64,000 nucleotides of DNA from TPA_inf: Saccharomyces (Eukaryota): contig BK006949.2 in the NCBI GenBank assembly GCA_000146045.2, positions 416,001-480,000 on the forward strand, given 5' to 3'. The notes below the pieces were generated by a model. The model made no database searches, was not told the DNA's origin, and worked only from the letters and a program-made list of their open reading frames with translations. The position numbers were made by a program, and so were the translations under genes. Positions 1-64,000 of this stretch are shown in pieces (position 1 is the first letter of the stretch; every line of letters begins with the position of its first letter).

Positions 1-11926: not shown

Positions 11927-12655
11927 ATGCAAAAACACAATATAAAATTAAACCAAAACCAGGATATTTCCCAATTATTCCACGATGAAGTACCCTTATT
12001 CGACAACTCTATAACTTCAAAGGATAAAGAAGTCATTGAAACTTTATCTGAAATATATTCTATAGTAATCACACTAGACCACGTAGAGAAAGCCTACCTA
12101 AAAGACTCCATAGATGACACCCAATACACTAATACTGTTGACAAATTACTAAAGCAGTTCAAGGTCTACCTGAATTCTCAGAATAAAGAAGAGATAAACA
12201 AGCATTTCCAATCCATAGAAGCGTTCTGCGATACATACAACATCACTGCTTCGAACGCAATAACAAGACTGGAGAGGGGCATACCAATTACAGCAGAACA
12301 TGCGATATCCACTACCACATCGGCTCCCTCTGGTGATAATAAACAAAGTTCTTCTAGCGACAAAAAGTTTAATGCTAAATACGTCGCTGAGGCCACTGGT
12401 AATTTCATCACTGTAATGGATGCTTTGAAACTAAACTATAATGCAAAAGATCAATTACATCCCTTATTGGCTGAACTGTTAATCAGCATAAATCGCGTCA
12501 CCAGGGATGATTTTGAGAATAGATCAAAACTCATTGACTGGATTGTCAGAATAAATAAACTCTCAATTGGTGACACTTTAACTGAAACACAAATTAGAGA
12601 ACTTCTGTTTGATCTAGAACTAGCCTATAAAAGTTTTTATGCTTTACTGGATTAA
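11927..12655 (+). CDS. VPS28: ESCRT-I subunit Vps28, 242 aa.
   Basis: ATG at 11927. The length and position match YPL065W. Confidence 0.8.
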   Translation: MQKHNIKLNQNQDISQLFHDEVPLFDNSITSKDKEVIETLSEIYSIVITLDHVEKAYLKDSIDDTQYTNTVDKLLKQFKVYLNSQNKEEINKHFQSIEAFCDTYNITASNAITRLERGIPITAEHAISTTTSAPSGDNKQSSSSDKKFNAKYVAEATGNFITVMDALKLNYNAKDQLHPLLAELLISINRVTRDDFENRSKLIDWIVRINKLSIGDTLTETQIRELLFDLELAYKSFYALLD

Positions 12656-12710
12656 GAAATAAACAAATAGAAATTATGATAACATATATAAGTACACAAG
12701 CGTTTCTATT

Positions 12711-13616
12711 TCACTTTAGAATATTCTTGTTTTTTATTCGTTCTTGAAATTTTGACAACATTGCCAAAGTTTCCCGCTCTCTTTTATCCATTGGTTCTTC
12801 CTTGATGTTTTCTTGACTTTCCGTTTCTTTAGTGGTTGCCTCATCAACATTATCATGCAACTCCGTCTTTTCCCTAATTAGTGCCTCTTGTGGCTGATCT
12901 AAGGATGCGTCTAGTTTAATTCCTTCACTGCGACTATCATCTTTGATCCATGCTGGGAGAATCATTCTCTTTCTTGGCTTAAGCTTTTGAACATCACCAT
13001 CATCATCCTCTTGCTCATCTTCATAAACCATCTTTACTTTTGCTGATTTCACAAGTTTCTTTGCCGGCTCTTGTTCTTTTTTTTCATTATCTTCCAGTCT
13101 TCTTTTTGATCCAAAGATGTCCTCAAAGAATGGTATGGTAATCTCAACATCCTTCAAAACTGCAGGATACATGAATCGTTTGACATCATTGTCACGGGAG
13201 GAAGCTTCAATTTCGCCGCCCAAGATCTCTCTAAAGATGTAAATAGATTTCCCAACAATTTTGCCAAATACATTACAATCGTTCAGTACGTGCTTAGAAT
13301 CCGCCAGCACAGTTATAAACCATGTGTTCCTTCGTCTATCCCATCCCAAGAGTCCATCTCTATTGAAGCGTATACGAGGATTTTTTTCCTCAGCAACTGT
13401 ACGGTACTCACCAGTACTATTTGCATTAAACATTAGCCACTGTGTTGGCTTTAACTCTTTAAATTCTCCATTGGTGAATGTGCCATCTGAGAGCATAGAT
13501 AAGAACCTCTTACATGTCTCAGGGCATTCTTTAGCCCATAATTCAATGGCAATGTTCCCCTTTGTTGTATACAGTATACATTTAGCTGTTGTCTGAGGTT
13601 CTATATTACTGGACAT
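12711..13616 (-). CDS. CWC27: Cyclophilin-type PPIase-domain spliceosome-associated protein, 301 aa.
   Basis: N-terminal cyclophilin-like fold segments (ILYTTKGNIAIELW, FGKIVGKSIYIF) and an acidic, K-rich C-terminus. Matches YPL064C. Confidence 0.8.
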   Translation of the reverse strand: MSSNIEPQTTAKCILYTTKGNIAIELWAKECPETCKRFLSMLSDGTFTNGEFKELKPTQWLMFNANSTGEYRTVAEEKNPRIRFNRDGLLGWDRRRNTWFITVLADSKHVLNDCNVFGKIVGKSIYIFREILGGEIEASSRDNDVKRFMYPAVLKDVEITIPFFEDIFGSKRRLEDNEKKEQEPAKKLVKSAKVKMVYEDEQEDDDGDVQKLKPRKRMILPAWIKDDSRSEGIKLDASLDQPQEALIREKTELHDNVDEATTKETESQENIKEEPMDKRERETLAMLSKFQERIKNKNILK

Positions 13617-13938
13617 AGCATTCTTACTTTGGTTTAAAACTCATCATACATGTTTCCTGTAATACGCTTTGAATAATAAATTATTCAATAAATTATTCTC
13701 AGGACATTTTGAACCTTTTTTTCTCTTCAGACGCTTTACAGCGGAAAAGGAAAAAAAAAAAATTGGAAGTTCTTTCAGTAAAGTGAGATATATTCAGCAA
13801 ACGAACATAACGTCAGGATTAATCGGAACGGTAATTTCTAGCATCCACTCAATTTCGTGATTAGCTTTTGGCGCATAACTGATTTTTTGCTTTAGCACAT
13901 CACAGCTAGAATAAACTTCCAAAAATCACCCGCTTGCA

Positions 13939-15369
13939 ATGCTGTCCATTTTAAGAAATTCGGTGAGACTAAATTCAAGGGCTCTTAGGGTTGTGCCATC
14001 TGCCGCCAACACCTTAACATCGGTTCAAGCATCCAGAAGACTTTTAACAAGTTATTCAAGTTTTTTACAAAAAGAAACAAAAGACGACAAGCCTAAATCC
14101 ATTCTTACAGATGATATGCTGTTCAAGGCCGGTGTTGACGTCGATGAGAAGGGCCAAGGCAAAAACGAGGAAACATCAGGAGAAGGAGGAGAGGACAAGA
14201 ATGAACCTTCTTCCAAAAGTGAAAAATCTAGAAGAAAAAGACAAACTTCTACAGATATTAAAAGAGAAAAGTATGCTAACTGGTTTTACATTTTTTCGTT
14301 GTCTGCGTTGACAGGTACTGCAATCTACATGGCAAGGGATTGGGAGCCTCAAGAGTCTGAAGAATTGAAGAAAGACATCGATAATGGCTACACTTTATCA
14401 CTTATGTATAAAAGATTCAAGGCCAGGTTCAACTCAATGTTCACCTACTTCCAAGAGCCACCTTTCCCTGATTTACTACCTCCACCACCACCACCACCGT
14501 ACCAAAGGCCATTAACTCTTGTTATCACATTGGAAGATTTTTTGGTTCATTCTGAGTGGTCTCAAAAGCATGGTTGGAGAACGGCCAAAAGACCTGGTGC
14601 TGACTACTTCTTGGGTTACCTATCGCAGTATTACGAAATTGTTTTGTTTTCATCCAACTATATGATGTACTCTGACAAAATCGCTGAAAAATTAGATCCA
14701 ATCCATGCATTCGTATCTTATAATTTGTTCAAGGAACACTGTGTTTACAAAGACGGTGTGCACATTAAGGATCTGTCAAAATTGAATAGAGATTTGAGTA
14801 AAGTAATCATTATTGACACTGACCCTAACAGTTACAAATTGCAACCTGAAAATGCTATTCCAATGGAGCCATGGAATGGTGAAGCTGATGACAAATTAGT
14901 AAGATTGATTCCATTTTTGGAGTACCTTGCCACTCAACAAACCAAGGATGTTAGACCAATCTTGAACAGCTTTGAAGACAAGAAGAACCTAGCAGAAGAA
15001 TTTGATCATCGTGTGAAAAAATTGAAGGATAAATTTTACGGAGATCATAAATCTGGTGGCAACTGGGCAATGACGGCACTAGGTCTCGGAAATTCCCTGG
15101 GCGGCAGCACCAAGTTCCCGCTCGATTTGATTCATGAAGAAGGACAAAAGAACTATTTAATGTTCATGAAGATGATTGAGGAAGAAAAGGAAAAAATTAG
15201 AATACAGCAGGAGCAAATGGGCGGGCAAACATTTACGCTGAAAGACTATGTTGAAGGTAACTTGCCTTCGCCAGAAGAACAAATGAAAATACAATTGGAG
15301 AAGCAGAAGGAGGTAGACGCCTTATTTGAAGAGGAAAAGAAAAAGAAGAAGATTGCTGAATCCAAATAA
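13939..15369 (+). CDS. TIM50: TIM23-complex subunit Tim50 with an FCP1/NIF-like phosphatase-fold domain, 476 aa.
   Basis: ATG at 13939. Mitochondrial presequence, one TM helix ([16 protein letters not shown]), a poly-Pro stretch, and the [19 protein letters not shown]1-like motif. Confidence 0.85.
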
Positions 15370-15894
15370 TTTTCATGTAAACCCTCTTCTCATGTATCTA
15401 CGTATCTATGTGTGTATGTAAATGTACCTGTACACTCCCCACACCCTCATTTTGTTACTGTCATGTGAATAAAACTTATGTATATTGCTAACTTACTACC
15501 ACTGCACCTCCTAACATCACCATACTACGTACAAACACGCCTATTTATTTTTTCTATGTTAAATTTTAACGATGTAGACACACCTAATGATCTGATGCGC
15601 TTTGCATATCTCATATTCCTTCACTAGCATAAAAATCCAAAAAAAAAGAATATTTAGGCCGAATGGAATTATTCGTAACGTCATACGAAAAAAGTTTCAA
15701 TTCGTACAATGCCTGGCATGTTCATTCGAATATAAGGCCGCCGCCTTCCAGTCAGGGTAGCCAAAAGTATAATCCCGGGTGGAAACTAAACTAAAAACCG
15801 TACTCACAACTTTCCGCGGACGCTAACAGACAAATAGACACACTATCAGGTCAGGAACTGCCGTCACATACGACACTGCCCCTCACGTAAGGGC

Positions 15895-16299
15895 ATGATA
15901 GAATTGGATTATGTAAAAGGTGAAGATACCATTGTAGAAGCAACCAGCACGTCGCCGTGGCTGATGAGGTCTCCTCTTGCCCGGGCCGCAGAAAAGAGGG
16001 GCAGTGGCCTGTTTTTCGACATAAATGAGGGGCATGGCCAGCACCGAGACGTCATTGTTGCATATGGCGTATCCAAGCCGAAACGGCGCTCGCCTCATCC
16101 CCACGGGAATAAGGCAGCCGACAAAAGAAAAACGACCGAAAAGGAACCAGAAAGAAAAAAGAGGGTGGGCGCGCCGCGGACGTGTAAAAAGATATGCATC
16201 CAGCTTCTATATCGCTTTAACTTTACCGTTTTGGGCATCGGGAACGTATGTAACATTGATCTCCTCTTGGGAACGGTGAGTGCAACGAATGCGATATAG
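15895..16299 (+). CDS. YPL062W: Doubtful 134-aa ORF inside the GC-rich ALD6 upstream region. Probably not protein-coding.
   Basis: ORF present but low-complexity and basic. Four overlapping ORFs on both strands in the same 600 bp. Position matches the dubious YPL062W. Confidence 0.3.
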   Translation: MIELDYVKGEDTIVEATSTSPWLMRSPLARAAEKRGSGLFFDINEGHGQHRDVIVAYGVSKPKRRSPHPHGNKAADKRKTTEKEPERKKRVGAPRTCKKICIQLLYRFNFTVLGIGNVCNIDLLLGTVSATNAI

Positions 16300-16587
16300 C
16301 ACCGACCATGTGGGCAAATTCGTAATAAATTCGGGGTGAGGGGGATTCAAGACAAGCAACCTTGTTAGTCAGCTCAAACAGCGATTTAACGGTTGAGTAA
16401 CACATCAAAACACCGTTCGAGGTCAAGCCTGGCGTGTTTAACAAGTTCTTGATATCATATATAAATGTAATAAGAAGTTTGGTAATATTCAATTCGAAGT
16501 GTTCAGTCTTTTACTTCTCTTGTTTTATAGAAGAAAAAACATCAAGAAACATCTTTAACATACACAAACACATACTATCAGAATACA

Positions 16588-18090
16588 ATGACTAAGCTAC
16601 ACTTTGACACTGCTGAACCAGTCAAGATCACACTTCCAAATGGTTTGACATACGAGCAACCAACCGGTCTATTCATTAACAACAAGTTTATGAAAGCTCA
16701 AGACGGTAAGACCTATCCCGTCGAAGATCCTTCCACTGAAAACACCGTTTGTGAGGTCTCTTCTGCCACCACTGAAGATGTTGAATATGCTATCGAATGT
16801 GCCGACCGTGCTTTCCACGACACTGAATGGGCTACCCAAGACCCAAGAGAAAGAGGCCGTCTACTAAGTAAGTTGGCTGACGAATTGGAAAGCCAAATTG
16901 ACTTGGTTTCTTCCATTGAAGCTTTGGACAATGGTAAAACTTTGGCCTTAGCCCGTGGGGATGTTACCATTGCAATCAACTGTCTAAGAGATGCTGCTGC
17001 CTATGCCGACAAAGTCAACGGTAGAACAATCAACACCGGTGACGGCTACATGAACTTCACCACCTTAGAGCCAATCGGTGTCTGTGGTCAAATTATTCCA
17101 TGGAACTTTCCAATAATGATGTTGGCTTGGAAGATCGCCCCAGCATTGGCCATGGGTAACGTCTGTATCTTGAAACCCGCTGCTGTCACACCTTTAAATG
17201 CCCTATACTTTGCTTCTTTATGTAAGAAGGTTGGTATTCCAGCTGGTGTCGTCAACATCGTTCCAGGTCCTGGTAGAACTGTTGGTGCTGCTTTGACCAA
17301 CGACCCAAGAATCAGAAAGCTGGCTTTTACCGGTTCTACAGAAGTCGGTAAGAGTGTTGCTGTCGACTCTTCTGAATCTAACTTGAAGAAAATCACTTTG
17401 GAACTAGGTGGTAAGTCCGCCCATTTGGTCTTTGACGATGCTAACATTAAGAAGACTTTACCAAATCTAGTAAACGGTATTTTCAAGAACGCTGGTCAAA
17501 TTTGTTCCTCTGGTTCTAGAATTTACGTTCAAGAAGGTATTTACGACGAACTATTGGCTGCTTTCAAGGCTTACTTGGAAACCGAAATCAAAGTTGGTAA
17601 TCCATTTGACAAGGCTAACTTCCAAGGTGCTATCACTAACCGTCAACAATTCGACACAATTATGAACTACATCGATATCGGTAAGAAAGAAGGCGCCAAG
17701 ATCTTAACTGGTGGCGAAAAAGTTGGTGACAAGGGTTACTTCATCAGACCAACCGTTTTCTACGATGTTAATGAAGACATGAGAATTGTTAAGGAAGAAA
17801 TTTTTGGACCAGTTGTCACTGTCGCAAAGTTCAAGACTTTAGAAGAAGGTGTCGAAATGGCTAACAGCTCTGAATTCGGTCTAGGTTCTGGTATCGAAAC
17901 AGAATCTTTGAGCACAGGTTTGAAGGTGGCCAAGATGTTGAAGGCCGGTACCGTCTGGATCAACACATACAACGATTTTGACTCCAGAGTTCCATTCGGT
18001 GGTGTTAAGCAATCTGGTTACGGTAGAGAAATGGGTGAAGAAGTCTACCATGCATACACTGAAGTAAAAGCTGTCAGAATTAAGTTGTAA
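16588..18090 (+). CDS. ALD6: Cytosolic NADP-dependent aldehyde dehydrogenase, 500 aa.
   Basis: ATG at 16588. ALDH glutamate active site LELGGKSA, cysteine active site GQICSSGSR, and the NAD(P)-binding GxxxxG region. Confidence 0.95.
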
Positions 18091-18522
18091 TGTACCAACC
18101 TGCATTTCTTTCCGTCATATACACAAAATACTTTCATATAAACTTACTTGGTCTTACGTCATAAATAAATATGTATACATATAAATTAAAAAATTTGGTT
18201 TTATATTTTTACAAAAAGAATCGTTTACTTCATTTCTCCCTTTTAAGCGATACAATCCATGAAAAAAGAGAAAAAGAGAGAACAGGCTTGTGCCTTCTTT
18301 AAAACATCCCACACAAAATCATATTGAATTGAATTTTACATCTTAAGCTAGTGTACAACAACTGCTATATCCAAAGAAAACTAACGTGGACCGCTTTTAG
18401 AGTTGAGAAAAAGGTTTGAAAAAAATAGCAATACAAAGACTTGTTTCATATATAAAATACAGGGAGCACATTGAGCTAATATAACATAAACACTGCGAAC
18501 CAATTCCAATCAAAAGGTACAC

Positions 18523-19764
18523 ATGAGAGCATTCCCCCGAGTACTGCCATTTCGCCATCAGAGATCATATAATAACATCCTTCTTCGAACAGTAAGGCTT
18601 TTTGGTTCATCACTTTCTTCTTTTGATTTCTCTAGGCAAATGCCTAAGGTGGACCCTGACAATACCGCTGCAATGCTACTACAGAAAAACTTGATCCAAA
18701 GAAACAACATGCTCTATGGGTATGGATCAGGGACAATACGATGTACTTTGCTAGACTCAACTGGACGAGCCAAATCACCATTAGTAGAGATAAAACGTGA
18801 GGATCTAGTATCAAAACATGGCTTGTTGCCCAGAGATCTACGTAAAATTGAAAAATCAAGGAAGAATGACTTAGTCCCTAGTTTGCTCGTGCGAGAAAAT
18901 TCCATACTAATCAGTTTACTTACTGTGAAAGCCCTAATTAAGCCTGATATGGTTATTATCTTCGATTCAGCCGGCAGTGGAATAACTTTAAACTCAGAAG
19001 CTCACAAGGATTTTATTAACGATATGAAATTGAGACTAAAAAATCAAGAAACAAGCGAGCTAAATAGCGATCCACTTCCTTATGAATTCAGAGCTTTAGA
19101 AACGATCTTCATTTCGGCATTATCTAACCTTACCAGTGAAATGAAGGTGTTGCTAACCATATGCAAGGGGGTGCTTCAAGATCTAGAATTTAGTATAACA
19201 AGAGATAAATTAAGGTTCTTACTGGGTCAAAACAAAAAATTGAGCAGCTTCAATAAAAAGGCTGTTCTAGTTAAAGATATGCTGGATGACTTGCTAGAGC
19301 AAGACGATATGCTTTGTGATATGTACTTAACCGACAAAAAGGCTGGAAAAATTAGAGTTCAAGATGATCATACTGAAATTGAAATGCTTCTGGAAACATA
19401 TCATAACTATGTCGATGAAATAGTTCAGAAAAGCGAAAGCGCCATATCTGACGTGAAAACCACAGAAGAAATCATCAATATAATCCTAGATTCTAACAGA
19501 AACGAATTAATGCTGTTAGGGATAAGATACGCCATAGGAATGCTTTCGTTGGGAGGCGCTCTATTCCTGGGTTCTATCTATGGTATGAATCTGGAAAGTT
19601 TCATAGAAGAAAGTAATTATGCGTATTTAACTGTCACCATTTTGGGGTTAATATCTACTGTTTGGCTCTATGCGAAGGGAATCAGACATTTGCATAAATT
19701 ACAACGTATGACATTATTGAGTAAAATAAAAACAGATTCCGTTCACGAACTGTTGAAGAAATAG
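18523..19764 (+). CDS. MFM1: Mitochondrial inner-membrane Mg2+ transporter of the CorA/Mrs2 family, 413 aa.
   Basis: ATG at 18523. GMN signature inside YGMNLESF, followed by two C-terminal TM helices. Matches YPL060W (LPE10/MFM1). Confidence 0.85.
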   Translation: MRAFPRVLPFRHQRSYNNILLRTVRLFGSSLSSFDFSRQMPKVDPDNTAAMLLQKNLIQRNNMLYGYGSGTIRCTLLDSTGRAKSPLVEIKREDLVSKHGLLPRDLRKIEKSRKNDLVPSLLVRENSILISLLTVKALIKPDMVIIFDSAGSGITLNSEAHKDFINDMKLRLKNQETSELNSDPLPYEFRALETIFISALSNLTSEMKVLLTICKGVLQDLEFSITRDKLRFLLGQNKKLSSFNKKAVLVKDMLDDLLEQDDMLCDMYLTDKKAGKIRVQDDHTEIEMLLETYHNYVDEIVQKSESAISDVKTTEEIINIILDSNRNELMLLGIRYAIGMLSLGGALFLGSIYGMNLESFIEESNYAYLTVTILGLISTVWLYAKGIRHLHKLQRMTLLSKIKTDSVHELLKK

Positions 19765-19892
19765 TTATCACGAAGAGTCAATCAATCTTTTTAATACGCA
19801 TTCAAATGAATAAGAACAACTTTCACTTTTTTAAGTATATAAAAAGCCGTACAGGCGAACGTATATAATTAAAATTCTTTGGAAAAAAAGAA

Positions 19893-19964
19893 AGCTCGCA
19901 CTCAGGATCGAACTAAGGACCAACAGATTTGCAATCTGCTGCGCTACCACTGCGCCATACGAGC
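19893..19964 (-). tRNA. tC(GCA)P1: tRNA-Cys, anticodon GCA, 72 nt, no intron.
   Basis: The minus strand reads GCTCGTATGGCGCAGTGGTAGCGCAGCAGATTGCAAATCTGTTGGTCCTTAGTTCGATCCTGAGTGCGAGCT. Acceptor stem 7 bp, anticodon loop TTGCAAA, T-loop TTCGATC. Confidence 0.9.
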
Positions 19965-20059
19965 TTTTGTTGTATAGTTTTAAGGCAATAGAATAATAAC
20001 ACTTATCCACGCAACAGTAATGTGGTTAAATAATAACTTCCTGTCAGGACTTGTGGTTG

Positions 20060-20249
20060 ATTGGTGAAAATCAAATATCATGCTGACTACTAGAAATATT
20101 AGCAGTATATTATCATATACGGTGTAAGAAGATGAGATAAGGATTGAGAAACAGTCATCAAGTTTAATGAAAGTGAAATGAAAGGATTGATTATATAATA
20201 GGATAATGAATCACAAAGTATAAAAAGAAGGAAGAAAAAATGATATCAT
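20060..20249 (+). repeat. Truncated delta (Ty1/Ty2 LTR) fragment, the 5' ~190 bp.
   Basis: Similar to the delta consensus from memory, e.g. ACTAGAAATATTAGCAGTATATTATCATATACGGTGTAAGAAGATGAGA. It stops at the junction with the next, inverted copy. Confidence 0.5.
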
Positions 20250-20590
20250 TGAGAAATTGATGAATTTTGAGATAATTGTTGAGATTTAATTGTTGATAAA
20301 GGCAATAATATTAGGTATATAGAATATACTAGAAGTTCTCCTCGAGGATATAGAAATTTTCAAAGGGGAATCGATTTTTCTACAAATAATATTACTATTA
20401 TTCCTCCTTCCGTTTTATATGTTTCATTATCCTGCTATATTATCAATCGTTGCATTAATCGTTGAATTTCAACTTACTCGAACTTCGATGACAGTTTCTC
20501 ATCCCTTATGTTATCTTCTTACACTGTATGTGATAATATACTGGTAGTATGACTACTAGTTGATAGACGATAGTTGAATTTATTCCATAA
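20250..20590 (-). repeat. Near full-length solo delta (Ty1/Ty2 LTR), inverted relative to the flanking fragments.
   Basis: The reverse complement reads TTATGGAATAAATTCAACTATCGTCTATCAACTAGTAG...TATATCCTCGAGGAGAACTTCTAGTATATTCT...AATTCATCAATTTCTCA. This is delta-like from end to end and about 340 bp. Confidence 0.55.
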
Positions 20591-20731
20591 ATTATTTATG
20601 TAAAACTGCCGACCCCTTTTGTCGATTTCTATATTCTCGAAGAGAACTTCTAACATTTTCTGTATACCTGATATTATAGTCTTTAACAACAACGGAATCC
20701 TCACAGTTATCTACGATTCATCTATTTCTCA
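20590..20731 (+). repeat. Delta 3' fragment, about 140 bp, ending TTTCTCA.
   Basis: TATATTCTCGAAGAGAACTTCTAACATTTTCTGTATACCTGATATTATAGTCTTTAACAACAACGGAATCC...CTATTTCTCA matches the delta U5 end. Confidence 0.5.
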
Positions 20732-20889
20732 TCAGTAACAAAGATATTTCAGTAGTTATTTTATATAATTCATGCGTTTCACACATAGAGATGGTTTCTT
20801 AAGTTTAGAATGACGTATTTAGCTATAATAAAATGTTTCATTGTGGGATAAAAACTTGTGGGCCATGACATGAGCAAATTTATTATCAA

Positions 20890-21260
20890 TGTTGATAATT
20901 AGAGGTAAAAAATTAGTATTAATGAAGAAGTGAGTACTGATCTTCTTATACTAAATAAGAGAGGTATATAAAACACACGCCGATTGGTCATATTAATCAT
21001 GACCAATATAATAGTGGTTCCGGTAGTTACTATACATTGATGTGACGACTCATATTCCTCATATATGTACCTACCATATCATGTTCAACTAATAGGTCTT
21101 TAACACAGCTTCAGTATTGTCTGAGCTTCTCGTTTAACATTCCTTCTGCAATAGGCGCAATCACACTTAAACGTATACGAGTTGTACATTAATATACGAT
21201 GTAAGCATTAGATTGTTACCATAGCAACTCATGTCACTATTAATTACTCTCGTTCCAACA
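20890..21260 (-). repeat. Ty4 3' LTR (tau), 371 bp, TGTTG...CAACA.
   Basis: Identical over all 371 bp to the copy at 26742-27112. Preceded on the element strand by the polypurine tract TTTAAGGGAGCA. Confidence 0.9.
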
Positions 21261-21332
21261 TGCTCCCTTAAAGATATATTATTGTACTTCAACAGATATT
21301 CATTGTGTGTTTAGAACTTCATTAATTAATTA

Positions 21333-23495
21333 TCAATAGTCTGTTGAGGCCAAAATATCCTGTGATGTTATTTTATTTTTTAATACTTGTATAAATCTTT
21401 TAAAATCAGATGCTGATACTGGTTTTGTTAGTAAATCAGCAATATTACCTTTGCCGGTAATTTTTAACAGTTTTATACTCTTCTCTTTAATTTTTTCTTT
21501 TATTATTTCAGTTTTTATCCAAGTGAATTTCTCTTTTGGTTGTTGATAGCTGCGATTTAATCCTTGAATGGCTGGCTTTGAGTCAGTGATCATGACAATG
21601 TCATTATTGTCTCCTTCTCCTAGCTCCTTTAATGTTACCTTCAACGTTTCTGAGTCTGCATAGCCTTCATAAATGGCATGAAGCTCTGCTTCTGTTGATG
21701 ATACACATCTGTTTGTGCTCTTGTTAGAATAAACATTAAAAATATTCATACCGTACCATAATATAACTCCAATCCTTGATTGAGCATCATATTCTGATCC
21801 AACTGATGCATCAGTTATAGCAATAACCTTCTTGTCTTTATTACAGTCTCGGTCATAGTGTATTCCAATATCTTTATACCGAACCAAGTACTGGATTATT
21901 TTGTAAATCATATAAAAGACTCTTTCATGTGGGTAATTTACTAGTCTAGCCACTTTCTTAACAGCAAAATTAATGTCGTATCTGCATTTGTGTCTGACAT
22001 AGTTTAGTTCACCTAGTAATTGTTGTAGCTTTAGAACACCTTGTCTAAACTCTTCTTCTGACATTTGCAGTACGTCTTTCTTAGGATCTATTTTATAAGT
22101 TGACATATGCGGAATTGAACTTTTTCTAATCTTTTTCAATTCCTCGTTGTATTTTTTATCCATTCTATTTATGAATGATTTTAATGTTAAATCGATAGTA
22201 CCAAGTCTTTTGTTGTATACTAGATCCATTCCTAATATATCTGTATCGAGTACATCATCTATTAATGTTCCTGTAATTTTCAGTTCAAAATTACTTTTCA
22301 ATTTGTTTATGAATTCATCCAATCTCTGTTCATTGCTTGCCGCAATTACGCAGTCATCAACATAGACTGCAATCATTAGATTTTTATCCTCGGTTTGGTA
22401 TAATCCCGGAGTATAAGAGTTATCTTTCAGTCCAATTCCATTCAAGTATTGTCTTAGATGATCATTCCATTCTTTAGGACTCTGTTTTAGACCATATAAC
22501 GCCTTATTTAGCTTGACTACACATCTCCTATCATGCGGATGTGGGATGTATATTTCTTCTTCCAATTTAGCATATAGGAATGCATGATTGATATCCAGGG
22601 TCTTCATAAACATATTTCTGTTGTTTGCAATCATTAAGAATATCTTAATATGATTGTGATTTAAAGATTCTGTAGTTATTACACTGTAAGTGTCTGGTGA
22701 CTGAGTATCACCTCTGCAGACTATCCTAGCCTTATAAATCCCATTTCTTTTCTTTGTGAATATCGTGTTGGTGGGTACTATTAAATTATCAGGGATTTCT
22801 GATCTACTGTACTTCACATCGACATCAAATACCTTCATATCTTTTAAATTCTGTAATTCTTTATGATATGCCTGTTTGTATTCATGTTTTTCTTTGAGGT
22901 CAGGATTTTTTGAAATAGCTTCATTATAATATATGGCTCTAATTTTTTGTGCTGAAACTGTTTCCATATTATCTGGAATTAATTTCACTCGATTCCTTTT
23001 TGAACGCTTCTTATCTCTTTCTAATTCATAGCTTGTTAGACTATTGTTTTTATCGTGTCTTTTCCGTTTTCTTTTCATGTTCAAAGAACTGAATTCTTTG
23101 TTTAAGAAGGCACTTTTATTAACTGTTTGTACTGGTGATCCAGATGCTTCAATATTTTGTTCCAACCTTGGTGACACATTTGTTCCATTGTCAGTTGGTA
23201 CATTTTTATCGGTGACTTTTAATTCTTTTAAGTTATTACCATCCTGACAGTTTGATTCCATATCAGTTTGATCACTCATATCCACAATGTCCTCAATCGG
23301 GGGCGGATGATGATTTTCCTTCTCAAACTTTTCAACTTTGTTTGTGGAATAATCATTACTATGGTGATTGTTAATGCTTTCTAAAGTTTTTATTGGTAAA
23401 CTCGTATCGCCTGTTTTTAAAGAAATCTCATTGTCTGTATTTCGGAATTTTACATTTTGTTCCAATGCTCCCTTCTTTAGGAAACGAAGTTTCAT
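21333..23495 (-). CDS. TYB: Ty4 pol distal part, reverse transcriptase and RNase H (720 codons), in the +1 frame relative to the gag-PR-IN ORF.
   Basis: RT motifs LDINHAFLY and AVYVDDCVIAAS. RNase H region ITDASVGSEYDAQSRIG. The frame opens 8 codons before the ATG at 23495. Confidence 0.85.
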   Translation of the reverse strand: MKLRFLKKGALEQNVKFRNTDNEISLKTGDTSLPIKTLESINNHHSNDYSTNKVEKFEKENHHPPPIEDIVDMSDQTDMESNCQDGNNLKELKVTDKNVPTDNGTNVSPRLEQNIEASGSPVQTVNKSAFLNKEFSSLNMKRKRKRHDKNNSLTSYELERDKKRSKRNRVKLIPDNMETVSAQKIRAIYYNEAISKNPDLKEKHEYKQAYHKELQNLKDMKVFDVDVKYSRSEIPDNLIVPTNTIFTKKRNGIYKARIVCRGDTQSPDTYSVITTESLNHNHIKIFLMIANNRNMFMKTLDINHAFLYAKLEEEIYIPHPHDRRCVVKLNKALYGLKQSPKEWNDHLRQYLNGIGLKDNSYTPGLYQTEDKNLMIAVYVDDCVIAASNEQRLDEFINKLKSNFELKITGTLIDDVLDTDILGMDLVYNKRLGTIDLTLKSFINRMDKKYNEELKKIRKSSIPHMSTYKIDPKKDVLQMSEEEFRQGVLKLQQLLGELNYVRHKCRYDINFAVKKVARLVNYPHERVFYMIYKIIQYLVRYKDIGIHYDRDCNKDKKVIAITDASVGSEYDAQSRIGVILWYGMNIFNVYSNKSTNRCVSSTEAELHAIYEGYADSETLKVTLKELGEGDNNDIVMITDSKPAIQGLNRSYQQPKEKFTWIKTEIIKEKIKEKSIKLLKITGKGNIADLLTKPVSASDFKRFIQVLKNKITSQDILASTDY

Positions 23496-32800: not shown

Positions 32801-34377
32801 CCGATAATCAAAGCTTTGATCAAAAAAGAACTTAAGTAGACCTTAGTATACGTTGAATCACCCTTAACCCTTTGAAAACCACGAATCATACAATAATAAA
32901 CTTGTGTCCAATAATTGACAACATATTGAGAATTTTCTCTTTGGCCTTGTTGCAGTCTTTGCTTCTTGGCCACATCCAGTCTATCTCTCGTTTCATTAAC
33001 AGGGTGTCTACTTTGATAATCATCATAAGTTCTTAAAAGTTCCTGATAATCCTCAGAGTTCAACCAGTATTCCTCAAACTCTGAACTAGATTTTGGAACT
33101 TTATCTTCATAGCCAGGTTTAATATCCAATGTCCTATTTTCAAAATCGACCGTGACGGATGTTAAAAATTCCGCAGAGGTCATTCTGTTTGGTTTAACCC
33201 AACCCATTCTTTGGAAATATCCAACAGCTTTATCAGCAGGACCGAAGTAAATCTGTCTACCGTTATATAGAACAGTAGTTTTATCAAATAATTCATAAAT
33301 ATTTTCACCAGCTTGGTAAATAGCAACAATAGCAGAGTTGTTTACCATATTTGTAGCCGTTCTAATGGCTTGGGCAAACTCTAAAGCAGTAGAGGCATCC
33401 AAACCTCTTGTGGCGTTATCCCAAGAGTAGATGGAGGCATTCATTGCCTGAGCTTCAACCAAGGAAACACGCTTACGTTCACCACCAGAAACACCTCTTA
33501 CGAAATCGTTACCGACTTTGGTGGCATATGTGTGTCTTAAACCAAAAACGGTACACCACATATCTCTGATGTTATCAACGTATTGCTTTCTCGTCATTTT
33601 GTCAATTCTAACACGAGGAGTCTTACATTTTAGGGCAAAATCGATTGTTTCCTTCACAGTAATTTTTGGGAAATGGAAATCAAGCTCGGGACAGTAAATA
33701 ACGTAACCTTTATACTTAGACATCATTTCGCTTTGGTCCAGACCATCATAGGAGAATTCACCTTGTACATCAACTAATTCTGAAGTTTCACCAGATAGAC
33801 ACTTTAGGAAAGTGGAGCAACCTGCACCTGGCCTACCGACGACAAATAACATTTCACCAGATTCAACGACACCCGTACAATTTTGAATAATATTCCTTAA
33901 TGGGACATCAGATTTCTTGGTAAATTTACTTATGAGATGTGCCGGTATACTAGCAATATTTCTAAACATCTCTTCAACACTAGGCCCATATGCAGCAGAG
34001 GCATCAACACCGACTGCTGTTAGGTTTTTAAAGGCAATACCAGAATCACCAGGTTCAATTCCCTGTTCCAATTGACGAGACCTCAAATAATGTAATAGTG
34101 AGCGCAAATCAAAATCTAAGTCATTAATTTCAAAAGAGTCCATTTCCTTCTTTGTCTTATGTGAAATGACTCTCGCCATAGACTCCAACCTTTCAATACC
34201 TTCTTCATTGGAAAGAATGTTTGAAAGGTGACGGGATAGCTGAGAAGTGGCTGCCAAATCCTCATTATCAACTTGGCCTTCGGAGGCAGCGTAGGATTGT
34301 ACCGAATTAGCATAATCATCGTCATGGTTCGATCTCGACGAAATGTCTTTCTCAATATGTTCGTCAGTCGAAGACAT
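29842..34377 (-). CDS. PDR12: Plasma-membrane ABC transporter of the PDR subfamily (NBD-TMD)2, a weak organic acid efflux pump, 1511 aa.
   Basis: ATG at 34375-34377. N-terminal NBD has a degenerate Walker A GRPGAGCST. C-terminal NBD has the canonical GESGAGKTTLLN. ABC signature VSGGERKRVS and LNVEQRKKLS. Two six-helix TMDs. The length and N-terminus match YPL058C. Confidence 0.95.
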   Translation of the reverse strand: MSSTDEHIEKDISSRSNHDDDYANSVQSYAASEGQVDNEDLAATSQLSRHLSNILSNEEGIERLESMARVISHKTKKEMDSFEINDLDFDLRSLLHYLRSRQLEQGIEPGDSGIAFKNLTAVGVDASAAYGPSVEEMFRNIASIPAHLISKFTKKSDVPLRNIIQNCTGVVESGEMLFVVGRPGAGCSTFLKCLSGETSELVDVQGEFSYDGLDQSEMMSKYKGYVIYCPELDFHFPKITVKETIDFALKCKTPRVRIDKMTRKQYVDNIRDMWCTVFGLRHTYATKVGNDFVRGVSGGERKRVSLVEAQAMNASIYSWDNATRGLDASTALEFAQAIRTATNMVNNSAIVAIYQAGENIYELFDKTTVLYNGRQIYFGPADKAVGYFQRMGWVKPNRMTSAEFLTSVTVDFENRTLDIKPGYEDKVPKSSSEFEEYWLNSEDYQELLRTYDDYQSRHPVNETRDRLDVAKKQRLQQGQRENSQYVVNYWTQVYYCMIRGFQRVKGDSTYTKVYLSSFLIKALIIGSMFHKIDDKSQSTTAGAYSRGGMLFYVLLFASVTSLAEIGNSFSSRPVIVKHKSYSMYHLSAESLQEIITEFPTKFVAIVILCLITYWIPFMKYEAGAFFQYILYLLTVQQCTSFIFKFVATMSKSGVDAHAVGGLWVLMLCVYAGFVLPIGEMHHWIRWLHFINPLTYAFESLVSTEFHHREMLCSALVPSGPGYEGISIANQVCDAAGAVKGNLYVSGDSYILHQYHFAYKHAWRNWGVNIVWTFGYIVFNVILSEYLKPVEGGGDLLLYKRGHMPELGTENADARTASREEMMEALNGPNVDLEKVIAEKDVFTWNHLDYTIPYDGATRKLLSDVFGYVKPGKMTALMGESGAGKTTLLNVLAQRINMGVITGDMLVNAKPLPASFNRSCGYVAQADNHMAELSVRESLRFAAELRQQSSVPLEEKYEYVEKIITLLGMQNYAEALVGKTGRGLNVEQRKKLSIGVELVAKPSLLLFLDEPTSGLDSQSAWSIVQFMRALADSGQSILCTIHQPSATLFEQFDRLLLLKKGGKMVYFGDIGPNSETLLKYFERQSGMKCGVSENPAEYILNCIGAGATASVNSDWHDLWLASPECAAARAEVEELHRTLPGRAVNDDPELATRFAASYMTQIKCVLRRTALQFWRSPVYIRAKFFECVACALFVGLSYVGVNHSVGGAIEAFSSIFMLLLIALAMINQLHVFAYDSRELYEVREAASNTFHWSVLLLCHAAVENFWSTLCQFMCFICYYWPAQFSGRASHAGFFFFFYVLIFPLYFVTYGLWILYMSPDVPSASMINSNLFAAMLLFCGILQPREKMPAFWRRLMYNVSPFTYVVQALVTPLVHNKKVVCNPHEYNIMDPPSGKTCGEFLSTYMDNNTGYLVNPTATENCQYCPYTVQDQVVAKYNVKWDHRWRNFGFMWAYICFNIAAMLICYYVVRVKVWSLKSVLNFKKWFNGPRKERHEKDTNIFQTVPGDENKITKK

Positions 34378-34984
34378 TTTTTTATTAATAAGAACAATAA
34401 CAATAAATCTGTAAACCTTTTTTTTAAGTGAAAATTAGTAACTGGGAAAACAGAGAGAAAAAAAGCAGAAGAATATATTGATTGAAGAATAAAACTGTTT
34501 AACGTTCCCGTTTATTTTTCAGATTATCCTATTGTTATACTATTATCGTTCTTAGTCTTTTCTTTATATGATAAAGAGAACCCCAAAAAGAGAACTACCT
34601 TGTACCATGGTTGTTAATAAAATTGGATTTGTTGATATATTTATATGATTAACATTTCATTCAGGATAGAATTGCCTAAAAGGTAAGAAATAATCATAAG
34701 AACCGTCGAGAAAATGTGATACCGAATCCCTGCGGTGGACGTGGCTAAAGAATAGTGAAGAAAAACCGGCTGTAGTGTATGTTTTGTATGAGCCATAGCC
34801 GAAAGATCGAAAAAGTAGCAGATCCCAAACACTTTACGGAAAAAAATCGAGAAATTCCGGCGAATCGGCTCTTAACGGATGCAGGGTGTCAGTCTGATGA
34901 GCCATAAAAAGAAAGATGCACCATTGCCAAGCTGCCCTGAGGAAGGGTTTTGGTTACCCTGTGAGATGGATGCGGTAAAATGAC

Positions 34985-35030
34985 CAAGGGACCGGTTGGT
35001 AAGGGACCAGGTTAGGAACCGTGAGCGGCG
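34985..35030. promoter_or_regulatory. Candidate Zn2Cys6-type site in the PDR12 promoter: palindromic CGG-N23-CCG, at -616 to -644 from the ATG. Possible War1 weak-acid response element.
   Basis: CGG at 34993-34995 and CCG at 35019-35021 with exactly 23 nt between them, embedded in the imperfect repeat GGGACCGGTTGGTAAG / GGACCAGGTTAGGAAC. Confidence 0.35.
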
Positions 35031-35908
35031 AAAAAAGCGCGCATTTGCACAATTATATTATTAACAGGTGCCTGAATTTTAAGAACCGTCCACCATCACA
35101 GGTGAAACAAATCAACAGAGTCCTGCCGGCTGGTAAACAATCCATCTTTGGTTTAGAGGCCACTATCGTCAGAATAATATAAGGTCTATTTTCGGCGCGA
35201 AAGTCCTGATGAGGTAAATCGTAGTCAGGCGCCTGAAAGTCTAAACTAAACAATTGAAAGCCGAAACCGAAACGCGGAAAAGTAAATGGCACTCTTCGAG
35301 CGGCTACTAGTCGAGTAATTACATTTCTAAATTAGTCTGTGCAATAGGGAAAAGAGAACATTCTTACTCCGTTGCGATGTTTCTGAGCATAAGGCGCGCG
35401 CAAAAGCACGCACGCATTGACCGGAGCGGCGCCCACACACGGTTGTTATCCTAGTTTTTGTTGTGAGGAAGTGTTCATATTCTTTTAGGTTATATTTATA
35501 TATATATATATAAAAGTTGAATGTAAAATGCAAAACAAAGATATCGTAGTATAGAGGGTAATATCACAGTAATAAAACAGGCCTGGTTTGAAGAATGATT
35601 ATGTTGATGCTGGAGGTCGTAAATTGTAACATGAAATAGGGAGCATGCGAAAAAAAAAAATGACGAGCAAAAAAAGCAAGGTAGACAGGCGTGCCAAGCG
35701 GAGTAGTATGTCGTAAGAAGCGAGCAAATAGTACTCCTTGTCTTGCAAAGTAGCGAAGTACAAGACTGGTCTTCAGGCTGCTAGAGATTTGTATCAATTT
35801 TGTATTTTTTTTTCATCCCATGCAATTTTCCTTCCCATTTCTTTTGCTTTTTTTGCCGCGAATTGAAATATAAAGTCTGATATGAATTGTTGGAGTCATA
35901 CCATTCTC

Positions 35909-37057
35909 TTACGAGCTGTTATTTCCCAGTGAGTACTTAGAAGAATCATTCTTTTCTAAATCGTAAACATCACTTTTCCTTGAAGATTTTAGTAACACTA
36001 TGTTTGTATTGGAATCTTTCCTCAATCGTTTCTGCTGCCTTGCCAGCAAAGTGGCACTGGCAGTATCACTGGTACTTTTACTCAACTTTAGTCTTAAGCC
36101 TAATGAATTTAGAATTGTGACAAATCTTACTTTTATAGCATTAAGTTTCCAATTTTTGGTTAGATTACTGAAATTCTTGGAACACAACCAGCAATAGAAC
36201 GTGAATTCACCATATAGGATAAAGAAGCCAAAAATAAATCCGGTAACGACGCAGGATAAGATGTGGTTTTCTAGTGCTTTCATCAATTTTGCATCATCTA
36301 AATGCCATGAAGAGCCTTTAGTAATGGAGAAAAATGAATAACTATGCATCTTGTAGTAAGCAGGTTGTAGGATTCTTACTGTCCCGTTCTTAGGTATGCG
36401 CCATCTTTTGTACTGCTTCCAAATAACACTTAAAAACAACGGACCAGTAGACCCCATAATAGTCATGTAAGGGATAAACCAGTACTTGTCATAGTGTTTC
36501 AAAGACTTTAAAGCCTTTAAAAAGAAGGGATGTCTAGGCACAGAACCCATGACATCGTTTGAGACACCTAAAGGTGAAGTCTTTCTTAAGAAGGCCGGGA
36601 AAGCTAACAAAGGATCTAGTTTCCTTTCGCAGCCGTCATCTAAATCGATGTATACACCACCATAATGGGACAGGATAAAGTAACGAATGGCATCGGCACG
36701 TTCTATGGGGTATTTGTAGTTCTCAAAAGTATCGAGAAACCACGGGTATTCTTCCTTTATAAACTCATAGGCCATCTCGTCCGTCCATAGGATGTACTTG
36801 TAATCTGGATGTAGATCGAGACATTTTTGTCTACCCTCTTTCCAGTGCTCAGGGATGTCTTCCGTTTTATAAGTCTGATGTATGATTTTAGGTATTAGTT
36901 GAGGCTTTGGAGGTGCATCTGGATTTAAGTCTTCCTCAAGTATAGCATCTTTAACAGTATCGTCAATACACAACGTTAGCAAATCGAAAGTGTAGTATAT
37001 TATAGATAACAGGAGGAGTATGTTGAAGCAGATAAGGTATTTTAATTCTTTTCTCAT
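35909..37057 (-). CDS. SUR1: Mannosylinositol phosphorylceramide synthase catalytic subunit (glycosyltransferase with DxD), 382 aa.
   Basis: N-terminal TM, DxD region VYIDLDDGC, C-terminal TM helices. Matches YPL057C (SUR1/CSG1). Confidence 0.85.
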   Translation of the reverse strand: MRKELKYLICFNILLLLSIIYYTFDLLTLCIDDTVKDAILEEDLNPDAPPKPQLIPKIIHQTYKTEDIPEHWKEGRQKCLDLHPDYKYILWTDEMAYEFIKEEYPWFLDTFENYKYPIERADAIRYFILSHYGGVYIDLDDGCERKLDPLLAFPAFLRKTSPLGVSNDVMGSVPRHPFFLKALKSLKHYDKYWFIPYMTIMGSTGPLFLSVIWKQYKRWRIPKNGTVRILQPAYYKMHSYSFFSITKGSSWHLDDAKLMKALENHILSCVVTGFIFGFFILYGEFTFYCWLCSKNFSNLTKNWKLNAIKVRFVTILNSLGLRLKLSKSTSDTASATLLARQQKRLRKDSNTNIVLLKSSRKSDVYDLEKNDSSKYSLGNNSS

Positions 37058-37429
37058 CGTGAGTGCAACAGCGGAAAATCAGAAAAATAGAGTAAAGCAA
37101 ATATGCGAAAATGAAAAGTGTCTTCCGATTTATTGTTTGTTTGTATGTGTTTATTTGAATCCGATGATGAATATTACAACAGGTTAAAGAAAACAAAACA
37201 TGCGAAGCAAAATATGACGGGAATGTTGGCACCTTTTATTTAACTATATTAGAAAAGAAAAAGCAGAAAACGTAAAATATCTGCGTAAGCCTCCTCCCTG
37301 TGTCTTCACTCCTCTAACCATTTTTTCCAAGTAGAAAAGTTTATATATAACAAGAGGGGAAAAAAATGTGGAAATTGGCAGTGGACGTGAGAACAAAAAA
37401 GCACCGCTGAAAGGCTTGGCCAAGGAAGT

Positions 37430-37735
37430 TTAGAAAGGCGATAATAACGAGGTAAGAAGAAAGAAAAAAAAAGAAAAAGATGGCTTAGCAAAAGATTGGT
37501 TTTTATCCCGGGGGAGTTGTTGTGGCCGGGAGCAAGAGAAGAGACGCAGCAAGCGTGGGTCAATGATAATGACGCAGCGCGACGCGACGCGACGCGAATT
37601 CAAAAGTGTGAGTTTGCTCGGGGATAGTAATAATGCGGGGGGGAAGACGAAACAGACCGTGTGTGGTGTGGGTGGGATTTCGTGGGAGCACGTGGCGAGC
37701 AGAGGAAGAGCCTCACACAATGCTGCGTTCTTCAT
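37430..37735 (-). CDS. LCL1: Small protein of unknown function, 101 aa from the ATG. The track extension to 37747 starts at TTG.
   Basis: ATG at 37733-37735. The length and position match YPL056C. Low-complexity sequence, so coding status is uncertain. Confidence 0.4.
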   Translation of the reverse strand: MKNAALCEALPLLATCSHEIPPTPHTVCFVFPPALLLSPSKLTLLNSRRVASRCVIIIDPRLLRLFSCSRPQQLPRDKNQSFAKPSFSFFFFLLTSLLSPF

Positions 37736-37991
37736 AAAGGGGATCAAAGCAAATAGATAATCGATTCCAAAGACAGATGGCTGACACGCACTTTCACAGT
37801 TTCGCAGTTTTTTCTTTTTTCGTAGTCGCTTTCCTAGTCGCTTTCCTGGCTCTTTACCTAATCGGGCTTAACCTAGCAGTACCTTTTCTCGATTCATGAA
37901 ATCAAAACGCTAGTCACTTCCTTATAATTTCCTTTTTCAATTTCCGCCGCTTGCGTTTACGTAGTTTATCTATTTATAGGTACGGTATACC

Positions 37992-38993
<1,002 letters not shown>

Positions 38994-39690
38994 TTACTGC
39001 GGTTTTTTGGTCACCTCTTCTGCCTCGTAATAAATGTGGTGTTCTTTCCTTTCATCGCAGTTGATTCATTCTCTCTGATGAAAATAAGAGAAAAAAAAGA
39101 ACTTCACAGGGTAATGGCCCGTACAAAGTGTCTTTTTTTTCAATTCGGAACGGCGGAATTCCCCGCCACTCTTGCCCCGCCCCTTAAAACGCCAAGGTGA
39201 AAGGGAGCTCTACTACAGGCCCGCCACAGTATGATGTGGGATAAAAAAGATGATAGGAAGAAAAGGTGCAGACAACATCCTGTATGGGGTGCACGGTGTG
39301 GCAGTGCTAGTAATAAAATGATGTGGAGATTAACATGTTGTGGTACGGTATTCTTATCTTCAAGGTACCACAGTATAATTCTGCCTTTATCATTTTTTAT
39401 TTGTATTATGTATTTTCGTGCTTATCTTGTAATTTTTAAGTTTTGGATTTCGGTGCTTCGTGTAGTTCTTCCCCTATATCTCAATCTAAAGTAAATTATT
39501 ACAAAATATGGTGGTGATCTTTTAATCTCAAAGCTTCTTTTACTCCGGGCATTATAAAAACAGAATCTCTTAGCAGTTACTCTTTTCCCTTTTCTCTTGT
39601 GCCGTCATATTAGAGTAATTATAATTTCTTCTTTTTCGGCTTCCCCTTGTTTCTACAAAATCTCGATTTTATTATCTAACACTATCATAA

Positions 39691-39728
39691 CTACTACTAT
39701 TACTATTACTATTATTATTATTATTATA
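39691..39728. repeat. (ACT/ATT)n trinucleotide microsatellite, about 30 bp upstream of the LEE1 ATG.
   Basis: CTACTACTATTACTATTACTATTATTATTATTATTATAAA. Confidence 0.8.
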
Positions 39729-39758
39729 AATCTTAAAACTATTATTTGCTAAAACAAA

Positions 39759-40664
39759 ATGGATGCTTTTGAGAATATGTCTGTATCAAATCATCCGGGC
39801 GGTAACGCAAGAAGAAACTCCCAATCAGCAAACGAAATGCTTGCATCGCAAATTCAGGATTTCCAGAATATTCCAAGGTCTTTCAATGACAGCAATGCAA
39901 ATGTAAATTTGTCAAAAAATTGTACTGTCGGCAATCAACTGCCTTTCTCATCACGTCAACAAAAAATTATCATGGAACATTTACTGATAACGAAGAACAA
40001 TTCTCAACAGCAGAAGGACTATTCACACGTGCCATGCAAATTTTTTAAGATGGGCAATTGCCAAGCTGGCTCGTCTTGTCCCTTTTCCCATTCCCCAGAT
40101 ATTATCAGTTCTGCGAATAATTTACCTTGCAAGTATTTCGCAAAGGGTAACTGTAAATTCGGTAACAAGTGTGTTAATGCTCATGTGCTGCCAAATGGGT
40201 TCAAGATGAACAGTAAAGAACCTATTGACATCACTCCCCCTTCACAAAACAACTACTTATCCCATGCTAGATCAGCTTCTTTCTCTACCTACACGTCTCC
40301 TCCTCTGTCTGCACAAACGGAATTCTCTCACTCTGCTTCGAATGCAAACTACTTTTCCTCGCAATACCTAATGTATTCGCCTCAGAAAAGTCCAGAGGCC
40401 CTATATACTGAATTCTTTTCTCCCCCTTCGTCTTCTTCTTCGTACATCAACTATAGCTATAATAACTCCAACATTAATGCCTATTCTCCAGTCTCTTCGT
40501 CTTCATCTAACATTTGGCAAGAGCAAGGCCAAACTACGTTATCGAATCCGAGTGTGAATCAGAATTTAAGGTATCGTACAGGCCCTGCAATTCAAGAAGA
40601 ATCAGATAATGAAATTGAAGATTTACTTATTCACAATTTCAATTCCAGATACTGTCATGAATGA
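39759..40664 (+). CDS. LEE1: Tandem CCCH zinc-finger protein, 301 aa.
   Basis: ATG at 39759. Two C-x8-C-x5-C-x3-H fingers: CKFFKMGNCQAGSSCPFSH and CKYFAKGNCKFGNKCVNAH. Matches YPL054W. Confidence 0.75.
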   Translation: MDAFENMSVSNHPGGNARRNSQSANEMLASQIQDFQNIPRSFNDSNANVNLSKNCTVGNQLPFSSRQQKIIMEHLLITKNNSQQQKDYSHVPCKFFKMGNCQAGSSCPFSHSPDIISSANNLPCKYFAKGNCKFGNKCVNAHVLPNGFKMNSKEPIDITPPSQNNYLSHARSASFSTYTSPPLSAQTEFSHSASNANYFSSQYLMYSPQKSPEALYTEFFSPPSSSSSYINYSYNNSNINAYSPVSSSSSNIWQEQGQTTLSNPSVNQNLRYRTGPAIQEESDNEIEDLLIHNFNSRYCHE

Positions 40665-41117
40665 AGAGCCGCCCCATCCATAGTTTTTCCTAGTTCAAGC
40701 ATTAATATACCGGACCACTCTACATCTTCCGAAAGCCGGAAAATAAGAACAAAAAATAATAAAAAAAAGCACGTTTAATATAAAAAACATTTCATTGTAT
40801 GAGTTGGATTCTTTTAATTTTATTTTAAAATACGGTTGCATTTTGCATAGTAATATCCAACCAATTATTTACTGAAATTTGAAATTTGATTAAAAAAGTC
40901 AAACCAAAAAAACTACGACAATACATGAAGCTCTGAATCTTCTAGCCTAGTCATTTTATATATATATATTCACCTCCTCTCGATACGTTCCATCATAAGT
41001 TAGTTTTGTTTTTCTCTTTCTCGCGATCCTAATTAAAAATTAAATAAAATAAATAAATACATATGTATATATATTCATATGTAGAAGATTATTGTTCTTA
41101 TACATCAGTGTTTTGAT

Positions 41118-42458
41118 TTATGGTAACCTATCCCAACCTTCTGGCTTATCTTTCTTCATAATGTCGAAGTAATGTCCGCCACATGAACCACTTCTAAACG
41201 TGAAATCGTTACCCTGGTCACAGTTACAATTATATTGGTTCCATATATCATCGTTTAGGGGACAGTTATTGTACTTGTCATAATGGAATCCTATATTTTC
41301 GAAAAAATGTATTTTATCCTTTGGCAACAGCATCGATAACCCAATTGTGTGGATGATGGAATCAGACCATTTCCAGTAGAAAATACCGCCCTCTTCGTCG
41401 ATGTAATTAAAAAATTTCCTGTAAGCTGGCGATCTATAAAAGTTCAAATTACCAATTTCAAAATTTGATGTGAATTCACAGTTGTTAAAATCTTCAGAGT
41501 CCTTTTTTGTAATAAATGACTTGAAATTATTCTCGGAAATAAACTTTGGAAAATCCTTTGCAAATTTTTTCGTAACATCCCAAATCTTCTCATTGGCTTC
41601 CTTAGCTTCACTCATACTCAATGTGAAACCAAACACTTTGCCTTCATCTTGCATCCACCTAAAAAGGTCATGATCAATATCACAGTACAATTTAATACCA
41701 GGGTCTACTCTCCAGTACCAATCAAACTCATCCAGAACTGGATGCCTCCAAAAAAACCCTGCAAAATATCTAGCTTGATATCTTACAGCTCTAGAATCAC
41801 CATCCGGTACATTTGCTAATGAAATTAGCGATTCTGCTGCTTTATTTTCATCAATCCATTCAGGGTATACCCATTCGTCTGCAGGAATTTCAGCAAATTT
41901 AATATTAATTAACTCAGGATCACCATTCATAGAATCAGTTATGGCTTGACGAATCATTTCTTGCTTCATTCCGTCAAGCTCCCCCTGACTAATAAAAACC
42001 CAAGGATAAGCAAAATTTTTGTTAAACTTCACCTGCACTTCATCAATAGATTGTAAGATTTGGGTCATGGAATCCCTTTCAGTAATTAGTGAGACAAAGC
42101 ACGCCTTTGGTGGTGATCCTCTATGATTGATATACGATGGCACCATGAACCCTAGCGTCGTTTCATTACCACCATAAGATTTGATCTTTTCCTTAATGGC
42201 ATTCACGGTGGCATTTCTAATGGCCTCTCCCTCTAAAGATTGCTTCAATTCGGCTTCTTCCTGTTCACTTTGTATACGCCTTTGTTCCTCTGCACTAATT
42301 TTTGCAATAGGTTGCAAAGATTTCGGAAGGTATGGTGTAACATACTGTTCAGACATCTGCTTTGTTTTTGGATGATTTATTGTCACCATTAGCGCAAGCA
42401 CGAAAACAAACGAAATCAACAGAAAGCGTGCTATTTTTTTGCTCAGCAGTACGTGCAT
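41118..42458 (-). CDS. KTR6: Golgi type II membrane mannosylphosphate transferase of the KRE2/MNT1 family, 446 aa.
   Basis: N-terminal signal anchor and KTR-family catalytic core (YHRGSPPKACFVSL, DxD-like region). Matches YPL053C. Confidence 0.85.
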   Translation of the reverse strand: MHVLLSKKIARFLLISFVFVLALMVTINHPKTKQMSEQYVTPYLPKSLQPIAKISAEEQRRIQSEQEEAELKQSLEGEAIRNATVNAIKEKIKSYGGNETTLGFMVPSYINHRGSPPKACFVSLITERDSMTQILQSIDEVQVKFNKNFAYPWVFISQGELDGMKQEMIRQAITDSMNGDPELINIKFAEIPADEWVYPEWIDENKAAESLISLANVPDGDSRAVRYQARYFAGFFWRHPVLDEFDWYWRVDPGIKLYCDIDHDLFRWMQDEGKVFGFTLSMSEAKEANEKIWDVTKKFAKDFPKFISENNFKSFITKKDSEDFNNCEFTSNFEIGNLNFYRSPAYRKFFNYIDEEGGIFYWKWSDSIIHTIGLSMLLPKDKIHFFENIGFHYDKYNNCPLNDDIWNQYNCNCDQGNDFTFRSGSCGGHYFDIMKKDKPEGWDRLP

Positions 42459-42798
42459 CTTACCTTATCTTATCTTCACTAAAGGGCACAAAAGGTTGGG
42501 TGAACGCTTAGTATCCCTCTAGTCTTGTATACTCGTACACATTATAAGTACATTTAACAAATCTCATCCACATTTCTCGAATAAATATCACATGTAACTT
42601 GAAGGTTATTTTTATATTTTTTTTTCCTGTGAAGGAACAACTCGTGTCTCACGAGAGCGCCACTTAAAAAACGAAAAGATAATCGGCGATGACTATATAT
42701 GTATGTGATTGAGAATAAAAATATGGAAAGATAAAAGACCTAGTAACGTTGTATTTCAATAGTGAGGATAACATAAAGAAGTAAAAAGATCTTTGAAA

Positions 42799-43678
42799 AT
42801 GTATGAAGTAATACAGAAAAGGAAAACAAAAATAATAAACGTTTTACAGAGTCCTGAACTCATGAGGCTCATAGAGGACCCATCAAATCTGGGTATTTCT
42901 TTACATTTTCCAGTAAGTTCACTGCTAAAAAGTAATAAGTGCACACCAATGCCTAAACTTTCTACGTATAGTTTGGCTAGTGGGGGATTTAAGGATTGGT
43001 GCGCGTGACATCCCTCTAGACGTTCCACCAGAGATTGATATCATCGATTTTTACTGGGATGTTATTTTATGCATGGAATCTCAATTCATATTAGATTACA
43101 ATGTTCCGTCAAAAAATAAGGGGAACAATCAGAAGTCTGTTGCTAAGCTGTTGAAAAATAAGCTTGTAAACGATATGAAAACTACGTTAAAAAGACTAAT
43201 TTATAATGAAAATACCAAGCAATATAAAAATAATAATAGCCACGATGGTTACAATTGGAGAAAACTAGGCTCGCAGTATTTCATACTGTATCTTCCCCTA
43301 TTTACGCAGGAACTGATTTGGTGTAAACTTAATGAAAACTATTTCCATGTTGTATTACCATCTTTACTGAATAGTAGGAACGTTCATGATAACCACAGTA
43401 CCTATATAAATAAAGATTGGTTACTTGCCCTTTTAGAGCTAACTTCCAACCTGAACCAAAACTTCAAATTCGAATACATGAAATTGAGATTGTATATTTT
43501 AAGAGATGATTTAATTAATAATGGTTTGGATCTTTTGAAAAATCTTAACTGGGTCGGTGGGAAACTGATTAAAAATGAAGATAGAGAAGTCTTGTTGAAC
43601 TCGACCGATTTAGCTACGGATTCTATTTCTCATTTATTAGGTGATGAAAACTTTGTTATTTTAGAGTTTGAATGCTAA
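42799..43678 (+). CDS. OAZ1: Ornithine decarboxylase antizyme. Two overlapping ORFs joined by a programmed +1 ribosomal frameshift: 42799-43005 then 43007-43678, about 292 aa.
   Basis: ORF1 ends ...GGFKDWCA at TGA 43006-43008. The +1 frame continues DIPLDVPPEIDIIDF... with no ATG of its own near the junction. The track start at 42793 is TTG and the real ATG is at 42799. Confidence 0.85.
43000..43010 (+). other. OAZ1 +1 frameshift site: GCG-U-GAC. The ribosome skips the U of the UGA stop.
   Basis: Sequence tggtGCG CGT GAC: GCG 43003-43005, UGA 43006-43008, then GAC is read from 43007. Confidence 0.8.
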
Positions 43679-43962
43679 GCAGTTATATTCAGTTAGAAGC
43701 ATATATCCCACCATTAAATAAGTTAACATACTACTGCATTTTTATTTTATGTTTAAGAGCAGATACGTCAATGTAGCTTGCATATGTACGTATCCTCCCC
43801 CACCTCCTATTTTCTACTTTGAACTTTATGGGAGTGTTAGTATAAGAAATATGTTTACACCTTTTTCAGACAAATGTAAACGGAAAATTAAAAAACGAAT
43901 TCAGATCGATGTGTTAATCAAGTAGATGAAGGAGAATAAAGCATATAAAGCGCACCGCACAC

Positions 43963-44559
43963 ATGTTTCATTTAGTCAAGGGACTTTACAATAATTGGAA
44001 TAAAAAGGAACAATATTCAATTCTAATATTAGGTCTAGACAATGCAGGCAAAACGACGTTCTTGGAGACATTGAAAAAGGAATACTCTCTGGCGTTCAAA
44101 GCCTTGGAAAAGATACAGCCTACGGTAGGACAAAATGTGGCGACAATACCCGTTGACAGTAAACAGATCTTGAAGTTTTGGGATGTAGGTGGTCAAGAAT
44201 CACTGAGATCAATGTGGTCCGAATACTATTCCCTATGTCATGGTATAATTTTCATTGTGGATAGTTCAGATAGAGAACGATTAGACGAATGTTCCACGAC
44301 CCTACAGTCAGTTGTAATGGATGAAGAAATTGAAGGTGTACCCATCTTGATGCTGGCCAATAAACAAGATAGACAAGATAGAATGGAAGTACAAGATATA
44401 AAAGAAGTATTTAATAAGATTGCGGAACATATAAGCGCTAGAGATAGTAGGGTTTTACCAATAAGCGCATTGACTGGAGAAGGTGTTAAAGACGCTATAG
44501 AATGGATGATTGTTAGACTAGAAAGGAATAAAAAGTCAAGACCACCGATTTATAAATGA
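43963..44559 (+). CDS. ARL3: ARF-like small GTPase, 198 aa.
   Basis: ATG at 43963. G1 GLDNAGKTT, G3 WDVGGQ, G4 NKQD. Matches YPL051W. Confidence 0.85.
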   Translation: MFHLVKGLYNNWNKKEQYSILILGLDNAGKTTFLETLKKEYSLAFKALEKIQPTVGQNVATIPVDSKQILKFWDVGGQESLRSMWSEYYSLCHGIIFIVDSSDRERLDECSTTLQSVVMDEEIEGVPILMLANKQDRQDRMEVQDIKEVFNKIAEHISARDSRVLPISALTGEGVKDAIEWMIVRLERNKKSRPPIYK

Positions 44560-44778
44560 TAAAGAAGCACCAAAAGAAATAAAATGTGAATGGTTTATTC
44601 TCAAGCTCAGAAATTAGTTGTTGTAGCACTTTTTATTCGGCATTTTTTAATATACATGTGTAAATTATATATATATATATATGAATATATATCTTGTTTT
44701 GTTTATTTTCAACTAATAATCGCAACAATATTATCTTTCAATAACGCTATAGCTTCTGTATGCTTTTTGCTCAGTTGC

Positions 44779-45972
<1,194 letters not shown>

Positions 45973-46244
45973 CTAACTTTTTATTCTAGCTCTTTTAAAT
46001 TCTTCTGTTTGAAAAATACTAAAATTGATGCTATTCTCTTCTTACTTTCACAAAGTGCGGAAGGAAAAATAGGTTCAGAAATAACGGGTCCCAAGAGCGG
46101 CTAACAGAAAATAATAAAAGCTTTTCTACCAATTGAGAATCCGCTTGGTTGACGACTTTTCCTCCTTTATTATTCTTGATTTGGTGTTCTGTTTTACTTA
46201 TATCAAAATACTTCAACGCCAAATCCGCTACAACGATGGAAAGG

Positions 46245-46266
46245 AAAAAAAAAAAAAAAAAAAAAA
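46245..46266. repeat. Poly(dA:dT) tract, 22 nt, in the MNN9 promoter / DIG1 3' region.
   Basis: A22 run on the plus strand. Confidence 0.9.
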
Positions 46267-46390
46267 GACAAACCAATGCTGTCGTGTCTAGTGACGATAA
46301 AGGCTGTAACTATTAATAAGGTGAATACTCACCCTCATCTTTTAGTTTATCAAACTTATATAAAAATTGTGTATGTACTGAATTGTCCTT

Positions 46391-46458
46391 GGTGTGCGAG
46401 TGAGAGTGTGTGTGTGAGTGCGTGTGTGAGTAGGTGAGTGTATGCGAGTGTATGTAAG
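46391..46458. repeat. TG/GTGAGTG-rich alternating purine-pyrimidine microsatellite.
   Basis: GGTGTGCGAGTGAGAGTGTGTGTGTGAGTGCGTGTGTGAGTAGGTGAGTGTATGCGAGTGTATGTAAG. Confidence 0.85.
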
Positions 46459-46480
46459 TTTATAAGTGCCTGTGTGGCTA

Positions 46481-47839
46481 CTATTTTCCGGTTCTGTGAT
46501 GTGATGATGATTTTTTTGTCAGCTCCTTTGATTCATTCCATACTTTATTACATATGCTCATAAACATTTTCTTGTCTACATTGCTAGAGCTCAGGGGGAA
46601 CTCGAAGGCAAAAATATGCGATGAGAGTCGGATTTCGCCTTGAAGAAGACTAGGTGATTGCTGCTGCGGCTGCGAGGTCCGCTGGAACGTAGTAAAAGTG
46701 GGAGTGGGGACCGCTCCGTCCTCGATGGCCAAGTCCGTACCCTCTTCTTCGTCTTTATTGGGTTCTGCCTCATGCCATGAACTCCTGTCCCGGTTTGTGC
46801 TTGTGCTTGTACTTGTGCTTGTGCTTGCGCTTCTGGCTTTCGTGTTGGCCGAGAGTAATGCATCCCGTTCAAAGTGGTATTCTTCAGCAGGTATCATATC
46901 TGCTGGGCGTAGATCCGCGCGCTGTTGCGTAGGACCGGCATTCGCACTTGATCCTACGCTAGAATTTCTTGAGCCTTCCTCGGATCGTCTGGTTTTCCCA
47001 GTGGAAGCGGTGCCACTCAAAGGCGAATCATATGAGTCGTTAACCCTCTTGTTTCTGTAATTGCTAGCACTATACTCATTTTCTTCGTAGGGCCTAGCGT
47101 TGCCACCTTGCATAGCATAAGGAATGGAGGTCCGCGGTCCCATTGGATATGGATACGACACGTAGGGTGTCATTATGGGCTTGTTCAGCATGTGAGGTGG
47201 AGGGATACCGTACGGATTATAATATGGTGACATTATGTAGCGATTCATGGGCATGTAAGGGTTCATGGCGCTCATGATGCCCGCCGAGGGCATGTGTGGT
47301 TTCCCATAACTATTGCTGCTATTATTCACTTGTATAGATTGTCTAGAACTGGCCTTTCCCAAGTATTGGACACGGGGCTGGAACTTGGAATGCTGAGTAA
47401 CTTGTGCGGGCGCGCTTTTCACGTTTTGATTAGCAACAGGAGGAAAATGTGCAGAGTTAGACGAAGCCAAGTTGCCGTCCTTAATATTACCACCGTGTGT
47501 ATTAGTGTTGCTATCCGATAAATTCAAAGGCGCCGGGACTCTGCCCCTCTTCAATGATTTCTTCGGATTCTTCAATGGTTGGGCTTTCCTCTTCTTCGCA
47601 GTGGCTGTCTCAGAATCCTCATGATCTGCTTCCTTGTCACCAGAGTCATCCTCCTCAGGGACATGCTCTAGCTCCGACTCCTGACCAACGCTGTTTCCGC
47701 CTGGCGAATTCTTAATGTTGCTATCGCTGCTGCCCTTAGCATTTGCTACACTGATTTCTGTATCACCAATTGGATCTTGTGTTGATTTAGCAATGGATGT
47801 ATCCTCGGCAGTCGTTCTCAAACGGGCTGATACGGCCAT
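46481..47839 (-). CDS. DIG1: MAPK-responsive negative regulator of Ste12 (invasive growth / mating), 452 aa from the ATG. The track start at 47845 is GTG.
   Basis: ATG at 47837-47839. Starting there gives 452 aa, matching YPL049C. (ST)n tract RSASTSTSTSTSTNRD and a Pro/Tyr/Met-rich segment. Confidence 0.75.
   Translation of the reverse strand: MAVSARLRTTAEDTSIAKSTQDPIGDTEISVANAKGSSDSNIKNSPGGNSVGQESELEHVPEEDDSGDKEADHEDSETATAKKRKAQPLKNPKKSLKRGRVPAPLNLSDSNTNTHGGNIKDGNLASSNSAHFPPVANQNVKSAPAQVTQHSKFQPRVQYLGKASSRQSIQVNNSSNSYGKPHMPSAGIMSAMNPYMPMNRYIMSPYYNPYGIPPPHMLNKPIMTPYVSYPYPMGPRTSIPYAMQGGNARPYEENEYSASNYRNKRVNDSYDSPLSGTASTGKTRRSEEGSRNSSVGSSANAGPTQQRADLRPADMIPAEEYHFERDALLSANTKARSASTSTSTSTSTNRDRSSWHEAEPNKDEEEGTDLAIEDGAVPTPTFTTFQRTSQPQQQSPSLLQGEIRLSSHIFAFEFPLSSSNVDKKMFMSICNKVWNESKELTKKSSSHHRTGK
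46795..46835 (-). repeat. In-frame hexanucleotide (AGCACA-like) repeat inside DIG1, encoding (Ser-Thr)n.
   Basis: The plus strand reads TGTGCTTGTGCTTGTACTTGTGCTTGTGCTTGCGCTTCT. The protein reads STSTSTSTSTST. Confidence 0.85.
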
Positions 47840-48400
47840 TCTCACTTTCTATTTTCTTCTTTGAGAAACAATACCAAAATTTGTTACTGATTTGATTCTT
47901 TTTAAGTGCGTTTCTTCTGTATAAGCTAAAAAAACGCAAAGCACAAAGCGGAAAAACTAAACCTAATAAACTTCCCCCAGCGAGAAACAGATGTAAAGAA
48001 CAACCGTATCAAGTGGCGAAGCAGCTGCTTATAAGTAAAGCCCAAGGCCCACCAACGCATACATGCAAGGCCTGTGCAAGCCGACTGCTGCTTGTTTCAT
48101 CTTCCGCTCGCGGTGACCCACTCGGGGAATTTCTCACGCTTGCTGCTGCAGGTCGTTGGGCGTTGATTCCTGTTTTTTTCTTTCGTTTTTTCAATCCGCG
48201 GGAGTGAGACATGATTAGTGTAGTCCTTGTAGAGTTCCTTATTTATTTTTTTATTAGTTTTCTTGTTTTCGTTTATCAGCAGGGTTTGGTTGTGTTGCTT
48301 GGCAGCCCGCAAATTGGTCTTCCCTCCTTGTTATTGTATTTTCTGTTATTAGAGCATACAGAACATAGAAACTCAAGATCAGATACAGTTTTTGCACGCC

Positions 48401-49648
48401 ATGTCTCAAGGTACTTTATATGCTAACTTCAGAATTAGAACTTGGGTCCCAAGAGGTCTTGTCAAGGCTTTGAAGCTGGACGTTAAGGTTGTTACGCCAG
48501 ATGCCGCCGCTGAACAGTTCGCAAGGGACTTTCCCTTGAAGAAGGTTCCGGCTTTCGTGGGTCCAAAGGGTTACAAGCTAACCGAGGCAATGGCGATTAA
48601 CTATTATTTAGTAAAGCTTTCACAGGACGACAAGATGAAGACTCAACTTTTAGGTGCCGACGATGACTTAAATGCCCAAGCGCAAATCATCAGATGGCAA
48701 TCTTTGGCCAACAGTGATCTGTGCATCCAGATTGCCAACACCATCGTTCCCTTGAAGGGCGGCGCCCCCTACAACAAGAAGAGCGTTGATTCTGCGATGG
48801 ACGCTGTTGACAAGATCGTCGACATCTTCGAGAACAGATTGAAAAACTACACCTATTTGGCTACGGAAAACATCTCCTTGGCCGACTTGGTGGCTGCCTC
48901 GATTTTCACCAGATACTTTGAAAGCCTGTTCGGTACTGAATGGAGAGCTCAACATCCAGCCATCGTGAGATGGTTCAACACCGTTAGAGCCTCACCCTTC
49001 TTGAAGGATGAATACAAGGATTTCAAGTTCGCTGACAAGCCATTGAGTCCCCCTCAAAAGAAGAAGGAAAAGAAGGCCCCAGCCGCCGCTCCCGCCGCTT
49101 CGAAGAAGAAGGAGGAAGCCAAGCCAGCTGCTACCGAAACTGAAACTTCTTCCAAGAAACCAAAGCACCCATTAGAATTATTGGGCAAGTCAACTTTCGT
49201 TTTGGATGACTGGAAGAGAAAGTACTCCAATGAAGACACCAGACCAGTTGCTTTACCTTGGTTTTGGGAGCACTACAACCCAGAAGAGTATTCCCTGTGG
49301 AAAGTCACCTACAAGTACAACGATGAATTGACTTTGACTTTCATGTCCAACAACTTGGTCGGTGGTTTCTTCAACAGATTGTCCGCCTCTACCAAGTACA
49401 TGTTCGGTTGTCTGGTAGTCTACGGTGAAAACAACAACAACGGTATTGTTGGTGCAGTTATGGTTAGGGGCCAAGATTACGTTCCAGCTTTCGATGTCGC
49501 ACCAGATTGGGAATCTTACGACTATGCAAAGTTGGATCCAACTAACGACGACGACAAAGAATTCATCAATAACATGTGGGCCTGGGATAAGCCAGTTTCC
49601 GTCAATGGCGAACCAAAGGAAATTGTTGACGGTAAGGTCTTAAAATAA
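48401..49648 (+). CDS. CAM1: EF-1B-gamma-like protein (GST N- and C-domains plus the EF1G C-terminal domain), 415 aa from the ATG. The track start at 48392 is TTG.
   Basis: ATG at 48401. The EF1-gamma C-terminal domain region KSTFVLDDWKRKYSNED...WKVTYKYNDELTLTFMSNNLVGGFFNRL. Lys/Ala/Pro-rich linker. Matches YPL048W. Confidence 0.85.
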   Translation: MSQGTLYANFRIRTWVPRGLVKALKLDVKVVTPDAAAEQFARDFPLKKVPAFVGPKGYKLTEAMAINYYLVKLSQDDKMKTQLLGADDDLNAQAQIIRWQSLANSDLCIQIANTIVPLKGGAPYNKKSVDSAMDAVDKIVDIFENRLKNYTYLATENISLADLVAASIFTRYFESLFGTEWRAQHPAIVRWFNTVRASPFLKDEYKDFKFADKPLSPPQKKKEKKAPAAAPAASKKKEEAKPAATETETSSKKPKHPLELLGKSTFVLDDWKRKYSNEDTRPVALPWFWEHYNPEEYSLWKVTYKYNDELTLTFMSNNLVGGFFNRLSASTKYMFGCLVVYGENNNNGIVGAVMVRGQDYVPAFDVAPDWESYDYAKLDPTNDDDKEFINNMWAWDKPVSVNGEPKEIVDGKVLK

Positions 49649-49961
49649 TCTCTTCGTACTATCCTTCATGTCGCCTTTTATTATAAAGTATGCTAGGTAG
49701 TTTTATCTATATCTTATTTATGACGCAATATAGGGTAACAGAGTTTTTCTGCTCTGAAACTTCCGCAGAAAAAAAATCAAGTTTTCCTTTTCGTATCTTG
49801 GATTATTGTTATATAATAGATGCATGTATTATATGTATAGCAGTGATTTGCTTATTTTCTTGATTCTGAGGAATCGAAGAAGTAACTTAGCGTTTCTTCC
49901 GTTGAGCAGAGCAGTATAATAATCCTTCAAATTCTTTAGGTTACGGGGTTTTCCTGTTGCG

Positions 49962-50261
49962 ATGACCGAAGAAACTATTACTATAGATTCTATTTCAAAT
50001 GGGATACTGAATAACCTGTTAACCACATTGATCCAGGACATTGTAGCTCGGGAAACCACTCAACAACAATTGCTGAAGACAAGATATCCGGATCTTCGCA
50101 GTTATTATTTCGACCCGAACGGATCTCTCGATATTAATGGACTACAGAAGCAACAAGAGTCCTCTCAGTATATTCACTGTGAGAATTGTGGCAGGGATGT
50201 GTCCGCAAACAGACTAGCAGCTCATTTACAGAGATGTTTGAGTAGGGGTGCTAGACGTTGA
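49962..50261 (+). CDS. SGF11: SAGA deubiquitination-module subunit with a C-terminal C2H2-like zinc finger, 99 aa.
   Basis: ATG at 49962. Zinc-binding residues in CENCGRDVSANRLAAHLQRC. Matches YPL047W. Confidence 0.8.
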   Translation: MTEETITIDSISNGILNNLLTTLIQDIVARETTQQQLLKTRYPDLRSYYFDPNGSLDINGLQKQQESSQYIHCENCGRDVSANRLAAHLQRCLSRGARR

Positions 50262-50643
50262 CACTAGGTGGTGGTTTATGGGTAATTGAAAAGGCACAGA
50301 CAGATTTTAGCCCATTTCTTGTGGGCATAGGTTCATAAAAAAAGCAAGATTCTTACATTTTATGCGGCATATCTGCACATAGAAGTTCATGTAGTTATGT
50401 GGTAACATCTCAAAGAGAGAAGGCGAAAACTGTTTTAGCTATTAACTACATGTTTTTATAATAGCACCTCCCATATATGATGCCAAATGATACCTTGCAT
50501 TCCGTTATGTGGAAGGGTTACACATAAGTACGCTATAACAATGCATTCAATTTTCTACATATCAGAGTAATATGCTGCAACATCACACCCATATAATATA
50601 ATTTTTTGAAAGAGTTCCTAACTCTTTTTTGTTTTTCCTGTAC

Positions 50644-50943
50644 CTATATACTCAAATAGTCCGCCGCAAGTAGCAGCTCTAACGACATTTCTGTCGGTAT
50701 TTCAAACTCTGGAATCTCATCATCGTCCTCGCTAACGCCGCTGTACTTCAAATTATAATTTAAATATTCCACAGCCTTTTCTAGAATATGCGAGTCAAAC
50801 TGCTTGAGCTCTATTCGGCCTTTGCTTTCCCTGAAGGGTCCCTCAATCATAGCTTTTAACGTCGGTGAAATCATCGCAGCAGATCGTGATATCTCATATT
50901 CCTTATCATCTTTTGATACTAACGTAACGAAATCTTGAGACAT
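50644..50943 (-). CDS. ELC1: Elongin C (Skp1/BTB-fold), 99 aa.
   Basis: Similar to Skp1/elongin C. The length matches YPL046C. Confidence 0.8.
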   Translation of the reverse strand: MSQDFVTLVSKDDKEYEISRSAAMISPTLKAMIEGPFRESKGRIELKQFDSHILEKAVEYLNYNLKYSGVSEDDDEIPEFEIPTEMSLELLLAADYLSI

Positions 50944-51259
50944 TTAGTTATGGTTTTTTATTCATAAATTTCTGACAAAAGCAAACAATAGGAAGAGTTT
51001 GTTCTACCTTTGTCTGTTTTCGACTTACTTGTGCTTCCTTTTTTTTTTTACTTCTTGATTTTCCACTTCTTTTTTTTTGATTTTGGGAACGTACAATAAG
51101 GCACCAAATAGTAATATCGCTATTAAAGTCAGCGTAAATACCAAACCTATATCCCTAATGATTATAAGCAATCGTCTCCATATCAATCAATAGAGGAAAA
51201 AAGGAGAGAAAGGAATAGTACAGACGGATAGGCCTCCCTTTTGTTTCGCACTAATAAAA

Positions 51260-53656
51260 ATGAAAAACCCTAGCTTCGACTGGGAAAGATTGAAAGACGT
51301 ATTTTATAGAAGCAGAGCCATTGGCGAATTAAAATGGCCAACTCAGTACGAGGAGTTCAAATGTGCCTTGTCATTAACTGTTATCGCGGTTGAAATTCAA
51401 GACTTTATACAAGTATACAATTATTTTGGGCAGCTGTTAGGCAAGATAAATTTGCAAAGAATTCATGAGGATATAATAAAGTTTGAGTTCGATAAAGACG
51501 AGAAGCTGATATTGGTCACGAAAAGCTCCATCAAAATTGTGAAAGGTTGGTCGCCACTGACGATAGAAAGTGTCCCATTACAGGACCCAACCATTGATAC
51601 TATCTGGGACTATCACAATGGAATCATGTTGTTAGCAAAATCTCGTGATATATACAAGTTAAACGGAAATGAATGGGAACTTCTTTACGAGAACAAAGAT
51701 AAAAAATATAATTTATTGACAAAAAACCACTGGAGTTGCAATGATGACTCCATCATTTTACTGGATGTTGATCATGTATATCAAGTAAGCACCTCGAACG
51801 GGGCACTATTGAAGTTAATCACAGATTCGTCGTGGCACAAGGTAACGATCTCATCTAGAGGATTTATTTGCCTTTATAATATGAAGGACAATAAACTGCA
51901 GATTTTCAGAGATCCAGCAAGAATACTAATGGAACACAACTTGGATTCTACACCAGATGATATATGTTGGTGTGGCAATGATACCGTTGCTTGTTCTTTC
52001 GAGGACGAAATCAAATTATACGGCCCAGATGGTTTGTATGTAACATTTTGGTACCCTTTTACTGTAACTAACCTAAGGGCAGAGGTTGATGGGTTGAAGG
52101 TTATTACCACTGAAAAGATTTACTTTCTATCCAGGGTACAACCTCAGACTTCTAATATATTTAGAATTGGCTCAACCGAGCCTGGTGCAATGCTTGTTGA
52201 CTCATTTAGTTTACTGGAGGATCATGCACCCAAAGCAATTGAAATATTAAAGAATTTTGTCTTAGAGAAGGGTGTACTGGACTGTATTGCTGCTGCAATA
52301 GACGAATTTGAACCTAAACTACAGAAGATGTTGTTGAACGCTGCATCTTATGGAAAAGCTTCTTTGCAGTACAAGTCATTTGACGCTAGTATATTTGTGA
52401 ATGCGTGTAATACGATAAAATTATTAAACTGCTTCAGAAGTTTTGGTATTTTTTTGACTGTGGAGGAATACAGGTGTATTTCTTTGAAAGGTGTCATTGA
52501 TAGGCTGTTGAAGTATCACAGATATTATGAGTGCATACAGATATGCAAATTGGCCAATGAACGATTTCTGTTAGGATACGTGTTTACTGAGTGGGCAAAG
52601 GATAAAATCAAGGGTAGTCCTGACATGGAAGATGATGAGTTACTAGACAAAATCAAATCTCGACTAAGTGTTATAGATATGACGGATACATTACAAATGG
52701 TAGCAGTTGCGAAAGTTGCATATCTTGAAGGAAGGTTCCAGTTATCCCGTAATTTAGCTTTATTAGAGAAAAACGAAGAAGCTAGAATTGAGCAACTGTA
52801 TAATCTTGATGATGATAGTATAGCGCTAAAGGAGTGTATCAAAGTACAAAATTACAGTCTGACAATTTCATTACTGATTGCACTTTCCAAAAAGCTGACA
52901 AACTCTCAACTGACGAAGCTTTTGATCATTGATATGTTCAACAATCCCTTATATCTCTATTATATGAGAATGGATAAAGCATACTTGTACGATTTTTACC
53001 GCCAAACTGACCGATTTATTGACTTGGCTCACGTATTACTGCAGCAGGGAAAAGAACAGCAATCTTTACACAGCTTTTTACCGCAAATTAAGGACCTTTA
53101 TAGCCAAGTTCAAAACAGTGAAGTGGTCAACAATACAATAGAACAACTTCAAAGACAGGAAAAGTTGTGGATATACCAAGAATCATTAGGCAAAAGATTT
53201 GCTATATCATTCACTAATATGACTTTAGATCAAACGCTTTCGAAGTTAATAGAAACAGGGCAAGATAAACAGGTGAAAGAAATAGTTAAAAAGTTCAAAA
53301 TAAGCGAAAAAAAGCTGTATCACCTGAAATGTAAAACGTTAGTCGAAGCTAAGAAGTTTGACGAACTACTACAGTTTGCTCAGTCGCGGAAATCACCAAT
53401 TGGTTACATGCCTTTCTACACATACTTAAAAAGCAGAGGCCATATGGATAAAGCTAGTCCTTATGTTAATATGATACCTGGCCTTTCGTATCAGGAAAAG
53501 AAAAAGCTTTATGTGGAGTGCAGGGGTTTTCGTGATGCAATTCAACTAGCAGGAAAGGAAAAAGACATTCCAGGCTTAAAGGAGATATATAATATTATAC
53601 CACCTAATGAGCCGGAATTAAAGGCATTAGCAAATGAAACTATGAGCAGGATATAG
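51260..53656 (+). CDS. VPS16: HOPS/CORVET core subunit Vps16, 798 aa.
   Basis: ATG at 51260. N-terminal beta-propeller-like region followed by a helical C-terminal domain. The length matches YPL045W. Confidence 0.8.
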   Translation: MKNPSFDWERLKDVFYRSRAIGELKWPTQYEEFKCALSLTVIAVEIQDFIQVYNYFGQLLGKINLQRIHEDIIKFEFDKDEKLILVTKSSIKIVKGWSPLTIESVPLQDPTIDTIWDYHNGIMLLAKSRDIYKLNGNEWELLYENKDKKYNLLTKNHWSCNDDSIILLDVDHVYQVSTSNGALLKLITDSSWHKVTISSRGFICLYNMKDNKLQIFRDPARILMEHNLDSTPDDICWCGNDTVACSFEDEIKLYGPDGLYVTFWYPFTVTNLRAEVDGLKVITTEKIYFLSRVQPQTSNIFRIGSTEPGAMLVDSFSLLEDHAPKAIEILKNFVLEKGVLDCIAAAIDEFEPKLQKMLLNAASYGKASLQYKSFDASIFVNACNTIKLLNCFRSFGIFLTVEEYRCISLKGVIDRLLKYHRYYECIQICKLANERFLLGYVFTEWAKDKIKGSPDMEDDELLDKIKSRLSVIDMTDTLQMVAVAKVAYLEGRFQLSRNLALLEKNEEARIEQLYNLDDDSIALKECIKVQNYSLTISLLIALSKKLTNSQLTKLLIIDMFNNPLYLYYMRMDKAYLYDFYRQTDRFIDLAHVLLQQGKEQQSLHSFLPQIKDLYSQVQNSEVVNNTIEQLQRQEKLWIYQESLGKRFAISFTNMTLDQTLSKLIETGQDKQVKEIVKKFKISEKKLYHLKCKTLVEAKKFDELLQFAQSRKSPIGYMPFYTYLKSRGHMDKASPYVNMIPGLSYQEKKKLYVECRGFRDAIQLAGKEKDIPGLKEIYNIIPPNEPELKALANETMSRI

Positions 53657-53896
53657 AACTCATAATTTATAGACGTTGTGGATATCTAGCCGCATATCAA
53701 ATAATTAAATGCTGCCATTACGTTTGTGCGGTTATATATGTTGGCTCCCTATAGGGTTACCCATGGAACGGCGAAGGAAAAAAAAAATAATTTTCACTGA
53801 AAAATTTCAAGAGTCTATCTCATCTCATCGTTTATTCTGAATTAAATACTACATACAAAATCTTTTTATTAGTAAAATAGTGAGATTTCTTCGTGA

Positions 53897-55996
<2,100 letters not shown>

Positions 55997-57039
55997 AGGT
56001 AGAACCATATTTATAGGAATTTCGATTTGTATTCTCTTTACGTATGTACATTATTTTTCAAAGAGTAGATAGATGAATCTCTAACGTACTCGAAAGCTTT
56101 TATGTCGTTATTTTAGTACTGTTTTACGAGAAGCGCGAGAAACTCTCTACATATACTGTCCAGCATCTCAGTAAATCATACTGAAACCTTATTACCAGTA
56201 TCGCTCCTAGACGTTCCGTTTGAAGTAATAGGCAAGACGAGAATTATTTATTTCCCATGATATACATAATGGTTATAAGTAGACCGCAAATAAAAGTATG
56301 TAAAATTAGCTATGTTTCTACATTGTTTGTGCAATGACTTTTAGGTTCGGCTGGTCATTAATAACTAGGTGATGCTGAATTCACGTATCTTATTAGATAC
56401 ATTTAGAATTCATGACTTCTCCTTTGTATGAGCGTGTCCCTCCTTTTCTTGATGGTTTCAGCCCTTCTACATACTACACAATGTACTTTGTTAACCGATG
56501 ATAACTCTACTTTATACGTAGTTTAGACTTTGAACGGGATGAACTGGTTGTTTCATCCAATGTTTTCGTAAAGTCATTCTTTTTTATGGAAAATGTACAA
56601 AGTTGTTTATATTTTTTGCTATGGTTATTAACCTGAATACCATTAACAGATGTGTTATAATGGGAACATATTACTATTGCCGATAAGTTACGAACAAACC
56701 TACTACTACCATTATATAAAAATTAAGGGGGGTACTTGAAGTCTTTTCTTTCTTCTTTTTTGGGAATGCATGAGATATTCATATGTTTTAAAGCCCCATT
56801 AGTTGAGATGAATTATGACGAAATTCGCATACATCTGCGGAGAACAGGGTTTTAGCTCGACCTAAAATCAACCCATTATTTTACCTGAATGTTGCAGACT
56901 TGCATTCTTAGTGCCTCTAAAGCGAAAAATTGAAACTGTATGCCGATTTAAATACTATAAAGATAAAAAAAAGTTTAATGAATATAATAGTGACAGTGCT
57001 GTGGAATGAAAAATTCCAAATATATATAAAAATAGAAGC

Positions 57040-58707
57040 CTATCTTCTGTTTTTCTTTCGAGATGGCTCATCTGATGCATTGTTTCCTGACACCGCAGCA
57101 GCGGCTGCTGCTGCCGCGGCCAGAATTCTACGGTTAACACCAAGCCCACCTAACGCATTTGCAGCGGCACCTGCGGTGATTCCTGAAGCTTGTGTATTGT
57201 TTTTCGTTCTTGATCCAAGATTCATGATGTCATTATCGTTCGTGTGAATTCTTCTTGCCGGGTATTTGTAAGTTAGACCTTCAAATACATTTTCACTAAC
57301 AGGAATATCACTTTCTGTGAAGTACTTATGTTCCAACGCATTAAATGCATCTATTCTTTTAATTGGATCATAATTTAACAAGTGGTAAAGTAAGCTTAAA
57401 GCATGCTTGTCCCTTCCTCCCGCGGAATGATACCATGTAGCAAGGTTATCCCTATACTTTGGAAACTTCGTAATTTGATCATATTCTGGATACTTCTCCA
57501 AATAAGGCCAAATTTTTTGATCGGGAGTGCCAAGAACTTCCAAAATTCTCTGTAGTTGATTCACTTGAAATGGAACAGTCTTTTTAGAGTCTAGTTTAGC
57601 TTCTTCACCTTTAAATATGGGCTGTAATCCTATCAGTTCTGCAAAAATGCAGCCAACGGACCATAAATCAACCGCAGGGGTATAGTGCCGTGCTCCCAAT
57701 AGCAACTCAGGTGCACGGTACCATATAGTGACAACCACTTTATCCCCAGTATAGAGGGTTTGCAGCATATTATGAAATTTTCTGGCCAAACCTAAATCAC
57801 CAATTTTAACACATCCATCTATGGTCACCATTATATTTGCGGGTTTCAAATCTCGATGAAGCACCCAATTTTGATGAAGATACGATACGCCGTCTAAAAG
57901 CTGCCACATAATAGACCGAACCATTCTTGGTGGTATCATCCTTTTTTCGGGATGGGAATGGAAGTGGATAATTTGTAGCAGATCATGCTCCGCATATTCG
58001 TATACCATATGGACACATTTCCTTTCCAAAAAAATTTCCACTAATGTGGTTAAATGCTTGTTGTGCAATTCTCGACATAATGCCATTTCTCTACAGGCAC
58101 TCTGAGATATTCCCGTATAATGCAATTGTTCGACGCCATCCTTCTCTGTCTTGAACTTTTTAATGGCATAAAATACCGTCAGCGGTTTTTTAATGAGGGT
58201 TTGTTTTTGGGAATTATAGTGCGGGGATACATCTTCCCTCGTAGTTCGTATTCTTCCGGGGGTCACTCCTTCATCCTTTAACAAGTTTCTTCTTAATGCG
58301 TTTGTATTTGCCTGCATGTCCATTGAAGAGCTTGATTTTGGTTGCGTGCTGTCAAACTGCGGAATTTTCGCATTGGTACCATTCAGACTAGAACCATTAG
58401 CGGAATTGGTACCGGAGTTGATTTGTCTTTTCGCTTTGTAAACTTTACCATATGTGCCCGCAGCAATGTAGCCAATAACTTCGTACTTTTCTAAGACAGA
58501 TACCCGCATTCTATCTTTTCTTGCCCTATAAGGTCCAATAGTAAAAACATCATTATTGGCCATTAGCATCGGGGCTTTTCCATGCACACTTCCGATTGTG
58601 TTTTTCTTTCCAACGAACGATTGAGCTTGCTGTTGTCCTTGTACCTGCATAGGCCTTTGGTACATTGGCTGATAGGAGTTTTGTGCTCTATCCTTGCCAT
58701 TATACAT
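57040..58707 (-). CDS. SSN3: Cyclin-dependent kinase of the Mediator kinase module (CDK8), 555 aa.
   Basis: GxGxxG ([12 protein letters not shown]), catalytic [16 protein letters not shown], cyclin-binding-like helix. N-terminal Gln-rich segment and C-terminal poly-Ala tract. Matches YPL042C. Confidence 0.9.
57094..57121 (-). repeat. GCN-codon repeat encoding Ala9 near the SSN3 C-terminus.
   Basis: The minus strand reads GCC GCG GCA GCA GCA GCC GCT GCT GCT, giving AAAAAAAAA. Confidence 0.85.
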
Positions 58708-59117
58708 TTCTCTCTCCTCCCGTCAAAACTAGGCGGCCTTAATTCAATTGGGAAGCAAAATTACTAACTTCAGTATACCCTTCCGCCTTTTTTCTTTCCT
58801 ATAAACCTTTCTTGTATCCTTTTTGTCAGCAGTGATTGTGGGATAACTTTCAAGTATTGAAGCGGGAAAATGAAACGCAACTTAAGCCACACCACGTAAT
58901 TCTTGAAGACTTTTGATGTATGATATTTATTTCACTGTTAAAAAAAGCTATAATTTCCTCTAATCAAAACTCTCTAAAACGAAATCAAAAATATTCGTAA
59001 CACATATATAACGAAGTACAATATATTGGGAATCTATAAATCATATGCCGAGTGCGCAACTTCAACTGAAAACAATAATCCGTCTCTGGGCCAGAAAAAA
59101 AAAAGGAAAAAAAAGCT

Positions 59118-59741
59118 TTATTTCTTAATAAGGTGCTTTAATTTTTGAAAGGGAAGAAGCAACCATTTCCCAAAATATGGTGCTCCCCAGATACTAATGA
59201 AAATGCGTACCGGATATAGTAATTTTACTGTAACGTAGGCTACTGTGCCAGATAAAATCAACTTGTTTTTGTTGAGGCATTCCTGATATCTCTTACCAAC
59301 AAATTTCTCCATAGCTGTATGACAGCTATCCATTAGGCCATTTAAGAAGTTTGGGAGCTTAAAATCATCAGAAAGATCGAGGTTATAAAGTAACCACCAT
59401 AGTAGAAACAGTGGTAGTATGGCAGTTACCTCATGCAAGATGAAGAATGATGTAAGTGTTGGAACCGTGCCGGCCTCACTGAGGCGGTCGAAATAGTGTG
59501 AAAATTTAGGATTCTTGTTTAACCTTGTTAAAAGTCGTGACTTGGAAAATATTTTACGTAGTCTATCCTCCCTTCTTTTCACTGGATCTAAATTTCCCGA
59601 TATGAATCTAATTTGGGTTGATCCGCCGGGCCTGGTGTTCATAAACGTGGTCAATTGCGTTGGCCTTTTAAGCATGAGCTCCAACGGTCCAGAGCCCATC
59701 TGCAGTTGACAGGGCCTGAAGAAAAGATTCATGACAGTCAT
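59118..59741 (-). CDS. YPL041C: Probable mitochondrial membrane protein of unknown function, 207 aa.
   Basis: Complete ORF with a hydrophobic central helix pair. The position matches YPL041C (MRX11). Confidence 0.5.
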   Translation of the reverse strand: MTVMNLFFRPCQLQMGSGPLELMLKRPTQLTTFMNTRPGGSTQIRFISGNLDPVKRREDRLRKIFSKSRLLTRLNKNPKFSHYFDRLSEAGTVPTLTSFFILHEVTAILPLFLLWWLLYNLDLSDDFKLPNFLNGLMDSCHTAMEKFVGKRYQECLNKNKLILSGTVAYVTVKLLYPVRIFISIWGAPYFGKWLLLPFQKLKHLIKK

Positions 59742-59992
59742 GTTCCTGGTGAGGGTGCCTTGGGTGTAACACTTATCCTTACACGGTCTCTCAAAAGCAA
59801 TATTTTTACATTTCTCTTCTTTGCTTCCTGTTCGTATAACGCGCTGAGAGCTGGTAAGAACAATAGGCCGAGGCCCTGCATCAAAATGTCAGTAGGGGAC
59901 CTGTTAGGTACCCACTAATAAGTACAAGAGGGTTTTTATTTTCTAAGAGCCAATAATTGGCATTCTTTATATACAGGAAAGGTACATGTCAT

Positions 59993-62900
59993 TCAAGACA
60001 TGAGATGATCCACAGCTTCTTTACATCTGTCACACAATTTATCCTCTTCGGCTGAGTTGGCCTTCCAACATCTGGGACAGTTGTGCCTTTTGCTTCGTTC
60101 AACCAATATTTGAACGTTTATTCCGCTTCCCAATTCAATAGTTGGTAGACTGTTATTATTATCGTCCATTTGCAATATATCAACAGCAGATGATTGCAAT
60201 ATGTCGCAAAGCTCGTCAGAACTGAATGGGAGGTGATGCTTGGTGAAAATGGTAACGTGACTATGTGTTGTTTTGGTGACACCTTCTTCTAGACTTAACC
60301 TCTTGAATTCCTCCTGGAACTGTTTTAGAATTTTTAGTTCAAAGTTTTCAAAGGAGGTGACGATTTCCGTATTTGAGTCCAAAAACGGCCATTTTCCACG
60401 CATCGGATTAATGTCTATATGTTCTTGTCCTTGTAACCATCCTTCTGGTATATACTTCCATACTTCTTGGACCATAACGGGTAATATTGGTGCAAGAATT
60501 GCCCTATATGCATTTAGTATATGGACAAGCGTTGTTTGGACCTGCCTTCTTGCCAATGACGATATTTGGTTGGAATATAAAATATCCTTTGAGATATCAA
60601 AATAAAACGCCGATAGCTCGTTATTTAAATGATATTGTAGAGTAATGAGAACCTTGGAAAAGTTGTACTTTTGGTAGTGTTCTCTCGTCGTTTCCAGCAG
60701 TTCGTTTATCTTATACAAGGTATATTGATCAACACGGCGTAATTGTTCAATCGGCAAAAGGTTGAAATCTTGGGACTTCTGTAAATTACTCAATAAATAG
60801 CGAAAAGTTAGTCTAACCTTTTTTAGAGCTTCTCCTACATGTTTCATCACAGTCGGGCCAGCAACTATATCAGTTGTGAAATTCGATTGTGCTATCAGAT
60901 ACCTCAAGCCATCAACACCCAAAGCTGGTAAGCCTAAGTTTTCATCGCCTCGAATTATTGCTTCGGGAGAAATTGTATTTCCCACAGATTTTGACATTTT
61001 CAGACCATTCTCATCTAGGGTAAAACCATGAGTAATCACTTCTTCATATGGTGCAACAGGGACATTACTTGATGCTACTTTTGTTAGCAGTGAACTTTGA
61101 AACCATCCTCTATGTTGATCAGATCCTTCTAGACAAACTTGGTACAGGGGGGATGGGAGTTTTGACAACTTTAAGCTTTTTTCATAAAAGTCTTTGATCA
61201 CACTCCATGACGACCCACTATCAAACCACACATCCATAGTATCTTGAGAACGACAGTATTCATGCGCTACGTCGTGATATTTTTCTGGCAACCATTCTTT
61301 CATGTCATTATCTTTATCGTTAAACCATGCATTAATTCCTTTTTGTTTGATTTTTTCTATGGCATGTGCCAAAATTTCTGAATTCATCAAAACAGAATCC
61401 GGTTCGCTCTTCTTGTAAAAGCTTAATATAGGGATACCCCATGAGCGTTGCCTAGATATGCACCATTCATTTCTGCTTTTCATAAAGGATGAAAGTCTTG
61501 AATAGCCTCTTTTAGGACAAAACTTGACGCGGCTGATGCTTTCCAGAGCCAAGTTTTTTACATCGTGTAAATCTGCAAACCACTGTGGAGTAGCTCTTAT
61601 TATGACAGGTTTCTTGGATCTCCAGTCGTACGGATAAGAATGCGTGTATTCGTGAGATTTGTAAAGTAAATTAAGGTCGCTTAACTTACATAGAATGATT
61701 TTCGCGGTTTCGGCATCCAATACTTGCCTACCTTTTGTTAAGTCTCCTTCATCTCTCACGATGGATCTGACGGACTGAGGAAGTTCATTTAATTGGTAGC
61801 GGCCCTGGTGATCCACGGGAGAATAAATTTCAAGACCATTTTGAATACCAATGAGATAGTCATCCTGTCCATGCCCTGGTGCTGTATGAACCAATCCAGT
61901 CCCTGTACCGCTGGTAACGTGTGCACCATGTAATAAGGGCCTGCCAACCTTATCGTCTACTAAGAGGTTTTGATAATATAGCCCATTTAGATGAGTTCCT
62001 TGAAACTGTTTGATAGTCTCAAATGAGTTAGTTGTTAGGCCCAATTTATCAATGGAGCCGGTCTCTACAAGGATAAGTTCACTATTTAAGCGTAATAGGG
62101 AGTAGGAAAAATCCTGATTGAAACAGATTGCTCGATTAGAGAGAAGAGTCCATGGAGTACTGGTCCAAATCAAACAGTATATAGGCAAGTTATTCGTTAT
62201 TCCTAGTTTTTTGCACAGATCCATCTGGGATTTCTTTTCAAGAGGAAATTTAACATAAGCAGCGATGGATTTATGGTTTTCATTATATTCTAATTCGCCC
62301 TCTGCTAACGCTGTTCTAGTTTCTGTACCCCAGTAAACCGGTTTGTTCTGTCTCTTAATCAGTCCTCTTTCGTACATTTCTTTAAAAATATTTAGCTGAT
62401 TAATTTCATAGTCTTTATCCATTGTTAGGTATGGTGTTTCCCAGTCCGTTAAGATGGCAAAATGTTGGAAAGTTTCCCTTTGCCTCTTGATTGCCTTTTG
62501 TGCATGTTTTAAAGCCATTGACCTGATTTTTAAAGGCGATATTGACTCGATCTGTTGCGCGCTTAAATCTTTCAAAGCTTTAATCTCGATGGGTAGTCCA
62601 TGACAATCCCAGCCAGGCTTATAAAAAATGTACTTCCCCTGTGAAAGTTGATATCTGTTTATGATATCTTTCAGAATTTTATTTAGAGCATGACCGAGAT
62701 GGAGCTCGCCGTTGGCATAGGGCGGTCCATCATGTAAGATGAACAACTTTTCTTTAATGAACTCTAATTTTTCATCAGTCGTATTAAGCTTTGAAAATTC
62801 TTCGAAGAAATCACGTAGCTGCTCCTTGTAAACTAACTGCGAAGATTTTGGTATTAATTCCCTCAATGTAATCTCTAAGTTTGATCTATTAGGGAATTTG

Positions 62901-63001
62901 GTCTTGGGCAAGTTTAATGTTTTTTGGTAGGCATGTTTGGCGAGATATCGCTTGCTAATAATGCTAAAGATATGTTGAGGCACAAGCCTGGAGCGCTTCA
63001 T
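59993..63001 (-). CDS. ISM1: Mitochondrial isoleucyl-tRNA synthetase (class I aaRS), 1002 aa.
   Basis: HIGH motif PYANGELHLGHALN, KMSKS motif LKMSKSVGN, C-terminal zinc-binding cysteines CPRCWK...CDRC. Matches YPL040C. Confidence 0.9.
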   Translation of the reverse strand: MKRSRLVPQHIFSIISKRYLAKHAYQKTLNLPKTKFPNRSNLEITLRELIPKSSQLVYKEQLRDFFEEFSKLNTTDEKLEFIKEKLFILHDGPPYANGELHLGHALNKILKDIINRYQLSQGKYIFYKPGWDCHGLPIEIKALKDLSAQQIESISPLKIRSMALKHAQKAIKRQRETFQHFAILTDWETPYLTMDKDYEINQLNIFKEMYERGLIKRQNKPVYWGTETRTALAEGELEYNENHKSIAAYVKFPLEKKSQMDLCKKLGITNNLPIYCLIWTSTPWTLLSNRAICFNQDFSYSLLRLNSELILVETGSIDKLGLTTNSFETIKQFQGTHLNGLYYQNLLVDDKVGRPLLHGAHVTSGTGTGLVHTAPGHGQDDYLIGIQNGLEIYSPVDHQGRYQLNELPQSVRSIVRDEGDLTKGRQVLDAETAKIILCKLSDLNLLYKSHEYTHSYPYDWRSKKPVIIRATPQWFADLHDVKNLALESISRVKFCPKRGYSRLSSFMKSRNEWCISRQRSWGIPILSFYKKSEPDSVLMNSEILAHAIEKIKQKGINAWFNDKDNDMKEWLPEKYHDVAHEYCRSQDTMDVWFDSGSSWSVIKDFYEKSLKLSKLPSPLYQVCLEGSDQHRGWFQSSLLTKVASSNVPVAPYEEVITHGFTLDENGLKMSKSVGNTISPEAIIRGDENLGLPALGVDGLRYLIAQSNFTTDIVAGPTVMKHVGEALKKVRLTFRYLLSNLQKSQDFNLLPIEQLRRVDQYTLYKINELLETTREHYQKYNFSKVLITLQYHLNNELSAFYFDISKDILYSNQISSLARRQVQTTLVHILNAYRAILAPILPVMVQEVWKYIPEGWLQGQEHIDINPMRGKWPFLDSNTEIVTSFENFELKILKQFQEEFKRLSLEEGVTKTTHSHVTIFTKHHLPFSSDELCDILQSSAVDILQMDDNNNSLPTIELGSGINVQILVERSKRHNCPRCWKANSAEEDKLCDRCKEAVDHLMS

Positions 63002-63263
63002 AAGTAGCTAAAGATCGTTCTTAGTATACTGTGTTCCATAACTTCTAGCCTTGGTCCTTTATATTTGCTGTTTTTCTGCGTTTCTTAACTCGCTTGCGGA
63101 AAAAGAATCGACATTTTCAGAACAGGATTTTATTGTTTTTAAAGTACATTATATGGGGCGACACATCATCGCCATCTATGTTAAATATTTAAAGAATACG
63201 GGGTAGAATTATTCACGCTGGGGGATGCTGAAAGAGGAGTATAATTTGAGCGGTGCTGATAAC

Positions 63264-64000
63264 ATGGCATCTGCTGAGTTGTCATTTAAAAAGCAAAAAG
63301 TGGTATTGAAAAAGTTCATGATAGCGCAAGTGACTAAGGGGATTATGCAGCGGTATGCGAGCCTATTAGTTACCATGCCTAGTGATGATGACAATGCAAT
63401 TATTGGCACAAATCATTTGAAAACAACCAAATTTTTAGAAATAATCCTACACAGAGCCAAATCATCGCATTTACAGTTCAAAAAGGTCTGTTGCATTGTC
63501 ATCAAGTTTCTAGATTGCTGCTCGAAGGAAACTAACTACATGAAGTTTTTAAAGTTCAGCTTACACAAACTATTTGTAGCTGCTTTCATCTTAAGTGTGC
63601 CAAATGTTGTAGGCGATGACCGCGACAGGATTACCACGAGGGATGAAACCTATCATCTCTATTCCCAGATAACAGGCTTGCCACTGGAAGAAGTGATAAA
63701 TTGTTGTTCTATTGTGAGGCCTGTACTTATTCGGCGGAGTAGACAACAACGCAGGCAAATGTTATCTCGACGTGAACAACATTCGTACTTCCTCAGAAGT
63801 TCTTTTATGAACTCCAATTCATCAGCATCACCTTTTTTCTCTACCAATAGGTCAGCTGATGATCTACATGTACATACAAGGGCATACTCGCTTCATAGCC
63901 ATTCCGATGGGGAAGGCCAAGATAGGCGGTCGGAACATGAAGAAACGCATAGCATGGGGGCTGATGCCGATACATATCGACAAACTACGTTTATCCCAGA
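63264..64000 (+). CDS. YPL039W: N-terminal about 245 codons of an ORF that runs off the window end. Unknown function. Not in the track because there is no in-window stop.
   Basis: ATG at 63264. The frame translated by hand ([26 protein letters not shown]...) stays open to position 64000. The position matches YPL039W. Confidence 0.5.

What the first reader, a model, noticed from the sequence alone, without database searches (positions are those of the whole stretch)
42799..43678. OAZ1 antizyme gene with its polyamine-sensing +1 frameshift site visible as two overlapping ORFs
ORF1 (71 codons from the track's TTG, 69 from the true ATG) ends at UGA. ORF2 has no initiator of its own in context and continues the protein in the +1 frame, starting exactly at the stop (GCG-U-GAC-AUC). 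This is the conserved antizyme autoregulatory recoding signal. It is the one place in this window where naive ORF calling gives the wrong protein.
Basis: partly seen in the sequence, partly recalled or inferred. Interest (0 to 1): 0.55.

Follow-up and report, generated by a model that had tools for sequence, protein, structure and literature searches.

The report
Yeast antizyme gene OAZ1, +1 frameshift

The parts
42799..43005 (+). OAZ1 ORF1, 69 sense codons (MYEV...FKDWCA)
   Evidence: It is conserved as ORF1 in 4 distinct orthologous loci and aligns to the N-terminal parts of full-length orthologues.
42991..42999 (+). AAGGATTGG block (codons K-D-W of ORF1). It is invariant at the nucleotide level in all 5 loci compared, including the one at 44% protein identity.
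   Evidence: Its function was not tested. It could reflect constraint on the peptide, on the mRNA, or on both overlapping frames.
43003..43009 (+). +1 frameshift heptamer GCG_U.GA_C: P-site GCG (Ala69), A-site UGA, +1 codon GAC (Asp70)
   Evidence: It occurs once in the window and is invariant in all orthologous loci. It is published as the OAZ1/YPL052W shift site.
43006..43008 (+). UGA stop of ORF1, followed by C. The literature calls this a poor termination context in yeast. The U at 43006 is the base skipped.
   Evidence: Context effect from the literature.
43007..43678 (+). OAZ1 ORF2 in the +1 frame, 223 codons plus TAA. It encodes the antizyme domain.
   Evidence: Pfam ODC_AZ match at residues 204-264. 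Fold matches to human AZ1.
43011..43015 (+). UCCCU, the pyrimidine-rich 3' element starting 3 nt after the ORF1 stop
   Evidence: It is described for S. cerevisiae and close relatives in PMC1874602. It is present in L003, L004 and L006 and absent from the distant L001.
42929..43006 (+). Overlap region in which the ORF2 frame is already open upstream of the junction (77 nt). It contains no ATG.
43073..43075 (+). First ATG in the ORF2 frame. Some automated annotations use it as a start, giving 201-aa models.

Best explanation
The region is OAZ1 (YPL052W) of Saccharomyces cerevisiae, which encodes ornithine decarboxylase antizyme. Ribosomes start at ATG 42799 and translate 69 codons. They arrive with GCG (Ala) in the P site and UGA in a weak context (followed by C) in the A site. 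Termination there yields a 69-aa peptide. A fraction of ribosomes skip the U at 43006, decode GAC, and continue for 223 codons in the +1 frame to make the 292-aa antizyme. Antizyme binds ODC (Spe1) monomers and delivers them to the proteasome without ubiquitin. Polyamines raise the yield of full-length protein, so the circuit is a negative feedback on polyamine synthesis. Shown here: the anatomy, its conservation, exact identity with curated Oaz1p, and family membership by transitive sequence homology and by fold. Taken from the literature and not testable here: the frameshift efficiency, its polyamine dependence, the nascent-peptide sensing, the eIF5A requirement, and ODC targeting. The published efficiency is about 3% for the heptamer alone and about 8% in native context. 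It reaches about 22-34% at high polyamine.
Against: The window protein scores only 16.6 bits (E 0.0073) against Pfam ODC_AZ, below the 24.2-bit cut-off, and that match lies at residues 204-264, far from the junction. Sequence profiles of the family found no antizyme among PDB sequences. The Foldseek E-values are modest (6e-3), and GNAT acetyltransferases follow closely in the ranking. None of this conflicts with the identification. It reflects the high divergence of the Saccharomycetaceae antizymes.
Confidence: 0.98

Rival explanations
1. The frame break is resolved by splicing of a tiny intron, as in the 279-aa automated gene models. These remove about 40 nt, 42931-42970, running GT...AG.
For: Many S. 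cerevisiae assemblies carry 279-aa models of this shape (...SSLLK|IWLVGDLRIGARDIPLD).
Against: The coding region has no GTATGT 5' splice site and no TACTAAC branch point. The removed segment, SNKCTPMPKLSTYSLASGGFKDWCA, is conserved in the ORF1 frame across species, with YSL..GFKDW.A invariant. The model would instead translate the overlap in the ORF2 frame. The curated protein is 292 aa.
Confidence: 0.005
2. The gene is a pseudogene, or the sequence has a 1-nt error. On this view the extra T at 43006 is a mutation or an artefact.
For: A single-base frame break inside a conserved protein is what an indel would look like.
Against: The same break, with the same heptamer GCGTGAC, is present in all 4 distinct orthologous loci from independent assemblies and species. 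ORF2-only homologues from more distant yeasts mostly begin with x-R-D. That is how NCG-TGA-C reads in the +1 frame (inference). Both frames are under protein-level conservation.
Confidence: 0.005
3. Two separate products are made: a 69-aa ORF1 peptide, and a 201-aa protein started independently at ATG 43073.
For: The ORF2 frame has an ATG at 43073, and 201-aa models exist in databases.
Against: The 22 ORF2 codons between the junction and that ATG are conserved: D..LD...I..YWDVIL.. Alignments to full-length orthologues run continuously through the junction. The confident model places a strand across 65-72. Reaching 43073 by scanning would require bypassing the ATG at 42799.
Confidence: 0.01
4. 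The UGA is read through in the zero frame rather than bypassed by a +1 shift.
For: A UGA followed by C is a leaky context.
Against: The zero frame stops again after 9 codons (HPSRRSTRD*), so readthrough cannot give the conserved protein. Polyamines barely affect readthrough at this site (PMC3113565).
Confidence: 0.002

Closest known systems
S. cerevisiae OAZ1 / YPL052W (Oaz1p, OAZ_YEAST, NP_015273.2)
   Same: Everything. The joined translation is identical over all 292 residues. The heptamer is GCG_U.GA_C. UCCCU starts 3 nt after the stop. The neighbouring genes match.
   Different: Nothing detected.
Mammalian antizyme 1 (OAZ1; structures 4ZGY and 5BWA)
   Different: The P-site codon is GCG, not UCC. 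Neither an Rfam antizyme pseudoknot nor a significant 3' structure is found. Sequence identity is only about 9-13% in the structural alignments. The yeast protein is longer, with insertions.
Ty3 GAG3-POL3 +1 frameshift (GCG_A.GU_U)
   Same: It has the same P-site codon GCG. [quoted passage not shown]
   Different: In OAZ1 the A-site codon is a stop (UGA), not a slowly decoded sense codon. OAZ1 is polyamine-regulated and is a cellular gene.
Bacterial prfB (RF2) autoregulatory +1 frameshift (CUU_U.GA_C)
   Same: A +1 shift at an in-frame UGA, in competition with termination, is used as an autoregulatory sensor (mentions RF2).
   Different: The sensed quantity differs: RF2 level versus polyamines. 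RF2 uses P-site tRNA slippage and a Shine-Dalgarno stimulator. The two proteins are not related.

Membership tests
Ornithine decarboxylase antizyme (Pfam PF02100 ODC_AZ) | The protein itself matches the family profile at or above the curated gathering score | tested here: not met
   16.6 bits, E 0.0073, against a cut-off of 24.2; residues 204-264. The match is below threshold but is the best-scoring family.
Ornithine decarboxylase antizyme (Pfam PF02100 ODC_AZ) | Transitive homology: unambiguous homologues of the protein pass the family threshold | tested here: met
   profile hits at E 1e-38 to 1e-45. P0009 28.4, P0010 31.2, P0011 25.3 and P0012 30.2 bits, all above 24.2; 17 of 21 members hit ODC_AZ at E<=0.01; window protein versus P0010, E 2e-46.
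Ornithine decarboxylase antizyme | Fold of the antizyme C-terminal domain | tested here: met
Ornithine decarboxylase antizyme | Gene made of two partially overlapping ORFs, with ORF2 in the +1 frame and lacking a start codon at its beginning | tested here: met
   Conserved in 4 distinct orthologous loci.
Ornithine decarboxylase antizyme | ORF1 ends in UGA (about 97% of known cases) followed by the weakest termination-context base (C in S. cerevisiae) | tested here: met
   TGA C at 43006-43009. The criterion comes from PMC1874602.
Ornithine decarboxylase antizyme | The P-site codon belongs to the known set; GCG or CCG in relatives of S. cerevisiae | tested here: met
   GCG at 43003-43005. Table 1 of PMC1874602.
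Ornithine decarboxylase antizyme | Identity with a curated, experimentally studied family member | tested here: met
   Exact-sequence look-up returns Oaz1p S288C, NP_015273.2, OAZ_YEAST.
Ornithine decarboxylase antizyme | Frameshift efficiency rises with polyamine concentration | not testable with these tools
   Literature only: PMC3113565 reports up to 22-34% at high polyamine. PMC9656687.
Ornithine decarboxylase antizyme | [quoted passage not shown] | not testable with these tools
   Literature only.
Vertebrate-type antizyme frameshift-stimulating RNA pseudoknot (Rfam antizyme element) | A structured RNA 3' of the shift site that matches a curated model or shows covariation | tested here: not met
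   No such Rfam match even at E<=10. The 90 nt 3' of the site fold with z = -1.69, and 14 of 200 shuffles do as well. The RNAalifold covariation term is unfavourable, +1.96. PMC1874602 states that no analogous structure exists in S. cerevisiae.
Yeast spliceosomal intron | GTATGT 5' splice site and TACTAAC branch point | tested here: not met
   Neither motif occurs in 42799-43678 on the + strand.

The most novel reading that the evidence does not exclude
The nucleotide block AAGGAUUGG (42991-42999, 4-12 nt upstream of the heptamer) is invariant at synonymous positions, even in an orthologue with only 44% protein identity. It could be a 5' frameshift stimulator specific to the Saccharomycetaceae, acting at the mRNA level or as the nascent peptide ...FKDW. 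It might account for part of the roughly 3-fold gain of the native context over the bare heptamer. The evidence does not exclude this. The invariance could equally come from ordinary constraint on two overlapping reading frames and on the peptide.
Probability: 0.25. Interest if true: 0.25.

Novelty: already known. Interest (0 to 1): 0.08.

Why it matters
As a discovery it does not matter. [quoted passage not shown] It is useful as a positive control for the scan, because the first-stage reader recognised a recoding site from raw sequence with base-exact coordinates. It is also a reminder that automated annotation still mis-models this gene. Database entries of 279, 201 and 184 aa coexist with the correct 292-aa protein.

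Tried and rejected
1. A direct Pfam scan of the joined protein gave only a sub-threshold ODC_AZ match. Family membership therefore had to be shown transitively and by fold.

2. Sequence-profile searches of PDB chains with 5- and 21-sequence alignments found no antizyme. The only hits were chance matches to haemagglutinin at E about 1.7.

3. The first AlphaFold run, on a 6-sequence alignment, was useless (pLDDT 45.5). I did not use it for fold search. The 21-sequence alignment gave pLDDT 83.2.

I replaced A1 with A3 and A5.

5. An Rfam scan of the locus at E<=10 returned only chance snoRNA-like and other matches far below their gathering scores.

6. I looked for a 3' RNA stimulator by single-sequence folding and RNAalifold and found nothing significant. 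One 8-bp pairing is kept in all five sequences: 43005-43012 (GUGACAUC) with 43058-43065 (GAUGUUAU). It has no compensatory changes, and both arms are constrained coding sequence, so I do not count it as evidence.

7. The intron, pseudogene, internal-initiation and readthrough readings were considered and rejected (see rivals).

8. The generic '+1 overlap' scan showed that the arrangement alone is not diagnostic. Three other +1 cases occur in the window. Two are short upstream ORFs overlapping genes that appear to have their own start (ATG at 11927; the 48392 ORF is listed from a TTG). The third is the Ty4 element.

Full report
**1. The observation.**

- An ATG at 42799 opens a 69-codon ORF, MYEVIQ...GFKDWCA. 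The ORF lister starts it two codons earlier, at a TTG at 42793, giving 71 aa.
- The ORF stops at TGA 43006-43008.
- The +1 frame is already open from 42929. From GAC at 43007 it runs for 223 codons to TAA at 43676-43678.
- The sequence at the junction is GCG TGA C ATC, and GCGTGAC occurs only once in the 64 kb.
- The ORF2 frame has no ATG between the start of its open stretch (42929) and the junction. Its first ATG is at 43073, 22 codons past the junction.
- The zero frame after the UGA closes again after 9 codons.

**2. What it is.**

An exact-sequence look-up returns NP_015273.2, Oaz1p of Saccharomyces cerevisiae S288C, named 'Ornithine decarboxylase antizyme' as OAZ_YEAST.

The neighbours fit. 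A Glyco_transf_15 mannosyltransferase lies upstream on the minus strand and an Arf-family GTPase lies downstream. The same order (zf-CCCH gene, Glyco_transf_15, this gene, Arf, Anp1 family) is found around the orthologues. One of these is labelled YPL052W in S. arboricola. Judged from ORF lengths and my memory of SGD, the ORF series across the window matches the left arm of S. cerevisiae chromosome XVI. Only the two flanking genes were tested by Pfam.

**3. Conservation of the recoding arrangement.**

I fetched the DNA around four distinct homologues:
- L003, S. arboricola;
- L004/L005 and L006/L007, two other Saccharomyces-like loci;
- L001/L002, a distant relative with 44% identity to the joined protein.

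In every one, an ATG-initiated ORF1 ends in GCG TGA C and the conserved protein continues in the +1 frame. ORF1 is conserved as protein, with L..YSL.S.GFKDW.A invariant. At the nucleotide level, AAGGATTGG-NNN-GCGTGAC is invariant in all five sequences. UCCCU, a known 3' element, starts 3 nt after the stop at 43011-43015. It is present in the three close relatives and absent from the distant one. This is the distribution described in PMC1874602.

**4.

A profile search of 1.84 billion representative proteins found 22 relatives. Four are full-length models, from Naumovozyma, Tetrapisispora, Henningerozyma and Eremothecium, and their N-terminal parts align with ORF1. BLASTP gives single alignments of residues 4-292 and 5-292, at E 5e-47 and 2e-46. 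Both pass straight through Ala69|Asp70.

Most ORF2-only models from other yeasts begin with x-Arg-Asp. That is how NCG-UGA-C reads in the +1 frame. I infer from this that the heptamer is widespread in the clade.

**5. Family membership.**

- The S. cerevisiae protein itself scores only 16.6 bits against Pfam ODC_AZ, where the cut-off is 24.2.
- Of 21 family members, 17 hit ODC_AZ at E<=0.01.
- Four clear homologues pass the cut-off, with 28.4, 31.2, 25.3 and 30.2 bits.
- Sequence profiles did not reach the mammalian antizyme structures.
- An AlphaFold model built on the 21-sequence alignment is confident, with pLDDT 83.2 and pTM 0.85. It has a beta-strand at 65-72 that spans the junction.
- The best Foldseek match is antizyme 1 in 5bwa_B, with prob 1.00. 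GNAT-fold proteins follow.

**6. How it works.**

These steps come from the literature and were not tested here.
- PMC12661321 gives the OAZ1/YPL052W heptamer as GCG_U.GA_C. [quoted passage not shown] - PMC3113565 reports stimulation by spermidine and spermine to 22-28%, and by very high putrescine to 34%. Readthrough is little affected.
- PMC1874602 places GCG-UGA and CCG-UGA as variants restricted to S. cerevisiae relatives. UCC-UGA is the widespread and probably ancestral site. No pseudoknot exists in the yeast mRNA.
- PMC9656687 summarises that high polyamine acts by binding the nascent Oaz1 peptide and relieving a ribosome pile-up.
- In the same paper, a 49-nt site alone is not induced by added spermidine but is depressed by polyamine depletion, partly through hypusinated eIF5A. 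Oaz1 then targets ODC for ubiquitin-independent degradation.

My own checks agree on the RNA side. There is no Rfam antizyme element, no significant 3' fold (z -1.69) and no covariation.

**7. Rivals.**

- Tiny intron. The 279-aa automated models excise about 40 nt. This reading is excluded by the absence of GTATGT and TACTAAC and by the conservation of the excised ORF1 residues.
- Pseudogene or sequencing error. This is excluded because the break and the heptamer are conserved across species.
- Independent initiation at ATG 43073. This is contradicted by conservation of the 22 codons before that ATG and by the alignments that cross the junction.
- Readthrough. This cannot yield the protein.

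**8. Verdict.**

- the heptamer is lineage-specific;
- there is no pseudoknot;
- sensing of high polyamine lies largely in the nascent peptide;
- this is not the only frame-split coding region in the window, because a Ty4 element is also present.

The feature is already known in full, so interest is low. The only loose thread is the invariant AAGGAUUGG/FKDW block just upstream of the heptamer. Its role as a stimulator, if it has one, I could not test.

Noticed in passing
window 20890-27112, minus strand: A Ty4-type LTR retrotransposon of about 6.2 kb with identical 371-nt LTRs at 20890-21260 and 26742-27112. Coding is split over two +1-overlapping frames. The first is 26742-23428, 1104 aa, with Pol_BBD, rve and SH3_retrovirus matches and a DTG protease motif. 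The second is 23495-21333, 720 aa, with RVT_2. The Ty1/Ty4-type heptamer CTTAGGC sits in frame at codon 362 (25659). Yet the gag frame stays open through it, and the +1 frame is open only for codons 337-410. This copy therefore looks like gag-pol fused by one indel and broken again near codon 1073-1104. It is a second place in the window where naive ORF calling misleads.
   Followed up: partly
window 19892-19965, minus strand: A tRNA-Cys(GCA) gene, the only Rfam gathering-level hit in the window. It lies about 0.9 kb from the Ty4 LTR, which fits Ty insertion near Pol III genes.
   Followed up: no
window 42799-43678 as represented in public protein sets: Automated annotations of many S. cerevisiae assemblies mis-model OAZ1. 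Some give 279 aa through a fake ~40-nt intron at 42931-42970. Others give 201 aa from a start at ATG 43073, or 184 aa. RefSeq flags several correctly joined orthologues as 'LOW QUALITY PROTEIN'.
   Followed up: yes
window 11740-11899 with 11927-12655; window 48211-48424 with 48392-49648 (+ strand): Two further ATG-ORFs, of 53 and 71 codons, end where a long ORF is open in the +1 frame. The long ORF at 11927 starts with its own ATG, while the one at 48392 is listed from a TTG. They look like chance or upstream ORFs rather than recoding.
   Followed up: no
window 43005-43012 with 43058-43065: RNAalifold pairs GUGACAUC, which overlaps the shift site, with GAUGUUAU inside the YWDVIL codons. The pairing is kept in all 5 sequences. 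There are no compensatory changes, and both arms are conserved coding sequence, so this is not evidence of structure.
   Followed up: partly
L001 1358-1702 (the distant orthologue): ORF1 there is 115 codons rather than 69, with a Thr/Pro-rich N-terminal extension, if its first in-frame ATG is the one used. An internal Met at codon 44 is another possible start.
   Followed up: no
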